A stretch of DNA of 64,000 nt. Origin: Enterobacteria phage Ac3. The stretch lies in sequence record OK040907, one strand, 5' to 3'. The notes beneath the pieces are model-generated. The model had not been told where the DNA came from, did no database searches, and saw only the letters and a program-made list of their open reading frames with translations. The position numbers were made by a program, and so were the translations under genes. Below are positions 1 through 64,000 of this stretch, piece by piece. Numbering within the stretch: position 1 is the first letter of the stretch; each line of letters starts with the position of its first letter.

Positions 1-17
1 TTTAAAGGTTAACACAA

Positions 18-1583
18 ATGACTATCAAAACTAAAGCTGAACTTTTGAACAAATGGAAGCCATTACTGGAAGGTGAAGGTTTACCGGAAATTGCTAATAG
101 CAAACAAGCGATTATCGCTAAAATCTTTGAAAACCAGGAAAAAGATTTCCAGACAGCTCCGGAATATAAAGACGAAAAAATTGCTCAGGCATTCGGTTCT
201 TTCTTAACAGAAGCTGAAATCGGTGGTGACCACGGTTATAATGCTACTAACATTGCTGCAGGTCAGACTTCTGGCGCGGTAACTCAGATTGGCCCAGCTG
301 TTATGGGTATGGTACGTCGTGCTATTCCTAACCTGATTGCCTTCGATATTTGTGGTGTTCAGCCGATGAACAGCCCGACTGGCCAGGTATTCGCACTGCG
401 CGCAGTATACGGTAAAGACCCAATCGCTTCCGATGCTAAAGAAGCATTCCATCCAATGTATGGTCCAGATGCAATGTTCTCTGGTCAGGGTGCTGCTAAG
501 AAATTCACAGCTCTGGCTGCTAGCACACAAACCACAGTAGGTGATATCTATACTCACTTCTTCCAGGACACTGGTACTGTGTATCTGCAAGCTTCTGCTC
601 AAGTAACAATTAGTGCAAGCGCAACTGACGCAGCTAAATTAGATGCTGAAATTAAGAAACAAATGGAAGCTGGTGTACTGGTAGAAATCGCTGAAGGTAT
701 GGCTACTTCTATCGCTGAACTCCAGGAAGGTTTCAATGGTTCTACCGATAACCCATGGAATGAAATGGGCTTCCGTATCGATAAGCAAGTTATCGAAGCT
801 AAATCTCGTCAGCTGAAAGCTGCTTACTCTATCGAATTAGCACAGGACCTCCGCGCTGTTCACGGTATGGATGCTGATGCTGAACTGTCTGGCATTCTGG
901 CTACAGAAATTATGCTGGAAATCAACCGCGAAGTTGTTGATTGGATTAACTACTCAGCTCAGGTTGGTAAATCTGGTATGACCCTGACTCCGGGTTCTAA
1001 AGCTGGTGTATTTGACTTCCAGGACCCAATCGATATTCGTGGTGCTCGCTGGGCAGGTGAATCCTTTAAAGCTCTGTTGTTCCAGATTGACAAAGAAGCA
1101 GTTGAAATTGCTCGTCAGACTGGTCGCGGCGAAGGTAACTTCATTATCGCTTCCCGTAACGTAGTTAACGTTCTGGCTTCAGTTGATACCGGCATTTCTT
1201 ATGCTGCACAGGGTCTGGCTACTGGCTTTAACACTGATACTACCAAGTCAGTATTTGCTGGTGTTCTGGGTGGTAAATACCGTGTATATATCGACCAGTA
1301 TGCTAAACAGGATTATTTCACTGTAGGTTATAAAGGTCCGAACGAAATGGATGCTGGTATTTACTACGCTCCATATGTAGCTCTGACTCCACTGCGTGGT
1401 TCTGATCCGAAGAACTTCCAACCAGTAATGGGATTCAAAACTCGTTACGGTATCGGTATCAACCCATTTGCAGAATCCGCTGCTCAGGCTCCGGCTTCTC
1501 GCATTCAGAGTGGTATGCCTTCTATCCTGAACAGCCTTGGTAAGAACGCTTACTTCCGCCGTGTATATGTTAAAGGTATCTAA
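18..1583 (+). CDS. 23: major capsid protein gp23
   Basis: 521-aa ORF; N-terminus MTIKTKAELLNKWKPLLEGEG recognised as T4 gp23; length matches T4; hairpin terminator follows. Confidence 0.97.
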   Translation: MTIKTKAELLNKWKPLLEGEGLPEIANSKQAIIAKIFENQEKDFQTAPEYKDEKIAQAFGSFLTEAEIGGDHGYNATNIAAGQTSGAVTQIGPAVMGMVRRAIPNLIAFDICGVQPMNSPTGQVFALRAVYGKDPIASDAKEAFHPMYGPDAMFSGQGAAKKFTALAASTQTTVGDIYTHFFQDTGTVYLQASAQVTISASATDAAKLDAEIKKQMEAGVLVEIAEGMATSIAELQEGFNGSTDNPWNEMGFRIDKQVIEAKSRQLKAAYSIELAQDLRAVHGMDADAELSGILATEIMLEINREVVDWINYSAQVGKSGMTLTPGSKAGVFDFQDPIDIRGARWAGESFKALLFQIDKEAVEIARQTGRGEGNFIIASRNVVNVLASVDTGISYAAQGLATGFNTDTTKSVFAGVLGGKYRVYIDQYAKQDYFTVGYKGPNEMDAGIYYAPYVALTPLRGSDPKNFQPVMGFKTRYGIGINPFAESAAQAPASRIQSGMPSILNSLGKNAYFRRVYVKGI

Positions 1584-1598
1584 TCTTTGACGATTTAA

Positions 1599-1626
1599 GG
1601 GACCTTCGGGTCCCTTTAGTTGTTTT
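1599..1626 (+). terminator. hairpin GGGACC-TTCG-GGTCCC plus T-run after gene 23
   Basis: perfect 6-bp stem with TTCG tetraloop followed by T-rich tract. Confidence 0.6.
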
Positions 1627-1631
1627 TATGG

Positions 1632-1639
1632 TATAAATA
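1632..1639 (+). promoter_or_regulatory. T4-type late promoter TATAAATA upstream of gene 24
   Basis: exact TATAAATA about 28 nt upstream of the gene 24 start codon. Confidence 0.7.
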
Positions 1640-1666
1640 AATCATATAAACCAAAAGGAAAGCGCA

Positions 1667-2950
1667 ATGGCTAAAATCAACGAACTTCTGCGCGAATCAA
1701 CCACAACGAATAGCAACTCAATCGGTCGCCCAAATCTCGTTGCTTTGACTCGCGCTACCACTAAATTAATATATTCTGACATTGTAGCAACGCAAAGAAC
1801 TAATCAACCTGTTGCTGCTTTTTATGGTATCAAATACCTTAACCCAGACAACGAATTTACATTTAAAACTGGTGCTACTTATGCTGGCGAAGCTGGATAT
1901 GTAGACCGAGAACAAATCACAGAATTAACAGAAGAGTCTAAATTAACTCTCAATAAAGGCGATTTATTCAAATATAATAATATCGTTTATAAAGTATTAG
2001 AAGATACACCATTTGCTGATATTGAAGAAAGTGATTTAGAATTAGCTCTTCAGATTGCAATTGTTCTTTTAAAGGTTCGTCTATTTTCTGACGCGGCGTC
2101 AACAAGCAAATTTGAAAGCTCTGATAGTGAAATTGCGGATGCTAGATTCCAGATTAATAAATGGCAAACCGCAGTTAAATCTCGTAAACTTAAAACTGGT
2201 ATCACAGTTGAATTAGCACAAGATTTAGAAGCAAATGGATTCGATGCTCCTAATTTCTTGGAAGATTTGCTTGCAACTGAAATGGCAGATGAAATCAATA
2301 AAGATATTCTGCAGTCTTTGATTACAGTATCAAAACGTTATAAAGTTACAGGAATTACTGATACTGGATTCATTGATTTGAGTTATGCATCTGCACCTGA
2401 AGCTGGTCGTTCATTATACCGAATGGTATGTGAAATGGTTTCGCATATCCAAAAAGAATCAACTTATACAGCAACGTTCTGTGTTGCTTCAGCTCGTGCC
2501 GCTGCGATTCTTGCTGCATCAGGTTGGTTAAAACATAAACCAGAAGATGATAAGTATCTTTCACAAAATGCCTACGGGTTCTTAGCTAATGGTTTACCGC
2601 TTTATTGCGATACTAACAGCCCATTAGATTATGTAATCGTTGGCGTAGTAGAAAATATCGGTGAAAAAGAAATTGTTGGATCAATTTTCTATGCTCCGTA
2701 TACAGAAGGTCTCGACTTAGATGACCCTGAACATGTAGGTGCATTTAAAGTTGTTGTTGATCCAGAAAGCTTGCAACCGTCTATCGGTTTATTAGTTAGA
2801 TATGCTTTATCTGCAAATCCTTATACTGTAGCAAAAGATGAAAAAGAAGCAAGAGTAATTGACGGTGGAGACATGGATAAAATGGCGGGTCGTTCAGATT
2901 TGTCTGTTTTATTAGGTGTTAAATTACCAAAAATTATTATCGATGAATAA
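1667..2950 (+). CDS. 24: capsid vertex protein gp24
   Basis: 427-aa ORF paralogous to gp23 region; length equals T4 gp24; directly downstream of gene 23. Confidence 0.93.
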   Translation: MAKINELLRESTTTNSNSIGRPNLVALTRATTKLIYSDIVATQRTNQPVAAFYGIKYLNPDNEFTFKTGATYAGEAGYVDREQITELTEESKLTLNKGDLFKYNNIVYKVLEDTPFADIEESDLELALQIAIVLLKVRLFSDAASTSKFESSDSEIADARFQINKWQTAVKSRKLKTGITVELAQDLEANGFDAPNFLEDLLATEMADEINKDILQSLITVSKRYKVTGITDTGFIDLSYASAPEAGRSLYRMVCEMVSHIQKESTYTATFCVASARAAAILAASGWLKHKPEDDKYLSQNAYGFLANGLPLYCDTNSPLDYVIVGVVENIGEKEIVGSIFYAPYTEGLDLDDPEHVGAFKVVVDPESLQPSIGLLVRYALSANPYTVAKDEKEARVIDGGDMDKMAGRSDLSVLLGVKLPKIIIDE

Positions 2951-2956
2951 AACAAA

Positions 2957-2981
2957 GGGACCGAAAGGTCCCTTTTTATTT
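2957..2981 (+). terminator. hairpin GGGACC-GAAA-GGTCCC plus TTTTT after gene 24
   Basis: perfect stem-loop followed by T-run; lies between convergent genes 24 and rnlB. Confidence 0.6.
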
Positions 2982-3984
2982 AGCTCACCAACTCAATCCA
3001 AGCTGGACGAAGTACATCTTGCACCATTTTAACTAATTCCTTTTTAATCAAAGAAGGATTATCTGCTTGAGTTAGAGTAATACCTTCACGAGAAGTTTCT
3101 TCCAAAATATCTTGGACAGTTAGCCCCATCACCTTTCCAAAATCCTTTGGACCAATTTCGCCAATTTTAGAAATAACGTTATTTACTCGGTTCAGTGTAA
3201 CGTAACAAGCTAAAATTCCCACCAATTTGTTATCAGCTTCTGACAATTCAACTTTAGCTTTAATAGGCTTATCAGACTTTTTCTTTTCACTAAATTTAGA
3301 ATTCTTGCATTTGATGGCTACACGATTGCGATTAGGCAGCCAAGAAGGATAACAAGGTTTCAATACATATCCTTCAGCGGTAAATACTTCGCCTTTGGCT
3401 TCGGCATTCCAAACGCATTTATTTGCATCAACTAATCCAGCATGGTCTACTGTAAAATTATAATCTTGGACGACAGAATCTAAATCATTTGGCAATTTAA
3501 TAAGCTCTTCAAATTTACCGCGGCCTAAAAGTGGAGCGATTTTAAACCCAAATGAATTACAAAATGATTCCATCATATAATCATCGACATAAGTCACATC
3601 GCCACTTTCTGTAGTGACAATAATGTCAAATACATAAAAATCTTTATCGCCATAATCAACATTCTTCTGAATGCCAGGTCCAGCGAATTCGCCAAAAACT
3701 TGATAAGATACAACCGCTGAAATTTCCATAATATCTTGTACTGCTTTAATGGAATCAGCGTAATTCTTTAGAATAATTTCATACCCAAAGAAATCTTCAG
3801 CAGGAAGAATCGGTCCAGTACGTTTAGCGCAAGTTACTTTATCACGCTCAATAATCAATGAGAAATTTGTGCCGTGAATCTTTTCACGAGCTACCCATTC
3901 GCCGCCAGTCAATCCCAAGCTATAAAGTTTTTCAATAAATTTAGAGTTGTAATGATTTTCAAGACTGCTATACTTTTTAAACAT
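2980..3984 (-). CDS. rnlB: RNA ligase 2
   Basis: 334-aa ORF; KIHGTN adenylyltransferase motif I (KxHGxN); length equals T4 Rnl2. Confidence 0.9.
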
Positions 3985-3993
3985 AATTAATCC

Positions 3994-4275
3994 TTAAAAT
4001 GTAATTTCTAACCAATCACCATCACGCTGATCACTATTGACTTTAAAATTAAATCCTTCTTTTCTCAGCCAATCACCAATTTCTTCAGTAATCAATTTAT
4101 CACGAGCAGTACAATAATAACTAAAATATGTTTTACCTTGTTCAGCTGCTTTATTAGCAAGTTCTGAAAAATCTTTAATAAAACACTCTAGCTTAAACTG
4201 TTTACTTTTTAATGCTTTTTCACGTAATTGATTAGCAAAAGATTCATTTTCATAAAGATTACACAGTGCCGTTTT
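3994..4275 (-). pseudogene. ATG-less 93-codon AT-rich open frame (possible 5'-disrupted small gene or non-canonical start)
   Basis: open frame with T4-like codon usage (…ELANKAAEQGKTYFSYYCTARDKLITEEIGDWLRKEGFNFKVNSDQRDGDWLEITF) but no in-frame ATG/GTG; begins immediately after a TGA inside the 3' end of the adjacent GC-rich ORF. Confidence 0.3.
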
Positions 4276-4474
4276 TCACCTTTTTGTTGATGTGACGTTT
4301 GCGGTAAACCACTTTTTCGCGGGTTTCGAACTTGTTTTTAGCGGTCATGGCACGTGCCCACAGAACGGCAACTTCTTTGGCCTGCAGGTTCAGTTCACGA
4401 GCAATTTCGATGAAGCTTTTACCGGATTCGTGCAGGGTGAACACTACAACCTCGGTGCGCATAATCAATCTCAT
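4259..4474 (-). CDS. small GC-rich ORF, predicted helix-turn-helix protein with basic C-terminal tail
   Basis: 71-codon ORF (alternative start at second ATG, 4462); ESGKSFIEIARELNLQAKEVAVLW resembles a transposase/regulator-type HTH; composition clearly more G+C-rich than flanks. Confidence 0.5.
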   Translation of the reverse strand: MRLIMRTEVVVFTLHESGKSFIEIARELNLQAKEVAVLWARAMTAKNKFETREKVVYRKRHINKKVKNGTV

Positions 4475-4535
4475 GTTATCGAGTTGGTGCCATTATATAC
4501 ATCATTTTCTGATTGTGTTTTGTGTGCTTTCAAAA

Positions 4536-4556
4536 TGAAAAAGGGGCCGAAGCCCC
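4536..4556 (-). terminator. hairpin GGGGC-TTCG-GCCCC plus T-run after hoc
   Basis: perfect stem-loop on minus strand followed by TTTTTC. Confidence 0.6.
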
Positions 4557-4562
4557 TTTCGA

Positions 4563-5693
4563 TTATGGATAAGTATAGATGATACCAGTTTCTAAAGCAG
4601 TTTTATGGATGATGTATCCATTACGTGATTCTTGAACATCAACTTCTGGATAATCTTTCATCATCTTCTGAAGCGTATAACGATGCAAGTAGTACTTACT
4701 ATCTGGATCTTCAGTTTTCCAATCTTTACCTTCTTCAGTCATTTTTTGGATTTCATCCATAACCCACCAACCGCACCAGATGTAAGCTGAAGTACGATGT
4801 GGAAGAGGATGAACATAAGGTAATTCACCTTCCGGTTCTGGAGCAACTTTATCAGTTACCTGAACTTGACCCGTCGTTTTAACTGTTTTACTATCATAAT
4901 CAGTTGCAGTAACAACTACAGTAACTTCAATAGTTTGACTTCCAATAGATGAGGTATCAACTGTATATACATTAGTTGACCCTTCTACAGGAGAAGAATC
5001 TTTCTTCCATGAATACTCAATTTGCGCTTCTTCTGGAGCATCAGTGACATTAGCGGTAAATGTAGCTGAAGCATCTTGCTGAACGTTAATAGAAGGAGGA
5101 GTCAATGTAACCTGTGGATTCATTGTCTTCTTATTAACTGTTAATGATACTTCATTAGAAGTAACTTCCTTTTCATTGTAATTTTCTGCTGTTACTTGGG
5201 CTACGCATTTAATTCTTTTTACTCCACTTGTAGTTGGAGTATAGCTAAATGTAGAGTTAGTTTCTCCACCAACTTGAGAATCATCTACATACCATTTATA
5301 TGTAGCAGACGCTCCATCAGGTTGAGAAGCTAAGGCAGCAGTAAATTGAACTGGGGTTCCAATTACTCCAGCAGCGGGACTATTGGGAGTTACTGCCAAT
5401 GTAGTTGTCTGAGTTTTGTTTTTGACTGTGATAGTTGTAGTAGCTTCTGCTGTTTCAGCTTCAGATTCTGGAACTGTATTTGTTGCAACAACTTTAATAG
5501 TCTTTTGACCAGCAGGACCTTTTAATACATAATCAAAAGTTGCTTCAGACCCATCTTGTGGAGCATTATCTACACTCCAAGCATAAGTAATAGTTCCACC
5601 TCCAGTTTCACCACTGGGTGCAGCAGTAAACTGCTTGGTTTCATCAATAACCCCTGTCGGTGTTTTAGGAGTTATATCAACTGTAAAAGCCAT
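4563..5693 (-). CDS. hoc: highly immunogenic outer capsid protein Hoc
   Basis: 376-aa ORF, same length as T4 Hoc; T/S/V-rich Ig-like repeat composition; position between rnlB and inh. Confidence 0.88.
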   Translation of the reverse strand: MAFTVDITPKTPTGVIDETKQFTAAPSGETGGGTITYAWSVDNAPQDGSEATFDYVLKGPAGQKTIKVVATNTVPESEAETAEATTTITVKNKTQTTTLAVTPNSPAAGVIGTPVQFTAALASQPDGASATYKWYVDDSQVGGETNSTFSYTPTTSGVKRIKCVAQVTAENYNEKEVTSNEVSLTVNKKTMNPQVTLTPPSINVQQDASATFTANVTDAPEEAQIEYSWKKDSSPVEGSTNVYTVDTSSIGSQTIEVTVVVTATDYDSKTVKTTGQVQVTDKVAPEPEGELPYVHPLPHRTSAYIWCGWWVMDEIQKMTEEGKDWKTEDPDSKYYLHRYTLQKMMKDYPEVDVQESRNGYIIHKTALETGIIYTYP

Positions 5694-5702
5694 AAGTTAT
5701 CC

Positions 5703-6383
5703 TTATTTTAATGTTACGAAAGAAGAATTGCGTGTTTCACGAATTAAAACTGATCCGTCGCGATTAATGTAATAAATTAAGCTAAACAAAGTTTGGTGTG
5801 CTGACGCGTGTTCAAAACTAGTTGGATGAGATTTCCAATCAGGAGTTTCAGCGATCCATTGATAAATCCACCAAGGAACCGTACAGAATCCTGGATTTTT
5901 CCCCAATAATTGAAGATTCGGGCTAAAGTTTTCCGGAAGAGTAAATACAGACGGCTTTTCAGATTCAATAATCTTATCTACAGCTTGTTCAAACTTTTCT
6001 TCAACAAAAGGAGTGTCTTCAATCAAAACATCAGTATTTTCAGGAATTTTATCCGTTTCTACCACTTCAATTTTAATATCAGATTTAACTGGAGAATCAA
6101 TCAGAAGTGCTGCTTCTGGATTAACTTCTTCATCGTCATATTTTAATCCCTCTGCAGCATCAGCAGCATCAATTAAGTCTTTAATAGATAACCCATCAGT
6201 CTCTGGCATAGGTTCACTAGCGAGCTTCTGGAGGGCTTCTTCAATATCAACAACGATATTATCAAAAGATTTATTCTTTTTGACCTTTATACCAAATTGC
6301 TCAGCATATTCAGCTAATTTAGCTTTAGCTTCTTTATTATCATCAAGAGCCTTTAACTCTGCAATATAATCTTTATCTATCAT
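5703..6383 (-). CDS. inh: inhibitor of prohead protease Inh
   Basis: 226-aa acidic ORF in the T4 inh position between hoc and uvsW. Confidence 0.75.
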   Translation of the reverse strand: MIDKDYIAELKALDDNKEAKAKLAEYAEQFGIKVKKNKSFDNIVVDIEEALQKLASEPMPETDGLSIKDLIDAADAAEGLKYDDEEVNPEAALLIDSPVKSDIKIEVVETDKIPENTDVLIEDTPFVEEKFEQAVDKIIESEKPSVFTLPENFSPNLQLLGKNPGFCTVPWWIYQWIAETPDWKSHPTSFEHASAHQTLFSLIYYINRDGSVLIRETRNSSFVTLK

Positions 6384-6406
6384 AATATTTCCTCAGTATA
6401 AATATA

Positions 6407-6414
6407 GATATATT
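6407..6414 (+). promoter_or_regulatory. T4-type late promoter TATAAATA upstream of uvsW
   Basis: exact TATAAATA about 20 nt upstream of the uvsW start. Confidence 0.65.
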
Positions 6415-6433
6415 TATTACATGGTATTTAGAC

Positions 6434-7945
6434 ATGACTGACATTAAAGTACATTTTTATGATTTTAGTCACGTGAGAATTGATTGTGAAGAAAGTACAT
6501 TTCATGAACTCCGTGATTTCTTTAGCTTCGAAGCTGATGGGTATCGTTTTAATCCGAAATACAAATATGGCCACTGGGATGGACGAATCCGTCTTTTAGA
6601 TTATAATCGTCTTCTTCCATTCGGCTTAGTCGGGCAAATTAAAAAGTTCTGTGATAACTTTGGCTATAAAGCCTGGATTGACCCACAAATTAACGAAAAA
6701 GAAGAATTATCAAGAAAAGATTTTGATGAATGGCTTTCTAAATTAGAAATCTATTCAGGAAATAAAAGAATTGAACCACACTGGTATCAAAAAGATGCAG
6801 TGTTCGAAGGATTAGTTAATCGTCGTAGAATTCTTAATCTTCCAACATCCGCTGGTAAATCTTTAATTCAGGCTCTGCTCGCTCGGTATTATTTGGAAAA
6901 TTACGAAGGTAAAATTCTTATCATTGTTCCAACAACTGCTCTAACAACTCAGATGGCTGATGACTTCGTTGACTATCGTTTATTCAGTCATGCAATGATA
7001 AAGAAAATTGGTGGCGGAGCATCAAAAGATGATAAATATAAAAATGATGCACCAGTCGTTGTTGGTACATGGCAAACTGTAGTTAAACAACCAAAAGAAT
7101 GGTTCTCACAGTTTGGAATGATGATGAATGATGAATGTCATCTTGCTACAGGAAAAAGTATTTCATCTATCATATCAGGTTTAAATAACTGCATGTTCAA
7201 ATTTGGTCTATCTGGTTCATTACGTGATGGCAAAGCCAATATCATGCAGTATGTTGGAATGTTTGGTGAAATATTTAAGCCAGTAACGACTTCTAAGTTA
7301 ATGGAAGATGGACAAGTAACTGAGCTAAAAATTAATAGTATTTTTCTTCGCTATCCCGATGAGTTCACTACTAAATTAAAGGGAAAAACTTATCAAGAAG
7401 AAATAAAAATTATTACGGGGCTTAGTAAAAGAAATAAATGGATCGCTAAATTAGCTATTAAGCTTGCGCAAAAAGATGAAAACGCTTTTGTCATGTTTAA
7501 ACATGTATCACATGGTAAAGCTATTTTCGATTTAATTAAAAATGAATATGATAAAGTTTATTACGTATCAGGGGAAGTTGATACCGAAACCCGCAATATA
7601 ATGAAAACCTTAGCTGAAAATGGTAAAGGAATAATTATAGTAGCTAGTTATGGTGTATTTTCTACTGGTATTTCAGTTAAAAATCTGCACCACGTTGTTT
7701 TAGCACACGGTGTTAAATCAAAAATCATTGTATTACAAACAATCGGTCGTGTATTACGTAAGCATGGTTCTAAGACAATAGCAACAGTCTGGGACCTCAT
7801 AGATGATTGTGGTGTTAAGCCAAAATCTGCTAATACGAAAAAGAAATATGTTCATTTGAACTATCTTTTAAAACACGGCATTGATCGTATTCAGCGCTAC
7901 GCAGATGAAAAATTTAATTACGTAATGAAAACAGTTAATTTATAA
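6434..7945 (+). CDS. uvsW: UvsW DNA/RNA helicase (SF2)
   Basis: 503-aa ORF; Walker A-like LPTSAGKS and DExH-like NDECH motifs; T4 gene order. Confidence 0.92.
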   Translation: MTDIKVHFYDFSHVRIDCEESTFHELRDFFSFEADGYRFNPKYKYGHWDGRIRLLDYNRLLPFGLVGQIKKFCDNFGYKAWIDPQINEKEELSRKDFDEWLSKLEIYSGNKRIEPHWYQKDAVFEGLVNRRRILNLPTSAGKSLIQALLARYYLENYEGKILIIVPTTALTTQMADDFVDYRLFSHAMIKKIGGGASKDDKYKNDAPVVVGTWQTVVKQPKEWFSQFGMMMNDECHLATGKSISSIISGLNNCMFKFGLSGSLRDGKANIMQYVGMFGEIFKPVTTSKLMEDGQVTELKINSIFLRYPDEFTTKLKGKTYQEEIKIITGLSKRNKWIAKLAIKLAQKDENAFVMFKHVSHGKAIFDLIKNEYDKVYYVSGEVDTETRNIMKTLAENGKGIIIVASYGVFSTGISVKNLHHVVLAHGVKSKIIVLQTIGRVLRKHGSKTIATVWDLIDDCGVKPKSANTKKKYVHLNYLLKHGIDRIQRYADEKFNYVMKTVNL

Positions 7946-7958
7946 GGGCTTCGGCCCT

Positions 7959-8201
7959 TTGGAGAAAAAGATGTTACTAGAATTTAAACAATTTCTTTAT
8001 GAAGCTTCTATTGATGAATTTATGGGTAAAATTGCCTCTTGCCAAACGATAGAAGGTTTAGAAGAACTTGAAGCTTATTATAAGAAAAGAGTTAAAGAAA
8101 CTGAATTAAAAGATACTGATGACATCTCAGTCAGAGATGCTTTGGCAGGAAAAAGAGCTGAATTAGAAGATTCAGACGATGAAGTAGAAGAAAGCTTTTA
8201 A
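7959..8201 (+). CDS. uvsW.1: UvsW.1 small acidic protein
   Basis: 80-aa ORF immediately after uvsW as in T4. Confidence 0.75.
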   Translation: MEKKMLLEFKQFLYEASIDEFMGKIASCQTIEGLEELEAYYKKRVKETELKDTDDISVRDALAGKRAELEDSDDEVEESF

Positions 8202-8256
8202 ATTAAAAAAGGCCCAACCAAAAAGGAAGGGCCAAAACTATAGACTAAAGGTCACA

Positions 8257-8424
8257 CTATAGCAAAAGTTGTGTTTCATTTAATTGTTCTTCCGAACTTT
8301 CTGAAACTGGTAGTTCTTTAATGTAATTATAGCAAGGCCCAGGATGTACAGGACCTTTGTCTGTTTCAACAACCAATGCAGAATCGATTGGAGTTTTACA
8401 GACAACACAAATCTTATCTGACAT
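8257..8424 (-). CDS. small Cys-containing protein (55 aa), not in the ORF track
   Basis: hand-translated MSDKICVVCKTPIDSALVVETDKGPVHPGPCYNYIKELPVSESSEEQLNETQLLL; TATAAATA on minus strand about 30 nt upstream. Confidence 0.5.
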   Translation of the reverse strand: MSDKICVVCKTPIDSALVVETDKGPVHPGPCYNYIKELPVSESSEEQLNETQLLL

Positions 8425-8449
8425 GATTGTCTCCTCTGAATTATATATC

Positions 8450-8457
8450 TATTTATA
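8450..8457 (-). promoter_or_regulatory. T4-type late promoter TATAAATA (minus strand)
   Basis: reverse complement of TATTTATA reads TATAAATA upstream of the 55-aa ORF. Confidence 0.5.
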
Positions 8458-8547
8458 ACCCCATCTTAAAGCGCATTTCTTGTACACGCTTTAAACATGC
8501 TTCCATTTCTGCTAAAAGTCTAAATACTTCTTTATAATTTGTCATAT

Positions 8548-8775
8548 TTACCCCATATCTCTCATATGCATATCAATGCCCATATCTTTAGAATAAAAAT
8601 ATTCATCAAGATATCCGGCAAATTTTCCTTTAATATAAAGGACATCTTCACCACACGGGTGGTCGGCCAGGATACGAATATCCTGACGCTTAAGATTATG
8701 CTTTTTCATTAAGAATTGAATTTCCGTTTCAAATTCTTCTTCATAATTAAAAGCGTCATCAATGTTATATCTCAT
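8548..8775 (-). CDS. small protein upstream-adjacent to uvsY (uvsY.-2-like)
   Basis: 75-aa ORF abutting uvsY. Confidence 0.6.
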   Translation of the reverse strand: MRYNIDDAFNYEEEFETEIQFLMKKHNLKRQDIRILADHPCGEDVLYIKGKFAGYLDEYFYSKDMGIDMHMRDMG

Positions 8776-9188
8776 TATTTTCCAGCCTCAAATGCCCGCA
8801 TGTCTTGAATATGCTTAATAGCAAATCCTCGTGATTTGATAGCATCAAGAGCTCCGCTACAGAAATCTAATAAAATTCCCCAATATTGTAATGAAGTATC
8901 AACCTTTAAAACATCCTTATCAGCTGATAGAACTGTTTTCATTTCTGATTTCTCGTAACGATCCATACTAAATTCATCACCATCTCCTCGTCCCGAGTAG
9001 TAGTCTAATTTAGCTTTAAGAGCAACTTTTTTCTGTGCTTCAATTCTAAGCATTTCCTTTTTAATACTTGAATGCTTATTAAGCCATTTACTATATAACA
9101 TCACATTATTAGCTGCTTCATACTGTAATTTAGTCGAATCTATAAACACATCTTTCTTCAATTCTTCTTGAAGATCTTCTAATCTCAT
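8775..9188 (-). CDS. uvsY: recombination mediator UvsY
   Basis: 137-aa ORF, same length as T4 UvsY; N-terminus MRLEDLQEELKKD. Confidence 0.9.
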   Translation of the reverse strand: MRLEDLQEELKKDVFIDSTKLQYEAANNVMLYSKWLNKHSSIKKEMLRIEAQKKVALKAKLDYYSGRGDGDEFSMDRYEKSEMKTVLSADKDVLKVDTSLQYWGILLDFCSGALDAIKSRGFAIKHIQDMRAFEAGK

Positions 9189-9254
9189 ATTGTTCTCTAT
9201 TCAATTGTTATTGGATGGACTTAGATTCATTATACCACGTTTATACGTGAAGCA

Positions 9255-9653
9255 TTATACTCTATTACTGGAAGCCAGTTGTAGTTTTATCTGCTCAATA
9301 TCATCAGGGTTATCGATGACTGAAAAGCGTATTTCTACTATCAAAGTATAATCATCATAAACCGGTATTACATTAACTGCTAATTTATCAATACGTGGCT
9401 CATAGTTTCTTACTGCGCTTTCGATATTACGCTCAACCGTGTCAGCAGTAAGAGGAGTCATATTCTCAAAAAGTTGGTCAGATAAATCGCATCCAAATTC
9501 AGGGTCAAACGGTCTTGAACCTTTTCTTGTTGTAATAATTCCTAAAAGACTATTTTTAATTGACCTTAATCCAAGTGATCTTGAAACGTCTTTGTTCCAA
9601 TCCATTTTCATCTCTGGGTCAATATCAGAATAAAGCTTATTAATATTTGCCAT
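9255..9653 (-). CDS. 25: baseplate wedge protein gp25
   Basis: 132-aa ORF, T4 gp25 length; position upstream of uvsY. Confidence 0.9.
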   Translation of the reverse strand: MANINKLYSDIDPEMKMDWNKDVSRSLGLRSIKNSLLGIITTRKGSRPFDPEFGCDLSDQLFENMTPLTADTVERNIESAVRNYEPRIDKLAVNVIPVYDDYTLIVEIRFSVIDNPDDIEQIKLQLASSNRV

Positions 9654-10279
9654 TACAATAGCTCAAAGAATTCTTTGAGTCCTCTTATTACATGAGCGTG
9701 GGTTTTTCCACACTCTGGACACTTAATTGGAACAGCCAAATAAACAGTAGGCTTTAAAAGCATATCTTTTATAGCTACAATATCTGACTCTGTGATGATA
9801 GAATATAAATCTTCCAATTCTTTTTCATTTAAGTCTTCAACTGGAATGCTTTCACCGTTAGCATGAATCGTTTCTATACATGATACTATCATGTGGGCTA
9901 TATTTTTATCATCAAAAATTTTAGGGTAATGGAATTTAATTTTAATGTCACCCAGTGTATACCAGAGGTCTTCTGGTGCATCTATTTGTGTATGTAATAG
10001 ATTTATATGGGTTGGTATTTCAGTTCCACAGGTGCACTTCCAGGAGTTTTCGTGATTAACTTCTCCAAGAGAATGCGCCCATAAATGAATCAGTAATAGT
10101 TCTGATTCTTGGCGGTTTAAATCTTTTGCATTTGTACAGTCTTTGATTAGCTTTTTAACAATCTCTTCTACTGAACCATTCTTTTTAGCAGTAATAAGTT
10201 CTAGATATTCTTTAAGAGTAAATGCGCGACAGTTGATTATTTTAGAACCAACTCTCACATCAAATTTGTATTCATACAT
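9653..10279 (-). CDS. 26: baseplate hub protein gp26
   Basis: 208-aa ORF, T4 gp26 length; overlapping stop/start with gene 25. Confidence 0.85.
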   Translation of the reverse strand: MYEYKFDVRVGSKIINCRAFTLKEYLELITAKKNGSVEEIVKKLIKDCTNAKDLNRQESELLLIHLWAHSLGEVNHENSWKCTCGTEIPTHINLLHTQIDAPEDLWYTLGDIKIKFHYPKIFDDKNIAHMIVSCIETIHANGESIPVEDLNEKELEDLYSIITESDIVAIKDMLLKPTVYLAVPIKCPECGKTHAHVIRGLKEFFELL

Positions 10280-10305
10280 ATTTAGCTCCTTTATTTATCA
10301 TATCT

Positions 10306-10313
10306 TATAAATA
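10306..10313 (+). promoter_or_regulatory. T4-type late promoter TATAAATA upstream of gene 51
   Basis: exact TATAAATA about 18 nt upstream of the gene 51 start. Confidence 0.65.
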
Positions 10314-10330
10314 GAATAAAAGGAGCATCT

Positions 10331-11083
10331 ATGGCAAACATTATTCGTTGTAAATTACCAGATGGTGTTCATCGTTTTAAACCATTTACGGTAGAAGATT
10401 ATCGAGATTTTTTGTTAGTTCGAAACGATATAGAACATCGGTCACCACAAGAACAAAAAGAAGTAATTGCTGATTTAATTGCTGATTATTTTGGAGACTA
10501 TCCAAAGACTTGGCAACCGTTTATATTTTTGCAGGTATTTGTAGGTTCAATAGGTAAAACTAAAGTACCAGTCACATTCATATGTCCAAAATGTAAAAAA
10601 GAAAAGACAGTTCCATTTGAAATATATCAAAAAGAATTAAAGGAACCTATTTTTGATGTAGCTAATGTTAAAATTAAATTAAATTTTCCTTCTGAGTTTT
10701 ATGAAAATAAAGCAAAGATGATTACTGAAAATATTCATTCTGTTCAAGTAGATGAAATGTGGTATGATTGGAAGGAAATTAGTGAATCAAGTCAAATAGA
10801 ACTTGTTGACGCCATCGAGATAGAAACATTAGAAAAAATTCTCGATGCAATGAATCCTATTAATTTAACATTGCACATGTCGTGTTGTGATAAGTACATT
10901 AAAAAATACACTGATATAGTAGATGTGTTTAAGCTATTAGTTAATCCAGATGAGATATTTACTTTTTATCAAATTAATCACACGCTTGTAAAAAGTAATT
11001 ATAGCTTAAATTCAATAATGAAAATGATTCCTGCCGAGCGCGGATTCGTATTAAAACTGATTGAGAAGGATAAACATCAATGA
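10331..11083 (+). CDS. 51: baseplate hub assembly catalyst gp51
   Basis: 250-aa ORF in T4 gene order with Cys-rich motifs. Confidence 0.85.
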
Positions 11084-12252
11084 GTATGTTACAACGTCCT
11101 GGATATCCAAATCTCAGCGTTAAATTATTTGAGAGTTATGACGCTTGGAGTAATAATAGATTTGTTGAATTAGCTGCTACTATTACCACATTAACTATGC
11201 GTGACTCTCTTTATGGTCGAAATGAAGGAATGCTACAATTTTATGATTCTAAAAACATTCATACAAAAATGGATGGAAATGAAATAATTCAGATTTCTGT
11301 AGCTAATGCAAACGATATTAATAATGTTAAAACCCGAATTTATGGATGCAAGCATTTTTCCGTGTCAGTAGATTCAAAAGGCGATAACATCATTGCTATT
11401 GAATTAGGAACTATTCATTCTATAGAAAATCTTAAATTTGGTAGACCATTTTTCCCTGATGCCGGTGAATCTATAAAGGAAATGCTTGGCGTAATTTATC
11501 AAGATCGTACATTATTAACTCCAGCGATAAATGCTATTAATGCTTATGTTCCTGATATTCCATGGACTAGCACATTTGAAAACTATTTGTCATATGTAAG
11601 AGAAGTTGCTCTAGCGGTAGGAAGCGATAAGTTCGTATTTGTATGGCAAGACATCATGGGAGTTAACATGATGGACTATGATATGATGATAAATCAAGAA
11701 CCATATCCAATGATTGTAGGTGAGCCAACTTTAATAGGTCAATTCGTCCAAGAATTGAAATATCCATTAGCATATGATTTTGTTTGGTTGACTAAATCAA
11801 ACCCGCATAAACGTGATCCAATGAAAAATGCTACTATCTATGCTCATTCATTTTTAGATTCTTCATTACCAATGATTACTACAGGAAAGGGTGAAAACTC
11901 TATTGTAGTGTCAAGGTCAGGTGCTTATTCTGAAATGACTTATAGAAATGGATATGAAGAAGCTATTCGTCTTCAGACTATGGCGCAGTATGATGGTTAC
12001 GCTAAATGTTCTACTGTCGGTAATTTTAACTTGACTCCTGGCGTTAAAATTATTTTTAATGATAGTAAAAACCAATTTAAAACAGAATTTTACGTTGATG
12101 AAGTTATTCACGAATTATCAAATAATAATTCCGTAACTCATCTTTATATGTTCACTAATGCAACGAAACTGGAAACAATCGACCCAGTTAAGGTTAAAAA
12201 TGAATTTAAAACTGATACTACCACTGAAGAAAGTAGTTCTTCCGATAAGTAA
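11080..12252 (+). CDS. 27: baseplate hub subunit gp27
   Basis: 390-aa ORF, T4 gp27 length and position. Confidence 0.9.
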
Positions 12253-12733
12253 TAAAGAAGTTTCTATTCCTAAGATGGGTCTTAAACATTATAACATTTT
12301 AAAAGATGTTAAAGGTCCTGATGAAAATTTAAAGCTTCTTATTGATTCTATTTGTCCAAATTTATCACCGGCAGAAGTTGATTTCGTTTCTATTCATTTG
12401 CTAGAATTTAATGGAAAGATTAAATCTCGTAAAGAAATAGATGGTTATACTTATGATATTAATGACGTTTATGTATGCCAAAGATTGGAATTTCAATACC
12501 AAGGAAATACATTTTATTTTAGACCTCCTGGAAAATTTGAACAATTTTTAACTGTAAGCGATATGTTATCCAAATGCTTGCTTAAGGTCAATGATGAAGT
12601 TAAAGAAATTAATTTTCTTGAGATGCCAGCATTTGTTTTAAAATGGGCAAATGATATTTCTACAACTTTAGCAATTCCTGGCCCTAATGGTCCAATAACC
12701 GGAATTGGCAATATTATTGGATTATTTGAATGA
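12200..12733 (+). CDS. 28: baseplate hub distal subunit gp28
   Basis: ORF track gives 12158..12733; internal ATG at 12200 yields 177 aa (T4 gp28 length) with AAGG upstream; overlaps 3' end of gene 27. Confidence 0.75.
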
Positions 12734-14502
12734 AAAAGCCACAAGAAATGCAAACGATGCGTAGAAAAGTTATTTCAGATAATAAACCAACACAGGAAGC
12801 GGCTAAATCCGCTTCTAATACTTTATCTGGACTTAACGATATATCTACGAAATTGGATGATGCTCAAGCTGCTTCTGAATTAATAGCTCAGACTGTTGAA
12901 GAAAAATCAAATGAAATAGTTGGAGCAATTGATAACGTTGAAAGCGCAGTAAGTGATACTACTGCCGGTTCTGAGTTAATTGCTGAAACTGTTGAAATTG
13001 GAAACAATATTAATAAAGAAATCGGTGAATCGCTCGGAAGCAAATTAGATAAATTAACAAGTTTACTGGAACAAAAAATTCAGACAGCTGGAATTCAGCA
13101 AACTGGAACGAGTTTAGCAGTAGTCGAAAATGCTATTCCTGTTAAAGTCGTCGAGGATGATACAGCTGAATCTGTGGGTCCTTTATTACCGGCTCCTGAA
13201 GCAGTTAATAATGATCCTGATGCTGATTTTTTCCCTACTCCTCAGCCAATTGAACCAAAACAAGAGTCTCCAGAAGAGAAGCAAAAAAGAGACGCATTTA
13301 ACTTAAAATTATCTCAAGCTTTAGATAAATTAACAAAGACAGTTGATTTCGGATTTAAGAAATCTATTTCAATTACTGATAAAATATCTAGCATGCTATT
13401 TAAGTATACCGTCAGTGCTGCTATTGAAGCTGCTAAAATGGTTGCATTGATAATGGCTGTTGTTATTGGAATAGACCTGCTGATGGTTCATTTTAAATAC
13501 TGGTCAGATAAATTTTCAAAAGCCTGGGATTTATTTAGCACTGATTTTACTAAATTCTCTAGCGAAACCGGAACATGGGGTCCTTTATTACAGAGCATCT
13601 TTGATTCTATTGATGAAATTAAAAAGTTCTGGGAAGCTGGAGATTGGGGCGGATTAACAGTAGCTATTGTTGAAGGGCTTGGAAGTGTTCTTTATAATTT
13701 AGGAGAGCTTATTCAATTAGGTATGGCTAAATTATCTGCAGCAATTCTTCGAGTCATTCCTGGCATGAAGGATACTGCTGATGAAGTAGAAGGAAGAGCA
13801 TTAGAAAATTTCCAAAATTCTACTGGAGCATCTCTTAATAAAGAAGACCAAGAAAAAGTAGCAAATTATCAAGATAAACGAATGAATGATGATCTTGGCC
13901 CAATAGCAAAAGGATTAGACAAAATTGCGAACTGGAAAACTCGTGCATCTAACTGGATTCGTGGTGTAGATAATAAAGAAGCATTGACTACTGACGAAGA
14001 ACGTGCAGCAGAAGAAGAAAAATTAAAACAACTTTCACCGGAAGAAAGAAAAAATGCTTTAATGAAAGCTAATGAAGCTCGTGCTGCGATGATTCGTTTT
14101 GAAAAATACGCTGATTCAGCTGATATGAGCAAAGACTCGACAGTTAAATCAATTGAAGCTGCTCATGAAGACCTTAAAAAACGAATGAATGATCCGGATT
14201 TAAATAATTCACCAGCAGTTAAAAAAGAACTTGCTTCTAGATTTGCTAAAATTGATGCCACTTATCAAGAGCTCAAGAAAAATCAACCTGAAGCAAAACC
14301 TGAAACTTCTGCTAAATCACCAGAAGCAAAACAGGTCCAGGTGATTGAAAAGAACAAAGCACAACAAGCTCCTGTTCAACAAGCATCTCCTTCAATCAAT
14401 AATACTAATAATGTTATTAAGAAAAATACTGTCGTTCATAATATGACACCTGTCACAAGCACAACTGCTCCTGGTGTATTTGGTGCGACGGGAGTTAATT
14501 AA
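12730..14502 (+). CDS. 29: baseplate hub / tail length determinator gp29
   Basis: 590-aa ORF, T4 gp29 length and position. Confidence 0.9.
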   Translation: MKKPQEMQTMRRKVISDNKPTQEAAKSASNTLSGLNDISTKLDDAQAASELIAQTVEEKSNEIVGAIDNVESAVSDTTAGSELIAETVEIGNNINKEIGESLGSKLDKLTSLLEQKIQTAGIQQTGTSLAVVENAIPVKVVEDDTAESVGPLLPAPEAVNNDPDADFFPTPQPIEPKQESPEEKQKRDAFNLKLSQALDKLTKTVDFGFKKSISITDKISSMLFKYTVSAAIEAAKMVALIMAVVIGIDLLMVHFKYWSDKFSKAWDLFSTDFTKFSSETGTWGPLLQSIFDSIDEIKKFWEAGDWGGLTVAIVEGLGSVLYNLGELIQLGMAKLSAAILRVIPGMKDTADEVEGRALENFQNSTGASLNKEDQEKVANYQDKRMNDDLGPIAKGLDKIANWKTRASNWIRGVDNKEALTTDEERAAEEEKLKQLSPEERKNALMKANEARAAMIRFEKYADSADMSKDSTVKSIEAAHEDLKKRMNDPDLNNSPAVKKELASRFAKIDATYQELKKNQPEAKPETSAKSPEAKQVQVIEKNKAQQAPVQQASPSINNTNNVIKKNTVVHNMTPVTSTTAPGVFGATGVN

Positions 14503-14510
14503 GGAATAAT

Positions 14511-15605
14511 ATGGCAATTGTTAAAGAAATAACTGCTGATTTAATTAAAAAGTCCGGTGAAACAATTTCAGCCGGACAGAGTACTAAATCAGAAGTAGGA
14601 ACTAAAACATACACAGCCCAGTTTCCAACTGGGCGTGCTAGTGGTAATGACACTACAGGGGACTTCCAGGTAACAGATCTATATAAGAATGGATTATTAT
14701 TTACTGCATACAATATGTCATCTAGGGATTCTGGAAGTCTTAGAACGATGAGATCTAACTACTCTTCTTCATCTTCGAGTATTTTACGTACAGCCAGAAA
14801 CACTATCAGTAATACAGTATCAAAACTATCAAATGGACTAATATCAGATAATAATTCAGGAACAATAAGTAAAGTTCCTGTTGCAAATATTCTTTTACCT
14901 AGATCTAAATCTGACGTCGATACGTCATCACATAGATTTAATGATGTTCAAGATAGTCTTATTACAAAAGGCGGAGGTACTGCTACTGGTGTGCTAAGTA
15001 ATATGGCTTCAACTGCAGTATTTGGTGCGCTTGAAAGTATAACACAAGGAATAATGGCTGATAATAATGAACAGATCTATACAACAGCTAGAAGTATGTA
15101 TGGCGGTGCTGAAAATAGAACAAAAGTGTTCACCTGGGATTTGACTCCACGCTCAACAGAAGATTTAATGGCTATTATTAATATCTATCAGTATTTTAAC
15201 TATTTTTCTTACGGTGAAACTGGTAAATCTCAATATGCTGCTGAAATAAAAGGATATTTAGATGAGTGGTATCGTTCTACATTTATTGAACCATTAACGC
15301 CAGAAGACGCGATTAAAAACAAGACGTTATTTGAAAAAATGACATCGAGTTTAACGAACGTTCTTGTAGTTTCAAACCCGACAATTTGGATGGTGAAAAA
15401 CTTTGGTGCAACTTCTAAATTTGATGGAAAGACTGAAGTATTCGGTCCATGCCAAATACAGAGTATTAGATTTGATAAAACACCAAATGGTAACTTTAAT
15501 GGATTAGCTATTGCTCCTAACCTTCCAAGTTCTTTTACACTCGAGATTACTATGAGAGAGATTATTACGTTAAACCGTGCTTCTTTATATACGGGGACTT
15601 TCTAA
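14511..15605 (+). CDS. 48: baseplate tail tube cap gp48
   Basis: 364-aa ORF, T4 gp48 length and position. Confidence 0.9.
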   Translation: MAIVKEITADLIKKSGETISAGQSTKSEVGTKTYTAQFPTGRASGNDTTGDFQVTDLYKNGLLFTAYNMSSRDSGSLRTMRSNYSSSSSSILRTARNTISNTVSKLSNGLISDNNSGTISKVPVANILLPRSKSDVDTSSHRFNDVQDSLITKGGGTATGVLSNMASTAVFGALESITQGIMADNNEQIYTTARSMYGGAENRTKVFTWDLTPRSTEDLMAIINIYQYFNYFSYGETGKSQYAAEIKGYLDEWYRSTFIEPLTPEDAIKNKTLFEKMTSSLTNVLVVSNPTIWMVKNFGATSKFDGKTEVFGPCQIQSIRFDKTPNGNFNGLAIAPNLPSSFTLEITMREIITLNRASLYTGTF

Positions 15606-16570
15606 TGTATTCTTTAGAGGAATTTAATAATCAAGCAATAAACGCAGACTTCCAACGTAATAATATGTTCAGCTGTGTTTTTGCTACAACTCCATCAACT
15701 AAAAGCTCATCGTTAATAAGCTCAATTAGTAACTTTGCTTATAATAACTTGGGTCTAAATTCAGATTGGTTGGGATTAACTCAAGGTGATATTAATCAGG
15801 GAATTACTACGCTAATTACCGCTGGCACACAAAAACTGATAAGAAAATCAGGGGTTAGTAAATATCTTATTGGTGCCATGAGTCAACGTACAGTTCAAAG
15901 TTTATTAGGCTCATTTACAGTTGGTACATATTTAATTGACTTCTTTAACATGGCATATAACTCATCTGGATTGATGATATATTCTGTAAAAATGCCAGAG
16001 AATAGATTATCCTATGAAACTGACTGGAACTATAATTCTCCTAATATTCGTATAACTGGAAGAGAATTAGACCCTTTGGTTATTTCATTTAGAATGGATT
16101 CAGAAGCTTGTAACTATCGTGCAATGCAAGACTGGGTTAACGCTGTTCAAGACCCAGTAACTGGATTGCGTGCTTTACCGCAAGATGTCGAGGCAGATAT
16201 TCAGGTCAATCTTCATTCTCGCAATGGATTACCACATACTGCGGTGATGTTCACTGGCTGTATTCCAATATCTGTGAGTGCTCCTGAGTTATCATATGAT
16301 GGAGATAACCAAATAACTACATTTGATGTTACTTTCGCTTATAGAGTCATGCAGGCTGGAGCAGTTGATAGACAAGCTGCCCTTGAATGGCTTGAATCTG
16401 CTACTATAAATGGTATTCAAAGCGTTCTCGGAAATAGTGGAGGTGTTACTGGACTATCTAATTCGCTTTCACGACTTAGTAGATTAGGGGGAACTGCAGG
16501 AAGCATTTCAAATATTAATACTATGACAGGAATTGTCAATTCGCAAAGTAAAATATTAGGAGCAATATAA
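15605..16570 (+). CDS. 54: baseplate tail tube initiator gp54
   Basis: 321-aa ORF, T4 gp54 length and position. Confidence 0.9.
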   Translation: MYSLEEFNNQAINADFQRNNMFSCVFATTPSTKSSSLISSISNFAYNNLGLNSDWLGLTQGDINQGITTLITAGTQKLIRKSGVSKYLIGAMSQRTVQSLLGSFTVGTYLIDFFNMAYNSSGLMIYSVKMPENRLSYETDWNYNSPNIRITGRELDPLVISFRMDSEACNYRAMQDWVNAVQDPVTGLRALPQDVEADIQVNLHSRNGLPHTAVMFTGCIPISVSAPELSYDGDNQITTFDVTFAYRVMQAGAVDRQAALEWLESATINGIQSVLGNSGGVTGLSNSLSRLSRLGGTAGSISNINTMTGIVNSQSKILGAI

Positions 16571-16574
16571 CAAT

Positions 16575-16604
16575 GGGGACCTTTCGGTCCCCATATTTTT
16601 ATTT
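16575..16604 (+). terminator. hairpin GGGGACC-TTTC-GGTCCCC plus T-rich tract after gene 54
   Basis: perfect 7-bp stem followed by ATATTTTTATTT. Confidence 0.6.
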
Positions 16605-16889
16605 ACGGAATGAAATAAAAGCAGCAACTGAAGCAACAGAGGTTTCTTCAATATAAACCTCAATTTTTACCGGAGCTTCTGACTCAAATTTACCTGTTAC
16701 TACACCTTGGAAAATACTTTCAGTCTGTTCTGGCTTTGAAAAATTTTCAGAAGGAAAAATTCCGAACTTTTTATCTGTTCCAAAAATTTTGATAAATTCA
16801 TCGTAAACTGCTTCATTGAAAGCGTTATCAGCGGGAATAACGCCTTCAACGACGAGTTCTTGACCTAAAAAGCGCAAAGAAGATTTCAT
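16599..16889 (-). CDS. small early protein downstream of an early promoter
   Basis: 96-aa ORF; GAGGAA Shine-Dalgarno and early promoter directly upstream. Confidence 0.6.
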   Translation of the reverse strand: MKSSLRFLGQELVVEGVIPADNAFNEAVYDEFIKIFGTDKKFGIFPSENFSKPEQTESIFQGVVTGKFESEAPVKIEVYIEETSVASVAAFISFRK

Positions 16890-16920
16890 TTTGTGTTCCT
16901 CATGTTATGTCAGTAAGACT

Positions 16921-16950
16921 ACTATAACACAACATGAGGGACTTGTAAAC
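16921..16950 (-). promoter_or_regulatory. T4-type early promoter (GTTTAC, 18-nt spacer, TATAGT)
   Basis: minus strand GTTTACaagtccctcatgttgtgtTATAGT; part of an exact 54-bp repeat also found at 32174..32227. Confidence 0.7.
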
Positions 16951-19007
16951 TACATTTTGAACTTTTTAGACATTCCGTTGATGTTAACCAAAGAAGCTAA
17001 GATTTGAGAAACTTCGTTTTCCTCTTCTTTTGATTCTTCTACAAGGAATTGATTAAATCCAGCCATTGGACGAACTTCACCAGTTTCCATTAGATGGTCG
17101 CCATCATATACTGATTCTTCTAATTGTTCAGAAGGAGGAACGATTGTACCTTCGATTAGATACTTGTTATAAGCAGTTTCTTTCATAAAGTAAGTACTTA
17201 CTTTATTAATCTTCAGTAAAATTCCACGTGGTAGAATAACTTCAGCTTCTGATGGAAATCCTGATAAATGACCTGGAACGATAACTTTAACTCGTTCAGC
17301 TCCTTTAATTACCATACCCACGCTAGTTTCAGCATCTTCATTAGCATATGTAGAATGACTACCCATATGCATCAAATCTTCTGCATCAACGGAACCTTCT
17401 CCTTCACCAGAAAATACTGCTCCGGAATTATCTAAGGCCATATAATTTTTACCATACTCACCAAAGATATTTGGTTTAAGTGATGTCGATACGAAGTTCT
17501 TGAAATAGAACATTTTATTTTCAATGTTATGACGCAAAGTTTTAAAAGTAACTTCTTGTCCACGGTAAAGTGTAGTTCCTGGAGGAAGAACTGAACCTTT
17601 AGCGAATGCAGAATCCAGCGTCTCAATATGTTTAATAGCTCGTTCCATATATTCTTCACGTGTAGAATCAGGTTTACCTAAAAGGAATGAGTTCATTTCA
17701 ACATACGAATCTGCGCAATAATCTTCAATTACATCAGACTCAGCCTGAGTCAATCCTTTTGGAGTTACTTCAGTGCTTGCATATTCATACGCCTGAGCAG
17801 CGGATTCATCAATTAATTTATAAATTCCATTCATTACAAATTGAATAATAGCTGTCTTTTCATCTGGTGTAGCTTTAGAACCTTTAACTAAATCATTGAT
17901 AATTTTCTTAATAACATCAAAACTATTAGAAATATTAATATCAGCAAGATCGCTTAAAATTTTATCAGTTTTGTAATTAAAGAAGTCTTTATTCTTTAAA
18001 TATTCCTGGGAACCTTGATATGATGTATCGCTCTGCAACTTGATAGATGGATCGCGTAAACGCGCATGGGCTAATGCAATATGATTTCGGAAACTTTCTA
18101 GTTCATAATCGTTAGATTTAAAACGAGAAGCACTTCTCATACCGCCGATAGCTCCTTTGCCGAAGTTTGAACCAATCTGAATAACGCCAGAGTTCATTGG
18201 TCCTTCTGCTTTATATACCGGAACTTTAGATTCAAATTCTTGATATTTCTTAGCAGCGAAGCTATCACCCTGAAGTGAAGCATCAACAGTAGAATATTGA
18301 GCTTGTGCTGCTAATCGACGACTAATTTTAGTTTTCTGAATAACAGCTTGATCCGTACGCTTATCATTTTCTAAAGCAATAGAAGCAGCAACTGCGACAG
18401 CTTTAGGAACAGCATTACCTGTTTTAACGTCTACATAAACATCACCGACTTTCGATTCAACTTTTGTGAATAACTCAGTTGAAATAGGAGGTACACCTGG
18501 AATGTCTTCTAAATTGGCATTTTTACGGTAAACCATAATATATGCATATTTCTTATCATAGTCCCAGATTTCCTTTAAAAGAACATATCGACCTGCTCCT
18601 TTAGTACGTACTAAACGGTCAGCAATAACTTGCATTTGACGAGCAGCGCCATTTGTTTTACTTTTTAGTACGCGGAATAGGCATGCATCAATTTTATACT
18701 GTTTCATTGTTTGAAGAGCAGTATCAAAAACCGCATTAATGACACCAATTGGATTTCCACCCAAGTTTTTAAGCTTAACTAACGATAATTTCTCATTAAC
18801 ACCTATCATTACGATATGCATCATTTTGTCGCCTGGCTTAACGTTTTTATTCGTATCACCGCCAGAGGTGTATGTACAAAATCGAAATCCAGGAAGAACG
18901 CTTTCTTCACCGGCTTGAATAGCAAAAATTTGAGGTATTTTATGCTTAGGATTTAAGTTAACAACCGGCGCCGAAGCGCCGTCAAATAATTCTGTAATAA
19001 GTTCCAT
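16950..19007 (-). CDS. Alt-like ADP-ribosyltransferase, paralog 2
   Basis: 685-aa ORF; N-terminus MELITELFDG; ART-like motifs YRGQ, FVSTS, EAEVILPRG (R / S-T-S / E-x-E). Confidence 0.85.
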   Translation of the reverse strand: MELITELFDGASAPVVNLNPKHKIPQIFAIQAGEESVLPGFRFCTYTSGGDTNKNVKPGDKMMHIVMIGVNEKLSLVKLKNLGGNPIGVINAVFDTALQTMKQYKIDACLFRVLKSKTNGAARQMQVIADRLVRTKGAGRYVLLKEIWDYDKKYAYIMVYRKNANLEDIPGVPPISTELFTKVESKVGDVYVDVKTGNAVPKAVAVAASIALENDKRTDQAVIQKTKISRRLAAQAQYSTVDASLQGDSFAAKKYQEFESKVPVYKAEGPMNSGVIQIGSNFGKGAIGGMRSASRFKSNDYELESFRNHIALAHARLRDPSIKLQSDTSYQGSQEYLKNKDFFNYKTDKILSDLADINISNSFDVIKKIINDLVKGSKATPDEKTAIIQFVMNGIYKLIDESAAQAYEYASTEVTPKGLTQAESDVIEDYCADSYVEMNSFLLGKPDSTREEYMERAIKHIETLDSAFAKGSVLPPGTTLYRGQEVTFKTLRHNIENKMFYFKNFVSTSLKPNIFGEYGKNYMALDNSGAVFSGEGEGSVDAEDLMHMGSHSTYANEDAETSVGMVIKGAERVKVIVPGHLSGFPSEAEVILPRGILLKINKVSTYFMKETAYNKYLIEGTIVPPSEQLEESVYDGDHLMETGEVRPMAGFNQFLVEESKEEENEVSQILASLVNINGMSKKFKM

Positions 19008-19010
19008 GAT

Positions 19011-21107
19011 TTATCCTTGAACGAACTTGTAAGGCATGTTTGTAATATCTATGCAAGACGCAATAATTCCAAGAGATGATTCTACTTTCTGTTTAACGTT
19101 TGATGAAACAAATGATGCAAAGTCAACTCTGTCTTCTATTTCAGTATCACCTGTCATTGCAACTACTTCACCGGTTTCCATTAAATGGTCTCCGTCATAG
19201 ATTACCGATTCGGTGAGCTCTTCCGTGGTCATAACTTCAGCTTGAATGAGTTTTGTATTATTAGATGTTGTTCCGTCATTATTAGAAGCATCAGTTATTT
19301 TATTAACTTTGACCATCAATCCACGCGGTAGAATAACTTCAGCTTCTGTTGCTATTCCGAGACTTCCTGGATATACAACATTAACTTTATGAGCTCCATC
19401 AATTGCCCATCCTATTTGAACTTTAACGTATTCAGGATTTTCTTTATACGCTCTTATTTCGTTTGGATTAATAGTTATTCCTTCTTCATTTTTATCAACT
19501 GTTAATTCATTGCGAGCTTCTGGTTCTAAAAGACCAATACCAGCATGTGTGATTCCAAAACGTCCAAAAATGATAGGAGTTAAAGAAGTAGATACAAAAT
19601 TTCTGAAGTAGAACACTTTATTTTTAACTAACGCTTCATATATAGGAGCAGTCATACTTTGAGCACGATAAACTGTAATGCCTTCTGGTATACGGTCACC
19701 ATTTTCAAAAGCTGAATCTAAGTTATTTATAGCAGATTCAATTTCTTTTTCACTCATTACATCATATCGTTCTGGATTGTAACGACCTAAAAGAAGATTA
19801 TTGATGTCAGTATATCCTGAACCACAATATTCTCTAATGCCACGCTTTTGTGATGGAGTATATTTAGAACCATCGCGGGCAATAGTAATATCAATCATTG
19901 GACCAGCACCAATTCCAGAAAAACTGTAAATCATTCGTTTGAGGAATTTAGTTTTTGCTGCGTTCCAGGAATTTTTAGTTATTTCTTCCCAGACTTCATC
20001 TGGTTGTCCTTTACGATTTTTATTATGATTAGCAAGCCATTTATCTTTATAATCTTCAAAGAATTGATTTACAGCTGCTGCGTATTTCTCTAAACATTTT
20101 ATTGAAGTAGTTGGTTCATTTTTAATTGCATTAAAAATTACTTCTTTAATTTTTTCTGAAACTTCACCGACTTGACTCATTGGAAAGAATTTATAATCAT
20201 AGTGAAGTTCATCTGCCGTTCCTTCAGCAATAATTTTTGCTGCCTTTGTTTTAGAAGCTAATGAATTAATTCCAATTTTCATTTCTTCTGCTTCGGGAAT
20301 TAAAGGTGCAGTAGCTGGTTTATTAAAATTAGCTGCTGTAGATTCATACTTCTGGAATAATTCACTTTCAAATCTAGAAGATTCCAATGACTGACTTTGT
20401 GCAATTGCTCTACGGGAAATTTTAACTTTAACGATTACGGCTTGGTCAGAACGTTTATCATTTTCTTGTGCAATAGATGCAGCAATTGCCTCATTTTTGG
20501 TTACTTGAGCTCCAGTATCTTTATTGATATAAACATCACCGACCTTCGATTCAACTTTAGTAAAGAGCTCGGTGCTAATTTCTGGAACTCCTGGAATGTC
20601 TTCTAGTGATACATTTTTACGATGTATAAGAATATATGCATACTTTTTATCGTAATCCCAGAGTTCCTTAAGAAGGACGTATCTGCCACCTGAACGACTG
20701 CGGATGAGTCTATCAGCAATAAGTTGAATTTGTCGAGCTTGACCTGCGGTTTTAGACTTAAGAATACGAAGCATGCAGGCATCAATTTTATATTGACGCA
20801 TTGTTTGCATTGCAACAGTAAAAACTGAATTGATATAATTAATCGGGCTTGGACCAAGACCTTTTAATTTAGCAATTGAACCTTTAGCAGTTAATGTAAA
20901 AGGAACAATATGCATCATTTTATCGCCCATCTTTAAATCACGATTAGTATCACCTCCAGATGTATAGGTACATAAACGAAAGCCTGGTTGTTCAATTGCA
21001 TCATCAACATGAACTGAAAAAATTTGTGGTATTTTCTTCTTTGGATTTAAGTTTGTAATCGGAAGAGTAGTATCTTCGTCAAATAATTCTGTAATGAGTT
21101 CCATCAT
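19011..21107 (-). CDS. alt: Alt-like ADP-ribosyltransferase, paralog 1
   Basis: 698-aa ORF; N-terminus MMELITELFDEDTTLPITNLNPKKKIPQIF; motifs YRAQ, FVSTS, EAEVILPRG; late promoter upstream; adjacent to gene 30 as T4 alt. Confidence 0.88.
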   Translation of the reverse strand: MMELITELFDEDTTLPITNLNPKKKIPQIFSVHVDDAIEQPGFRLCTYTSGGDTNRDLKMGDKMMHIVPFTLTAKGSIAKLKGLGPSPINYINSVFTVAMQTMRQYKIDACMLRILKSKTAGQARQIQLIADRLIRSRSGGRYVLLKELWDYDKKYAYILIHRKNVSLEDIPGVPEISTELFTKVESKVGDVYINKDTGAQVTKNEAIAASIAQENDKRSDQAVIVKVKISRRAIAQSQSLESSRFESELFQKYESTAANFNKPATAPLIPEAEEMKIGINSLASKTKAAKIIAEGTADELHYDYKFFPMSQVGEVSEKIKEVIFNAIKNEPTTSIKCLEKYAAAVNQFFEDYKDKWLANHNKNRKGQPDEVWEEITKNSWNAAKTKFLKRMIYSFSGIGAGPMIDITIARDGSKYTPSQKRGIREYCGSGYTDINNLLLGRYNPERYDVMSEKEIESAINNLDSAFENGDRIPEGITVYRAQSMTAPIYEALVKNKVFYFRNFVSTSLTPIIFGRFGITHAGIGLLEPEARNELTVDKNEEGITINPNEIRAYKENPEYVKVQIGWAIDGAHKVNVVYPGSLGIATEAEVILPRGLMVKVNKITDASNNDGTTSNNTKLIQAEVMTTEELTESVIYDGDHLMETGEVVAMTGDTEIEDRVDFASFVSSNVKQKVESSLGIIASCIDITNMPYKFVQG

Positions 21108-21127
21108 ATCCTCTCTAGTGTTTATTC

Positions 21128-21135
21128 TATTTATA
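21128..21135 (-). promoter_or_regulatory. T4-type late promoter TATAAATA (minus strand) upstream of alt
   Basis: reverse complement of TATTTATA about 20 nt upstream of the alt start. Confidence 0.6.
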
Positions 21136-21156
21136 AAATTAAAGGCCCGAAGGCCT

Positions 21157-21345
21157 TTAATAATCTATTGGTAATAGAGTACGATATATTTCAAACTTTG
21201 GACCTTTTTCATAAGCATCAAAAGTTTCTGTGAATTTATTATAAGCATATGCATCTATAAATTCAATCATGATTTGCGATACAGAAGTAGAAACATCTCC
21301 ACCTTCTTTTTGAGCCACGACAATTGTTTCTAAGTAAGCTTTCAT
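21157..21345 (-). CDS. small hypothetical protein between gene 30 and alt
   Basis: 62-aa ORF with stop/start overlap to gene 30. Confidence 0.5.
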   Translation of the reverse strand: MKAYLETIVVAQKEGGDVSTSVSQIMIEFIDAYAYNKFTETFDAYEKGPKFEIYRTLLPIDY

Positions 21346-22805
21346 AAACCAGTTACCTCATGAAAATCGCCAAATACATCTTCGAACGTATTAGCTTTAG
21401 TTTTATCTTCACGTAAACGAATCGCAATTGGAAGAAATAATTTAACGTAATCGGTGCGGCCATCAGATTTTAACCAACCGTTGCATTCGCACTCTAGAAT
21501 TTTTCCAATATAATAATTTTGGTTTTCCATAATGCGAGTACGGTCAAGTTCATGCGATTTTACACCAGCTTTATCTTTTAAGCCTGAACCAGCATTTACT
21601 TTAATTTTTCCACACTCTGACTCAAGAATAAATCCACCCGCTTTAGTAGGGTCTTTACGGTGAGGATAAATTCCTACAATTTTTAAATCAACATCAATTA
21701 CTTCTTTAAATTTATAAAGATTTTTTGAACGAGCATTTTCCCATAATCCATCGATATTTTTGAGAATAATACCTTCAAGACCTTGGTCAATATACTTTTT
21801 GTAAATTACCTTAGCTTCATCTAGGTTATTTACTACTTGGTTTTCAATTAAAATTACTTTATCATAGCCTGATGTCATTTGTTCTAGTTTAGAAAAACGT
21901 ACATCATATTTTAAACGAAACGCTGGAAGACCATATATTTCTACTAATGGAACATAGTCCCAGACCTGAAACTTCATGCATTGTGCTTCTTTTTCAGAAA
22001 TGGTTCCCTTTAAAGATTTATTAGCGATTCCATTAGAAGTAGTACGTGATTCAGCTACTTCGGCGAATTCTTTAGCTTTACTAATTTCAGGATAAGCATC
22101 AAAAAGAAAATCTAGGCCTTCTGGTTCCTTTTCAACTTGCTCATGGTATACCAATTCGCCATCAATTAACACACCTTCTGGATGAATCTGGCGAGCTTCT
22201 GCAGTCATTTTGATTAACTCTTCCTTGAGAAGATCTAATCCTAGATATTCATTACCAGCTCGTGATAAAAGACGAACATCATCTAATTCATCACCTCTGA
22301 CTTCAGCAAAGCACCGAGCTCCATCAGCTTTTAATTGGGCAAAGGCTGGAAATTTGATATTCTTATTAATGCCTTTTTCATCATAAGAACTTGCCAGCAT
22401 TTGAGGTTGTTCAGGAATTAAACCTGGCCAAACTTTGTTTGCAATAGATACTGATGCACCGCATTCAAGGTCTCGCATCATCACCCGACGCAAAACTTCA
22501 ACATCATCTTTTTTACCGTCAGCAATATATCCAGTTAATTCCTCAATTGCCGCATTTCCGGTCAATTTCCGAGTAGCTAACGTGAATTCAATGAAGTCAA
22601 GCATATCGGTAAGAGTCAACATTCCAAAACTCTGGGTAGCAATACCAGGTTTAGGCCATTTCTTGATATAATACTGTAACCCACGAGAATAAGTCAGACG
22701 ATATACTCGTTTAAGCAATTCATTATCTTTATTCTTTTCAAGAATTGCTTGCTTCTGCTTAGTTGAACCAATAGATGCTATTTCGTTCAGAATTTTAAGA
22801 ATCAT
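21342..22805 (-). CDS. 30: ATP-dependent DNA ligase gp30
   Basis: 487-aa ORF (T4 length); adenylation motif KADGARC (KxDG). Confidence 0.93.
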   Translation of the reverse strand: MILKILNEIASIGSTKQKQAILEKNKDNELLKRVYRLTYSRGLQYYIKKWPKPGIATQSFGMLTLTDMLDFIEFTLATRKLTGNAAIEELTGYIADGKKDDVEVLRRVMMRDLECGASVSIANKVWPGLIPEQPQMLASSYDEKGINKNIKFPAFAQLKADGARCFAEVRGDELDDVRLLSRAGNEYLGLDLLKEELIKMTAEARQIHPEGVLIDGELVYHEQVEKEPEGLDFLFDAYPEISKAKEFAEVAESRTTSNGIANKSLKGTISEKEAQCMKFQVWDYVPLVEIYGLPAFRLKYDVRFSKLEQMTSGYDKVILIENQVVNNLDEAKVIYKKYIDQGLEGIILKNIDGLWENARSKNLYKFKEVIDVDLKIVGIYPHRKDPTKAGGFILESECGKIKVNAGSGLKDKAGVKSHELDRTRIMENQNYYIGKILECECNGWLKSDGRTDYVKLFLPIAIRLREDKTKANTFEDVFGDFHEVTGL

Positions 22806-23071
22806 TGTTCATCCTTTAGAGTTTGGTTTACAGCTCTATTATAAATCAATTCATCATTAAGCTCAGTCAAAGACCTGTGGTACGTGGTTCTAACTTTATT
22901 TCCTTGCATCCAGTGCTTGACGTAAATGAAACCTTGCTCTACACATTTTTTAAAAATTCGTTCGTCTTTTTGAGCTCGAAATTCTGGATTGCATCTAAAA
23001 AATTGATTTACGTGACCGTAATCACGTGTAGTATTACCTTCATTTTCATAAATAGTGTGAACGACAAACAT
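22802..23071 (-). CDS. hypothetical protein (gene 30.x cluster)
   Basis: 89-aa ORF with overlapping stop/start. Confidence 0.55.
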   Translation of the reverse strand: MFVVHTIYENEGNTTRDYGHVNQFFRCNPEFRAQKDERIFKKCVEQGFIYVKHWMQGNKVRTTYHRSLTELNDELIYNRAVNQTLKDEQ

Positions 23072-23907
23072 TAGAATGCTCCTTGGAAAATATTATCACC
23101 ACCAGTAGGTCTATTATACAAATACTCTATGCCACCAGGTTTAATATAGTTCCATGTCTGAAACGGATGTGTCTGATATGGATGATATAGATTATAAGGA
23201 TTAAATCCAGGAGTTCTCCAGGTAGTGTTCCAAGGAAAAGAATCATTTTTAATCATCTTTTCAATTACATCTTTTATAGCTTTTTCACTATCAAAACTTT
23301 CTTTATTTTCCTTCGATGGAAAAAGCTTATTCTCTACATCATTCCATGTATAAACTCGCTGCGCAGTTTTTGGAATACTGTCACGCTCTCCTCGAGCCAT
23401 CCAATAAACAGGAACATTTAATATTTCACTCGCGTGATCGCAGTGGTGAGCGAGATCGTCAATATAACAAATTACGTTATATTTCTCTTTTGCCTTTTTG
23501 AACAACTCTTCTTTTGAAGAATCATGACCACACATCAATACTTCTGAGAAGGCACCAGGAAAAAGAGCATTCAAATTAAATTGACGATTTAGCAGAGCGT
23601 CAATAGAATCACCCAATGCTGTAACAGCTACAAAATTATAATCTTCTTTTAATTTGTTAATTACACACAGGGCATCTTTATACGGAGACAAGTAACGAAT
23701 AAAATCTGAACGATTGTATTTTTCAATTAACTTGACACCAAGTTCTTCATCGCAATTAAAGAGCTTACCAGGAGAAATAAATTTTTCGTCCTGAATCATT
23801 TTTAAAATATGTTCCAACGGAAGATTATATTTTTGAGCAAAATAAGGAAGACCTGATTGCCAGCTTAAACATACACCATCAATATCAGTCAAAATAGTAG
23901 GCTTCAT
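23071..23907 (-). CDS. HAD-like hydrolase family protein (gene 30.x cluster)
   Basis: 278-aa ORF; N-terminal LTDIDGV resembles HAD motif I (DxDG). Confidence 0.55.
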   Translation of the reverse strand: MKPTILTDIDGVCLSWQSGLPYFAQKYNLPLEHILKMIQDEKFISPGKLFNCDEELGVKLIEKYNRSDFIRYLSPYKDALCVINKLKEDYNFVAVTALGDSIDALLNRQFNLNALFPGAFSEVLMCGHDSSKEELFKKAKEKYNVICYIDDLAHHCDHASEILNVPVYWMARGERDSIPKTAQRVYTWNDVENKLFPSKENKESFDSEKAIKDVIEKMIKNDSFPWNTTWRTPGFNPYNLYHPYQTHPFQTWNYIKPGGIEYLYNRPTGGDNIFQGAF

Positions 23908-24368
23908 AGAGAGTCTCTTAATAGGTTTAACACATCAATAAATTCAGCTTCGGTTAGTATTGTATCATCTTTTGTTAGACTACTAGCCATGCTGTGCTTC
24001 AAAACTTTTCCTTTCGAGGCTTGTAATGCATCACGAAAGCCCTTGTTTTGAATCGCTGCCTCAAAATACGCATTTGTGTATAATTCTTTCCACGCTGGAG
24101 AGTATCTTGAAAACGGAACTCCGAGCCAGAAGAGGGTCCCACGGTCCTGAGCTCTAGCATAAGACCTTCCAGCTTGTTGGGCGGCAAGCCCGGATAACCC
24201 AAATACACGACGTTGCTGTTCAACATTTTTCACCTTACATCCTTGGAGAAATCCTTCAAGACCTCCAAATTGGATACCATCCATAACAAAAGGCCATTGG
24301 GCGAAATTACTTAATGCACACGATGGCCATCTAAAATTGCTTCTAATCTCTAACTCAGACATTTTCAA
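23904..24368 (-). CDS. YbiA/NADAR-like protein (gene 30.x cluster)
   Basis: 154-aa ORF; LSNFAQWPFVMDGIQF…GFLQGCK pattern resembles the YbiA/DUF1768 (NADAR) signature. Confidence 0.5.
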   Translation of the reverse strand: MKMSELEIRSNFRWPSCALSNFAQWPFVMDGIQFGGLEGFLQGCKVKNVEQQRRVFGLSGLAAQQAGRSYARAQDRGTLFWLGVPFSRYSPAWKELYTNAYFEAAIQNKGFRDALQASKGKVLKHSMASSLTKDDTILTEAEFIDVLNLLRDSL

Positions 24369-24561
24369 TACTTATAATTTCAACATCAGCCCAATGACCA
24401 TAGCAAGGAAGACGAAATTCAACTGGCCAGTTAGGGTCCTTTTCTAATATAATAGACTTAACTTGTGGTTCTTCATGTTCATCAGTATATGGATTTTTAT
24501 CTGTTACTTTATATGTGACCTTAATGTACTGAATTCCAAAAATCTTATTAATTATATTCAT
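24355..24561 (-). CDS. hypothetical protein (gene 30.x cluster)
   Basis: 68-aa ORF, tightly packed. Confidence 0.5.
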   Translation of the reverse strand: MNIINKIFGIQYIKVTYKVTDKNPYTDEHEEPQVKSIILEKDPNWPVEFRLPCYGHWADVEIISIENV

Positions 24562-24755
24562 ACTAATTCCTTTAATCCGTAAATAGGAGATAATTCATCA
24601 CCCATACGAAGGTCTTCATTTCCATCTACCCAGGAAACAATATAAGCCTCTTTTATTTGAACACCACTCCATTTAAATGGAGGTAGAACCTTAGAAATTA
24701 ATCCAGGTATACCAACTCCCTTTAATTCAACAGTTTGACCTAAAAAGAATTTCAT
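24558..24755 (-). CDS. hypothetical protein (gene 30.x cluster)
   Basis: 65-aa ORF, tightly packed. Confidence 0.5.
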   Translation of the reverse strand: MKFFLGQTVELKGVGIPGLISKVLPPFKWSGVQIKEAYIVSWVDGNEDLRMGDELSPIYGLKELV

Positions 24756-25042
24756 TAAAACCTCATCTGAAAACCATGCGATTTAACATTACCACCGCCA
24801 ATATCAGAAATGTTAATTTCACTCGCAATTGAAGGGTCAATGTCAATTTCGCGATTGAGTTTAGTGATAGCTAAAGTATCGTGCCCATTTACTGTACGGA
24901 ACTCTAGAGGACAAACCACATCAACGTAGTTTTTAATCGATTCACTGGTAGGCTGCAAATGAGCAGGAAGGTCTTTAGGCGCCTTTGAGAAAACAACTTC
25001 ACAGAAATTTTTGCGGGTATCAAAATAAGTAGTCATAAACAT
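24755..25042 (-). CDS. hypothetical protein (gene 30.x cluster)
   Basis: ORF track 24755..25093; start moved to internal ATG (MFMTTYFD) preceded by GAGGAAAA; hairpin GGGGC-CGAA-GCCCC lies just upstream. Confidence 0.5.
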   Translation of the reverse strand: MFMTTYFDTRKNFCEVVFSKAPKDLPAHLQPTSESIKNYVDVVCPLEFRTVNGHDTLAITKLNREIDIDPSIASEINISDIGGGNVKSHGFQMRF

Positions 25043-25082
25043 AGTATTTTCCTCAGTAAGGGGCCGAAGCCCCTGTTTTATT

Positions 25083-25448
25083 TTAAATATCAAATTCGTT
25101 AAGAACTACATCAAAGATTGCTTCAAGATGCTCAGGTTTAGCTCTGTTACTCAAAATATGACGAATCCAAGTTTTAACCAGAAGCTTACGATTAGCGCCA
25201 TTCCAGCAAGGATGGGTCCCTAAATCGCGTTGACGAAAATCATCATCCAGAGCGATTTTGAAGTTTGAACCTTCCATTGTGATTGAAACCGTGATGCCAT
25301 TTTCAAATCGCATATAAACGTAATTAGGAGTCATATACTGTTCAATTTCGCATACTGATCCATTTTGATGTTTCCAAAGGCAAATAGTATCAATAGAACC
25401 TGCAATACCATTAGAAACATATTTACGTTCAAAGTTGATGTAGTTCAT
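25083..25448 (-). CDS. hypothetical protein (gene 30.x cluster)
   Basis: 121-aa ORF downstream of an early promoter. Confidence 0.55.
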   Translation of the reverse strand: MNYINFERKYVSNGIAGSIDTICLWKHQNGSVCEIEQYMTPNYVYMRFENGITVSITMEGSNFKIALDDDFRQRDLGTHPCWNGANRKLLVKTWIRHILSNRAKPEHLEAIFDVVLNEFDI

Positions 25449-25485
25449 TTTTATTCTCCGAGATGTTTAATTGCGGTACAGGTAT

Positions 25486-25514
25486 ATAATATCATATCCT
25501 GTACCAAAGTAAAC
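25486..25514 (-). promoter_or_regulatory. T4-type early promoter (GTTTAC, 17-nt spacer, TATTAT)
   Basis: minus strand GTTTACtttggtacaggatatgaTATTATATA upstream of the 121-aa ORF. Confidence 0.6.
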
Positions 25515-25516
25515 AA

Positions 25517-25849
25517 TTATTTTACTACTTTCCAGTGCTTCATGTCAAGTTTACCAACTTTTTTCATCTTCTCAATCAAACGTTCGGCACGTTGGCGAGC
25601 TGTAACATAATACCATTCGCCTAATTCATTTTGTTCAATTTTTCCAACGATTACTGTATTCAATTCATAAATCCAACCAGTAAAGAAATTATGAACTTGA
25701 ATTGTAAAGGTGAAATCTGTTCCCATACCTTCTGTTGTTTCTACTTCAATAATATCACCTTCAACTGCCATTAAGAACCACATAGTTTCATCATATTTAC
25801 CATTGAAGCATTTAGTCTTAACTGCAGCGTTCAGATTAATCGTTTTCAT
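25517..25849 (-). CDS. hypothetical protein (gene 30.x cluster)
   Basis: 110-aa ORF. Confidence 0.55.
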   Translation of the reverse strand: MKTINLNAAVKTKCFNGKYDETMWFLMAVEGDIIEVETTEGMGTDFTFTIQVHNFFTGWIYELNTVIVGKIEQNELGEWYYVTARQRAERLIEKMKKVGKLDMKHWKVVK

Positions 25850-25959
25850 TTTATTCTCCTTTGTTTGTGTAAGATAATACTATCACAAAGGAACCATATT
25901 GTAAACAACTTTGTGTAATCTTTGGAAAATAAAAAAGGACTCCCGAAGGAGTCCTCAAC

Positions 25960-26178
25960 TTATGCTTTCTGCTTACCAAAACGAGAAGCATCATCTCGAA
26001 GAACCGCACGTGCTCGGCGCATGATCTTCTCAACAGTTTGATTGATACGAGAGTTCGACCCACGCTTGTAGCCAGCGCGTTTAGAATCACCAACTTTCTT
26101 TTCAACTGCTTTCTTTGCTTTAGCTTGTTTTGCCATTATAAATTCTCTTTTAAATGAAAATGCAGGACTTATTGGCAT
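25960..26178 (-). CDS. small highly basic protein (gene 30.x cluster)
   Basis: 72-aa ORF MAKQAKAKKAVEKKVGDSKRAGYKRG…, Lys/Arg-rich. Confidence 0.5.
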   Translation of the reverse strand: MPISPAFSFKREFIMAKQAKAKKAVEKKVGDSKRAGYKRGSNSRINQTVEKIMRRARAVLRDDASRFGKQKA

Positions 26179-26379
26179 TGCCTGCGCAAGCCCTCAAGGG
26201 GAACATAGGTTTTGGATATTTAACGACAGGATAACCATAAACCCGTCATCATTCACATTCAAGAGGTACACCATAAAACTGCCGGGGTCTTAAAACTATA
26301 ATGATTCGCAAATCATTAATCAGACAGTTCGATGGCTCCTCGATTTTAGCTCACACTAAGGCAGTGAATCTCCAATAAA

Positions 26380-26628
26380 TTACTTCAGTGTTACCACAAA
26401 GTGACGAACTGCTTTTCGTGCAGCAGAAGCCAGAGGCTTAGCATACTTAAGTTCATCTTTTTCCTGAAGCTCAGCAGCTAATGCAGTTTGAGCAGGATTC
26501 AGATGTTTGAAATAACGCAGGATTTCAAGAGCTTCGGCTTCAACATCAATAGATGCGCCATAGTTTTCGTGACCATTATTCCATGCGTTTCGTTGCAGTT
26601 CAAGAGCGTGTTGTAATTGTTTAATCAT
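26380..26628 (-). CDS. rIII: RIII lysis inhibition accessory protein
   Basis: 82-aa ORF (T4 rIII length) between the 30.x cluster and gene 31. Confidence 0.7.
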   Translation of the reverse strand: MIKQLQHALELQRNAWNNGHENYGASIDVEAEALEILRYFKHLNPAQTALAAELQEKDELKYAKPLASAARKAVRHFVVTLK

Positions 26629-26775
26629 TTAAAAATTCTCGTTAGAGATTAAAACTCGGTAGTCACGTTCTTCTGAATTTCATCTTCTTTCGACAGATCT
26701 CTCAGTTGTAGACTACCACATAGAATTGTTCGGTTAACTTATTATTCCGACACCCAATTCATATTATTATTTATA

Positions 26776-27111
26776 TCACTTATAAAGACACGGAATAGCT
26801 TTATAGTGACAAGTAACGAATTTTTGTTTAATTTCTTTTGGCTGCTTAAGACCCAGAGCTACAAAAGGATGCGGAACATTTCGAATTTGACCAACTGGAA
26901 GAGAAGTCAAATCACCAACTTCGCAAAAACCTTCAGGAACATCAGGACCAACAGAGTGAACTACACACAGTTCAGGAACTTCACCTTGAACACGTTTACC
27001 GATAATAAGTCCTGATTCTGTAACTTCTTCATCACCGGCTTGTGCGGGTTCAGAAACTAAAATAACATATTCACCGACAGCACGAATTGGTAGCTGTTGT
27101 ACTTCAGACAT
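26776..27111 (-). CDS. 31: co-chaperonin gp31 (GroES analogue)
   Basis: 111-aa ORF, T4 gp31 length; N-terminus [29 protein letters not shown]. Confidence 0.9.
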
Positions 27112-27167
27112 CGTTTTTCCTTTTTGTTAACAGATGAATTAATAATAACAAATAATTCTTAAAGCAT

Positions 27168-27476
27168 TTATTTACCAATAAATTGGAGTAAATGCTCAAC
27201 TTTCATACCATTAACAGAAATCAATTTGTCAATAGAAAAACCTCGCCATGCACCAAGTTCAACATCAAATATTGGAATCATGTCAGTAGATTCTTTCCGA
27301 GTCGATTCAGTCAATTTACCAGTTTGCATGGTTGGCATAAAGTCTGCGTCACGAGTACCTTTCATAGTACGAATAGTACCATCAGACTTTTCAAAAACTA
27401 CGTTTGAAACACCCATGGACAGTTTAGTTTTCAAAATTTCACGAATTGCTACTTTTTGTTCAGTCGTCAGTTTCAT
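27168..27476 (-). CDS. hypothetical protein (31.x-like)
   Basis: 102-aa ORF between gene 31 and cd. Confidence 0.55.
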   Translation of the reverse strand: MKLTTEQKVAIREILKTKLSMGVSNVVFEKSDGTIRTMKGTRDADFMPTMQTGKLTESTRKESTDMIPIFDVELGAWRGFSIDKLISVNGMKVEHLLQFIGK

Positions 27477-27713
27477 TTATTTACCTATCACAGTTTTAAT
27501 ATGAGTTGTTCCACGTTCTTTAAGAGTGGAAAGCAATTTTTGGCATTTTTCTAAATCAGATTTCCAACTATATGGTCTATCTATACTAGTCCAATCAGTT
27601 TTATAATACTGCTTCCATTTAGAGAAAAAATATTTCTTATACTCTACAGCAAATGAGATGTTCTCGTTAGAATAAGAACTAATTGCTGTGAGCTTTACCA
27701 AACGAAATTTCAT
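27477..27713 (-). CDS. hypothetical protein (31.x-like)
   Basis: 78-aa ORF between gene 31 and cd. Confidence 0.5.
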   Translation of the reverse strand: MKFRLVKLTAISSYSNENISFAVEYKKYFFSKWKQYYKTDWTSIDRPYSWKSDLEKCQKLLSTLKERGTTHIKTVIGK

Positions 27714-28294
27714 TATTCACCACAGAATTCGTTGATATTTTCCCAGTTTAACTTATTCAAGTTTTTCTTAGGAACATTAAACACTTCAATACCTGCATTT
27801 CGCAGAATATCATCCCAGCCAGGTTTATTTTTATCGTATGTTTCGCAATAAACCAGTTTTTTAATACCAGATTGAGCTATCGCTTTTGCACAATCCGGAC
27901 ATGGAGAAAGTGTTACATACATAGTAGCACCTTCAATAGAAGAACCATTTCGTGCAGCAAACAAAATTGCATTTAGTTCAGCATGAATTTCATTTTTAGA
28001 CGACCATTCAGAGTGAGCGCTCCGGTGTTCTTTTGCCAAGACAAAACGATCAGTTGAACCAAATGATACACATTCGGGCTTATGACCTTGGATGATAGTA
28101 TGTTTAGGTTTATTTAGCAACCAACCTTGCTCAGCAGCATAATCACAACAGTTCACACCCCCTGCGGGGGAACCATTATACCCAGTAGAAATAATACGTC
28201 CATTCTTTTCAATTACTGCTCCTACCTTCCAGGAGCAACATTTTGATTCCTGCGATACTAAATATGCAATTTGAAGTACTGTACTCGCTTTCAT
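27713..28294 (-). CDS. cd: dCMP deaminase
   Basis: 193-aa ORF (T4 Cd length); zinc-ligand motifs HAE and PCxxC (HAELNAILFAA…SPCPDCAKAI). Confidence 0.92.
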   Translation of the reverse strand: MKASTVLQIAYLVSQESKCCSWKVGAVIEKNGRIISTGYNGSPAGGVNCCDYAAEQGWLLNKPKHTIIQGHKPECVSFGSTDRFVLAKEHRSAHSEWSSKNEIHAELNAILFAARNGSSIEGATMYVTLSPCPDCAKAIAQSGIKKLVYCETYDKNKPGWDDILRNAGIEVFNVPKKNLNKLNWENINEFCGE

Positions 28295-28629
28295 TTCATA
28301 ATCACCAGATAAGCAGATTTAGCAGTTTCAACACGATAAATTTCGTGACGAAGTTTAGTTATACTTTTAATAACAGAACTAATTATATTCTGCCCATCTT
28401 TAAAGCGGTTTTTCTTGTCAATAAAAATTGCGCCAATCATCTTTTTGTGAAGCTCAACTGGATACTTCGTCACAATAATAGCATCATATACAGAAGGATG
28501 AATACTATTTACTAGAGTGTCATTCATTAAAGTTATTCTAATGAACTGTGCTGTTTCAGAGTCAAGCGCTCTATGATCGCCAGTATCATTTTCAAGACAA
28601 TTATCAATTATATCAGTTAAATTCATCAT
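28291..28629 (-). CDS. hypothetical protein (cd.x cluster)
   Basis: 112-aa ORF. Confidence 0.5.
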   Translation of the reverse strand: MMNLTDIIDNCLENDTGDHRALDSETAQFIRITLMNDTLVNSIHPSVYDAIIVTKYPVELHKKMIGAIFIDKKNRFKDGQNIISSVIKSITKLRHEIYRVETAKSAYLVIMK

Positions 28630-28961
28630 AGTACGCCATACACCCTTTGTGCTTCAACTAATCCATCAAAATCTAATTTAAGATGCGATATTTGATCGCC
28701 ATCACCTGGATTCACAATTACTAATACTGAGCGAGGAGTTTCGGTAATAACACGAACCGATGTTTCAGGAAATCGTTCAGAAACCTTATTTACCAATTCC
28801 TGTGCAAATAGCTTAACTTTTTCTTGGAATTCTTTAACAGTAATCGGTTTTTCACTTAGCAGCATTTTGTTTTCCTCATTTGTTTGGTAGAGCCATAATA
28901 TCACAACTCTACCGTAAAGTAAACTATTAAATTGCTTTGAATTCTGCTGTCTGCGATTCAA
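28626..28961 (-). CDS. hypothetical protein (cd.x cluster)
   Basis: 111-aa ORF. Confidence 0.5.
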   Translation of the reverse strand: MNRRQQNSKQFNSLLYGRVVILWLYQTNEENKMLLSEKPITVKEFQEKVKLFAQELVNKVSERFPETSVRVITETPRSVLVIVNPGDGDQISHLKLDFDGLVEAQRVYGVL

Positions 28962-29232
28962 AACGAATATCGCCTTTGATAACTAACTCAGCATCAAGAC
29001 CGAATACTACAATGATATGCGCGGAACCTGGATACAGCGTAATGGCAACAGAATCCACCTGGTCTGGAAGCAAAGTGTTCAATACATGAGTCACTTGAGC
29101 ATGGATTCGAAGTTCGGCTGCGTTATCAAGCTTTTCAAACATATTATTAGCGATAATTTGACTAAACACTACTTCTACAATTTTAGAATAAGTCGGAAAC
29201 ATATTTACCTCACATAATTTTCTTCGAGCCAA
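28927..29232 (-). CDS. hypothetical protein (cd.x cluster)
   Basis: 101-aa ORF. Confidence 0.5.
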   Translation of the reverse strand: MARRKLCEVNMFPTYSKIVEVVFSQIIANNMFEKLDNAAELRIHAQVTHVLNTLLPDQVDSVAITLYPGSAHIIVVFGLDAELVIKGDIRFESQTAEFKAI

Positions 29233-29397
29233 TCAATAACATCCAACGCATTATCAAAAGTTGAACCATCTACTTTGTCTTCTGTTTCATAATCAAGAAC
29301 ATCTAGGCCTACTCTTCCATCAACAATAGGCCATAAACAAAACAGGTATTTCTTTTCTTTTTCAATTTTATCGCAAAGACGATAAATCTTTTCTATG

Positions 29398-29405
<8 letters not shown>
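29205..29405 (-). CDS. hypothetical protein (cd.x cluster)
   Basis: 66-aa ORF. Confidence 0.45.
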
Positions 29406-30795
<1,390 letters not shown>

Positions 30796-30799
<4 letters not shown>

Positions 30800-31026
30800 T
30801 TATTTTTCTCAACCAATGATTGAATATAATCATGCAGGTCTTTAGATGCTTTACCCCACTTATTTTGATATTCATTTTTGAGATTAGCGCGTGATTGAGC
30901 TAATAAAACATCATTAGTTGGAGGTAAAGATTCTAATCGTTGAATCTGTCGTCCATAAATCATTGCAGCCATCTCGGATTCATAAATTAATCCTTTTAGA
31001 TGTTCAAATTGATACCATGAAATCAT
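30796..31026 (-). CDS. hypothetical protein
   Basis: 76-aa AT-rich ORF. Confidence 0.5.
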
Positions 31027-31322
31027 TTACATTTATCCTCTTTTAGCTCTTGACGATAATAACATATCATAGTTTTCTGGTCATGTACATATCGTTTTAC
31101 ATCATTAAGCCAAATACGAAATTCCTGAGAATCTTCAAATGGCATACCTACCCAAGCTTTACCATCAATAACTTTAACTTGCCAAGATAGTTTAGCTTCG
31201 TCATATGACTTTATTTGCACAGGCCAATTAGGATGAACTGTTTCTTTCTTTACTTCTAGAGGCTTTGTCGAACAACCAACTAGAAGACCAATAGATAATA
31301 TTACTGCAGATAATTTAATCAT
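31023..31322 (-). CDS. predicted lipoprotein
   Basis: 99-aa ORF; signal peptide with lipobox LLVGC (MIKLSAVILSIGLLVGCSTKP). Confidence 0.55.
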   Translation of the reverse strand: MIKLSAVILSIGLLVGCSTKPLEVKKETVHPNWPVQIKSYDEAKLSWQVKVIDGKAWVGMPFEDSQEFRIWLNDVKRYVHDQKTMICYYRQELKEDKCK

Positions 31323-31672
31323 TTAGAAAGGTCCTGGATGTCTTCTGCGAACTTGTTGAAGGAGTTGTTGATTTGTTTTTCAACCAATCCTGGCTTACGA
31401 GCCACCACATCCGCCTTCTTTGCATCTTTGCGCAGTTTTTCATTTTCATGCTCAATAGCAGCAATCGCCTCACGATTTTTATTATTCATCGCATCAATAT
31501 AATTATACTGAATTCGCAAATTATTTAATGCTAAGGCGTTTTCATTGGCCGTTTTTGTAATTTCAGTAACTGATGTTTCTAATCTTTCTACCTTATTTTT
31601 TAAAATAATAGATGTTCCGCCAAATGCTATTACAAGTAATAGCAATCCAGCTGTAAAATTACTTACATGCAT
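31319..31672 (-). CDS. predicted membrane-anchored coiled-coil protein
   Basis: 117-aa ORF; N-terminal hydrophobic segment GLLLLVIAFGGTSIIL. Confidence 0.5.
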   Translation of the reverse strand: MHVSNFTAGLLLLVIAFGGTSIILKNKVERLETSVTEITKTANENALALNNLRIQYNYIDAMNNKNREAIAAIEHENEKLRKDAKKADVVARKPGLVEKQINNSFNKFAEDIQDLSK

Positions 31673-32169
31673 AAAGTTTTAATAACCTCTATAATATCGT
31701 CTTGAGAAAGACCGTTAATTAAAATATGATGTTCAACCGGAGATTTAGAAATTTTAAAGCACGCCGCAACATCTTCTGCCATATCCGATGCGCTACGATT
31801 TGGATTACTAATTCCAAGACGATGCTTTCCCGTCAAAGGATTAACGATGATATAGCATTTGCAGCTATTGATGTGAACATTAGGTTGAGTCTGATTAATG
31901 AATACTTCACAATCGTATTTCGCAAACTGATTTTCTAAAAAGACTTTCATCTCCTCAACCGCATCAGGAAGCATATCACGGGCTTGCTCAAGACGACGAT
32001 TTCGATATTCTTTAATGGTCGTTTTCCGCTTGACTTGCTTAGCTAAATCTTTCTTAAGATCGGTGATATATCCAACTCGACGATTTCCTTTGAATACAGA
32101 AATCCCATCTGTAGTATCACCGTATGCTTCAACGACCATTTCAGTAGTAATAAGCTGCAAATCCATCAT
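31663..32169 (-). CDS. alc: Alc, inhibitor of host transcription
   Basis: 168-aa ORF (T4 Alc 167 aa) next to rnlA; early promoter upstream. Confidence 0.7.
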   Translation of the reverse strand: MMDLQLITTEMVVEAYGDTTDGISVFKGNRRVGYITDLKKDLAKQVKRKTTIKEYRNRRLEQARDMLPDAVEEMKVFLENQFAKYDCEVFINQTQPNVHINSCKCYIIVNPLTGKHRLGISNPNRSASDMAEDVAACFKISKSPVEHHILINGLSQDDIIEVIKTLCM

Positions 32170-32197
32170 AAAGTCCTCATGTTATGTCAGTAAGACT

Positions 32198-32227
32198 ACT
32201 ATAACACAACATGAGGGACTTGTAAAC
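32198..32227 (-). promoter_or_regulatory. T4-type early promoter (GTTTAC, 18-nt spacer, TATAGT)
   Basis: identical to the promoter at 16921..16950; within exact 54-bp repeat. Confidence 0.7.
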
Positions 32228-32230
32228 AGC

Positions 32231-33818
<1,588 letters not shown>

Positions 33819-33845
33819 AATAAAATGGGCCTTGCGGCCCACTCC

Positions 33846-35024
33846 TTAAAAGTATTTTTTAAAACTCATCATAACTTTATCATCAACATCATTATCAATC
33901 TGTGCAACAAGATAAGATGACAGTTCTACTTCTTGCGGCGCGGATTGAACATTATCAGAATTAAGGTATTCACGAATCCAAGGATATGGATGTTTAACCG
34001 GAGCATCGGTAATCGGGCATGGAAGACCACACTGTTTCATACGAGATACAGTTAAGTAATCAATAAAGCTCCACATGCTATTTGTATTTAATCCAGGAAC
34101 ATCGCCATCTTTAAATAAATGAACTGCCCAATCTTTTTCTTGGCGGTTAACTTCCATGAAAATATCAACTGCTTCTTGTTCACACTCTTTGGCAATTTTA
34201 ACCCATTCATCACCATCAGTGCCAAGTTGAAGTTGACGAATAATATATTGTGTACCTTTAAGATGAAGCTGCTCATCACGTGCAATGAACTTCATAATCT
34301 TGGCATTACCTTCCATGATTTCCATGTTTTTATGGAAGTTAAAGGTACACGCAAAGGATACATAAAAACGAATAGCTTCTAATGCATTAATAACGTGCAA
34401 ACAGAGGTAAAGAGAGCGCATTAGTTCACGTTTCCAATACATTTCATGCTCTATGGCATCTTTAATATCATCTTCGTCTGCGTTAATTTCTTTTTGGTAC
34501 TCAATATCAGCTTTAGCATTCTGCCAATATCTAGTTTTCTCAATAACATCATCATAATAACGACCAATAGATTCAGCACGTTTCATGATAGCTTTATCTA
34601 ATACAATCTCATCAAATACCTTTGACGGATCAGTATAAAGATTTCGCATAATATGAGTGTATGAACGACTGTGAATAGTTTCACTAAAAGTCCATGTAGC
34701 AACCCATGTATCAAGGCTTGGGTCTGAAATCAATGACATAAGTACAGCAGACGGTGCACGACCCTGAATGCTATCCAGAAGTGATTGATACTTCAGATTA
34801 TTAGTAAAAATATTCTGCTGATATTGAGGAAGCTTATTAAACTGTGCAGCATCCATCATTAAGTTTACTTCTTCAGGACGCCAGAAAAATGACAACTGCT
34901 TTTCGGTTAAATCTTCAAAAACTTTATGACGTTGAATATCATAACGCGCAATACCAAGACCTGAACCAAAAAACATAGGTTCTTTTAAAACATCAACTGG
35001 ATTTGTATTAAAAACTGTGCTCAT
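33846..35024 (-). CDS. nrdB: ribonucleotide reductase beta subunit (uninterrupted)
   Basis: 392-aa continuous ORF with ferritin-like diiron ligand spacing; no intron-sized interruption. Confidence 0.9.
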   Translation of the reverse strand: MSTVFNTNPVDVLKEPMFFGSGLGIARYDIQRHKVFEDLTEKQLSFFWRPEEVNLMMDAAQFNKLPQYQQNIFTNNLKYQSLLDSIQGRAPSAVLMSLISDPSLDTWVATWTFSETIHSRSYTHIMRNLYTDPSKVFDEIVLDKAIMKRAESIGRYYDDVIEKTRYWQNAKADIEYQKEINADEDDIKDAIEHEMYWKRELMRSLYLCLHVINALEAIRFYVSFACTFNFHKNMEIMEGNAKIMKFIARDEQLHLKGTQYIIRQLQLGTDGDEWVKIAKECEQEAVDIFMEVNRQEKDWAVHLFKDGDVPGLNTNSMWSFIDYLTVSRMKQCGLPCPITDAPVKHPYPWIREYLNSDNVQSAPQEVELSSYLVAQIDNDVDDKVMMSFKKYF

Positions 35025-35075
35025 AAATTTTCCGCTTAGTTAATAGTTGGTGACTCGTCCGTGAGTCAAATTATA

Positions 35076-37340
35076 TCATAATTTACAGGATGAACAATCT
35101 TCAGCTTTTGGAGTTTCTATTTCATAATCATCAGTACCAGAACCATCACGGGTATTATGATAATAGAAATTTTTTCCGCCAAAATACCAAAAATACAAAA
35201 GGTCATCAATCATTATTGACATTGGAACCTTTCCTTTTGGAAAAATCTGCGGGTCATAATATGTATTCGCTGAAGCTGATTGACATACCCATTTCAGCAT
35301 AATAGCTACCTGCGTAAGATAAGGTTTATTACCTTTCTTAGCTAATTTCCATGTATAATCATATAGGTCTATGTTATGTTCAATATTGGGCACGACTTGA
35401 TTAAAGGAACCCTCTTTTGATTCTTTAACAGAGACTGGTCCACGTGGAGGCTCGATACCGTTTGTACTGTTAGAAACTTGGGAAGATGACTCACATGGCA
35501 TAAGTGCTGATAGTGTGCTATTACGGATGCCAAAGAGCTTAAGGTCTTCCCGCAGCGACGACCAGTCACAAACGTATTTTGGAGCTGCGATTTGGTCAAT
35601 CTTTTTATTGTACCAGTCGATAGGTAATTCGCCTCGAGACCAACGAGTGTCTGAATAATATTCGCAAGGTCCTTTTTCTTTGGCGAGCTTAATGGATGCT
35701 TTAATGAGTCCATACTGTAATCTCTCAAATAGTTCATGTGTTAAATCGTTAGCATCTTCATAAGAAGCAAAGTTACTTGCCAACCAAGCTGCATAGTTAG
35801 TAACACCTACACCGAGGTTACGACGCTTTTTAGCTTTTTCTGCTTCAGGAACTGGATATCCTTGGTAATCCAAAAGATTATCAAGAGCACGAACCTGGAC
35901 TTCTGCCAATTCATTAATTTTATCTTGGTCTTGCCAGTCAAAATTATCCAGTACGAATGCAGAGAGAGTACACAATCCAATTTCAGCATCAGGACTATTC
36001 ACATCATTTGTTGGAATAGCAATTTCACAGCACAAGTTACTCTGACGAATAGGTGCCTTTTCACGAATAAACGGAGTATAGTTATTCGTATTATCAATGA
36101 ACTGTACATAAATCCTTGCTGTTCCTGAGCGTTCAGTCATGAGCAATTCAAATAGTTCACGAGCTTTAATACGCTTTTTACGAATATTAGGGTCTTTTTC
36201 TGCTGCTTCGTATAATTCACGGAAACGGTCTTGGTCTTTAAAATAAGAATAATAAAGCTCTCCGCCCATTTCATGGGGACTGAACAAAGTAATGTAATCG
36301 TTCTTTCCAAAACGTTCCATCATCAAATCATTCAGTTGAACACCATAATCCATATGACGAATGCGGTTTTCTTCTACGCCTTTGTTATTTTTCAAAACAA
36401 GAAGATTTTCAACTTCCAAATGCCAAATAGGATAATAAGCAGTAGCAGCGCCGCCACGAATTCCACCCTGTGAGCATGATTTAACAGCAGTCTGAAAATG
36501 TTTCCAAAAAGGAATAACACCAGTATGGCGTACTTCACCCATGCCAATCTTAGAACCTTCAGCACGAATCATACCAACGTTAATACCAATTCCAGCGCGT
36601 TTAGAGATATATTCAACAATTGAAGCGGAAGCCTTATTGATAGACTTTAATGAATCACCTGCCTCAATAACAACGCATGAACTAAACTGCCGAGTTGGAG
36701 TACGGCAACCAGCCATAATAGGAGTTGGTAATGAAATCTGTCGAGTAGATACCGCTTCATAAAAACGGATAACATGTTTTAATCTATCAGCAGGTTCATC
36801 TTGATGCAATGCCATTCCAATAGTCATAAATGCAAACTGTGGAGTTTCATAAATTTGACCAGTGGTTTTATCTTTAACTAGATATTTTTCTTTTAATTGC
36901 ATCGCCCCGGAATAAGTAAATTCCATATCCCGCTCGTGCTTAATTTTTGATTCTAAAAATGTAATTTCTTCTGCTGAATATTTTGACAATAATTCAGGGT
37001 CATATTTACCTTCATTTACACAGTAAGAAATATGGTCAATAAATGAACGTGGTTCATACTGCCCATAAACATGCTTACGAAGAGCAAACATTAAACAGCG
37101 TGCAGCTACATATTGATAATCAGGTTCTTCAACCGAAATAGAATTCGCAGCGGCCTTAATGACAATAGTCTGAATATCATCAGTTGTCATTCCATCACGG
37201 AGATAAGATTTAATATTTTCATATAATTCATAAGGATCTACTGATGTTCCTTCAGCTGCCCAAGATAAAACTTTAATAATTTTTTGTGGGTCAAAGCTCT
37301 GAGAAACACCACTACTTTTGATAACATTAATTAATTGCAT
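35076..37340 (-). CDS. nrdA: ribonucleotide reductase alpha subunit
   Basis: 754-aa ORF (T4 NrdA length); active-site region NLCCEI and C-terminal redox cysteines. Confidence 0.93.
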   Translation of the reverse strand: MQLINVIKSSGVSQSFDPQKIIKVLSWAAEGTSVDPYELYENIKSYLRDGMTTDDIQTIVIKAAANSISVEEPDYQYVAARCLMFALRKHVYGQYEPRSFIDHISYCVNEGKYDPELLSKYSAEEITFLESKIKHERDMEFTYSGAMQLKEKYLVKDKTTGQIYETPQFAFMTIGMALHQDEPADRLKHVIRFYEAVSTRQISLPTPIMAGCRTPTRQFSSCVVIEAGDSLKSINKASASIVEYISKRAGIGINVGMIRAEGSKIGMGEVRHTGVIPFWKHFQTAVKSCSQGGIRGGAATAYYPIWHLEVENLLVLKNNKGVEENRIRHMDYGVQLNDLMMERFGKNDYITLFSPHEMGGELYYSYFKDQDRFRELYEAAEKDPNIRKKRIKARELFELLMTERSGTARIYVQFIDNTNNYTPFIREKAPIRQSNLCCEIAIPTNDVNSPDAEIGLCTLSAFVLDNFDWQDQDKINELAEVQVRALDNLLDYQGYPVPEAEKAKKRRNLGVGVTNYAAWLASNFASYEDANDLTHELFERLQYGLIKASIKLAKEKGPCEYYSDTRWSRGELPIDWYNKKIDQIAAPKYVCDWSSLREDLKLFGIRNSTLSALMPCESSSQVSNSTNGIEPPRGPVSVKESKEGSFNQVVPNIEHNIDLYDYTWKLAKKGNKPYLTQVAIMLKWVCQSASANTYYDPQIFPKGKVPMSIMIDDLLYFWYFGGKNFYYHNTRDGSGTDDYEIETPKAEDCSSCKL

Positions 37341-37657
37341 AAGTCCTCAACTTGAAAATCGTCTTTAAACAATCGGTTAACTATATGAGCTATTATATCA
37401 CCATGACACGGCTTTGGTTTACATGTGCATCCTAGCCTCATTCCACGTAAAGGCTCTAAATGTGCTTTAGTTATTTCTCCGGATTTAATTCGACGTATAA
37501 AATCTTTTTTGAATAATTCAATGGCAGCCTCCCGGCTGCCAGCATCTTTACCGACGTAATTTCCCCAAAATGTACCACGGTGAATATTAACATCAAAGTC
37601 GGATTTATATTTATTCACTACTCGGCATATACGGCCTGCGCGGTTGTAAGTGTTCAT
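37331..37657 (-). CDS. hypothetical protein (nrdA.x-like)
   Basis: 108-aa ORF between td and nrdA; conserved [11 protein letters not shown] stretch. Confidence 0.55.
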
Positions 37658-37886
37658 ATTGTTCTTCCGTTAAAACAGTAATATCGTAGTAACAGTCAGA
37701 AGAAGTTTTAACTGTGGAAATTTTATTATCAAAATACTCACGAGTCATTTTATGAGTATAATATTTTTTGCCATAAATGATAATAGGCTGATTTGGTCCT
37801 GGAACTTCTAACTCACTTGGATTAGGAAGTGTAAAAAGAACTACACCAGAAGTATCTTTAAATCGTAAAATCATATATCCTCGCAA
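37611..37886 (-). CDS. hypothetical protein (nrdA.x-like)
   Basis: 91-aa ORF between td and nrdA. Confidence 0.5.
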
Positions 37887-37894
37887 TAATAAAA

Positions 37895-38755
37895 TTACAC
37901 CGCCATCTTTCCTTTAATAGGAGGATGTGATTCATAGTTGTTAAGAACAAAATTATGAGGCTTTGCAAATTGACTCAACCAAAATACCTGCGATTCTGTG
38001 TCCCATTCATCAAATTCATCTGGAAATTTTAATTGTAATTCGCATAAATCCATAGGTTCACGACATAAAATTTCTTTACATTGTTCTACGTGATTCATAT
38101 AGATATGAGTATTACCACCAGAAAATATCAAATCTCCCGGAATAAGATTACACATCTTAGCTACAATATGAACTAACGTAGCATATGATGCAATATTAAA
38201 TGGAAGACCGAGGAAAACATCTACCGAACGTTGATACCACTGAAGGTCAAGGTATCCATTACGCACATTAAACTGATAGAACATATGACAAGGCGGTAAT
38301 GCCATATATTTAAGTTCAGCTGGATTCCACGCAGAAACAATTTGACGCCTATCATTTGGCAGTTTTTTAATACGATCAATAACTTCTATAATTTGATCTA
38401 CACCGCCAAAATCACGCCACTGTTTTCCATAAATTGGACCAAGTTCACCGCTATGGTATCCTAAATCTTTTGCTTGATTTTCGTAATTTTCATCCCAGAC
38501 TGTTTTGCCTTGAATTAATGAATCATGTTGAATTAATCGCAAATCATTGACATTTGTGCTTCCTGATAAAAACCATATTAGCTCAGCAATGCATGCATTC
38601 CAGGCGAGCTTTTTAGTTGTTACTGCAGGAAAACCTTTGGTTAAATCCCAACGCAATTTAGTACCGAACAAAGCAATTGTTCCTGTGCCCGTTCGGTCAT
38701 CGGTTTCATAGCCATTTTCAAAAATGTCTTTAATTAAATCTTGGTATTGTTTCAT
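37895..38755 (-). CDS. td: thymidylate synthase (uninterrupted)
   Basis: 286-aa continuous ORF (T4 Td length); active-site region LPPCH; no intron-sized gap. Confidence 0.93.
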
Positions 38756-38800
38756 TTAGTACCTTATATAAATTATAATACATTTTATGAAGCTAAATAA

Positions 38801-39148
38801 TCAATACGGTTTAGCATCAAATTTTCTCCCAATTTCAGGCGTGAAATATAATTCTTTACCGCGTTTGGAAAAGCGACCAATAATATGATAATTATTCTCA
38901 TCAAACGTGATATTACCAATATCCATAGCTTTCAACCAAATATCGATATTTCTATCCAGCTTTATGTCAAAATTCCAATACGGAGAACTATTACCGAAAA
39001 TACTACAAGCGGATTCAGTGAAACAACTGCTATAAATCTTGTCTTTAGGAACTACTAATTGATAGACACCTTTAATAAACTGAGGACCCTGCCACTTTGG
39101 CTGTTTCTCATCTTTTTCTAATAGAATAGGGTAATAATTAAAATTCAT
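38801..39148 (-). CDS. hypothetical protein inserted between frd and td
   Basis: 115-aa AT-rich ORF occupying the frd-td junction. Confidence 0.55.
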   Translation of the reverse strand: MNFNYYPILLEKDEKQPKWQGPQFIKGVYQLVVPKDKIYSSCFTESACSIFGNSSPYWNFDIKLDRNIDIWLKAMDIGNITFDENNYHIIGRFSKRGKELYFTPEIGRKFDAKPY

Positions 39149-39167
39149 ATTTCCGCCGCGCGTTATT

Positions 39168-40126
<959 letters not shown>

Positions 40127-40179
40127 TTTTTAAAGCATTGCATAATAGAATTCATCATTCATAAACTCAAATACAAAAA

Positions 40180-40539
40180 TTATATTATCTCCCATCGAAA
40201 AGGGTCAGGAGCATATCCGATAGAGTTAATCATTTTAACTAAAGTTACCATTCCTTTGTTAACTGCTTGTGCGATTTCATCAAAAACTTCATCGCTATCA
40301 TCATAAAGGTCATTAAAAAGTTCTAACACGTTCTTCTGAACTTTTAATTTATGACCAACAATCTCGCCTACAGTAAATTCGTTTCCGCCGATTCCAGTGT
40401 AAAACGTAATTACACCAGTTAACAGACTTTCGCGAGAATCTAGGTCATGTGATAAATTAATATAAGCCATCCCGGGTGCAGTTTTAAGTTGGCAACGAAT
40501 TCTTACTTGGGTAATTCCGGTTACATGAATGTCGGACAT
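40180..40539 (-). CDS. hypothetical protein (frd.x-like)
   Basis: ORF track 40180..40680; start moved to MSDIHVTG (119 aa) preceded by AAGGAAAA; upstream part of the track ORF overlaps the neighbouring GC-rich gene out of frame. Confidence 0.55.
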   Translation of the reverse strand: MSDIHVTGITQVRIRCQLKTAPGMAYINLSHDLDSRESLLTGVITFYTGIGGNEFTVGEIVGHKLKVQKNVLELFNDLYDDSDEVFDEIAQAVNKGMVTLVKMINSIGYAPDPFRWEII

Positions 40540-40549
40540 ATTATTTTCC

Positions 40550-40789
40550 TTAAGCTTTCTTGGCAACTTTCCAGTCAGCTTTGAACTGATCGACGTCGCT
40601 GTGATGGATCCAGAAGCCGGAGCTGGAACCGTCTTCATAGAGTGGGCAACCGTCACATTCATCTTCCCAACCCATATCACGCAGGAGATGTTCTGCCTTT
40701 TCGATCAGCTCGGAATCTTTACCAATGATGTTGAAGTACCATTTGCCGCGTACTTCAGAGTCTTTAATGGACTGACGCTGCAGACGCAT
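40550..40789 (-). CDS. small GC-rich early protein with CxxC-like pair
   Basis: ORF track 40550..40879 (TTG start); real start taken as ATG at 40789 preceded by GAGGAG and an early promoter; 79 aa, E. coli-like codons. Confidence 0.55.
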   Translation of the reverse strand: MRLQRQSIKDSEVRGKWYFNIIGKDSELIEKAEHLLRDMGWEDECDGCPLYEDGSSSGFWIHHSDVDQFKADWKVAKKA

Positions 40790-40816
40790 TTTATTCTCCT
40801 CAAGTTGATAGGGTAA

Positions 40817-40846
40817 TAGTATCACACTACTACCCTGTTGTAAACA
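40817..40846 (-). promoter_or_regulatory. T4-type early promoter (GTTTAC, 18-nt spacer, TACTAT)
   Basis: minus strand GTTTACaacagggtagtagtgtgaTACTAT then ACCCTATCAACT initial region. Confidence 0.65.
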
Positions 40847-40847
40847 A

Positions 40848-41150
40848 TTATTTTTGAATTTTATCGAGCCACTTACCAAGCTTAATCATTTCTTTAGTAG
40901 CCTTTTCCATACTTCTGAACTTAACCAATAGAGGATAGGTATCGACACCCATAACTAAACTGGTTACAAGACTGTGTTCACCCACAAGCCATAACGAATA
41001 CGTTTGAATATCGAGTCCGTAATTTCTGTCTTTATGGACCCGTACACCCATCACTTCAAATTTCTCACTAGCTTTTTCTACCGCATCCAGGAAATCATCT
41101 TTAGTCATATTAGGCCTTAAAAGTTTTTCGCAAAAGTTCAATGATTTCAT
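40848..41150 (-). CDS. hypothetical protein
   Basis: 100-aa ORF (start may be the internal ATG at 41108). Confidence 0.5.
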   Translation of the reverse strand: MKSLNFCEKLLRPNMTKDDFLDAVEKASEKFEVMGVRVHKDRNYGLDIQTYSLWLVGEHSLVTSLVMGVDTYPLLVKFRSMEKATKEMIKLGKWLDKIQK

Positions 41151-41496
41151 CTACATTGTTTTCGTCAACAATGCAGTGAATTTTTGTTACGCCAGAAACT
41201 ATACCTTCATTAGCGGATTGAGGCTTTTCTAAAGTTACCTCAGTAAAGTATTTGAATTCTTCAGAGTAAATCTCAAAATACGTCTCAAGTGGGCCACCCG
41301 CCATGTATTCAGTACCATCTTCCATAGTTACACGTACCACACATTCACCAGCACAATCATCACTTTCCATTTCATCTACAACAAAACTAGGTCCGTGCTT
41401 CTCTATTAAATTTAGCATCATTACATTGCAACGGCACTCGTTAGCAAAGTCATTTTTAAATAAAGGGTTAATGATATAAGTTTTTCCAACTTCCAC
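41110..41496 (-). CDS. hypothetical acidic protein
   Basis: 128-aa ORF. Confidence 0.5.
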   Translation of the reverse strand: MEVGKTYIINPLFKNDFANECRCNVMMLNLIEKHGPSFVVDEMESDDCAGECVVRVTMEDGTEYMAGGPLETYFEIYSEEFKYFTEVTLEKPQSANEGIVSGVTKIHCIVDENNVDEIIELLRKTFKA

Positions 41497-41542
41497 TTTG
41501 ATTTCCTCATTTTAACGGGGCTATCAAATAGCCCCTTGATAA

Positions 41543-41773
41543 TTACTGTTCGATGAGACCCATGTAGAATTCCGCATCTTCGGAGTCCATACCGTCGCAG
41601 TATTCGTTAGCCATGAAGCGGGTCAGGTCCTCCAGTGGACCCTCAATAACAATGCTAAAGTTACAATAGTTCGGGTCATCATGGATGGAAGTAATAGACA
41701 GCTCCGGGTAACGGTTGCGGATAATTTCCTCGATGTATTCGAAATCAACGATGTCGATGTCTACTTTAGCCAT
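41543..41773 (-). CDS. small GC-rich acidic early protein
   Basis: ORF track 41543..41836; start moved to MAKVDIDIV (76 aa) preceded by AAGAGGAA and an early promoter. Confidence 0.55.
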
Positions 41774-41816
41774 ATTATTTTCCTCTTTGATCATCAGCAG
41801 TATTGCCGATAGTTGT

Positions 41817-41846
41817 ATAGTACCATGGAAGGACAAGGATGTAAAC
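41817..41846 (-). promoter_or_regulatory. T4-type early promoter (GTTTAC, 18-nt spacer, TACTAT)
   Basis: minus strand GTTTACatccttgtccttccatggTACTATAcaactatc; adjacent to the gene 32 terminator hairpin. Confidence 0.65.
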
Positions 41847-41871
41847 AGTTTTGTGAAAAAATTTTTGAAAT

Positions 41872-41896
41872 AAAAAAGGGGACCTCTAGGGTCCCC
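41872..41896 (-). terminator. gene 32 terminator hairpin GGGGACCC-TAGAG-GGTCCCC plus T-run
   Basis: perfect stem on minus strand followed by TTTTTT immediately after the gene 32 stop. Confidence 0.65.
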
Positions 41897-41919
41897 AATT
41901 AATTAGTAATTATAATCTA

Positions 41920-42828
41920 TTACAGGTCGTTCAGGAGGTCATCCAGGTCGGTATCGTCGGCGCTGGAAGAGGAGCCGCTAGAGGAAGACATGAAGTCATC
42001 TTCGGTTTTAGTGTTAAAATCGTCAACGTTAAAGGCGTCCAGGTCATCCGCTACCTTATCGGCTTTCTTAGCCGCAGTAGCCGCAGCACCGCCCATCACA
42101 GCAGTGCCCATAACCTGACCGAACTTGGTGTTGAGTTCCTCAAAAGATTTAAATTTATCTTTGGAGGTCATCTCAGACAGATCTACCATCTGCTCAAACA
42201 GTTCTTTTTGGAAAGATTCGTCATCGATGTTCGGGATAGCAGACTGGTTCAGAAATTTGCTCTCGTCGTAATTGGAGAAACCAGAAACCTGTTTAACCTT
42301 CAGAACGAAGTTGGCACCCTCCCACGGGCAGGTGACGTCGACCGGGGTTTCACCCATCTCCACGTCCACCGCAATCATAGCGTTAATTTTATCCCAGATT
42401 TTCTTACCAAAGCGGTATTTGAAAACCTTACCCTCGTTTTCTGGCGCAGCTGGATCCTTTACAACCAGGATGTTAGCCCAGTAAGAGGTTTTACGTTTCA
42501 CCAGGCCGTATTCTTTATTGTCGGTATTATACAGATCGTTTTTGGAAATGTACTGACACACCGGGCAAGAGTCGTAGTCGCCGTGGGTGGAAGAACAGTT
42601 TTCGATGTACCATTTGCCGTTTTTCTTAAAACCGTGGTTCACCAGGATAGCGAACGGAGCCTGTTCGTCATTTTTGCTCGGCAGGAAGCGGATCACCGCC
42701 TGACCGTTGCCCGCGTTGTCCAGTTTCAGTTTCCATTCGCCTTTGTCCTCAGAGCTGAAGCCACCTTTGTTGCCCGCCAGCTTGGCCATCTGCGCAGCCA
42801 GTTCTGCCGTGCTCTTACGCTTGAACAT
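41920..42828 (-). CDS. 32: single-stranded DNA-binding protein gp32
   Basis: 302-aa ORF; N-terminus [17 protein letters not shown]; zinc-ligand region [12 protein letters not shown]; acidic Ser/Asp-rich C-terminus. Confidence 0.95.
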
Positions 42829-42900
42829 TTTTATTTCCTTTTTAATTTAATTAACAGTTGGTGCTATGACGATGTATGACCTCATAGCTGGTCAGTGAGA
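42829..42900 (-). promoter_or_regulatory. gene 32 5' leader / translational operator
   Basis: minus strand reads …GCTGACCAGCTATGAGGTCATACATCGTCATAGCAC…TTAATTAAATTAAAAAGGAAATAAAAATG, matching my recollection of the T4 gene 32 autoregulatory leader (pseudoknot plus AU-rich tract). Confidence 0.55.
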
Positions 42901-42911
42901 TAATTATAATT

Positions 42912-42919
42912 TATTTATA
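42912..42919 (-). promoter_or_regulatory. T4-type late promoter TATAAATA (minus strand) upstream of gene 32
   Basis: reverse complement of TATTTATA reads TATAAATA. Confidence 0.55.
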
Positions 42920-42927
42920 ATAAGCAA

Positions 42928-43581
42928 TTAATACTTACAAGATTTCACAGTTTCAATAAAAACTTTTTTAGCTTCCTGTGAATCGATATTTAAAATTTTT
43001 CTATAAGCTTTTAACTTTATAGAATAATTGTTCCAAACTAAATTATCAGTTTGTTCATCATGTTTATCAATTATATTTAAAAACGAATCAAGCAAGATAA
43101 ACGTCTCAAACGAAATTATGTTCGATTGCAGAAGTTTAAAAATATAACTTGATTGAACTTTTGGATTATATTCAAAAATTTCTTTAAAAGCAGAAACTTC
43201 AACTTTTTTACTAAAATAATAAATGTTGCGAATATCTTCTTCAAACTTAAATTTAATTTGCTTTAAGCGTCCGATATATTCACGATAAAACACAAGTGCA
43301 TCAGCGTCAGAGATGTCACCAATCCAAGCATCTTGGTTAGCAACCAAATTACTTATAAAGATTAAAGCAAGTTCCTTTAATTTATATTTTTCTGATAACT
43401 TCTGAAAAAAATACTTATCCCTTCGCTTTTGATAAGCGGCATCAGACACCCGCATGCACCAATTATACTTAATTACATCATACTTTCCATTCATATGTTG
43501 TTTTATCATTAAGTATAATTTATAAACTGATTTACCATCAATGTATCTTTCACCACCAGCAGGCATGCGGAGTTTAATCAT
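42928..43581 (-). CDS. 59: helicase loader gp59
   Basis: 217-aa ORF (T4 gp59 length) between genes 33 and 32. Confidence 0.88.
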   Translation of the reverse strand: MIKLRMPAGGERYIDGKSVYKLYLMIKQHMNGKYDVIKYNWCMRVSDAAYQKRRDKYFFQKLSEKYKLKELALIFISNLVANQDAWIGDISDADALVFYREYIGRLKQIKFKFEEDIRNIYYFSKKVEVSAFKEIFEYNPKVQSSYIFKLLQSNIISFETFILLDSFLNIIDKHDEQTDNLVWNNYSIKLKAYRKILNIDSQEAKKVFIETVKSCKY

Positions 43582-43925
43582 AGCAGAAAATCTAATGTAT
43601 TAGTTTTTTCACAACGAACAACAGAAGGACGTAAAAGATTTTCGTCAATAGCTTCTGACTGAATTTTTTCAATTATACCCGAAGGAATAAATTTAGCAAA
43701 TTGAGTTTCAGGAATAGAATTTTCTTCCAAGAATGCTGTCGTAGCTTCAAGATAACTCATTCCAAACTCTTCTACCATTTTTTCAATAATAAATCCATTT
43801 TCTTGGCGGTCAAGAAGCTTTGCAATTTCATCCTTTTCTTTCTTAATTGAAAGTTCTTTTTCTGAAAGCCCGGCCTCATCGACCGGGCGAATATCATTTA
43901 GAGAAAACTGTGTCATAAAGTTCAA
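43578..43925 (-). CDS. 33: late transcription co-activator gp33
   Basis: 115-aa ORF (T4 gp33 is about 112 aa; start may be a few codons in). Confidence 0.8.
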   Translation of the reverse strand: MNFMTQFSLNDIRPVDEAGLSEKELSIKKEKDEIAKLLDRQENGFIIEKMVEEFGMSYLEATTAFLEENSIPETQFAKFIPSGIIEKIQSEAIDENLLRPSVVRCEKTNTLDFLL

Positions 43926-44163
43926 CTACCTCTTCAGTTTCAGCTTCAAACACATCACGGTTATCTTTATGATATAGAGCCAAAAGACGATTAAACATCT
44001 TGCCATCAACACCAAGTTCATCTTTGGCACGAATTCGAATATCTTTAATTAATTCATTATAACCGGAAATTTTCAGTTTATGATCAGATGCTTCTTTAAT
44101 AAATTTAGCCAAGTCTTCGCCGTGGATAGCTTCATCAAATTCAACCATTTCTTTTTTAGCCAT
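43894..44163 (-). CDS. dsbA: double-stranded DNA-binding protein DsbA
   Basis: 89-aa ORF (T4 DsbA length) between rnh and gene 33. Confidence 0.8.
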   Translation of the reverse strand: MAKKEMVEFDEAIHGEDLAKFIKEASDHKLKISGYNELIKDIRIRAKDELGVDGKMFNRLLALYHKDNRDVFEAETEEVVELYDTVFSK

Positions 44164-44171
44164 TATTCACC

Positions 44172-45089
44172 TCAAAATTCATTAATGCTATTGGTTAATT
44201 TAGAAAGACCCGCTTTTACAAAATATGAATAAATTTTGCCACGCGGTGGTAATTTATATGAATTATAGTAATTCACAATGTTTGAAGCAATATTATCAGG
44301 AATATAATCAAAATCAATTAGAACTAAATTTTCTTTATAACGATTATATTCAGATTCTGTGAGAAGCACCTTAGCTTGCTCACGGTCATTAGCAATAGCT
44401 TCAACGATTGAAGTTTTCATTGAAGGAGTTCGTTCACCTTCAACTTTGGTAAACCAAAAGTCAGATCGTACTTTAACTGAAGCAACGTTATCCTTTTTAT
44501 CGCCTTTAAGGATTTTAGTCATACAGTCAATTTCAGCAGAACCGCTTTTAATTTTAACCCATTTCTTGTGCATCGGTGACCATTGCTTAACATTTGGATA
44601 TTTGTGAAGTTGAGTAAAGTCACCATCAGATGAAATGATTAAAATCTTGTGTCCTTCTAAAGAGAACTTTTTAACAAGAACAGCAATGTGGTCATCTGCT
44701 TCATACTTATCGATATCCATAACAATGTATGGCATATAAGCTTTCAATTCATCTATAACTTTATGACTGGATTCAAAATAACCTTCCCAGTCCCAAATAG
44801 ATTCTTCTCGTGCTTTTCCACGGTTTTTCTTATAATAATACGCGAAATCACGACGCCAATATCCAGATTTCGCATTATCAATACACAGTACAATTTTAGT
44901 GTATCCAAGAGTTTTTGCTTTTTTGACATTAAACTTAATTGAGTTCAATATCAAATGACGAACCATTGATAAATTAATTTTTTCTTTATCTGGAAAGTTT
45001 ACCAAAGCAGTTGAAAGCGCAATTTGACTAAAGTCAATAAAGCAAATTCCTTCTTTGTAATCTTCATCCAGCATCATTTCTAAATCCAT
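44172..45089 (-). CDS. rnh: RNase H (5'-3' exonuclease / flap endonuclease)
   Basis: ORF track 44172..45104; start moved to MDLEMMLDEDYKEG (305 aa, T4 RNase H length). Confidence 0.9.
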   Translation of the reverse strand: MDLEMMLDEDYKEGICFIDFSQIALSTALVNFPDKEKINLSMVRHLILNSIKFNVKKAKTLGYTKIVLCIDNAKSGYWRRDFAYYYKKNRGKAREESIWDWEGYFESSHKVIDELKAYMPYIVMDIDKYEADDHIAVLVKKFSLEGHKILIISSDGDFTQLHKYPNVKQWSPMHKKWVKIKSGSAEIDCMTKILKGDKKDNVASVKVRSDFWFTKVEGERTPSMKTSIVEAIANDREQAKVLLTESEYNRYKENLVLIDFDYIPDNIASNIVNYYNSYKLPPRGKIYSYFVKAGLSKLTNSINEF

Positions 45090-45151
45090 ATGAACCTCGT
45101 TCAATTAGTGAGATTTCTATTATATACCATCCAAATCTTAAAGTAAACAAG

Positions 45152-45159
45152 TATAAATA
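45152..45159 (+). promoter_or_regulatory. T4-type late promoter TATAAATA upstream of gene 34
   Basis: exact TATAAATA about 35 nt upstream of the gene 34 start. Confidence 0.65.
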
Positions 45160-45193
45160 CTTATTATTGAAAACACAATAGGAGCCCGGGAGA

Positions 45194-48100
45194 ATGGCCG
45201 AGATTAAAAGAAAGTTCAGAGCAGAAGATGGTCTGGACGCAGGTGGTGATAAAATAATCAACGTAGCTTTAGCTGATCGTGCCGTAGGAACTGACGGTGT
45301 AAACGTTGATTACTTAATTCAAGAAAACACAGTTCAACAATATGATCCAACTCGTGGATATTTAAAAGATTTTGTAATCATTTATGATAACCGCTTTTGG
45401 GCTGCTATAAATGATATTCCAAAACCAGCAGGAGCTTTTAATAGCGTACGATGGAGAGCGTTACGCACTGATGCAAACTGGACAACTGTTTCGTCAGGAC
45501 CTTATCAATTAAAATCAGGCGAATCGATTTCAGTTAACACCGCAGCGGGTAATGACATTACATTTACTTTGCCATCTTCTCCAATTGATGGTGATACTAT
45601 CGTTCTCCAAGATATTGGAGGAAAACCTGGAGTTAACCAGGTTTTAATTACAGCTCCGGTACAAAGCATTGTAAATTTTAGAGGTCAACAAGTACGCTCA
45701 GTACTAATGACTCATCCAAAATCACAGATAGTTTTAATTTTTAGTAATCGTCTGTGGCAAATGTATGTTGCTGATTATAGCAGAGAAGCGGCAGTTGTAA
45801 CACCGGCAAGTCTTTATCAAGCGCAATCAAACGATTTTATCGTGCGTAGATTTACTTCTGCTTCAGCAATTAATATTAAACTTCCTAGATTTGCTAATCA
45901 TGGGGATATTATTAATTTTGTTGATTTAGATAAATTAAATCCACTTTATCACACAATTGTTACCACATATGATGAAACAACTTCAGTACAAGAAGTTGGA
46001 ACTCATTCCATTGAAGGCCGTACATCTATTGATGGTTTCTTAATGTTTGATGATAATGAGAAATTGTGGAGATTGTTTGACGGGGATAGTAAAGCACGTT
46101 TACGCATTATAACGACTAATTCTAATATTCGTCCAAATGAAGAAGTCATGGTATTTGGCGCGAATAATGGAACAACCCAAACAATTGAACTTCAGCTTCC
46201 AACTGATATTTCTATCGGTGATACTGTTAAGATTTCCATGAATTATATGAGAAAAGGACAAACAGTTAAAATCAAAGCTGCCGGTGAAGATAAAATTGCT
46301 TCTTCAGTTCAATTGCTGCAATTTCCAAAACGTTCAGAATACCCACCTGAAACTAAATGGGTGACTGTTCAAGAATTAGTTTTTAATGGCGAAACCAATT
46401 ATGTTCCAGTTTTACAGCTTGCTTATATCGAAGATTCCGATGGAAAATATTGGGTTGTACAGCAAAACGTTCCAACTGTAGAAAGAGTAGACTCTTTAAA
46501 TAATTCTACTAGAGCAAGATTAGGCGTAATTGCTTTAGCTACACAGGCTCAAGCTAATGCTGATCTAGAAAATTCTCCACAAAAAGAACTGGCAATTACT
46601 CCAGAAACGTTAGCTAATCGTACTGCTACAGAAACTCGTAGAGGTATTGCAAGAATAGCAACAACTGCGCAAGTAAACCAGGATACCACATTCTCTTTTG
46701 CAGATGACCTTATCATCACTCCTAAAAAGTTGAATGAAAGAACTGCTACAGAAACTCGTAGGGGTGTCGCTGAAATTGCTACGCAACAGGAAACTAATAC
46801 AGGTACTGATGATACGACAATCATCACTCCTAAAAAGCTTCAAGCTCGCCAAGGTTCTGAATCATTATCTGGTATTGTAACTTTTGTATCTACTGCAGGT
46901 GCTACTCCAGCTTCTAGCCGTGAATTAAATGGTACGAATGTTTATAATAAAAACACTAATAATTTAGTTGTTTCGCCAAAAGCTTTGGACCAGTATAAAG
47001 CTACGCCTACTCAACAGGGTGCAGTAATTTTAGCAGTTGAAAGTGAAGTAATTGCTGGTCAAAGTCAAGAAGGATGGGCAAATGCTGTTGTGACGCCAGA
47101 AACGTTACATAAAAAGACATCAACTGATGGAAGAATTGGTTTAATTGAAATTGCTACGCAAAGTGAAGTTAATACAGGAACTGATTATACTCGTGCAGTC
47201 ACTCCTAAAACTTTAAATGACCGTAGAGCAACTGAAAGTTTAAGTGGTATAGCTGAAATTGCTACACAAGTTGAATTCGACGCAGGCGTCGACGATACTC
47301 GTATCTCTACACCATTAAAAATTAAAACTAGATTTAATAGTACTGATCGTACTTCTGTTGTTGCTCTATCTGGATTAGTTGAATCAGGAACTCTCTGGGA
47401 CCATTATACCCTTAATATTCTTGAAGCAAATGAGACACAACGTGGTACACTTCGTGTGGCTACACAAGTTGAAGCTGCTGCTGGAAAATTAGATAATGTT
47501 TTAATAACTCCTAAAAAGCTTTTAGGTACTAAATCTACTGAAGCACAAGAAGGTGTTATTAAAGTTGCAACACAAACCGAAACTGTTGCTGGAACATCGG
47601 CAAATACTGCTGTATCTCCAAAAAATTTAAAATGGATTGTGCAGAGTGAACCTACTTGGGCAGCTACTACTGCAGTAAGAGGCTTTGTTAAAACTTCATC
47701 TGGTTCAATTACATTCGTTGGTAATGATACAGCCGGTTCTACTCAGGACTTAGAGCTATACGAGAAAAATAGCTATGCAGTATCACCATACGAATTAAAC
47801 CGTGTATTAGCAAATTATTTGCCATTAAAAGCAAAAGCTGCAGATAGTAATTTATTGGATGGTCTAGATTCATCTCAGTTCATTCGTAGGGATATTGCGC
47901 AGACGGTTAATGGTTCACTAACCTTAACTCAACAAACGAATCTGAGTGCCCCTCTTGTATCATCTAGTACTGCTACGTTCGGTGGATCAGTTTCAGCAAA
48001 TAGTACATTAACTATTTCTAATACTGGAACAGCAACTCGATTGATTTTTGAGAAAGGACCTCAAACTGGAACAAACCCAGCCCAAACGATGACTGTTAGA

Positions 48101-49063
48101 GTGTGGGGAAATCAATTTAGTGGGGAATTAGATACAACACGTTCTACCGTATTTGAAGTTAGTGATGAAACATCTAGTCATTTTTATTCTCAGCGCAATA
48201 AAGCCGGAAATATAACATTTAATATCAACGGTACAGTAACACCGATAAATGTTAATGCTTCAGGAACATTGAATGCAAATGGCGTAGCAACATTTGGTAA
48301 TTCAGTCACTGCAACTGGTGAAATTATTTCTCGAAGCGCAAATGCTTTCCGTGCTATTAACGGAAATTATGGTTTCATTGTTCGCAATGATGGATCAGTA
48401 ACGAATTTTATGCTTACTGCATCGGGTGATCAGACTGGTGGATTTAACGGATTACGCCCATTAGCTATTAATAATGCATCTGGTCAAGTAACGATTGGTG
48501 AAAGCTTAATCATCGCCAAAGGTGCTACTATAAATTCTGGTGGTTTAACTGTTAACTCGAGAATTCGTTCTCAAGGTACTAAAACATCTGACTTATATAC
48601 ACGTGCGCCAACATCTGATACTGTAGGATTCTGGTCAATTGATATTAACGATTCAGCTACTTATAACCAGTTCCCAGGTTATTTTAAAATGGTTGAAAAA
48701 ACTAATGAAGTGACTGGTCTTCCATATTTAGAACGTGGCGAAGAAGTTAAATCTCCTGGTACACTGACTCAGTTTGGTAACACACTTGATTCGCTTTACC
48801 AAGATTGGATTACTTATCCAACAACGCCAGAAGCGCGTACCACTCGCTGGACACGTACATGGCAGAAAACCAAAAATTCTTGGTCAAGTTTTGTTCAGGT
48901 ATTTGATGGAGGTAATCCTCCTCAACCATCTGATATTGGTGCTTTACCATCTGATAATGCTACAATGGGTAATCTTACTATTCGTGATTTCTTACGAATT
49001 GGTAATGTTCGCATTATTCCTGACCCAGTGAATAAAACTGTTAAATTTGAATGGGTTGAATAA
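45194..49063 (+). CDS. 34: long tail fibre proximal subunit gp34
   Basis: 1289-aa ORF (T4 gp34 length); repetitive fibre sequence. Confidence 0.95.
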   Translation: MAEIKRKFRAEDGLDAGGDKIINVALADRAVGTDGVNVDYLIQENTVQQYDPTRGYLKDFVIIYDNRFWAAINDIPKPAGAFNSVRWRALRTDANWTTVSSGPYQLKSGESISVNTAAGNDITFTLPSSPIDGDTIVLQDIGGKPGVNQVLITAPVQSIVNFRGQQVRSVLMTHPKSQIVLIFSNRLWQMYVADYSREAAVVTPASLYQAQSNDFIVRRFTSASAINIKLPRFANHGDIINFVDLDKLNPLYHTIVTTYDETTSVQEVGTHSIEGRTSIDGFLMFDDNEKLWRLFDGDSKARLRIITTNSNIRPNEEVMVFGANNGTTQTIELQLPTDISIGDTVKISMNYMRKGQTVKIKAAGEDKIASSVQLLQFPKRSEYPPETKWVTVQELVFNGETNYVPVLQLAYIEDSDGKYWVVQQNVPTVERVDSLNNSTRARLGVIALATQAQANADLENSPQKELAITPETLANRTATETRRGIARIATTAQVNQDTTFSFADDLIITPKKLNERTATETRRGVAEIATQQETNTGTDDTTIITPKKLQARQGSESLSGIVTFVSTAGATPASSRELNGTNVYNKNTNNLVVSPKALDQYKATPTQQGAVILAVESEVIAGQSQEGWANAVVTPETLHKKTSTDGRIGLIEIATQSEVNTGTDYTRAVTPKTLNDRRATESLSGIAEIATQVEFDAGVDDTRISTPLKIKTRFNSTDRTSVVALSGLVESGTLWDHYTLNILEANETQRGTLRVATQVEAAAGKLDNVLITPKKLLGTKSTEAQEGVIKVATQTETVAGTSANTAVSPKNLKWIVQSEPTWAATTAVRGFVKTSSGSITFVGNDTAGSTQDLELYEKNSYAVSPYELNRVLANYLPLKAKAADSNLLDGLDSSQFIRRDIAQTVNGSLTLTQQTNLSAPLVSSSTATFGGSVSANSTLTISNTGTATRLIFEKGPQTGTNPAQTMTVRVWGNQFSGELDTTRSTVFEVSDETSSHFYSQRNKAGNITFNINGTVTPINVNASGTLNANGVATFGNSVTATGEIISRSANAFRAINGNYGFIVRNDGSVTNFMLTASGDQTGGFNGLRPLAINNASGQVTIGESLIIAKGATINSGGLTVNSRIRSQGTKTSDLYTRAPTSDTVGFWSIDINDSATYNQFPGYFKMVEKTNEVTGLPYLERGEEVKSPGTLTQFGNTLDSLYQDWITYPTTPEARTTRWTRTWQKTKNSWSSFVQVFDGGNPPQPSDIGALPSDNATMGNLTIRDFLRIGNVRIIPDPVNKTVKFEWVE

Positions 49064-49071
49064 GAGGTATT

Positions 49072-50187
49072 ATGGAAAAATTTATGGCAGAGTTTGGACA
49101 AGGATATGTCCAAACGCCATTTTTATCGGAAAGCAATTCAGTAAGATATAAAATAAGTATAGCGGGTTCTTGCCCGCTTTCTACCGCAGGACCATACGTT
49201 AAATTTCAAGATAATCCTGTAGGAAGTCAAACATTTAGTGCAGGTCTTCATTTAAGAGTTTTTGACCCTTCCACGGGAGCATTGGTTGATAGTAAGTCAT
49301 ATGTTTTTTCTACTTCAAATGATACAACATCTGCTGCTTTTGTTAGTTTTATGAATTCTTTTTCAAGCAATAGACTTGTTGCTATATTAACTAGCGGAAA
49401 GGTTAATTTTCCTCCTGAAGTAGTATCTTGGTTAAGAACGGCAGGAACATCTGCTTTTCCATCTGATTCTTTATTGTCAAGATTTGACGTATCATATGCT
49501 GCCTTTTACACTTCTTCTAAAAGAGCTATCGCACTAGAGCATGTTAAACTGAGTAACAGAAAAAGCACAGATGACTATCAAACTATATTAGATGTAGTAT
49601 TTGATAGTTTAGAAGATGTTGGAGCGACAGGATTTCCTAAAAGAACATATGAAAGCGTTGAGCAATTTATGTCAGCTGTTGGTGGAACTAATAACGAAAT
49701 TGCACGTCTACCTACAGCATCTGCAATAAGTAAACTTTCTGACTATAATTTAATTCCTGGAGATGTTCTTTATCTTAAAGCACAACTATATGCTGATGCT
49801 GATTTATTAGCGTTGGGAACTACTAATATTTCAATTCGTTTTTATAATGCGTCGAATGGATATATTTCCTCGACACAAGCTGAGTTTACCGGACAAGCTG
49901 GATCTTGGGAATTAAAAGAAGATTATGTAGTTGTTCCTGAAAATGCAGTAGGATTTACGATATACGCACAGAGAACTGCACAAGCGGGTCAAGGCGGTAT
50001 GAGAAATTTAAGCTTTTCTGAAGTGTCAAGAAATGGTGGCATTTCAAAACCTGCTGAGTTTGGCGTCAATGGTATTCGAGTTAATTATATCTGTGAATCT
50101 GCTTCACCTCCGGATATAATGGTACTTCCTACGCAAGCATCGTCTAAAACTGGTAAAGTGTTTGGGCAGGAATTTAGAGAAGTTTAA
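49072..50187 (+). CDS. 35: long tail fibre hinge protein gp35
   Basis: 371-aa ORF following gene 34. Confidence 0.9.
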   Translation: MEKFMAEFGQGYVQTPFLSESNSVRYKISIAGSCPLSTAGPYVKFQDNPVGSQTFSAGLHLRVFDPSTGALVDSKSYVFSTSNDTTSAAFVSFMNSFSSNRLVAILTSGKVNFPPEVVSWLRTAGTSAFPSDSLLSRFDVSYAAFYTSSKRAIALEHVKLSNRKSTDDYQTILDVVFDSLEDVGATGFPKRTYESVEQFMSAVGGTNNEIARLPTASAISKLSDYNLIPGDVLYLKAQLYADADLLALGTTNISIRFYNASNGYISSTQAEFTGQAGSWELKEDYVVVPENAVGFTIYAQRTAQAGQGGMRNLSFSEVSRNGGISKPAEFGVNGIRVNYICESASPPDIMVLPTQASSKTGKVFGQEFREV

Positions 50188-50192
50188 ATTGA

Positions 50193-50215
50193 GGGAGCCT
50201 TCGGGTTCCCTTTTT
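50193..50215 (+). terminator. hairpin GGGAGCC-TTCG-GGTTCCC plus TTTTT after gene 35
   Basis: stem-loop followed by T-run, then a late promoter. Confidence 0.6.
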
Positions 50216-50218
50216 CTT

Positions 50219-50226
50219 TATAAATA
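50219..50226 (+). promoter_or_regulatory. T4-type late promoter TATAAATA upstream of gene 36
   Basis: exact TATAAATA about 24 nt upstream of the gene 36 start. Confidence 0.65.
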
Positions 50227-50249
50227 CTATTAAAATAAAGGGGCATACA

Positions 50250-50906
50250 ATGGCTGATTTAAAAGTAGGTTCAACAACTGGAGGCTCTGTCATTTGGCAT
50301 CAAGGAAATTTTCCATTGAATCCAGCCGGTGACGATGTACTCTACAAATCATTTAAAATATATTCAGAATATAATAAACCACAAGCAACTGATAACGATT
50401 TCGTTTCTAAAGCTAATGGTGGTACTTATTTAAATAAAGTAATTTTTAATAAAGGAATGACTGTTCCTGGTGCTGGGTCAGGTGACAACGGTATTTTTGC
50501 CGGTCCTGGTGATAATGCCACATATGATACTACAAATATGGATATTGTTTCATGGTATGGTATCGGCTTTAAATCATCACAAGGGGCAGCAGGTAGAACT
50601 GTAGTAATTAACACACGAAACGGAGATATTAGCTCAAAGGGTGTAATTGAAGCATCACAAATACGCGCAACTTCGTTATCACCAGTAAATAATTATGACC
50701 TTACGAGAAAAGATTATGTTGATGGGGCAATAAATATTGTTACAACAAATGCAAACTCTAGAGTATTACGCTCTGGAGACACTATGACAGGAAATTTAAC
50801 TGCGCCAAACCTTTTTTCACAGAATCCTGCATCTCAACCCTCGCATGTTCCGCGATTTGACCAAATCGTAATTAAGGATTCTGTTCAAGATTTCGGCTAT
50901 TATTAA
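50250..50906 (+). CDS. 36: long tail fibre proximal connector gp36
   Basis: 218-aa ORF; SGDTMTGNL fibre repeat motif. Confidence 0.9.
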   Translation: MADLKVGSTTGGSVIWHQGNFPLNPAGDDVLYKSFKIYSEYNKPQATDNDFVSKANGGTYLNKVIFNKGMTVPGAGSGDNGIFAGPGDNATYDTTNMDIVSWYGIGFKSSQGAAGRTVVINTRNGDISSKGVIEASQIRATSLSPVNNYDLTRKDYVDGAINIVTTNANSRVLRSGDTMTGNLTAPNLFSQNPASQPSHVPRFDQIVIKDSVQDFGYY

Positions 50907-50914
50907 GAGGACTT

Positions 50915-53900
50915 ATGGCTACTTTAAAACAAATACAATTTAAAAGAAGCAAAACCGCAGGAGCACGTCCTGCCGCTTCAGTATTAGCCGAAGGTGAATT
51001 GGCTATAAACTTAAAAGACCGTGTACTTTTTACTAAAGATGACCAAGGAAATATTATTGATCTGGGTTTTGCTAAGGGCGGTAGTATTGACGGGAATGTT
51101 ATTCATATAGGAAACTATAACCAAACTGGTGATTATACTTTAAATGGCGCATTAACTCAGACAGGTAATTTTAATTTAACTGGTATTGCTCGAGTAACTC
51201 GCGATATTATTGCCGCTGGGCAGATTATGACTGAAGGCGGAGAACTTATTACAAAAAGTTCAGGTACAGCGCATGTTCGTTTTTTCGATGGCAATAGTCG
51301 CGAACGCGGAATCATTTATGCCCCGGCTAATGATGGTTTAACTACACAAGTACTTAATATCAGGGTTCAAGACTATGCCGCTGGTAGCGAAACGACTTAT
51401 CGATTTTCAGGCAGTGGCCTATTTACTTCACCTGAAGTATCAGCATGGAAATCTATTTCGTCTCCACAAATTCTGACCGATAAAGTTATTACAAATGGGA
51501 AGAAGACAGGCGATTATGATATCTATTCATTATCAAATAACACTCCAATGGCAGAAGGCGAAACGGCTATTAACCACCTCCGTGTTATGCGAAATGCTGT
51601 AGGAGCAGGTATTTTCCACGAAGTTAATGTTAATGACGGAATAACCTGGTATTCCGGACATGGCTTAGACACTTATCTTTGGTCGTTTAACTGGGCCGGT
51701 GGATTGAAAGCTGGTCATTCTATTGCTGTGGCCTTCCTCACGGTTCTAAAATTATTCAGAAATGGGCACGGCTTCTATTGCTTTAGGAGAGTAGATGATA
51801 CCGGATTTAAATGGCATCAGGATGGATATTATTTCAGCGTTAATAATGGAACAAAAACATTTTTATTTAGTCCTAGTGAAACAACTAGCCTAAGAAAATT
51901 TGTAGCTGGATATTCTACTAACGGAACCGATTTAACGACTCCTCCAACTGAAAACTATGCTCTTGCTACTGTCGTGACATATCACGATAATAACGCGTTT
52001 GGAGATGGTCAGACTCTTTTAGGATATTATCAAGGCGGTAATTATCATCACTATTTCCGCGGTAAAGGTACTACAAACATTAATACTCACGGCGGTTTGT
52101 TAGTTATTACTCCCGGTAATGTAGATGTGGTCGGCGGCATGGTTACCATTGATGGTAAAAATTATGCTTCTAGTGTGCTTTTTAAAGGAAATACTACAGG
52201 ATATAGTTCAGTTGATAATATAGAGCTCAAAGTTTGGGGTGACACTTTTAATACAGTAGGTGGTACTCGTAAAAACGTAATGGAAACATCTGATGCTACT
52301 GGCTGGATGCATTATATTCAACGAACTACAGCAGGTAAAGTTGAGTCCTATTTAAATGGTACCATGAATGTAAATGAAAGCATCAACGTCAGTAAAGAAG
52401 TTAACGCCTCTGGCACTATTGCTAGTAATGCTGTCAATGCGCTTCGCATTTGGAATGCAGATTATGGAGCTATTTTTAGACGTTCAGAAGGAAGTCTTCA
52501 TATTATTCCAACTGCTTATGGTGAAGGCAAAAATGGTGATATCGGTCCACTTCGCCCGTTTAGTATGGCTTTAGATACCGGTAAAGTTACTATTCCAGAT
52601 TTACAATCAAGTTACAATACGTTCGCTGCGAACGGCTATATTAAATTTGTTGGTCATGGAGCGGGTGCCGGCGGTTATGACATTCAATATGCTCAAGCGG
52701 CTCCTATTTTCCAGGAAATTGATGGATGCTGTAAGCAAATATTTATCCCTATTGTTAAACAGAAGTTTTTAAATGGTAAAGCCGTTTGGTCTTTAGGTAC
52801 TGAAATTAATTCTGGTACATTTGTTTTACATCATCTGAAAGAAGATGGACACAAGGTCATACATCAAGATTTAATGCTGACGGTACAGTTAATTTCCCTG
52901 ATAACGTTCAAGTCGGTGGTGGTGAAGCTACTATTGCTCGTAATGGTAATATTTTCTCGGATATTTGGAAACTGTTTACTTCTGCTGGAGACACTACAAA
53001 TATTCGGTGATGCAATAGCTACTCGTGTTGCTAAAGAAGGTGATACGATGACCGGTAGGTTGACTTTATCAGCTGGAAATGATGCACTTGTTTTAACTGC
53101 AGGCGTGGGTGCTTCATCACACATCCGTAGTGATGTAGGTGGTATAGGTAACTGGTATATAGGCAAAGGCGGCGGCGACAATGGTCTAGGTTTTTACAGT
53201 TACATTACACAAGGCGGTGTATACATAACAAATAACGGCGAAATAGCGCTTTCTCCTCAAGGTCAAGGAACATTTAATTTTAATAGGGATCGCCTTTATA
53301 TAAATGCTAGTCAATGGGTTGCACATAAATCTGGCGCTTGGGGTGACCAATGGGGCTTAGAAGCTCCTGTATTTGTGGATTTTGGTAGTGTCGGTAATGA
53401 TAGTTATTATCCTATTATTAAAGGAAAATCTGTTATTACGAATGAAGGATACATATCTGGCGTTGATTTTGGTATGCGTCGCATTACTAATACATGGGCA
53501 CAAGGTATTATTCGTGTAGGTAACCAGGAAAACGGTTCTGACCCACAAGCTATCTATGAATTCCACCACAATGGAGTTATGTATGTTCCTAACATGGTTA
53601 AAACCGGAGCAAGATTATCGGCTGGCGGTGGTGACCCGGTGTGGACTGGACCATGTCTTGTTATTGGTGATAATGTATCCGGATTAGTTCATGGTGGTGA
53701 TGGGCGAATTAACATGGTTGCAAATGGAGCGCATATTGCTTCGTGGTCTTCATCTTATCATTCTCATCCTGGCCTTTGGGATTCAAACGGTGCTTTGTGG
53801 ACGGAAGTTGGCAAAGCAGTTATTTCTCATGGTCATTTAGTTCAGGCGAATGACAACTATTCAACATATGTCCGCGATGTTTATGTCCGCTCTGATATTC

Positions 53901-54226
53901 GTGTTAAAAAGAACCTCGTTAAATTTGAAAATGCTTCTGAGAAGCTTTCTAAAATTAACGGTTACACTTATATGCAGAAACGTGGAACAGATGAAGAAGG
54001 TAATCAGAAATGGGAACCTAACGCAGGTTTGATAGCTCAAGAAGTTCAAGATATTTTACCAGAATTCGTTGAAGGTGACCCGGATGGTGAAGCTTTACTT
54101 CGTTTGAACTATAACGGTGTAATTGGTTTAAATACAGCTGCAATCAATGAGCATACTGCAGAAATTGCAGAACTTAAGTCAGAGATTGAAGAGCTTAAAA
54201 AATTAGTTAAATCATTGTTAAAATAA
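50915..54226 (+). CDS. 37: long tail fibre distal subunit gp37 (T2-type, C-terminal intramolecular-chaperone-like domain)
   Basis: 1103-aa ORF; DTMTGRL repeat; C-terminal SDIRVKKNL…[15 protein letters not shown]…coiled coil resembles autoproteolytic chaperone domains; internal segment 52810..53010 looks frame-shifted (see findings). Confidence 0.88.
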
Positions 54227-54231
54227 TAAGA

Positions 54232-54245
54232 GGGGCTTCGGCCCC
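54232..54245 (+). other. stem-loop GGGGC-TTCG-GCCCC between genes 37 and 38
   Basis: perfect 5-bp stem with TTCG loop; no strong T-run, so probably an RNA structure rather than a terminator. Confidence 0.4.
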
Positions 54246-54257
54246 TTGGAGGTTTAT

Positions 54258-55031
54258 ATGGCAGTTGAAGGACCGTGGGTAGGATGGTCTGCGAGGGTAC
54301 AGACTGGAGATCCTTGGATGGGTGGTGCCGCGCAGAGATTGAGAATGGGAATTCCGTTTTGGATGAGTAATATGATAGGTCGATCTGTTGAAATAATTCA
54401 CACGCTTGGAGCAGACCATAACTTCAATGGTCAATGGTTCCGAGATAGATGTTTTGAGGCAGGTAGTACACCTATAGTGTTTAATATCACTGGAGATTTA
54501 GTATCATATTCTAAAGATGTTCCTTTATTCTTCATGTACGGAGATACACCGAATGAATATGTTCAGTTGAATATACACGGCGTAGCGATGTATGGCCGTG
54601 GCGGTAATGGCGGTAGCAATAGTCCTGGTTCAGCTGGAGGTCATTGTATTCAAAACGATATTGGTGGGAGACTAAGAATTAATAATGGCGGAGCTATTGC
54701 AGGCGGTGGCGGCGGTGGCGGTGGCGGTAACAGGGGTCGACTAGTATTTGGTGGTGGCGGTGGTCGCCCATTCGGTAGTGGCGGGTCTTCCCTCTCTCAC
54801 ATGAGTGCTGGTGCAACCGCCGGCACCATTTACGCTCCGGGTGCAGGATCTGTCGGTGAGGGGTCTCTTAGTGCATATACAGGCGGGTCTGGTGGTGAAG
54901 TTGGCTCCGCAGGAGGTAGAAATACTCACGGTACCGGTACAGAATATGACGGCGGAGCTGCTGGTTATGCTGTTATAGGGTCGTCTCCAACGTGGATAAA
55001 TGTTGGAGCAATATATGGTCCAAGAGTATAA
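54258..55031 (+). CDS. 38: receptor-recognising adhesin gp38 (T2-type, glycine-rich motifs)
   Basis: ORF track starts at 54246; ATG at 54258 follows GGAGG; conserved N-terminal half then poly-Gly blocks ([25 protein letters not shown]) typical of T2/K3-type gp38 adhesins. Confidence 0.85.
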
Positions 55032-55050
55032 ATGGTAATACCTCTCAGCA

Positions 55051-55058
55051 TATAAATA
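55051..55058 (+). promoter_or_regulatory. T4-type late promoter TATAAATA upstream of t
   Basis: exact TATAAATA about 18 nt upstream of the holin start. Confidence 0.65.
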
Positions 55059-55076
55059 TCCTTAAAAGGAGGGTCT

Positions 55077-55733
55077 ATGGCAGCACCTAGAATATCACTT
55101 TCGCCCTCTGATATTCTATTTGGTGTTCTAGATCGCTTGTTCAAAGATAACGCTACCGGGAAAGTTCTTGCTTCCCGGGTAGCTGTCGTAATTCTTTTGT
55201 TTATGATGGCGATTGTTTGGTATAGGGGAGATAGTTTCTTTGAGTACTATAAGCAATCAAAGTATGAAACATACAGTGAAATTATTGAAAAGGAAAGAAA
55301 TGCACGCTTTGAATCTGTCGCCCTGGAACAACTCCAGATAGTTCACATATCATCTGAGGCAGACTTTAGTGCGGTGTATTCTTTCCGCCCTAAAAACTTA
55401 AACTATTTTGTTGATATTATAGCATATGAAGGAAAATTACCTTCAACAATAAGTGAAAAATCACTTGGAGGATATCCTGTTGATAAAACTATGGATGAAT
55501 ATGCAGTTCATTTAAATGGACGTCATTATTATTCCAACTCAAAATTTGCTTTTTTACCAACTAAAAAGCCTACTCCCGAAATAAACTACATGTACAGTTG
55601 TCCATATTTTAATTTGGATAATATCTATGCCGGAACGATAACCATGTACTGGTATAGAAATGATCATATAAGTAATGACCGCCTTGAATCAATATGTGCT
55701 CAGGCGGCCAGAATATTAGGAAGGGCTAAATAA
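55077..55733 (+). CDS. t: holin T
   Basis: 218-aa ORF (T4 T length); single N-terminal TM segment VAVVILLFMMAIVWY; follows gene 38. Confidence 0.9.
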   Translation: MAAPRISLSPSDILFGVLDRLFKDNATGKVLASRVAVVILLFMMAIVWYRGDSFFEYYKQSKYETYSEIIEKERNARFESVALEQLQIVHISSEADFSAVYSFRPKNLNYFVDIIAYEGKLPSTISEKSLGGYPVDKTMDEYAVHLNGRHYYSNSKFAFLPTKKPTPEINYMYSCPYFNLDNIYAGTITMYWYRNDHISNDRLESICAQAARILGRAK

Positions 55734-56006
55734 TTATTTGTTCGTATACATCTCTAGATATCGATATACACCCTCAAAACCCTCGTTGAATTCGTCGATG
55801 AGGGTTTTCTTATCTTCTTGAGTTAATTCAGAAACAATTTTACGGAATGAATTCTGATTTAATTTTCTACCTTCATGCATTACTCCAATCTCATTCAGAA
55901 ATGCAATAAAATTAGCACGATTCTCAACAATATCTTCTCTGGAAAATTTAATCAAAATAGACGCAACAGTAATAATTTCACGAACTGTATCAATATTTTT
56001 ATTCAT
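55734..56006 (-). CDS. asiA: anti-sigma70 factor AsiA
   Basis: 90-aa ORF (T4 AsiA length); N-terminus MNKNIDTVREIITVASILIKFSREDIVENRANFIAFLNEIG. Confidence 0.9.
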   Translation of the reverse strand: MNKNIDTVREIITVASILIKFSREDIVENRANFIAFLNEIGVMHEGRKLNQNSFRKIVSELTQEDKKTLIDEFNEGFEGVYRYLEMYTNK

Positions 56007-56018
56007 TAACTATACCAC

Positions 56019-56171
56019 TCAATTAGTTGACTTTGTTATAATATCATCAGACGCTTGATTTGTAAACTGGTCTGTGTTATTTTCTTCAAAAATTTTTTCT
56101 ACGAATTCCTTGAACGACTCACGTTCCTGAGCTACATTATGCTCGATTACTTTTTCAAGATTATGACTCAT
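56019..56171 (-). CDS. small acidic protein (50 aa), not in the ORF track
   Basis: hand-translated MSHNLEKVIEHNVAQERESFKEFVEKIFEENNTDQFTNQASDDIITKSTN; ATGA start/stop overlap with arn. Confidence 0.45.
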   Translation of the reverse strand: MSHNLEKVIEHNVAQERESFKEFVEKIFEENNTDQFTNQASDDIITKSTN

Positions 56172-56446
56172 TCGAAATAATCTTCAATTTCATAATCATG
56201 GACATAAATCATTATAGTTTTTAATACATCATCAATACTTTTTCCTGGTGCTGGAATTACGTAGAAATATCCTGCTTTTGAGAGGTCTTTATAAGTTCCA
56301 ATCAAGAAATCATTATTCTCAAGATGTAACTCTTCAACTAATTCATTAACAATTGAGTGGTATAAATTTGGTAGAAACTTATATAGCTTTTCTAGAATAT
56401 CAATTTTGATTGTGTATTGAACCACAGACTGAGAATCAATAATCAT
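56168..56446 (-). CDS. arn: Arn anti-restriction protein (inhibitor of McrBC)
   Basis: 92-aa acidic ORF (T4 Arn length) between asiA and motA. Confidence 0.7.
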   Translation of the reverse strand: MIIDSQSVVQYTIKIDILEKLYKFLPNLYHSIVNELVEELHLENNDFLIGTYKDLSKAGYFYVIPAPGKSIDDVLKTIMIYVHDYEIEDYFE

Positions 56447-56529
56447 AGACCTTCCCCTTATGTTTCTGTTTGCGATTAGATTCTTTAAACGCTTTCTTCT
56501 TATCCTTATGAACAGAAGCTTTATTAAAA

Positions 56530-56748
56530 TTATGCTTTGCGACTAAATTGTTCATAGTGCTGAATTACCTCTCTTAAACATTTGCATGTGAATGAAAACT
56601 TTTTAGCTACACCGCATTCAAATATATGTTCTCTTAAATCACATGTATCAGTATATCCCATCTCAACAATAAAATGCCTTATTAGATTTTTATCTTTATC
56701 ATTGAGAGAATTAAAATAATCAGATTTTGAATTAATTTCCCTGGCCAA
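56530..56748 (-). CDS. hypothetical Cys-rich protein (arn.x-like)
   Basis: 72-aa ORF with several Cys. Confidence 0.5.
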   Translation of the reverse strand: MAREINSKSDYFNSLNDKDKNLIRHFIVEMGYTDTCDLREHIFECGVAKKFSFTCKCLREVIQHYEQFSRKA

Positions 56749-57028
56749 ATTGAATCACCTTCAGTTGACGTTTTAATTCTTTTATCATTTCTTCGTTCAT
56801 CGCAATATAAAGATCGCGTAAAGCAGGTTTTAGCATTCCATTTACCGGAGAACTAAATGGGCATACATAATCTTTTCCTACAAGCTTTTTGGTAAATTCC
56901 ATATCACAAAATTTAAATGCTGGCTCATTCGCATAAATTCCCCAATTAGTTGACATCATTTTATTGGCATATTCCAGTGCCTGAATTTGATTCATAATTC
57001 CATCAATTTGAAACTTTTTAATATTCAT
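56732..57028 (-). CDS. hypothetical protein (arn.x-like)
   Basis: 98-aa ORF. Confidence 0.5.
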   Translation of the reverse strand: MNIKKFQIDGIMNQIQALEYANKMMSTNWGIYANEPAFKFCDMEFTKKLVGKDYVCPFSSPVNGMLKPALRDLYIAMNEEMIKELKRQLKVIQFGQGN

Positions 57029-57489
57029 TAGTAAAGGTCCTCAGAGTAAAGTTCTTTTTCACTGCCACCACGTTCAATACGTACTTGTCCAGCGTAAGTT
57101 GCAATAATCATTGCTTCTTCACGTGTCCAATAATTACTGTATTGGTCAATAAACCCTTGGTCATCATCACAAACTTGTTGAGTAACTAATTGAGGTTTAA
57201 CTACATCTAAAACTTCTGCCATATCTTTAGAATAATGACGAGCACCTGGAACAACGAGAGTTCGTCCATCTTTTAATTTAAAACGGTTGGCTGCACAGAC
57301 AATTCGTCGTTGATACTTTTGGTTTTCATCCCAATACGCAGTCTGCCAACATATTTCAGGAACTTCATCTAAAACATTTTGTTCTGTATATTCACCGCCG
57401 TAAGAAGCTAATTTAGCAGCCAGACTTTCCGGAGTCTCACGCAACAAAGCTTTATCTAACAGAGCTAAACGTTCTTTAAAAGTTTTCAT
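57028..57489 (-). CDS. hypothetical protein (arn.x-like)
   Basis: 153-aa ORF. Confidence 0.55.
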
Positions 57490-57815
57490 TTAAACCATCC
57501 TTTAATACGTTGCCACAAAGTTTTCTGTTGAGCTTTGTTAACACCAATTGAACGAATAACTGGTTGAGATTCCTGGAATTCTTTATAATCAGCAAGGTAA
57601 ATTTCATAAGCCACTTGAACAAAAGTACTGATCGCTGCCATAAAGTTCTTGCGAATTCCCATAGAGGCTTCAGAACCGCCACGGATGATTAAATATTTAC
57701 CAGTCTTAATCTTTACGATACTTCCAAGATAAGCTCCATGGTACCAGATATCCCAACCTTCTTGAGTAGGTTCTGCGCAACGACGAAGTTCATTGATAAT
57801 TTCTAACTTGTTCAT
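57486..57815 (-). CDS. hypothetical protein (motA.1-like)
   Basis: 109-aa ORF adjacent to motA. Confidence 0.5.
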
Positions 57816-57825
57816 TATTTATTCC

Positions 57826-58461
57826 TCACAGTTCAGATGCTACAGTGATTACTGCTTCAATGTTTTCTTCCGAGCGTTTAATGTCAAGATACACATTACC
57901 GTTTTTAGCAATTTTACATGACATTCCGATATCAGTAAATTTCTGAATATGATGTTCCATCATTTTGTATCCAAAAATTCGCATATTTCCATTATTGTTA
58001 ATTTCAAAATTGCGAATTCCATGAGTACGTTTTTCTAAAATAGCGAGATAGTTACTACGATAAGTTTCAACCTTTTTAAGAACAAATCCATTTTCATCTA
58101 AAAGTTTTAACATGAAGTCTTTATCTTCTTCCATATCAGAAGTAATTTCGCGAGCTTTACGAGTTGCTCGTTTTTTCAGCAGTTCAGGAGCGTTTTCCTG
58201 TGCGTATAAAGTTGCTGCATTTGAAATAATATCCTGAGCTTCACCAGTAATGATTAATCCATCACCTGATTTCTCCACCAGGCCTTTTTTAATCAACACC
58301 CCAATATTACTATTAACTACTGCGTTACCTAAATCTGGATGCACCTCACGAACTTCTGCAGCTGTAATGAAATCTTTCTTAGCAATAGTAATTAAAATCG
58401 CAGCAGTTTTTTCATTCAGAACATCGTTAGAAGCTTTGATGATGTAAGTTACTTTAGACAT
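57826..58461 (-). CDS. motA: middle transcription activator MotA
   Basis: 211-aa ORF (T4 MotA length); N-terminus MSKVTYIIKASNDVLNEKTAAILITIAKKDFITAAEV; early promoter upstream. Confidence 0.9.
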   Translation of the reverse strand: MSKVTYIIKASNDVLNEKTAAILITIAKKDFITAAEVREVHPDLGNAVVNSNIGVLIKKGLVEKSGDGLIITGEAQDIISNAATLYAQENAPELLKKRATRKAREITSDMEEDKDFMLKLLDENGFVLKKVETYRSNYLAILEKRTHGIRNFEINNNGNMRIFGYKMMEHHIQKFTDIGMSCKIAKNGNVYLDIKRSEENIEAVITVASEL

Positions 58462-58502
58462 TTTCTAATCTCCGTAATTCTGTATCAGTAGTTGATAGTT
58501 GT

Positions 58503-58532
58503 ATAATACCACAGTATGCTTTGGTTGTAAAC
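58503..58532 (-). promoter_or_regulatory. T4-type early promoter (GTTTAC, 18-nt spacer, TATTAT) for motA
   Basis: minus strand GTTTACaaccaaagcatactgtggTATTATAcaactatcaact; preceded by an A/T-rich tract and a terminator hairpin. Confidence 0.65.
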
Positions 58533-58558
58533 CGGTTTGTGAAAAAAATTTTTGAAAT

Positions 58559-58585
58559 AAAAAAAGGGAGAGCCGAGGCTCTCCC
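58559..58585 (-). terminator. hairpin GGGAGAGCC-TCGG-CTCTCCC plus T-run
   Basis: perfect 8-bp stem on minus strand followed by TTTTTTT. Confidence 0.65.
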
Positions 58586-58590
58586 TAAAA

Positions 58591-58740
58591 TTACTGCATG
58601 ACAGTTATCACAGTCATGATAACACGTTGAATTCCGAACGCAAGAAGACCTCCTGCTACGGCTGGAACAACACCTAAACCCGTCAGTAAAATGCTACCGG
58701 ATACTAATGCAGCGCTTGTAATACCTATGAATGGACTCAT
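58591..58740 (-). CDS. small hydrophobic membrane protein (49 aa), not in the ORF track
   Basis: hand-translated MSPFIGITSAALVSGSILLTGLGVVPAVAGGLLAFGIQRVIMTVITVMQ; ATGA overlap with the gene 52 stop. Confidence 0.5.
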   Translation of the reverse strand: MSPFIGITSAALVSGSILLTGLGVVPAVAGGLLAFGIQRVIMTVITVMQ

Positions 58741-60065
58741 TTGATTTCCTCTAAATCTTTGGTGTATTCAGTAACTACATCAGTAGTTTTCCAATATTCG
58801 TTTTCTTCTTTTTTAGCTTTAGCTTCTTCAGCAAGTTTCTTTGCTTCATCGGAAGTCATATGAAAAATATTCATTCCAACTAGTTTATCAACATAAGAAG
58901 AATACATATCGATTTTCGAAAGTTCTTCGGTCAGTTCTTTACGAGTTTTACCTTGAACAACAATTTCACCTGAAATTACTTTCTTAATGAAATGTGCCTT
59001 GGCAAAGGCTAAACGAAAAGCTGACTCAGTTTCTTTGATTTTGTTATCAATTCGTTTTTGGACATAAGTTTTACGAACTTCAACAAAGTCTTTAATTAAA
59101 TCGACTACGTTATCGTAAACTTGTAGTTTTCCTTTCTCATTAATAACCGTAATATTCTGAGAACGACGCTCAATCAACCCGAAGTCTTTCATAATTTTTG
59201 CGTGGCGTTCTTCTTCATTATCGCTCAAAGAATATTCTTTACGGAATTTAACTTTGAATCCAAAACCGTGCTCACCGCAAGCATCATCCCATGTAATGAA
59301 GCCTTTATCTTCAAGTGGGTCTAAAATTTTACTCACATAAGTTTCACGATCATACTTATACGGAATCTCAGTGATATGCATTTGAGTTCGTGAAGTAAAC
59401 TTATATGTTCCACGAATTTCATATTGCCCATCAATTTCAACGACTTCACCACGAAATTCTGGGAATTCTACCTTCGGTTTAGTTACTTTCTTTCCTTGAA
59501 GAGCTTGTAATACAGCTTTCTTGACAGAAGAAACACTATGAGGAAGAATGTAAGTTGCATAACCAGTTGCAATACCGGAAACACCATTAAGAAGAACAGT
59601 AGGAATAATAGGCAAATAGAAAGCAGGCGGAATGTGTTCTTTATCTTGATGTACCGGAGCATATTCAGTATCTTTATATACGTTATAGAAATTTTTACTT
59701 ACACGAGCAAAAATATAACGACTTGCTGCTGCTTTTTGGACGGTACGAGAACCAAAGTTTCCTTGACCATCTAACAGAGGAAAGTTATTATTCCAAGTGT
59801 TAGCCATCAAAGCACCTGCGTCTTGTGCAGAGTTTTCGCCATGGTGATATCCAAGGTCCGCTACACCACCTGCAATAGAAGCGAGTTTGTGAAACTTATC
59901 TTTATTTCCTCGTGCCAAATCAAGAGCTCGAGCAATAACAAATCGTTGAACTGGCTTAAATCCATCAATCATATTTGGAATAGCACGATTTTCAACCGTG
60001 TACATAGCATAAGCCAATGCTTCATTATCAATGATACTTTTTAAATCGCGATTATTCAGTTGCAT
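58737..60065 (-). CDS. 52: DNA topoisomerase II medium subunit gp52
   Basis: 442-aa ORF (T4 gp52 length); GyrA-like N-terminal cleavage-religation domain. Confidence 0.92.
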   Translation of the reverse strand: MQLNNRDLKSIIDNEALAYAMYTVENRAIPNMIDGFKPVQRFVIARALDLARGNKDKFHKLASIAGGVADLGYHHGENSAQDAGALMANTWNNNFPLLDGQGNFGSRTVQKAAASRYIFARVSKNFYNVYKDTEYAPVHQDKEHIPPAFYLPIIPTVLLNGVSGIATGYATYILPHSVSSVKKAVLQALQGKKVTKPKVEFPEFRGEVVEIDGQYEIRGTYKFTSRTQMHITEIPYKYDRETYVSKILDPLEDKGFITWDDACGEHGFGFKVKFRKEYSLSDNEEERHAKIMKDFGLIERRSQNITVINEKGKLQVYDNVVDLIKDFVEVRKTYVQKRIDNKIKETESAFRLAFAKAHFIKKVISGEIVVQGKTRKELTEELSKIDMYSSYVDKLVGMNIFHMTSDEAKKLAEEAKAKKEENEYWKTTDVVTEYTKDLEEIK

Positions 60066-60069
60066 AAAT

Positions 60070-60210
60070 TTACCATACTAGTGAATGTAGTGCCATAATA
60101 ACATCAGAAATGAAAAGCACGACTTGAATTAATCCGAACATTATTCCGTAATATAACGCTATCAATAAAATAACAAGGGTTAATGAATAGCCCAAGATTT
60201 TCTTAATCAT
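60070..60210 (-). CDS. small hydrophobic membrane protein (46 aa), not in the ORF track
   Basis: hand-translated MIKKILGYSLTLVILLIALYYGIMFGLIQVVLFISDVIMALHSLVW. Confidence 0.45.
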   Translation of the reverse strand: MIKKILGYSLTLVILLIALYYGIMFGLIQVVLFISDVIMALHSLVW

Positions 60211-60358
60211 TTTTTGAACCGATACAAGCGAATAATGATAAAACTGCTAATGTCCCTTGAGCTGTTGACTGCAAAAATACTGAAGTTTCTCCAGTTATTA
60301 TTGTTCCGGCGAATGAAAAGGACCAACAGAAAAAGGCTATACCATTAACAAATTTCAT
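60203..60358 (-). CDS. small hydrophobic membrane protein (51 aa, Ac-like by position)
   Basis: hand-translated MKFVNGIAFFCWSFSFAGTIITGETSVFLQSTAQGTLAVLSLFACIGSKND; lies between stp and gene 52 where T4 ac maps. Confidence 0.45.
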   Translation of the reverse strand: MKFVNGIAFFCWSFSFAGTIITGETSVFLQSTAQGTLAVLSLFACIGSKND

Positions 60359-60368
60359 ATTTTCCTCA

Positions 60369-60446
60369 TTAGCGTCCGAAGACGCCTTTAGTTTTAAAAT
60401 TATTACGATAGAACTGCATCACATGTTCGTTATGGAAATTACTCAT
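60369..60446 (-). CDS. stp: Stp peptide (anticodon-nuclease activator)
   Basis: hand-translated [25 protein letters not shown] matches my recollection of T4 Stp; start overlaps the ndd stop; not in the ORF track. Confidence 0.65.
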
Positions 60447-60889
60447 TAATATGCCTGCAAAACGAATTTAAAGTTATCAGCCAACATACGGTTCATTTCT
60501 TCAAGTGTTTGATACTCAGAATGATGATTACGAGTAAACGCTAAAGCTAACTGACCTTTACCAAATCCCGTCGTCAGAGGTTTCATCTTAGAAGCAGGCA
60601 GATAAAATACTGTGTATGCCATATTGTTATTTGCAATAGTACGCGCAAGCTGAGACCGGCGTTGACGAATATGACTTAGAACTGCGCTGAATCCTTGCTT
60701 AGAACGCTGATTACCAACATAAAATCGTGCAGACACACATGAACCATCGAATTCACTTACTAAAAAGTAAAATCCAGGTTTAGATAAAATGTCTTTATGT
60801 GGAGTTCCCAAAAACCACTCACCGCCCTTGATTGTACCAATAACAGTAGCGCCTGCATTATTCAGATCAGTAACAGTCATATATTTCAT
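60446..60889 (-). CDS. ndd: nucleoid disruption protein Ndd
   Basis: ORF track 60446..60937; start moved to MKYMTVTDL (147 aa) after GAGGA; the upstream track codons lie in a hairpin GGCCGTATG/CATACGGCC. Confidence 0.65.
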
Positions 60890-60949
60890 ATTAATTTCCT
60901 CTAAATTATTTTCTACTCCAAGGCCGTATGTATTCATACGGCCATTAAA

Positions 60950-61165
60950 TTAATCGTCGCAGTCGACGCTCAATTCCCAAAACTCTTCTACAGTATAAGT
61001 TTCAGTATCATTTTCAATACAGAAACGTTCATTACTATTATTTTCTAAAGTAGCATTAACTGTCGGTTTCTCGCTAGTGCTCTTAAGAGGTGAAATACGA
61101 ATTAACTGATCACCGTTATCTAAACAGAAAATTTCACCAACTTTTACATCTTTAAAACTTTTCAT
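60950..61165 (-). CDS. hypothetical protein (ndd.x-like)
   Basis: 71-aa ORF. Confidence 0.5.
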   Translation of the reverse strand: MKSFKDVKVGEIFCLDNGDQLIRISPLKSTSEKPTVNATLENNSNERFCIENDTETYTVEEFWELSVDCDD

Positions 61166-61280
61166 AATTCACCTCAAGGAGTATAAAATCCAAATGCAGT
61201 TGTTGACCATCCCATCCAATATGGAAAATTTGCACCAATGTAAAACATAAGAATATAAAACCAAATGTTTAGTAAATTCA

Positions 61281-61499
61281 TTATTTTACACCATTCCAAA
61301 TTGTTTCAACCACAGATTTTAAACCATTTTGATGAATATCAATTCCGACTACTGTCATCAAATAGATTCCAACTACAACTGAACCCAAGGCAAAAATCAG
61401 CATGAAAATGAATAAAGCCGGAAAAATATTATCGAAAAACCATTCAATAAATGTAAAAGCACTGCGTTTACGCTTCATATTTTCCTCACATAAATCCAA
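61281..61499 (-). CDS. small membrane protein
   Basis: 72-aa ORF with hydrophobic segment ALFIFMLIFALGSVVVGIYLMTVVGI (start may be the internal ATG near 61478). Confidence 0.45.
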   Translation of the reverse strand: MDLCEENMKRKRSAFTFIEWFFDNIFPALFIFMLIFALGSVVVGIYLMTVVGIDIHQNGLKSVVETIWNGVK

Positions 61500-61599
61500 A
61501 GTAAACGTTTAATACATCAATCATTAAAACGATTGGGAATATACTCAAAACTATTAGTATTATAACTACATTCCATATAGCTTTAACAATCTTTTTCAT
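61486..61599 (-). CDS. small membrane protein (37 aa)
   Basis: ORF track 61486..61734 begins inside the early promoter; start moved to MKKIVKAIW after GGAGG. Confidence 0.4.
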   Translation of the reverse strand: MKKIVKAIWNVVIILIVLSIFPIVLMIDVLNVYFGFM

Positions 61600-61627
61600 T
61601 TTCTGTTCCTCCGTAGTTGATAGGGTA

Positions 61628-61657
61628 ATAGTACCACGGAAGAACAGTCTTGTAAAC
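61628..61657 (-). promoter_or_regulatory. T4-type early promoter (GTTTAC, 18-nt spacer, TACTAT)
   Basis: minus strand GTTTACaagactgttcttccgtggTACTATTaccctatcaact. Confidence 0.6.
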
Positions 61658-61842
61658 AACTTTTTTAAAAATATTCGTAATAAATGTGAATACCAACTAC
61701 TACCGCTGAAACTTGCACAACCCACCACGCACAAGCAATAAGTACAGAATTCAAAATTTTCATAATAACCTCATTACAAAAGTAAATGTTAAACAAATTA
61801 CTGGAATACTAATTAACCAAACAAAACACCACCATAATGAAC

Positions 61843-62106
61843 TCACAGCTCAATTTCAGCGATTTTCATTTCATTGCTGTTGATTGCTTCCTTCAGAGAA
61901 TCGGACAGAATGACGTTCCAATGATCGTTCATATGACCGTTCACCAGACGGGTGATTTCCTCCGGGGTGGAGAAGTACGGCTGATCAGATTCCCAGTGAG
62001 ACAGACCCAGACGGGTATAGATCATACCTTCGTCATCAGAGGAGTATTCTACGCTGACGAATTCATCAGTGATTTTGTGTTTTGCATAGTAGAATTTAAA
62101 CTTCAT
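61843..62106 (-). CDS. small GC-rich early protein
   Basis: ORF track 61843..62205; start moved to MKFKFYYAKHK (87 aa) downstream of an early promoter; CGT/CTG/CCG codons. Confidence 0.55.
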   Translation of the reverse strand: MKFKFYYAKHKITDEFVSVEYSSDDEGMIYTRLGLSHWESDQPYFSTPEEITRLVNGHMNDHWNVILSDSLKEAINSNEMKIAEIEL

Positions 62107-62140
62107 TTTACTCTCCAAATCCGTATCAGTTGATAGTTGT

Positions 62141-62170
62141 ATAGTACCACGGTCCTTGTGGTATGTAAAC
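62141..62170 (-). promoter_or_regulatory. T4-type early promoter (GTTTAC, 18-nt spacer, TACTAT)
   Basis: minus strand GTTTACataccacaaggaccgtggTACTATAcaactatcaact. Confidence 0.65.
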
Positions 62171-62186
62171 TGTTTTGTGAAATTTT

Positions 62187-62744
62187 TTAAATGGAAAGAT
62201 ACCATCCGTTGTAGTTGCTTTTTCTTACAACCTTACGAAGGTCTTCTCTGTCACCGATGAACTTCGGAGTGTACTGGATGACACCTGGATGAATTTCTTT
62301 AGTGTTGAATATAATTATACAGTCAGCGACTTGATGATTTAGAATGGGCCCTAGATTTATTCCAGAACCATATGGATACTCTCCGCTGCATCCTGTTGTT
62401 ACCGAAATCCAACGTGAGTCAGTTTGATGTGTCTTAACTTCTACACGAAGCCCGCAGTATTTTGGATGCGCCAATACATCCCATGCATATGTGTACGGAT
62501 CATCGACATCTTCTTGGCCTTTATTGACATATCCGCTTAGCCAATCTGCCACAAAAAACTCTGCGTACACAGCAATACGACATCTTTCGATAACTTCTGC
62601 CTTATCCTGATTTGGGTTCTGTTTTAAAGAGTATCTTGCAGTATCAGCAATTTTGACCTTCATTTCATTGGTTAAATCGCTGTTCGATAGAGTAAATGTC
62701 GGAATCTGAAATAGTCTCTGTAACCCAGGATTCGTTTTCTGCAT
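62187..62744 (-). CDS. denB: endonuclease IV
   Basis: 185-aa ORF (T4 DenB length) in the denB position between ndd cluster and rIIB. Confidence 0.65.
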   Translation of the reverse strand: MQKTNPGLQRLFQIPTFTLSNSDLTNEMKVKIADTARYSLKQNPNQDKAEVIERCRIAVYAEFFVADWLSGYVNKGQEDVDDPYTYAWDVLAHPKYCGLRVEVKTHQTDSRWISVTTGCSGEYPYGSGINLGPILNHQVADCIIIFNTKEIHPGVIQYTPKFIGDREDLRKVVRKSNYNGWYLSI

Positions 62745-62827
62745 TTAAACTTTCCTTTATGTCGGAATCACTGATATTCATATAAATCATAATTTCTCTT
62801 AAAACAAAAGGGCCGAAGCCCCTTATT

Positions 62828-63022
62828 TTATTTGAATTGTGCAATTCTTTTCTCTAAACATTCAGCATAAGATTTCATTGAGATAAACTGCGAAAGTAGC
62901 AGTTCTTGCTCAACTGCGCTAACTGTTAGAAACTTTGCGCTTTCTAAAAATTTACTCAGTGCATTAATTTTGAGCATTAATTGATCGTATTCTTCTTTTA
63001 CTCGTGCTTGATAACCTAACAT
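62828..63022 (-). CDS. hypothetical protein downstream of rIIB
   Basis: 64-aa ORF flanked by GGGCC-GAAG-CCC hairpins. Confidence 0.5.
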   Translation of the reverse strand: MLGYQARVKEEYDQLMLKINALSKFLESAKFLTVSAVEQELLLSQFISMKSYAECLEKRIAQFK

Positions 63023-63050
63023 AATTTTCCTTAGTTAAGGGCCGAAGCCC

Positions 63051-63989
63051 TTATTTAAATTGTTCAGTAACGTCTTCAACTACTTCGTATTGGCAGGTAC
63101 GCATTTTAGCATCATTGTAATCAATCGGAATTGATACTACATCACGTGGATGTACTTTAACTTTTACAACTCGGCTGGTTGAACCACCGAAGTGACGAAT
63201 ATAAGATTTAGAACACACATGCAGACCACGAGAACAAGTTTGTGTATCATCGTCATTCACACGAGTACGTGGCATTTTAACTACTTTACCAGGACTGTTA
63301 TCAAAGGTGTTTGAGTGACAGTCAAAGTAATTGCTGCGAACTACTTTCCAAGCATAGAAGTAACCATCTTCTGTAATTTCAATATCGTTTGCTACCAAGA
63401 AATCAAAAAGTCGAGATACCGCTTTCTGGCTTGGGTTTTCCAGCAGATTTTCCAAGAACGGAAAATAAAATTCAAAGTTTTCGCCTTTTTCCATCGAATC
63501 AAGAATACGATCAACCAAACCAGACCGCAATTCAATATTTTGATAGAATAAGCTTCCACCTTCAATTCGAACATCGCCGGAAATATATTTTTCAACAGCG
63601 CGACGAACATTAATTTTTTGTGCCGCTTCTTCCAGCTTATCCGCTACAAGCAGATTGAGAATTTCCTGGAAGTTTGAATGAGTATTAGGTGTTGCATTAT
63701 AAGTTACACCATCGACAGTAATCGAAATGAATTTTTTAGATGCATTCCAAATAATGTCAGATTTAGTAACTGGAGCAATAACTGCATCGCTATTAACTTT
63801 AACTGTAATATCACCGCTAATAGTAACTTTAGAGCGTTTAGCTTCTTCAGCATTTTTCAAAACACGACGGATTGTATCAACCGATACACCTTGCCAATCA
63901 GCCAATTCCTGCTGAGTATAATTACCGCTTGAATACAGTTTAACAATTTCAGCTTGTTCGTTTTTGGTCAGGCATTTAATATTGTACAT
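63051..63989 (-). CDS. rIIB: rapid lysis / lysis inhibition protein rIIB
   Basis: 312-aa ORF (T4 rIIB length); N-terminus MYNIKCLTKNEQAEIVKLYSSGNYTQQELADWQGVSVDTIRRVLKN. Confidence 0.92.
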   Translation of the reverse strand: MYNIKCLTKNEQAEIVKLYSSGNYTQQELADWQGVSVDTIRRVLKNAEEAKRSKVTISGDITVKVNSDAVIAPVTKSDIIWNASKKFISITVDGVTYNATPNTHSNFQEILNLLVADKLEEAAQKINVRRAVEKYISGDVRIEGGSLFYQNIELRSGLVDRILDSMEKGENFEFYFPFLENLLENPSQKAVSRLFDFLVANDIEITEDGYFYAWKVVRSNYFDCHSNTFDNSPGKVVKMPRTRVNDDDTQTCSRGLHVCSKSYIRHFGGSTSRVVKVKVHPRDVVSIPIDYNDAKMRTCQYEVVEDVTEQFK

Positions 63990-64000
63990 AATTTTCCTTA

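Follow-up and report, generated by a model that had tools for sequence, protein, structure and literature searches.

The segment at 40550-40846 of the 64,000-nt stretch of phage DNA analysed here (the window) carries, on its minus strand, a short open reading frame (ORF) preceded by a promoter and a ribosome-binding site (RBS). The gene itself is already known as frd.1 of the T4 family, and the promoter is of a known type. The features of the locus are as follows.

40816-40845, minus strand: early (sigma-70) promoter of the T4 type, from the sequence and a promoter scan
40845-40840, minus strand: -35 hexamer GTTTAC, from the sequence
40824-40823, minus strand: TG within the 18-nt spacer, which ends in TGA, from the sequence
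40821-40816, minus strand: -10 hexamer TACTAT, from the sequence
40796-40801, minus strand: Shine-Dalgarno sequence GAGGAG, 6 nt 5′ of the ATG, the same in RB51
40789-40787, minus strand: ATG of frd.1, from the sequence
40550-40789, minus strand: frd.1 coding sequence (CDS), 79 aa plus TAA, DUF5417 family, from Pfam, PHROG, tblastn and the RB51 and wV7 annotations
40552-40550, minus strand: stop codon TAA of frd.1, from the sequence

The GTTTAC-18-TACTAT promoter and the GAGGAG sequence are both present on the minus strand where the original prediction had placed them, and translation of 40550-40789 gives exactly the 79 residues quoted there. The promoter, which a sigma-70 scan also reads as TTTACA-17-TACTAT with an extended -10 element, fits the T4 early class (sigma-70, pre-AsiA) in its -35 GTTTAC, its spacer within 17-19 nt, its -10 TAnnAT, its location on the early strand and its position just 5′ of a gene; it is conserved upstream of T4 frd.1 and identical in RB51. 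Sites of the form GTTTAC-N17-19-TAYWAT occur nine times in the window, all of them on the minus strand, that of the early genes; shuffled sequences would give 0.25. The early-promoter reading is borne out both by this over-represented, strand-specific class of sites and by supplements 4 and 6 of PMC9697503, which place T4 frd.1 mRNA in the early class and report detection of the Frd.1 protein. The predicted alternative start, a TTG-initiated version of 109 aa, had been suspected to be wrong. Because all homologues begin with M(K/R)LQR, the correct start is the ATG, and the 109-aa version is an ORF-calling artefact; the Pfam model begins to match at the first residue of the 79-aa product, and the gene is annotated with the same ATG in T4, wV7 and RB51.

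The frd.1 promoter together with the start of its leader (GTTTAC-N18-TACTATTACCCTATCAAC) was found again at 61616-61657 on the minus strand, in the ndd.4-ndd.5 region, and frd.1 appears, with motB.2 and sp, as a near-match off-target of CRISPRi-ART guides against the trna.4 and 30.8 start regions. The second promoter copy and the off-target lists point to a shared promoter-leader module. Elsewhere in the window, an exact 54-nt direct repeat lies on the minus strand at 16897-16950 and 32174-32227, its copies 5′ of alt.-3 and alc; the copy at 32174-32227 is an early-promoter cassette with GTTTAC, a TATAGT -10 element, a leader hairpin, GAGGA and ATG.

The 79-aa product matched the Pfam family DUF5417 (PF17438) with E=1.3e-34 and 118.7 bits (cut-off, 23.9), residues 1-78 aligning with model positions 1-90/91, and PHROG 1254 with E=1.9e-38. 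A tblastn search with the protein matched 1,416 phage records. It is identical to the proteins of RB51 (YP_002854191.1 / ACP31154.1) and wV7 (AEM00897.1) and shares 89.9% and 88.6% of its residues with those of T4 and T2, respectively; in all four phages its place is between frd and gene 32, as in the window, where it is read from the early-transcribed strand. Invariance was judged on an alignment of 23 sequences spanning 52-89% identity, and all the invariant DUF5417 residues are present in the window protein (M1, L3, R5, G15, K16, F19, W41, C45, D46, C48, Y51, G54, G58, F59, F69 and K70), with P49, W60 and I61 nearly invariant. The CDGC pair to which attention had been drawn falls within this set, as C45, D46 and C48 are the same in all 23 homologues.

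Six ORFs lie between frd and gene 32 in the window and in RB51 and three in T4 (frd.1, frd.2 and frd.3), which agrees with the earlier statement that this interval holds more ORFs than in T4. The three that T4 lacks are the following.

39746-40087, minus strand: homologue of RB51ncORF236c, PHROG 8592, not in T4
40180-40539, minus strand: homologue of RB51ncORF237c, DUF7247, PHROG 3566, downstream of frd.1, not in T4
40848-41108, minus strand: homologue of RB51ncORF239c, PHROG 4423, upstream of frd.1, not in T4

The stop codon of ncORF239c lies 2 nt before the frd.1 -35 hexamer, and the RBS of ncORF237c overlaps the frd.1 stop codon. It is ncORF236c, ncORF237c and ncORF239c that are the proper candidates for the accessory early genes that had been postulated for the interval.

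The ORF is rich in G+C, as predicted (48.3%, the window averaging 36.3%; z=2.6, within the top 1.6% of 240-nt windows), but this richness does not mark foreign origin, the natural frd.1 having 38.8% G+C. Comparison with RB51 accounts for the excess: 54 synonymous substitutions, all inside the CDS, make up the whole of it. The window corresponds to the last 64,000 nt of RB51 (NC_012635.1 104395-168394) except for an Ac3-type gp37/38 segment, two single-nucleotide polymorphisms, one 1-nt indel and six CDS-bounded blocks. Phage wV7 was also considered as the reference and was rejected for its many divergent patches; RB51 is the true backbone. Genes 37/38 (50956-54566) carry many amino acid changes relative to RB51 and are 99.9% identical to the phage Ac3 partial record AF060870.1; the edges of this patch do not follow gene boundaries, and it looks like natural mosaicism. 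Given the match to Ac3, the backbone is RB51-like with Ac3-type host-range genes, and since an RB51 backbone with Ac3 tail fibres corresponds to no exact database record, an unsampled natural parent exists or once existed.

The six blocks are of a different kind. Each falls within one gene, and each alters the DNA without altering the protein.

4259-4462, minus strand: 24.3 (DUF2774), rewritten, 53 nt differences from RB51, 0 aa
30497-30799, minus strand: RB32ORF217c homologue, rewritten, 80 nt differences from RB51, 0 aa
40551-40786, minus strand: rewritten block of frd.1, 54 nt differences from RB51 in 44 of 80 codons, 0 aa
41543-41773, minus strand: frd.3, rewritten, 51 nt differences from RB51, 0 aa
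41920-42828, minus strand: gene 32 (single-stranded DNA-binding protein), rewritten, 190 nt differences from RB51 in 169 of 303 codons, 0 aa
61843-62106, minus strand: RB51ncORF272c, rewritten, 64 nt differences from RB51, 0 aa

Altogether, 492 nt differences (438 of them in the five genes other than frd.1) affect 427 of the 717 codons and leave every amino acid unchanged. The frd.1 CDS is 77.5% identical to that of RB51 at the DNA level (186/240 nt) and 100% at the protein level, with swaps that include AGA to CGT, TTA to CTG, exchanges between serine AGC and TCN, and a TGA stop replaced by TAA. By comparison, the natural frd.1 genes of T4 and RB51 differ at 30 nt and already by seven amino acid replacements. 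Half of the serine codons in the six genes (28/56) cross between the AGY and TCN boxes, and in 21 codons all three positions are changed. The edges of the blocks coincide with the CDS boundaries, the first and last differences falling at codon 2 and at the stop codon, and around frd.1 the window and RB51 show zero differences over 30792-40550 and 40787-41303.

The replacements follow a consistent codon preference. Among the 705 non-start, non-stop codons of the six genes, 17 rare or disfavoured codons are never used (TTA, TTG, CTT, CTA, ATA, AGA, AGG, CGA, CGG, GGA, GGG, TCA, TCG, AGT, ACA, CCT and CCC). The favoured codons are CTG, CGT, GGT, ACC, AAC, CAG, ATC, TTC and TAC; leucine is encoded exclusively by CTG/CTC, arginine by CGT/CGC, glycine by GGT/GGC and serine by TCT/TCC/AGC, and ACC, AAC, CAG and ATC are the commonest codons for threonine, asparagine, glutamine and isoleucine. 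The G+C content at third positions (GC3) rises from 0.29 in RB51 to 0.54 in the window for frd.1 and from 0.23-0.29 to 0.54-0.62 over the six genes, and the correlation with the codon usage of the phage falls from r=0.94 for the RB51 originals to r=0.32. The rewritten proportions appear to match the codon table of highly expressed E. coli genes; with the genome-wide E. coli table the correlation is only r=0.78. We are highly confident that the flagged ORF is frd.1, an early gene conserved in the Tevenvirinae and served here by a promoter and RBS of its own, and that its G+C content comes from codon-by-codon synonymous replacement.

The rewriting also had effects outside the reading frames concerned. 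In gene 24.3 it changed the ATG of the overlapping gene 24.2 (4272-4270, minus strand) to ACG, together with the first five codons of 24.2, so that 24.2 as annotated in RB51 is without a start codon in the window. In frd.1 it altered the RBS of the downstream ncORF237c from TGAGGAAA to TAAGGAAA, that is, from TGAGGA in RB51 to TAAGGA. The natural frd.1 start region is unstructured (-3.2 kcal/mol, z=+1.6, less folded than 195 of 200 shuffled sequences), whereas the rewritten one has a hairpin of -12.7 kcal/mol that begins at the AUG. PstI, BamHI and HindIII sites were newly created in the 240 nt of frd.1. Across all six genes the codon-aligned antisense frame is without stops because TTA, CTA and TCA codons are unused, and these open antisense frames give rise to spurious plus-strand ORFs at 40529-40816 (95 aa) and 42208-42879 (223 aa), antisense to frd.1 and gene 32, whose frames are broken in RB51. 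The 1-nt overlap between the RB32ORF217c stop codon and the pseT ATG was kept. The loss of the 24.2 start, the altered RBS, the start hairpin and the stop-free antisense frames are effects that selection would not produce.

Rewritten frd.1 strings had no match in IMG/VR, JGI metagenomes or GTDB genomes, whereas a search with the natural string did give a match. In the 50,697 phage records of INPHARED, the best nucleotide identity was 82.4% for 40550-40846 (ORF and promoter) and 80.2% for the rewritten gene 32. Judged from the pattern of changes rather than from a record, the G+C-rich versions of the six genes are almost certainly artificial. The rewriting was most likely done in silico; a phage that was actually built is less likely. 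On the preferred reading, each codon change in the six CDSs would have introduced a synonym from the set favoured by highly expressed E. coli genes, with the proteins and the intergenic signals kept.

The best-surviving alternative is that the window is real DNA of a laboratory-engineered phage, an RB51/Ac3-like chassis with six codon-optimised gene replacements. Such a phage could be viable, its promoters, RBSs and proteins being intact and the RB32ORF217c/pseT overlap having survived, and phage researchers do recode genes synonymously, for instance to obtain complementing copies that guide RNAs no longer recognise. Against this, the choice of targets has no evident purpose (five small non-essential ORFs and gene 32, scattered across 58 kb of a hydroxymethylcytosine phage that is hard to edit), overlapping genes and translation-start structure were ignored, three common cloning sites were introduced into a 240-nt gene, and the phage collection holds no matching record. 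We regard an engineered phage as unlikely, though it is the only alternative to in silico rewriting that carries appreciable weight.

A natural origin is far less probable. The six genes might have come by recombination with an unsampled lineage that had diverged synonymously under strong purifying selection, or might have been shaped by selection for host-like codons or for escape from immunity guided by nucleic acids. T-even genomes are indeed mosaic, the window itself contains the natural-looking Ac3-type gp37/38 patch, and evasion of a sequence-guided defence would in principle select for synonymous changes. Yet 492 nt differences in 717 codons brought no amino acid change, where the natural T4 and RB51 frd.1 genes accumulated seven replacements in 30 nt; 28 serine codons switched boxes; the block edges fall exactly on CDS boundaries between flanks identical to RB51; the rare codons of E. 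coli are all absent; the 24.2 start codon is lost; and the collections yielded at most 82.4% identity among phage records and no exact match in IMG/VR, JGI metagenomes or GTDB. These observations make a natural origin very improbable. The more specific scenario, in which a T4-like lineage rewrote its genes naturally, through escape from guided immunity or tRNA matching, and then passed them gene by gene by recombination into an RB51-identical genome, is hardly credible.

Equally hard to sustain is the reading suggested originally, that the ORF came in by horizontal transfer as a G+C-rich accessory gene of immediate-early type, inserted in the frd-32 interval of this phage lineage and missing from T4. 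It would account for an ORF that is G+C-rich relative to the rest of the window, in an interval with three more ORFs than in T4. But T4, T2, RB51 and wV7 all encode Frd.1 at this locus, homologues of it occur in over 1,400 phage records, RB51 encodes the identical protein in DNA of 38.8% G+C between identical flanks, and the extra ORFs are the neighbours of the flagged ORF and not the ORF itself. The original prediction had held that an identical ORF of the same composition at this locus in T4 and its close relatives would mark a core gene; the ORF and its locus are shared in this way, its composition is not. Finally, the notion that the 95-aa plus-strand ORF at 40529-40816 is the real gene and the minus-strand ORF incidental, which has an ATG-initiated frame in its favour, has next to no probability, as the antisense frame is broken in RB51 (longest open stretch, 24 codons), the same open-antisense artefact recurs in all six rewritten genes, and it is the minus-strand product that has a strong Pfam match and was detected as a protein in T4.

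The composition anomaly at frd.1 is thus a signature of codon rewriting, as set out above, and not of gene acquisition. The six G+C-rich genes and their long antisense ORFs should be treated as non-natural sequence, and signals of composition, codon usage, antisense ORFs or RNA structure at the six loci are not to be read as evolution or regulation. As biology, frd.1 is an ordinary gene, a known and conserved early gene of the T4 family; what is unusual is the nucleotide state of the six genes.

Because the regulatory parts are untouched and identical to those of RB51, the natural expression logic applies to frd.1 of the window. Host sigma-70 RNA polymerase would transcribe the gene right after infection, starting about 7 nt downstream of TACTAT, and from the position of the -10 hexamer we infer a transcription start near 40808-40810. 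The leader would then be roughly 20 nt long and contain GAGGAG, a strong site that would drive translation from the ATG at 40789 and yield a 79-aa, 9.3-kDa, mildly acidic protein.

The calculated pI of Frd.1 (79 aa, 9.3 kDa) is 5.3. An AlphaFold2 model based on the 23-sequence alignment (pLDDT 87.7) is a beta-beta-alpha-beta-beta-alpha sandwich. The protein contains the motif CDxCP.Y..G..GF, in which all residues are invariant among the 23 homologues apart from the nearly invariant P49. Of its Cys and His positions, only the two cysteines of the CxxC are invariant, further ones varying between subfamilies, and the predicted fold is not thioredoxin-like. Sequence and structure comparisons of Frd.1 gave no similarity to known anti-restriction or anti-defence inhibitors. 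We found no papers on DUF5417, and a search of main texts for ‘frd.1’ returned nothing relevant. Supplement file 15 of the CRISPRi-ART study (PMC11879866) lists T4 frd.1 as ‘Not Fit’, that is, without a fitness defect on knock-down, and Frd.1 is dispensable for growth on laboratory E. coli.

Outside the T4 family, a DUF5417 homologue is the first gene in an operon of the Webervirus siphovirus Sushi, and 1,033 plasmid records, of which 995 are conjugative, contain DUF5417 domains. Most of the plasmid domains are N-terminal and followed by a 150-450-aa C-terminal extension, and the sequences inspected show repeated ‘HAEAL’ motifs; no second Pfam domain was found in these larger proteins. One further match, a 1,530-aa repeat protein, looks like a compositional false positive and was discarded. 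In the IncN plasmid pTRE-131 (KX863569.1), the DUF5417 gene (6001-6678 of the locus excerpt) lies between ardB and ccgAI/stbABC, near the transfer genes; the ardB-ccgAI-stbABC segment of IncN is described as the leading region in the literature (Delver & Belogurov 1997, cited in PMC6289460). The context of the DUF5417 gene of an IncHI2 plasmid (6001-6945 of the locus excerpt) was uninformative.

Frd.1/DUF5417 is common to the early regions of two phage families and to about a thousand conjugative plasmids, and is a reasonable candidate for some task that arises as soon as DNA has reached a new cell. The related conjugative-plasmid domains suggest that Frd.1 may have its role just after DNA entry. 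Tentatively, Frd.1 could be an ‘establishment’ factor that serves host takeover or anti-defence in the first minutes after DNA entry. It would probably bind a host protein or some component of a defence system, and its CxxC might serve a metal or redox function; we put this forward as one possible reading and not as the probable one.

Of the known counterparts of frd.1, the genes of RB51 and wV7 are the closest. They share its protein, promoter, leader and flanking genes, and also lie between ncORF237c and ncORF239c; the RB51 gene differs in 54 synonymous nucleotides within the CDS only, in its stop codon (TGA, where the window has TAA) and in its G+C content (38.8%, where the window has 48.3%). 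T4 Frd.1 (NP_049851 / AAD42578 / UniProt P39506) is alike in 89.9% of its amino acids, in its GTTTAC-18-TACTAT promoter and in its locus, which lies between frd and frd.2. It differs in having 80 aa, another C-terminus and natural A+T-rich codons, and T4 lacks the three neighbouring ORFs and has a hydrophobic mini-ORF of 22 codons separating frd.1 from its promoter. This mini-ORF (AF158101.6, 1006-1140 of the locus excerpt, minus strand; MFAPYIMAAVMLVCLYLLIKAC) is unannotated, has its own RBS and ends just 5′ of the frd.1 RBS; neither the window nor RB51 contains it, and in both the promoter lies directly 5′ of frd.1.

At the nucleotide level, the six genes resemble codon-optimised synthetic genes, with an exactly preserved protein, about 55-65% of codons changed, only preferred codons used, a GC3 of about 0.6, TGA replaced by TAA in three of four stops and a stop-free antisense frame. 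Unlike such genes, they stand at their natural places in the phage and not in an expression vector, and common cloning sites were not avoided in them.

At the protein level, the ‘Frd.1-like’ proteins of Webervirus (Drexlerviridae), such as gp53 of Klebsiella phage Sushi, belong to the same Pfam family and have the same invariant residues, and the gp53 gene opens its operon after a divergent intergenic region. They differ by a 12-15-residue insertion after helix 1, by extra cysteines and by an identity of about 45-52%, and their genes are without frd or td neighbours. The establishment and anti-restriction proteins Ocr, ArdA and ArdB have no sequence or fold similarity to Frd.1 but are alike by context, being small, acidic and expressed immediately on DNA entry. 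DUF5417 is like these establishment proteins in its placement, in phage early regions and beside ardB in the IncN leading region.

Follow-up and report, generated by a model that had tools for sequence, protein, structure and literature searches.

A terminator/early-promoter unit between gene 32 and frd.3 of a T4-like phage, and the probable codon optimisation of six coding sequences around it

The locus described here lies on the minus strand of a 64,000-nucleotide stretch of Enterobacteria phage Ac3 (sequence record OK040907; this whole stretch is referred to below as the window), where gene 32, encoding the single-stranded-DNA-binding protein gp32, is followed by an intrinsic terminator, an early promoter and an ORF of 76 amino acids that we identify below as frd.3 (Table 1). 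The hairpin behind gene 32 has a predicted folding energy of -14.3 kcal/mol, and the terminator scan resolves it into a 7-bp stem with six G-C pairs followed by T6, that is, the G+C-rich stem-loop with a direct U run of a predicted intrinsic (rho-independent) terminator. Its sequence is 100% identical to that of RB68 and RB51, and we take it to be the well-known terminator of T4 gene 32, which has found further use in cloning cassettes. The hairpin sits 31 nt upstream of the -35 element of the predicted sigma-70 promoter, and the 30 nt upstream of that element are 87% A+T. The promoter spacer, 17 nt long, ends in TGG (TGn), and transcription of frd.3 probably starts at an A at ~41810. The 5' untranslated region opens with a motif that, by alignment, is common to the other promoters of the family described below, and its Shine-Dalgarno sequence and the ATG together read AAAGAGGAAAATAATATG (41771..41788). 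A second stem-loop just past the frd.3 stop codon lacks a T-run; behind it come the ribosome-binding site and the GTG start codon of frd.2. A first, sequence-only reading of this DNA had already pointed to the hairpin with its T-run, the early promoter and the acidic ORF, and all three lie exactly where it placed them, the ORF sequence being just as it was quoted.

Table 1. Positions of the features of the frd.3 locus, of related promoter units and of the recoded coding sequences in the window (differences are counted against RB68).
Feature	Coordinates	Strand	Details
24.3 CDS, recoded	4259..4462	-	53 nucleotide, 0 amino-acid differences; stop TGA to TAA
RB32ORF217c-type CDS, recoded	30497..30799	-	80 nucleotide, 0 amino-acid differences; GC3 0.60 vs 0.25; stop TGA to TAA
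frd.1 CDS, recoded	40550..40789	-	54 nucleotide, 0 amino-acid differences; stop TGA to TAA
Stem-loop just past the frd.3 stop	41517..41535	-	GGGGCTAT-TTG-ATAGCCCC; -13.3 kcal/mol, z = -3.1 (RNA fold)
frd.3 CDS, 76 aa, recoded	41543..41773	-	51 nucleotide, 0 amino-acid differences; GC3 0.60 vs 0.25
frd.3 5' untranslated region	41774..41816	-	Starts with ACAACTATC; Shine-Dalgarno GAGG 41782..41785
Predicted sigma-70 early promoter of frd.3	41817..41846	-	-35 GTTTACA 41840..41846; -10 TACTAT 41817..41822
A/T-rich, UP-element-like stretch	41847..41871	-	ATTTCAAAAATTTTTTCACAAAACT; common to the motA, nrdC.10, e.8 and ncORF272c promoters (alignments)
Gene 32 intrinsic terminator (predicted)	41872..41896	-	Stem-loop GGGGACC-CTAGA-GGTCCCC 41878..41896; TTTTTT 41872..41877
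Gene 32 CDS (gp32 single-stranded-DNA-binding protein), recoded	41920..42828	-	190 nucleotide, 0 amino-acid differences; GC3 0.62 vs 0.29; gene 32 annotated in RB51
Sister unit upstream of motA	58502..58585	-	Hairpin GGGAGAGCC-TCG-GCTCTCCC 58566..58585; T-run; same A/T-rich stretch; GTTTAC-N18-TATTAT
RB51ncORF272c CDS, recoded	61843..62106	-	64 nucleotide, 0 amino-acid differences
Third family promoter, upstream of RB51ncORF272c	62140..62170	-	No hairpin

The same arrangement is found in relatives of this phage. In T4 (NC_000866, 146575..146947), RB51 (FJ839693), RB68 (KM607004) and fPS-90 (LR215723), the gene order, hairpin, T-run, A/T-rich stretch, -35 and -10 elements, 5' untranslated region and Frd3 protein are as in the window, and only the coding DNA of frd.3 and gene 32 is recoded in the window; T4, with the same hairpin and 5' untranslated region, also has a different -35/-10 spacer. 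The intergenic unit is entirely native, being identical to that of RB51 and RB68, and a terminator/promoter unit is kept at the frd.3 locus in 482 records. In the fPS-90 record the hairpin is annotated as 'terminator' and the promoter as 'predicted early promoter'; together with the consensus matches and the T4 literature, such annotation suggests that both elements are active. T4 early promoters have been characterised as 'uber' promoters of the UP/-35/TGn/-10 type with extra consensus regions (Hinton 2010, PMC2988021). The frd.3 promoter has all four of these recognition elements as well as the conserved start region, and nothing notable sets it apart from this class, its -10 element being TACTAT and not TATAAT. 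The T4 frd.3 mRNA has been reported as one of the most abundant NAD-capped RNAs of T4 (bioRxiv 10.1101/2024.04.04.588121), which would be compatible with a strong promoter starting at A. In such an organisation, the gene 32 terminator would end the transcripts from the 33-59-32 cluster, and a strong sigma-70 early promoter placed right after it, its A/T-rich element abutting the T-run, would restart transcription into frd.3, frd.2, frd.1 and frd.

The 76-residue product matches the Pfam family Phage_FRD3 (PF05798) over its full length, residues 1-76 aligning with profile positions 1-75 of 75 (E = 6.3e-38; 129.6 bits against a cut-off of 28.1), and it also matches a PHROG family of unknown function. 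Homologues of frd.3 were found in 732 phage records, a number close to that of the records with a gp32 of at least 80% identity (705). Gene 32 and frd.3 are colinear in 470 of the 490 matching records, and the order gene 32, frd.3, frd.2 is fixed in Tequatrovirus; the same order was seen in all six public contigs inspected, where ORF presence and absence vary instead between frd.2 and frd. The native Frd3 of many phages with the gene in this position has exactly the same protein sequence (100% identity). Other genera place the gene differently. In Dhakavirus and Gelderlandvirus, two to three ORFs separate the frd.3 homologue from gene 32, and in Mosigvirus it lies in the tRNA/internal-protein region, ~94 kb from gene 32. 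The records thus surveyed point to frd.3 as a conserved resident gene after gene 32 within Tequatrovirus, whose position shifts only between genera. The sequence-only reading had regarded the ORF as an accessory gene and had proposed looking for it in other T-even phages, naming a conserved gene at this position as the outcome that would speak against it; the colinearity in the 470 records and in the six contigs makes frd.3 such a gene within Tequatrovirus.

Frd3 is a very acidic protein, with a pI of 4.05, 19 Asp and Glu against four Lys and Arg residues, and a net charge of about -15. An AlphaFold model built on a 22-sequence alignment (pLDDT 93, pTM 0.81) has the predicted topology beta-alpha-beta-beta-alpha-alpha, and Frd3 would thus be a conserved, small alpha/beta protein that is expressed early. 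A Foldseek search of BFVD with this model returned only other uncharacterised Frd3 proteins, with TM-scores of 0.84-0.95. A profile search of PDB sequences gave no relative, and Foldseek against the PDB gave no significant match, the best (E = 0.09, TM ~0.5) being to generic two-layer alpha/beta folds. A weak RelB-like Pfam match (E = 0.058) covers 18 residues and was taken for noise, and a full-text literature search for 'frd.3' found no functional study. Acidic DNA-mimic proteins are known from phages, T4 Arn and T7 Ocr among them. Frd3 is likewise small, early and strongly negative; unlike them, it resembles no solved structure in sequence or fold, and its likeness to a DNA mimic is one of charge only. 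From its charge, timing and conservation, Frd3 might tentatively be viewed as an acidic protein, made early, that binds or inhibits a basic protein of the host. The narrower version, in which this protein, carried by virtually all T-even-like enterobacterial phages and presumably made at once from its very strong promoter, would act as a DNA mimic or anti-defence protein on a host nucleic-acid-binding or defence protein, is improbable.

The promoter unit is not confined to the frd.3 locus. The sequence-only reading had noticed that it closely resembles the unit upstream of motA, and formal alignment bears this out: the two are near-identical in two segments, one reaching from the T-run across the A/T-rich stretch to the -35 element and the other from TGG across the -10 element to ~+12, and they differ in their hairpin stems and -35/-10 spacers. 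The motA hairpin is predicted to fold with -19.9 kcal/mol (z = -5.9). At up to three mismatches, the 21-mer TTTCAAAAATTTTTTCACAAA occurs in the window at the frd.3 and motA sites only, with 0.03 occurrences expected, and the pattern GTTTAC-N16-19-TAYWATA was found six times, always on the minus strand, against 0.09 expected by chance. A survey of the 164 kb of RB51 retrieved 29 TTTACW-N15-18-TAYWAT sites, all but one of them on the early-gene strand. Complete hairpin-plus-promoter copies are present there upstream of frd.3, motA and nrdC.10, which have in common the hairpin, the T-run, ATTTCAAAAATTTTT(T)CACAAA, GTTTAC and then TGGTAYTAT-ACAACTATC. The RB51 genes e.8 and ncORF272c are preceded by a family promoter without a hairpin, and the units ahead of soc and mobD.5 are likewise built of hairpin and promoter but are less similar in sequence. 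Across 548 records there are ~4.7 partial unit matches per genome. Conservation within the family sits in the UP-like stretch, the -35 element, the TGn/-10 element and the start region, in keeping with the extra consensus regions of the 'uber' promoters (PMC2988021). Variation is found in the stems and, in most cases, in the spacer. In a six-sequence alignment, the T4 frd.3 spacer AAGCATAAAGCTTTATGG is identical to the spacer of the RB51 nrdC.10 unit, and the frd.3 spacer of RB51 and of the window, ATCCTTGTCCTTCCATGG, matches that of the e.8 promoter at 15 of 18 positions. This patchwork between T4 and RB51 is the pattern that recombination between dispersed units would produce, and the spacer at frd.3 appears to have been exchanged with other units between these two phages. 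The likeness of the units across the family may reflect selection for promoter function, combined with occasional recombination between units.

Such units recall the promoter/early-stem-loop (PeSL) cassettes of T4-type phages, which consist of a stem-loop, an A/T-rich stretch and a TTTACW-N17-TAYWAT promoter, followed by Shine-Dalgarno sequence and ATG (Comeau et al. 2014, PMC4122927; Arbiol et al. 2010, PMC2839356), and for which recombination between dispersed units has been proposed as the mechanism (PMC2839356, PMC4122927). The frd.3 unit has a stem-loop upstream of its own promoter, an A/T-rich region with TTTACA-N17-TACTAT, a Shine-Dalgarno sequence and start codon at its 3' end, and dispersed conserved copies; the consensus applied here, TTTACW-N17-TAYWAT, is that of the T4/PST group (PMC4122927). 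It thus has the anatomy, the dispersed copies and the patchy exchange of the published cassettes, and differs from them in that the gene downstream is conserved throughout Tequatrovirus and is not a variable ORFan, and in that no second complete unit flanks it. As to the ORF replacement associated with PeSLs, frd.3 is fixed after gene 32 in 470-482 Tequatrovirus records, and the variation lies between frd.2 and frd and between genera. On sequence evidence, the frd.3 unit therefore qualifies anatomically as a PeSL, and this evidence does not show that it mobilised frd.3. The sequence-only reading had seen here a mobile cassette accompanied by a shuffled gene; the anatomy, the dispersed family and the apparent spacer exchange speak for the cassette, and the view of frd.3 as the shuffled or foreign accessory gene did not hold.

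In its full form, this reading would have a mobile PeSL cassette bring a G+C-rich foreign accessory gene downstream of gene 32. The anatomy of the unit, its sister copies elsewhere and the apparent exchange of the spacer between T4 and RB51 speak for it, as do the presence of the frd.3 homologue in a different hyperplastic region in Mosigvirus and two to three ORFs away in Dhakavirus and Gelderlandvirus, and the presence/absence variation between frd.2 and frd. It is nevertheless very unlikely. The protein is identical to native Frd3 at the same position (at least 99% in 129 records; also in 260 blocks of the public collection), downstream of frd.3 there is only a bare stem-loop and no second promoter unit, and the base composition of the gene, to which we now turn, has another source.

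The ORF is indeed G+C-rich, as the sequence-only reading had remarked, with 45.9% G+C (34.2% in the native version) and a GC3 of 0.60, compared with a median of 0.247 among the 88 putative genes of the window. The enrichment halts exactly at the boundaries of the coding sequence and is purely synonymous, a feature invisible from the sequence alone. Several hundred Tequatrovirus records match the 2.4 kb around the locus, RB68 and RB51 being the best, and in a position-by-position comparison the 64-kb window covers the final 64 kb of these two records. It is base-for-base identical to RB68 outside a few short indels (of 6 nt where the window begins, of 7 nt at ~1677 and of a single nucleotide at 10304), the block of genes 37/38 and six CDS blocks; for RB51 there are two extra single-base differences. 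The genes 37/38 block (50956..55028) shares 99.9% identity with a phage Ac3 record of 1998. It is a natural tail-fibre mosaic of the Ac3 type, and its differences from RB68, 706 nucleotides and 260 amino acids (figures given for gene 37), are of the ordinary kind. A search for the exact parent phage with its Ac3-type gp37 and gp38 proteins found neither of them on record. The six further blocks have 21-27% mismatches against RB68, and each falls inside one annotated CDS, namely 24.3, RB32ORF217c, frd.1, frd.3, gene 32 and RB51ncORF272c.

Within these six coding sequences, 427 of the 717 codons are changed by 492 nucleotide substitutions, and not one amino acid is altered; gp32, for instance, remains identical to the RB68 and RB51 protein. 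The first changes lie in codons 2-4 and the last in the final sense codon or the stop, and the DNA flanking them is 100% identical to RB68, including the whole 146-bp spacer between gene 32 and frd.3. In RB51ncORF272c they cover 61846..62101, in agreement with an RB51-style gene start at 62106. GC3 rises from 0.25-0.29 in the native genes to 0.49-0.62, and the six stand out as extreme GC3 and rare-codon outliers among the putative genes of the window. Seventeen codons rare in E. coli were tallied: 16 of them (AGA, CGA, CGG, ATA, CTA, CTT, TTA, TTG, GGA, GGG, CCC, CCT, TCA, TCG, AGT and ACA) drop to zero, and AGG is already absent natively. CTG, AAC, ATC, ACC and TCC increase and, together with CGT/CGC and GGT/GGC, now dominate, and three of four TGA stops have become TAA. 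The new codon frequencies presumably resemble those obtained when codons are drawn from an E. coli high-expression table stripped of its rare codons. Moreover, 28 serine codons have moved from one family, TCN or AGY, to the other, and all three bases are changed in 21 codons; single synonymous steps can produce neither kind of change.

The native genes provide a control. Seven natural frd.3 genes encoding the identical protein lie 0-6 nt apart, with GC3 values of 0.21-0.26, and the frd.3 gene of the window is 51-52 nt away from them; over the coding DNA of frd.3 and gene 32, the window shares ~78-79% identity with each natural version. In a megablast search of phage records, the region from frd.3 to gene 32 gave a best identity of 81.7%. 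No exact match to recoded 44-45-mers from gene 32 and frd.3 was found in viral contigs, nor to the gene 32 probe in genome and metagenome contigs. These results complete the case against a foreign gene carried in by a PeSL cassette, since native frd.3 genes have low GC3 and the G+C excess is synonymous, bounded by the coding sequence and present also in gene 32 and in four genes unrelated to it. That a G+C-rich gene was acquired by horizontal transfer was ruled out on the same footing, the protein being native and every change synonymous. The hint of foreign origin that the sequence-only reading had drawn from the composition falls with it: the frd.3 ORF would be G+C-rich because its coding sequence was rewritten with E. 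coli-preferred synonymous codons, and the composition would thus come from artificial synonymous recoding.

Could the G+C-rich versions have arisen naturally, by selection for host-like codons or by gene conversion from a G+C-richer relative? As gp32 is highly expressed, codon adaptation is conceivable in principle. Such an origin is next to impossible, however, given 492 substitutions with no amino-acid change beside flanks that are 100% identical to RB68, and serine switches that have no path of single synonymous steps; it was ruled out on these three grounds. Natural divergence of comparable extent alters proteins, as in genes 37/38 and in the gp32 of Mosigvirus, which is 90.8% identical at the protein level. 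In addition, small hypothetical ORFs make up four of the six genes, the stops have been standardised to TAA, and the recoded DNA was found in no natural sequence collection searched.

The remaining alternative is an assembly chimera, in which reads from codon-optimised expression constructs, for example for recombinant gp32, were merged into the phage assembly. gp32 is commonly produced recombinantly, and the recoding halts exactly at the CDS ends. We consider a chimera extremely unlikely all the same: the recoding is spread over six separate genes, of which five are obscure small ORFs, the junctions with the native untranslated regions are seamless and without vector sequence, and a megablast search of PLSDB with the recoded gene 32 matched no plasmid.

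Altogether, the window very probably holds the known gene 32 terminator/early promoter/frd.3 locus of T4-like phages, with the G+C-richness of frd.3 arising from artificial codon optimisation of six coding sequences. Their sequences argue for designed codon optimisation with E. coli-preferred synonymous codons, and we infer an artificial origin from them. The six genes would have been replaced codon by codon with synonyms typical of highly expressed E. coli genes, leaving the proteins and the intergenic DNA untouched. The changes share with codon-optimised synthetic genes their confinement to the CDS, their synonymous nature, the removal of rare codons, the switching within six-fold families and the conversion of stops to TAA. 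They differ in that the recoded genes stand in their native phage context and not in an expression vector, that common restriction sites have not been avoided, and that an overlapping start codon has been destroyed: recoding of 24.3 turned the ATG of gene 24.2 into ACG. Of the native late, middle and early promoter motifs inside the six genes, none was lost on recoding. A literature search found no record or paper on a recoded RB68/Ac3-type or T4-like phage.

The recoding may be carried by a physical engineered phage or by the sequence file alone. The loss of the 24.2 start, the unavoided restriction sites and the arbitrary-looking choice of genes would suit a blind edit, gene by gene, better than careful engineering, without amounting to proof. 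As a separate possibility, the window could come from a viable phage that was physically built with codon-optimised versions of six genes, the essential and autoregulated gene 32 among them.

Earlier work had described the terminator/early-promoter unit, the PeSL class and the frd.3 gene family. The frd.3 promoter unit could be an active PeSL-type recombination hotspot. For the analysis of such genomes, the locus carries a caution, in that a compositional island resembling horizontal transfer is here, in all probability, an artefact of designed synonymous recoding; any finding based on composition, such as 'foreign' G+C content or codon usage, is equally affected at the other five recoded coding sequences (24.3, the RB32ORF217c-type gene, frd.1, gene 32 and RB51ncORF272c; Table 1). 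If the sequence is that of a real engineered phage, it would test how far T-even phages tolerate host-optimised codons in an essential, translationally autoregulated gene.

Recoding of the frd.3 type, that is, designed synonymous codon optimisation judged against the closest natural relatives RB68 (KM607004) and RB51 (FJ839693), is found in five more CDSs of the window (see the table). Whatever compositional finding is made at the coordinates of these CDSs, codon optimisation is its cause, as for frd.3. The recoded 3' end of 24.3 (4259..4272, minus strand) overlaps gene 24.2 and converts its ATG start codon to ACG; since the 24.2 protein has no methionine besides the start, the annotated start would be lost. 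In addition, the mechanical ORF list contains a 166-aa ORF (40180..40680, minus strand) that runs from RB51ncORF237c across recoded frd.1 in a different frame. This ORF is spurious, and probably arose when G+C enrichment in frd.1 removed alternative-frame stop codons.

Recoded CDSs aside, the window is identical to RB68 outside a block comprising genes 37 and 38 (50956..55028, plus strand), which is 99.9% identical to phage Ac3 (AF060870). This block is a natural-looking swap of tail fibre and adhesin with many amino-acid changes, and the exact gp37 and gp38 proteins had no record in a large protein collection.

Features in the window (recoded: purely synonymous E. coli-style codon optimisation versus RB68/RB51)
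Feature	Coordinates	Strand	Description
24.3	4259..4462	minus	recoded
RB32ORF217c	30497..30799	minus	recoded
frd.1	40550..40789	minus	recoded
Stem-loop	41517..41535	minus	stable; GGGGCTAT-TTG-ATAGCCCC; -13.3 kcal/mol
gene 32	41920..42828	minus	recoded
RB51ncORF272c	61843..62106	minus	recoded
Early promoter	62140..62170	minus	between denB and RB51ncORF272c, without hairpin; near-identical to frd.3 and motA promoters

The early promoter next to denB bears on an existing gene call, as the RB68 annotation has the downstream ORF spanning it (61843..62205), which looks over-long.

Two stem-loops flank frd.3. The gene 32 terminator hairpin reads GGGGACC-CTAGA-GGTCCCC both in the window (41878..41896) and in T4, and its loop is inverted in some relatives (contigs L017 and L018, ~2875..2895), giving GGGGACC-TCTAG-GGTCCCC, the kind of change that hairpin-mediated template switching would produce. 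The other stem-loop, which has no T-run, lies immediately 3' of the frd.3 stop codon; frd.2 comes next, with its ribosome-binding site and GTG start codon just downstream of the stem-loop. Possible roles for this stem-loop are RNA stability or processing; alternatively, it may be what is left of a degraded half of a terminator stem-loop/early-promoter cassette (PeSL).

The frd.3 promoter of the window (41817..41846) was compared with regions of T4 (L014, 1804..1948) and RB51 (L013, 4524..4637 and 19777..19900). In the spacer between its -35 and -10 elements, T4 is unlike RB51 and the window, and each version has a match in a different early-promoter unit at another site in the genome: nrdC.10 for T4, e.8 for RB51 and the window. 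These matches suggest patchy exchange among dispersed promoter units. As for gene content, the interval between frd.2 and frd (~3650..5000 in six public contigs, L015-L020) holds a variable set of small ORFs, with lengths of 86, 110/119 (DUF7247) and 113 aa, among phages whose Frd3 is identical. It is in this interval that the real presence/absence plasticity of the region sits.

Follow-up and report, generated by a model that had tools for sequence, protein, structure and literature searches.

A stretch of gene 37 is read out of frame

Does the distal tail fiber gene of phage Ac3 contain a scrambled segment, or is its sequence wrong in the databases? In the 64,000-nucleotide stretch of record OK040907 that we analyzed (here called the window), gene 37, for the distal subunit of the long tail fiber, is a continuous open reading frame (ORF) of 1103 codons (50915 to 54226; this and all features of genes 37 and 38 below are on the + strand). 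A sequence-only reading of the window had noted about 50 codons of this gene that seemed to be out of frame and had proposed either a genuine recoding of a receptor-proximal fiber segment or a sequencing or assembly error. We asked whether the frameshift is a property of the phage or of the record.

We assigned the gene to the T2/T6 type of T-even gene 37 by synteny, by its C-terminal S74 chaperone, and by full-length identity. The tail fiber genes of the window lie in the order g34-g35-g36-g37-g38-t of a T-even late operon. Their ORFs start at 45194 (g34), 49072 (g35), 50250 (g36), 50915 (g37), 54258 (g38), and 55077 (t) and are collinear with the annotated genes of RB51, VEc74, and SH7. The Pfam domains found in gp37 were a Gp34_trimer(-like) domain at aa 452 to 550 and Peptidase_S74 (PF13884, the C-terminal chaperone) at aa 993 to 1052. 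The gene has matches among the annotated gene 37 sequences of many Tequatrovirus phages, and once its frame was corrected as described below, gp37 shared 75 to 99% identity with more than 100 gp37 proteins in a protein search.

We aligned the window by MAFFT with vB_Eco_CP and VEc74, and then with SH7, fPS-2, MLF4, G2133, EC121, and RB51. The alignments revealed two compensating one-nucleotide gaps. At the first junction (52849/52850) one T is missing: the window reads GATGGA followed directly by CACAAGG, where all relatives have GATGGNTCACARGG. At the second (53005/53006) one G is extra, with ATTCGGTGATGC in the window and ATTCGTGATGC in the relatives, and the frame is restored. Both the deletion of T after 52849 and the insertion of G at 53006 are private to the window when it is compared with these eight relatives, which were independently sequenced, and by different groups. 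The sequence-only reading had expected an indel near 52850, compensated by another near 53003, and the alignments place them at these two junctions. Between them (52850 to 53008), the sequence as written has 53 codons (aa 646 to 698) shifted by one base, which yield a hydrophobic nonsense peptide. The location proposed for the segment did not hold: it lies in the middle of the shaft, between the Gp34_trimer-like domain and the S74 domain, and is not especially receptor proximal.

Over the same nucleotides the −1 frame is open from 52810 to 53010, ending with the TGA at 53008, as had been noticed from the sequence. Its 66 codons encode the true, conserved gp37 sequence, and this open run is the longest of the −1 frame within g37 (the next has 46 codons, and the mean is 7.6). 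The peptide was identical to an independent gp37, P0032, at 51 of 52 residues (E value, 6e-33); the lone mismatch, L for S (WKLF versus WKSF), corresponds to a CT/TC swap at 52972-3. The annotated-frame peptide gave no BLASTP alignment to P0032, a 99%-identical homologue. Compared with its closest relatives, the segment differs at one residue if corrected and at every residue as annotated. In about 400 homologues and at 13 IMG/VR loci, the relatives' frame continues uninterrupted through this region, and the first junction in its T-less form had no match in IMG/VR. We found no homologue with the hydrophobic segment, the observation that would have spoken for the annotated frame: the 52-aa peptide had no match at an E value of ≤10 among 5.8 billion protein clusters, which is a weak result, with the self-match also absent. 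No homologue of solved structure turned up when the PDB was searched by sequence with the corrected segment.

Codon usage and substitutions follow the relatives' frame

To compare the two frames, we trained a codon model on the neighboring fiber genes and calculated log-likelihood ratios over 52-codon windows of g37. The annotated frame of the segment scored −24.1 bits, the minimum for g37 (mean, +27.8; standard deviation, 11.9), and the −1 frame scored +45.7 bits. We also located the nucleotide differences at 52850 to 53005. Most fall on third positions of the relatives' frame (10 of 12 against vB_Eco_CP, 8 of 10 against VEc74, and 12 of 14 against RB51), and these positions are second positions of the annotated frame. 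The substitutions indicate that selection acted in the relatives' frame across 52850 to 53005, up to the present, and by the measures above the frame slip is far beyond chance.

These results bear on two explanations in which the DNA as written is real. The first is a natural −1/+1 double frameshift, similar to the suppressors of Crick and Brenner, in a viable phage in which the 53 scrambled shaft residues are tolerated or even adaptive. Such a gene would be expected to show substitutions and codon usage adapted to the new frame; we found selection in the relatives' frame instead, and the shifted peptide was not found in other sequences. The second is programmed recoding, in which ribosomes shift by −1 near 52849 and by +1 near 53006 and make the conserved peptide from the DNA as written. 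In its favor, the −1 frame carries the conserved sequence, without a stop, over precisely the interval that the junctions enclose. However, we found neither a slippery heptamer (no X_XXY_YYZ within 50 nt of either junction) nor a conserved shift (no relative has the arrangement, and the relatives are collinear in one frame). Moreover, a near-identical, independently assembled contig described below has the bases that remove the need for any shift, and ribosomes would also have to shift at the seven other frame-changing indels, which lie in two further patches of the gene. We give programmed recoding next to no probability.

Gene 37 contains three compensated patches and several point discrepancies

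The frameshift is not a lone event. The description of the patch by the sequence-only reading stands; the same alignments with relatives revealed two more compensated patches in g37 that it had not mentioned. In the first (51729 to 51794), aa 273 to 294 are misread: the window lacks a T after 51728/9 and one base of the A-run at about 51747 to 51751, and it has one G too many at each of 51791 and 51794. In the second (52725 to 52749), it lacks AT after 52724 and has two surplus bases, T at 52744 and C at 52749; aa 604 to 611 read GCCKQIFI where the relatives' frame gives DDAVSKYY. Together with the segment at aa 646 to 698, the patches mistranslate 83 of the 1103 residues of gp37. The ORF stays open through all three, which is in keeping with a natural origin. 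However, three compensated patches in one gene, with none in eight relatives, are not credible as the outcome of evolution.

In addition to the frameshifts, an in-frame extra TTA at 52104 to 52106 adds an Ile to gp37 (LLVITPG versus LLVTPG). Further discrepancies that do not shift the frame lie at 51393-4, 51401-2, 51659, 52972-3, 53071, 53676-8, and 54067. They consist of adjacent-base swaps (CG/GC at both 51393-4 and 51401-2, CT/TC at 52972-3, and TAT/ATA at 53676-8) and three transversions. In the protein, they result in SETTYRFSG for SESTYAFSG, H for D (SGHGLD versus SGDGLD), WKLF for WKSF, NVSG for NDTG, and PEFV for PELV.

The discrepancies are private to a 1998 sequence and absent from an independent assembly

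The g37 coding sequence of the window is identical to that of AF060870.1, a record of phage Ac3 from 1998 that covers g36'-g37-g38 (100% nucleotide identity over 3312 nt, including all three patches). The exact gp37 protein is known only as AAC62007.1, from the 1998 record, and as UJJ74628.1, from a 168,395-nt record named Ac3; an exact-protein lookup in assembled contigs gave nothing on record. The gp38 of the window has the adjacent accession, UJJ74629.1, and the window thus appears to be the final 64 kb of the 168,395-nt record. An identical gene in two records 24 years apart favors a natural double frameshift, and the second public record, taken alone, could look like independent evidence against an artifact.

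We repaired the patches of g37 with the relatives as a guide and used the corrected protein as a search query. Its best match was P0032, a gp37 of 1102 aa at 99% identity, from the Logan assembly of SRR547737; the annotated Ac3 gp37 is only 93% identical to the same query. P0032 is encoded on a 6.2-kb contig of this short-read assembly (SRR547737_69) that carries the same g36-g37-g38 locus. The contig matches AF060870 over about 4.4 kb, across the 3' end of g36, g37, g38, and the g38-t spacer. Because only 39 columns differ over this length, the contig probably comes from the phage of AF060870 or one nearly identical to it. We infer that it represents Ac3 or a near-identical phage, independently sequenced.

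Within g37, the window and the contig share about 99% nucleotide identity (3288 of 3320 counted columns, with three of the mismatch columns being an artifact of extraction 3 nt past the stop codon). The 29 columns that differ amount to about 17 events: 10 small indels (nine that change the frame, and the TTA), four adjacent-base swaps, three transversions, and no transitions. At 28 of these 29 columns, the contig carries the state common to seven other phages, and the window does so at none. The contig lacks all nine frame-changing indels, the TTA, the four swaps, and the three transversions, and its g37 reads in a single frame. Only the 1998 record and the window have the TTA, which is absent also from all relatives. 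Thus, the window has the indels, they are specific to the 1998 sequence, and independent sequencing of this locus on a near-identical template shows none of them. That all of the roughly 17 events fall on one branch, without a transition, and that an independent contig has none of the nine frame-changing indels both argue against a natural double frameshift. The spectrum is that expected of errors, with miscounted runs and swapped bases, and several patches occur in one record. A spectrum that is one-sided, dominated by indels and swaps, and free of transitions points to manual gel-reading errors and not to the divergence of a sister phage.

Genes 37 and 38 were apparently copied into an RB51/RB68-type backbone

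Gene 38, the adhesin gene that follows (54258 to 55031; protein UJJ74629.1), equals the g38 coding sequence of AF060870 minus one TGT codon. It carries discrepancies private to AF060870, an extra CCT at 54791-3 and a GT/TG swap at 54983-4, which result in SSLSH for SSSH and GSSPT for GSAPT in gp38. These and the non-frameshifting discrepancies of g37 are probably further errors inherited from AF060870. Both the 1998 record and the SRR547737 contig have the TGT (Cys) codon that is missing at 54920/54921 (GGRCNTHG, which becomes GGRNTHG in the window), and the loss of this codon makes the g38 of the window 774 nt, the exact length of g38 in RB51.

The resemblance to the 1998 record ends at the coding sequences. 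The g36 of the window is RB51-type, and the 1998 record and the contig share a different g36 3' end; AF060870.1 differs from the window there by 11 substitutions in the last 220 nt, with more upstream. From the base that directly follows the g38 stop codon, the window is RB51-type, and the g38-t spacer is 15 nt shorter in the 1998 record and the contig than in the window. Of the errors private to the 1998 record, the window has inherited only those that lie within the g37 and g38 coding sequences. A TA/AT swap in g36, an extra C 6 nt after the g37 stop codon, and the spacer after g38 were not inherited, the window being RB51-type after both stop codons. We infer from these boundaries that the two coding sequences were taken over from the 1998 entry, not freshly sequenced, and placed in a backbone of the RB51/RB68 type.

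Outside g37, g38, and six recoded genes described below, the window is identical to RB51 (FJ839693) except at 10304, 20404, and 41304. The first is an extra C a short way upstream of TATAAATA, the late promoter of gene 51; the other two are substitutions (Alt T234I at 20404 and Frd.2 L65M at 41304) that both match the RB68 state. Compared with RB68 (KM607004), the window has 7 nt fewer at 1685. In the 1.4 kb that follows gene t, about 25 substitutions separate the real Ac3 from RB51. As judged by these comparisons, the backbone of the window is that of a sibling of RB51 and RB68 and not that of the real Ac3. Two repeats in this backbone also occur in RB51: a perfect 54-bp direct repeat (16897 to 16950 and 32174 to 32227), with copies 15 kb apart, and the paralogues alt.-2 (18303 to 19017) and alt (20418 to 21112), which share about 68% identity.

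Six genes of the window are codon optimized

Six genes, all on the − strand, are recoded: 24.3 (4259 to 4462), RB32ORF217c (30497 to 30799), frd.1 (40550 to 40789), frd.3 (41543 to 41773), gene 32 (41920 to 42828), and RB51ncORF272c (61843 to 62106). Compared with RB51 and RB68, 20 to 27% of their nucleotides differ without a single amino acid change. The changes are confined to the coding sequences, with 100% identity in the flanks. The recoded genes use codons optimal for Escherichia coli: Leu is encoded by CTG and CTC only, and ATA, AGA, AGG, CGA, CGG, GGA, GGG, TCA, TCG, AGT, ACA, CCT, and CCC are absent. Three of four TGA stops have become TAA, and the GC content has risen from about 36% to about 48%. 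The recoded version of gene 32 had no match among 50,697 phage records. Where 24.3 overlaps 24.2 (4259 to 4272, − strand), the start codon of 24.2 has changed from ATG to ACG and its first five codons are altered; what remains of 24.2 is an ORF of 33 aa with a TTG start (3994 to 4095). The recoding thus seems to have taken no account of overlapping genes. The recoding of the six genes is artificial codon optimization and not evolution.

The window therefore appears to be a composite or constructed sequence, a view that the artificial recoding of the six genes reinforces. We considered whether the record could be a reference-guided consensus built on RB51 and rejected this, as such a consensus fails to explain divergent patches that are in register, bounded by coding sequences, and without amino acid changes. 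Because the window appears composite, its other anomalies are suspect as well.

The apparent composite structure also bears on what the second record is worth as evidence. We rejected UJJ74628.1 as an independent confirmation of the frameshifted protein, given flanks that are RB51/RB68-type up to the boundaries of the coding sequences and six recoded genes that look synthetic. One argument for a natural double frameshift was the identity of the two records. However, the later record is not independent, its flanks switching type at those boundaries, and the 1998 record and the SRR547737 contig share flanks that differ from those of the later record. Together with the results on selection, the event spectrum, and the contig, this largely refutes a natural double frameshift, which we regard as extremely improbable.

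A further explanation is that the frameshifted g37 exists as physical DNA in an engineered or synthesized phage of the RB51/RB68 type, with g37 and g38 taken from the 1998 text and combined with codon-optimized genes. Several observations fit this: the six genes are recoded to E. coli-optimal codons without amino acid changes, the g37/g38 swap is compatible with the boundaries of the coding sequences and is exact at the g38 stop codon, and the backbone differs from RB51 and RB68 by few point changes, as a real stock would. However, in such a phage the overlapping 24.2 would have lost its ATG and first five codons to the recoding of 24.3, and the fiber would carry 83 scrambled residues. The design looks untested and more like an in silico product, and we found no paper describing such a phage. 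Our literature searches, on the Ac3 genome and on SRR547737, yielded only passing mentions of Ac3 g37 and g38 and nothing on the 168,395-nt record. We consider an engineered phage very unlikely; even if there were one, the origin of the frameshift would still be the 1998 error. It is likewise extremely doubtful that a gp37 with 83 scrambled residues exists in any viable phage, be it an engineered derivative of RB51/RB68 or the phage stock from which the 168,395-nt record came, and forms functional fibers. If it did, large segments of the gp37 shaft would tolerate arbitrary sequence.

The compensating frameshift is most probably an artifact of the 1998 sequence

We conclude, with a probability of about 95%, that the compensating frameshift is an artifact that is absent from the real phage gene and that the g37 of the window is a verbatim copy of the 1998 sequence AF060870. 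Of the two origins offered by the sequence-only reading, the error is the one that agrees with the SRR547737 contig, from which the indels are absent; genuine recoding does not. The indels probably arose as gel-reading or editing errors. AF060870 would have acquired a cluster of miscounted bases, many of them in short runs, along with swaps of adjacent bases and a small number of miscalls. After an error that broke the frame, the frame may have been restored by another error close by or by editing that aimed at an open ORF. The outcome would be the three short stretches out of register at aa 273 to 294, 604 to 611, and 646 to 698.

No recoding, change of host range, or new fiber architecture is involved. 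The consequence is for the databases: the Ac3 gp37 entries AAC62007.1, UniRef O80269, and UJJ74628.1 have 83 of 1103 residues mistranslated and several point errors in addition. They are unfit for tail fiber alignments, host range models, or engineering. The correct Ac3 gp37 sequence is given by the SRR547737 contig.

Comparison with known compensating frameshifts and with other gp37 proteins

The arrangement resembles the acridine-induced double mutants of T4 rIIB, which Crick, Brenner, and colleagues reportedly described in 1961 as compensating (+/−) frameshift pairs. In both cases, a −1 and a +1 change lie close together, the peptide between them is scrambled, and the frame is restored afterwards. 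They differ in that the pair in g37 is not a property of the phage, being absent from an independent sequence of the same gene. The gp37 of the SRR547737 contig shares its locus and flanks with the 1998 record but lacks the indels, swaps, and transversions of that record. AF060870.1 itself has the g37 of the window, patches included, and departs from it in its g36 3' end, in the TGT codon of g38, and in the nucleotides after the two genes.

The T2/T6-type gp37 proteins (those of RB51, RB68, VEc74, vB_Eco_CP, SH7, PP01, and others) have a separate gp38 adhesin and a C-terminal S74 intramolecular chaperone. The gp37 of the window is like them in synteny, in its length of 1103 aa, and in its Gp34_trimer-like and Peptidase_S74 domains, and it is 75 to 91% identical to them once corrected. 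It differs as written in its 83 frame-scrambled residues, peptides that no member of the T2/T6-type family shares. The true Ac3 gp37 would read through in one frame, like every other T2/T6-type gp37.

Follow-up and report, generated by a model that had tools for sequence, protein, structure and literature searches.

The distal tail-fibre tip module of coliphage Ac3: a T2/S16-type gp37-gp38 adhesin with OmpA as predicted receptor

The gp37 tip and the gp38 adhesin determine which bacteria a T-even phage infects, and this module has been swapped to re-target phages. In phage S16, gp37 ends in an intramolecular chaperone (IMC) of 113 aa that is cut off at a mapped site (DLNVS^SDRRIKK, with ^ marking the cut), and the IMC must be removed before the gp38 docking surface is exposed (PMC7917993). 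Three tryptophans of gp38 serve as docking prongs that enter pockets in gp37 (PMC6851490). Proteolytic processing of gp37 has also been reported in T2 and T6 (PMC3157838), and the Ser/Lys dyad of IMC domains has been demonstrated by mutagenesis (PMC3742443). The layout of gp38, in which glycine-rich motifs alternate with four hypervariable segments (HVS) and are followed by a conserved C-terminal motif, has been defined, and as few as one to three substitutions in the HVS can replace the receptor or widen receptor use, as in PST versus T6 and SV76 versus T2 (PMC3157838). Receptors have been assigned to several adhesins of this type. For PP01 it is OmpC of O157, contacted by loops D and E (PMC12892980); Ac3 has been reported to be unable to infect O157:H7 (PMC6027323). 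FL12, FL18 and FL20 depend on OmpA, as shown on deletion mutants, and a tree of 223 gp38s indicates that closely related C-terminal domains have their receptor in common (PMC12032242).

The window analysed here, a stretch of 64,000 nucleotides (OK040907), comes from the complete genome of coliphage Ac3. Its g37 DNA is 100% identical to Ac3 record AF060870 over 3312 nt, and the encoded gp37 exactly matches both UJJ74628.1 and AAC62007.1, the latter deposited in 1998. The gp38 protein is an exact match to UJJ74629.1 and 99.6% identical to the 1998 record. AF060870, which contains g37 and g38 of Ac3, is attributed to Tetart, Desplats and Krisch (1998). Compared with the record of 1998, one TGT (Cys) codon in HVS4 of gp38 and one intergenic base are absent from the window, which shows 12 further differences, mostly at third positions, in the 3' end of g36 and the spacer after g38.

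With high confidence, nucleotides 53891-55031 are read as the module for the distal tip of a long tail fibre of the T2/S16 type, with OmpA as the predicted receptor (Table 1). The module carries the catalytic motif and the domain layout of its family, to which it clearly belongs, and it is a modular mosaic. This is a textbook arrangement: the system and the exact Ac3 sequence have already been published (the sequence in 1998), and the finding itself adds no new biology. The value of the analysis is practical rather than conceptual, and lies in a concrete, testable prediction of the receptor and of a narrow 'type 2' mode of binding it.

Table 1. Features of the Ac3 gp37-gp38 tip region, in window positions.
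Feature	Position	Strand	Basis
Gene 37, distal long-tail-fibre subunit, 1103-aa precursor	50915..54226	+	ORF, AF060870 identity, Pfam Gp34_trimer and Peptidase_S74
DVYVR, aa 988-992, last five residues of predicted mature gp37	53876..53890	+	Aligns with S16 DLNVS^S and fPS DVYIR^S
Intramolecular chaperone (IMC) / autocleavage domain, gp37 aa 993-1103, 111 aa	53891..54223	+	Pfam PF13884; S16, MYRF and 8JOV matches
g37-g38 intergenic element: hairpin GAGGGGC-UUCG-GCCCCUU (54230-54247), then Shine-Dalgarno GGAGG (54248-54252)	54230..54252	+	Sequence and fold
Gene 38, T2/S16-type receptor-recognising adhesin, 257 aa	54258..55031	+	Pfam GP38 and Gp38_N, PDB 9V85/6F45_D, PHROG 2056, UJJ74629.1
gp38 N-terminal attachment domain, aa 1-44, W7/W20/W35, PP01/RB68/FL18/FL23 type	54258..54389	+	Alignment of ten gp38s; S16 alignment
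gp38 conserved central beta-helix part, aa 45-112	54390..54593	+	84-99% identity in ten gp38s; domain by 6F45_D homology
gp38 specificity domain: HVS1-4 interspersed with glycine-rich motifs (predicted polyglycine-II sandwich)	54594..54950	+	Alignment, per-segment identities
HVS1	54609-54647	+	
HVS2	54729-54749	+	
HVS3	54777-54881	+	
HVS4	54897-54950	+	
gp38 conserved C-terminal segment, 26 residues, returning to beta-helix	54951..55028	+	Conserved columns; S16 and PP01 alignments

The C-terminus of gp37 had been described in a first-pass annotation as an intramolecular chaperone or autoproteolytic domain on the strength of three peptides, all of which lie in the 1103-aa reading frame of gene 37 (aa 993-1022, nt 53891-53980; aa 1038-1052; aa 1084-1098). 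That description is supported by an above-threshold Peptidase_S74 match (PF13884; E=1.5e-12; score 48 bits, cutoff 22; first 57 of 58 profile positions covered) at the end of the fibre protein. The Pfam core covers aa 993-1052 of 1103, and the domain ends in a heptad-like helix. More than 20 PHROG families of tail-fibre proteins match the IMC segment at their extreme C-termini. The domain does not begin at position 53850, where the module had first been placed; this position is codon 979 of g37, where a spurious ORF in another frame also begins, and the IMC starts at 53891.

Searched against the PDB, gp37 matched S16 6F45_A with E=1e-40. The IMC domain alone recovered 6F45_A (E=1e-31), the MYRF ICA 7DC3 (E=0.0035) and 8JOV (E=0.009), the remaining rows up to E<=10 being coiled-coil noise; endosialidase and T5 structures were not reached by this search at that threshold. 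The catalytic motif was therefore judged from these three alignments, the start of the Pfam profile and the literature. Ser993 falls on profile position 1 and Lys998 at +5 (SDIRVK) within DVYVR^SDIRVKK, and SDIRVK aligns with SDRRIK of S16, SDERLK of 8JOV and (A)DLRAK of MYRF. The Ser/Lys(+5) dyad, whose absence was to have counted against the chaperone assignment, is thus present, and the motif RDVYVR^SDIRVKK recurs in FL18, FL08, FL23, RB68, VEc74 and PP01. By homology, gp37 is predicted to be cut between nt 53890 and 53891 (R992/S993), and DVYVR probably forms the final beta-strand of the gp38 docking face.

It is conceivable that the mature fibre instead keeps the S74-like domain without cleavage, using it to cap the structure or to help form the dock for gp38. 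The cut in Ac3 is itself predicted from sequence, and the 1998 T6 record has Asn at the Lys+5 position (SDSRLN), hinting that the motif is not universally intact, though that record holds an ambiguous base. Retention of the domain is nevertheless very improbable, given an intact dyad and flanking motif identical to those of many relatives, the reported processing of T2 and T6 gp37 (PMC3157838) and the exposure of the S16 docking surface only after IMC removal (PMC7917993).

Gene 38 likely starts at 54258, with an ATG preceded by the Shine-Dalgarno sequence GGAGG, and not at the TTG at 54246 of the mechanical ORF list. With similarity that vastly exceeds chance, its product fills both family models, Pfam GP38 (PF05268; E=7e-70; score 235.7 bits, cutoff 25; all 218 profile positions) and Gp38_N (PF21721; E=4e-20; score 72 bits, cutoff 25; all 40 positions), and matches PHROG 2056 ('tail fiber protein; host specificity'; 2e-103). 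Both solved adhesin structures are matched over aa 1-254, namely PP01 9V85 (E=5e-78) and S16 6F45_D (E=1e-52), in agreement with the earlier description of gp38 as a glycine-rich T2-type adhesin. Glycine makes up 25% of the protein overall, and 35% of aa 113-257 versus 12% of aa 1-112, with nine consecutive glycines at aa 149-157 and five at aa 165-169. At the DNA level, G+C rises to 0.52 in the specificity domain, and GGYGGYGGY repeats flank the HVSs. The whole C-terminal domain aligns with few gaps to the two crystal structures (6F45, 9V85), and a polyglycine-II sandwich fold is predicted on this basis. The combination of family models, three docking tryptophans, alternating glycine motifs and HVSs, and a neighbouring g37 with an S74 domain is that of a T2/S16-type adhesin.

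The alternative of a T4-type arrangement, in which the receptor is bound by the C-terminus of gp37 and gp38 serves only as an assembly chaperone that does not enter the virion, draws on the gene name and position (g38 after g37, as in T4) and on legacy labels in some relatives' records, such as 'distal long tail fiber assembly catalyst'. Its probability is negligible. Pairwise BLASTP found no similarity between the window gp38 and T4 gp38 (best E=0.77), the latter matching no Pfam family; alignment with T4-type chaperones had been named as the result that would overturn the adhesin assignment, and strong full-length matches to adhesin families and structures were obtained instead. The window gp37 likewise lacks a T4-type Collar or His-repeat tip and the Phage_fiber domain, whereas T4 gp37 has these features, with Collar and Phage_fiber domains in place of Peptidase_S74. 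A T4-type gp38 chaperone is thus refuted at the sequence level.

The N-terminal half of gp38, which had been called conserved, consists of two parts: the label holds for aa 45-112 (84-99% identity) but not for aa 1-44, which occur as discrete, very different types sharing 43-52% identity. The attachment domain of Ac3 is 100% identical to those of FL18 and FL23 and 43% identical to that of FL12, and its type is named here after its PP01/RB68/FL18 relatives rather than as 'K3-like'. W7, W20 and W35 are invariant across the ten aligned gp38s and align with the S16 tryptophans. Across the same ten proteins the glycine blocks are invariant and the intervening segments variable; one segment singled out earlier corresponds to aa 178-208 (nt 54789-54881), between a 13-residue block and GGSGG. 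The proposal that these inter-glycine segments are the likely specificity determinants is in line with what is seen when gp38s whose receptors are known are compared, and with published work (PMC3157838; PMC12032242; PMC12892980).

The type of the gp37 tip co-varies with that of the gp38 N-terminus in a lock-and-key manner. In FL18, FL23, FL08 and RB68, the gp38 N-terminus is 86-100%, the gp37 tip 80-84% and the IMC 95-96% identical to the corresponding parts in the window; in FL12 and FL33 the values are 43-52%, 20-24% and 32%, respectively. Ac3 is a clean natural example of a two-level modularity already in the literature, with replacement of the entire g37-g38 cassette while the backbone stays the same, and shuffling of attachment and specificity domains within gp38. 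When Ac3 is set against RB68, the g37-g38 cassette is the only divergent block in an otherwise identical backbone.

The C-terminal specificity domain of Ac3 gp38 is most similar to those of the OmpA type 2 phages FL12 (95% identity), FL20 (88%) and FL18 (84%), followed by the Tsx binders T6 and FL23 (75-76%) and the OmpF-type and OmpA type 1 adhesins (46-52%, with FL08 of OmpA type 1 at 52%). HVS2 matches those of FL12 and FL20 at 100% and that of FL18 at 71% identity, and for HVS3 the identity to FL12 is 94%, whereas both segments share 43-46% with Tsx binders. The OmpA-type-2 and Tsx groups do not differ in HVS1, and HVS4 is 68-84% identical to those of OmpA-type-2 phages. Ac3 shares its HVS set with the type 2 subgroup (FL12/FL18/FL20), and the other receptor groups compared reach at most 76%. 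Because this set is almost identical to those of FL12, FL20 and FL18, OmpA is predicted as the Ac3 receptor, bound in the narrow-range 'type 2' mode. Such an alignment with gp38s of known specificity had been proposed in the first-pass annotation; with the OmpA-dependent phages closest, the prediction goes further than the annotation did. No receptor established by experiment for Ac3 was found in the literature covered, which took in the running text of PMC3157838.

Since few HVS substitutions can change the receptor, 95% identity is no guarantee that the receptor is the same. Ac3 may thus have kept the T2-type architecture and use a receptor other than OmpA (Tsx, another porin, LPS or a dual requirement), through private changes in HVS3 and HVS4 or a different attachment domain. 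HVS1 is indeed 100% identical to that of Tsx binders, HVS4 shows no more than 68-84% identity to its OmpA-type-2 counterparts, the window lacks the HVS4 Cys and carries an extra Leu in HVS3, receptor use is known to be altered by few such substitutions (PMC3157838), and the specificity of PP01 is decided by loops in the same part of the domain (PMC12892980). This reading is unlikely, though it carries some weight, given the far closer agreement of HVS2 and HVS3 with FL12 than with Tsx binders and the sharing of receptors among related C-terminal domains in the 223-gp38 tree (PMC12032242). OmpA remains the preferred prediction.

Two features are private to Ac3 gp38: the extra Leu in HVS3, and the missing HVS4 Cys, which is kept by every OmpA-type-2 and Tsx-type relative examined. 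Private changes also occur in g37, where three Ac3-only compensated frameshifts place three segments of the gp37 shaft, as deposited, out of frame; if real, these would put normal folding of the fibre in question. Pattern scans of IMG/VR found no match to the Ac3-specific g37 indels, a result that is uninformative because the control pattern for the consensus version matched only one contig. It is doubtful that the genome-sequenced Ac3 stock carries a host-range variant adhesin, in which a PP01-type attachment domain bears HVSs of OmpA type 2 and the loss of the HVS4 Cys changes the receptor or the OmpA loop variants recognised. It is likewise doubtful that the out-of-frame segments of gp37 are real and tolerated rather than sequence errors.

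The genes are ordered g36-g37-g38-t, with the g37 stop at 54226 and the g38 start at 54258. The late-promoter-like sequence TATAAATA is found only before g34, g36 and t, which is consistent with joint transcription of g37 and g38 from a site upstream of g36. The hairpin between g37 and g38 is stable (-13 kcal/mol) and statistically undistinctive against shuffled sequences (z=-1.31), and no functional role is claimed for it.

By homology with the described systems, the last 111 residues of gp37 (S993-K1103) would nucleate and register trimerisation of the C-terminal gp37 beta-helix. Once the trimer had folded, the Ser993/Lys998 dyad would cut the chain at R992/S993, and the chaperone trimer would depart to expose the DVYVR tip. 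As in the 6F45 complex, one gp38 monomer would then dock on the trimeric tip through its N-terminal helical bundle, with W7, W20 and W35 entering three equivalent hydrophobic pockets. In the virion, a single gp38 would be mounted on the gp37 trimer and bind an outer-membrane receptor, its putative polyglycine-II sandwich presenting HVS1-4 at the fibre tip to an outer-membrane protein, predicted to be OmpA in the type 2 mode. The cleavage, the 3:1 gp37:gp38 stoichiometry and the receptor are each proposed for Ac3 from its relatives.

Set against known systems, Ac3 shares with T4 the position of g37 and g38 between g36 and t and a homologous gp37 shaft, but T4 gp38 is unrelated in sequence and T4 gp37 ends in a Collar and His-repeat needle without an S74 domain. 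In Peptidase_S74 proteins such as the K1F endosialidase, the T5 L-shaped fibre and the MYRF ICA, as in Ac3, the domain closes the C-terminus of a trimeric fibre, contains the Ser/Lys(+5) dyad and ends in a helical zipper. Beyond the T-even group the sequence similarity is only distant (MYRF, E=0.0035), and in Ac3 removal of the domain would create a dock for a second protein rather than merely mature an enzyme or fibre. The OmpA 'type 2' adhesins of FL12, FL20 and FL18 (Lutz et al. 2025) have a specificity domain closely similar to that of Ac3, apart from its extra HVS3 Leu and missing HVS4 Cys, whereas FL12 and FL20 have the other attachment-domain type (43-52% identity) and a gp37 tip only 20% identical. 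PP01, an E. coli O157 phage, provides the best solved-structure match for gp38 (9V85) and the same type of gp37 tip and IMC (78% and 95% identity), with different HVS sequences. The S16 gp37-gp38 tip complex (6F45) has the same two-gene architecture, IMC with S-D-x-R-x-K, three docking tryptophans and beta-helix, and a polyglycine sandwich with HVS loops like the one predicted for Ac3; it differs from Ac3 in the loops themselves and in its pre-cut residues (DLNVS against DVYVR), and the Ac3 gp37 tip carries a 12-residue insertion.

The distal long-tail-fibre subunit gp37 is indicated by sequence comparison to end in a chaperone or autoproteolytic domain, as a first-pass annotation had claimed. 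Pfam Peptidase_S74, the intramolecular chaperone (IMC) domain, matches residues 993-1052 (48 bits; cutoff 22), and over its last 190 residues gp37 aligns with the S16 gp37 of crystal structure 6F45 (E=1e-40; E=1e-31 for the last 117 alone). Weaker, correctly registered matches were obtained to the MYRF autocleavage domain (7DC3; E=0.0035) and a tail fibre (8JOV; E=0.009), and S993-D-I-R-V-K998 aligns to S/A-D-x-R-x-K in all three. The catalytic dyad of this family is a Ser and the Lys five residues on, as found by mutagenesis of MYRF and attributed also to endosialidases (PMC3742443); S993 and K998 fall in the corresponding register. All peptides quoted in the annotation lie in the reading frames it gave, but the domain starts at nt 53891 (Ser993), 41 nt downstream of the proposed 53850. 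The mapped cut in S16 gp37 (DLNVS^SDRRIKK) frees a 113-residue chaperone and uncovers the gp38 docking surface (PMC7917993). By alignment, Ac3 gp37 is predicted to be cut at DVYVR992^S993DIRVKK, which would free 111 residues. In T2 and T6, proteolytic processing of gp37 is followed by gp38 capping (PMC3157838). Over 20 different PHROG families of tail-fibre proteins have a match to this C-terminal segment at their own extreme C-terminus, the distribution expected for a folding module that is portable. The 1998 T6 record (AF052605) reads DVYIR-SDSRLNINK at the gp37 C-terminus, with Asn in place of the expected catalytic Lys(+5) and an ambiguous residue close by; either the record is in error, or the autocleavage motif has a variant form here.

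The accompanying gp38 was correctly recognized as a glycine-rich T2-type adhesin. It matches Pfam GP38 (E=7e-70) and Gp38_N (E=4e-20), S16 gp38 over residues 1-254 (6F45_D; E=1e-52) and, over residues 37-257, the receptor-binding domain of PP01 gp38 (9V85; E=5e-78; PMC12892980). Ten aligned gp38s all keep W7, W20 and W35 as well as the glycine blocks, between which the sequence varies; in 6F45, the three matching tryptophans enter symmetry-related pockets of the gp37 trimer (PMC6851490). The segment singled out by the annotation corresponds to residues 178-208, inside hypervariable segment (HVS) 3. Glycine makes up 35% of residues 113-257 vs 12% of residues 1-112, with G9 and G5 runs, and G+C over the glycine-rich half is 0.52 vs ~0.36-0.42 in neighbouring tail-fibre genes. 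GGYGGYGGY DNA repeats, encoding glycine, lie on either side of the HVSs. Such G-rich motifs were reportedly proposed by Tetart et al. in 1998 as recombination sites for adhesin specificity swaps. A T4-type gp38, the outcome that the annotation had itself named as contrary to its reading, is excluded, since no similarity to T4 gp38 was found (best E=0.77) and T4 gp37 lacks S74, having Collar and Phage_fiber domains instead.

The two proteins appear to be matched at their interface. Relative to the window, FL18 and FL23 are 100% identical in the gp38 attachment part (residues 1-44), 82% in the gp37 tip (last 100 mature residues) and 95% in the IMC; the respective values are 86%, 80-84% and 95-96% for FL08 and RB68, 43%, 20% and 32% for FL12, and 52%, 24% and 32% for FL33. 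FL20 and T6 are 50-52% identical to the window in the attachment part. The pairing of tip and attachment-part identities indicates that, in the six phages compared for both, gp37 tip type co-varies with gp38 N-terminus type, which supports the docking model. By the same alignments, the type of specificity domain in a gp38 is independent of the type of its attachment domain.

The C-terminal domain of gp38 is closest to those of 'type 2' OmpA phages (alignment identity 95% for FL12, 88% for FL20 and 84% for FL18), followed by the Tsx phages FL23 and T6 (75-76%), the OmpA type 1 phage FL08 (52%) and the OmpF-type phages FL33 and RB68 (46-47%). With this domain alone, tblastn returned Ac3 first, then ~10 phages at 90-95%, including FL12 (93.8%), with FL20 and FL18 further down (86% and 79% over the matched part). 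In the alignment, HVS2 and HVS3 are 100% and 94% identical to those of FL12. FL12, FL18 and FL20 form a narrow-host-range group thought to contact OmpA loop 3a/3b with loop 2a, their plating is lost upon ompA deletion in MG1655, and receptors are common to related C-terminal domains in a tree of 223 gp38s (PMC12032242). Given this closeness and receptor sharing, OmpA is the probable receptor of Ac3, with the caveat that the window gp38 has two private HVS changes; receptors can switch through one to three such changes (PMC3157838).

The window gp38 has lost, in frame, a TGT (Cys) codon at 54920/54921 in HVS4, leaving only C65 and C130. The residue, in GGR[C]NT, is kept in the 1998 Ac3 record (GenBank AF060870), FL12, FL20, FL18, FL23 and T6, and its loss may mark a host-range variant or stem from a difference between stocks.

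Both genes belong to a T-even tail-fibre operon of standard layout in the late region of the window, with Pfam assignments Gp34_trimer, Phage_T4_gp36, Peptidase_S74, Gp38_N, GP38 and Phage_holin_T. T4 late-promoter-like TATAAATA boxes precede only g34 (box at 45152), g36 (50219) and t (55051); their absence before g37 and g38 is consistent with co-transcription of g36, g37 and g38 as one late unit. The g37-g38 spacer (54230-54252) contains a UUCG-tetraloop hairpin (GAGGGGC-UUCG-GCCCCUU, -13 kcal/mol; not distinctive against shuffles, z=-1.31), with the GGAGG ribosome-binding site of g38 directly 3' of it; the 1998 record has one additional base immediately 5'. An unexpected assignment in the hinge protein gp35 (residues 58-127; 49243-49452) is Pfam ILEI, an interleukin-like EMT inducer / FAM3-type domain, slightly over the curated cutoff (31.1 bits vs 27; E=3.5e-7).

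Coordinates of the tail-fibre operon, patches divergent from RB68 (RB68 annotation for the three smaller) and Ac3-only g37 indels
Feature	Position	Strand	Detail
g34	45194-49063	+	ORF
g35	49072-50187	+	ORF
g36	50250-50906	+	ORF
g37	50915-54226	+	1103 aa
g38	54258-55031	+	257 aa counted from ATG
holin t	55077-55733	+	ORF
Mosaic patch	40551-40786		frd.1
Mosaic patch	41546-42823		frd.3 to gene 32, ssDNA-binding protein
Mosaic patch (largest)	50956-55028		g37 codon 14 to last g38 codon
Mosaic patch	61846-62101		hypothetical ORF, ndd.6-denB interval
g37 indel cluster	51729-51792		-1, -1, +2
g37 indel cluster	52724-52745		-2, +2
g37 indel cluster	52848-53006		-1, +1

Between 40000 and 64000, the window is identical to RB68 outside four patches, the largest of which is sharply bounded and flanked by 100% identical backbone (~8 kb upstream, 6.8 kb downstream). 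Within the 3' part of g36 (50699-50870), 12 sites distinguish the 1998 record from the window; as counted from coordinates, 11 are third codon positions. Taken together, this cassette-sized divergence and the g36 differences make the sequenced genome look like an RB51/RB68-type backbone with an Ac3 g37-g38 cassette, bounded by two apparent crossovers, one within the conserved g36/g37 junction and one at the stop codon of g38.

Relative to RB68, VEc74, CE1 and PP01, g37 contains three clusters of Ac3-only, locally cancelling indels, which put ~21, 7 and 52 codons out of frame. In the alternative frame the peptide conserved in the family can still be read nearly perfectly; read in frame, the DNA there gives a hydrophobic string. 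The pattern looks like a sequencing or editing error, yet the 1998 and genome records are exactly alike over the clusters, and the change may instead be real and tolerated.

The g37 DNA is 100% identical to AF060870, and g38 differs by a single 3-nt indel. Exact-sequence look-up equates gp37 with UJJ74628.1 and AAC62007.1, and gp38 with UJJ74629.1, under the label Enterobacteria phage Ac3. AF060870 was deposited in 1998 with the annotations 'distal tail fiber large subunit gp37' and 'tail fiber adhesin gp38'. The module is a long-characterized system, its sequence and interpretation public since 1998, and its gp38 has the GRM/HVS organization defined by Trojet et al. (PMC3157838).
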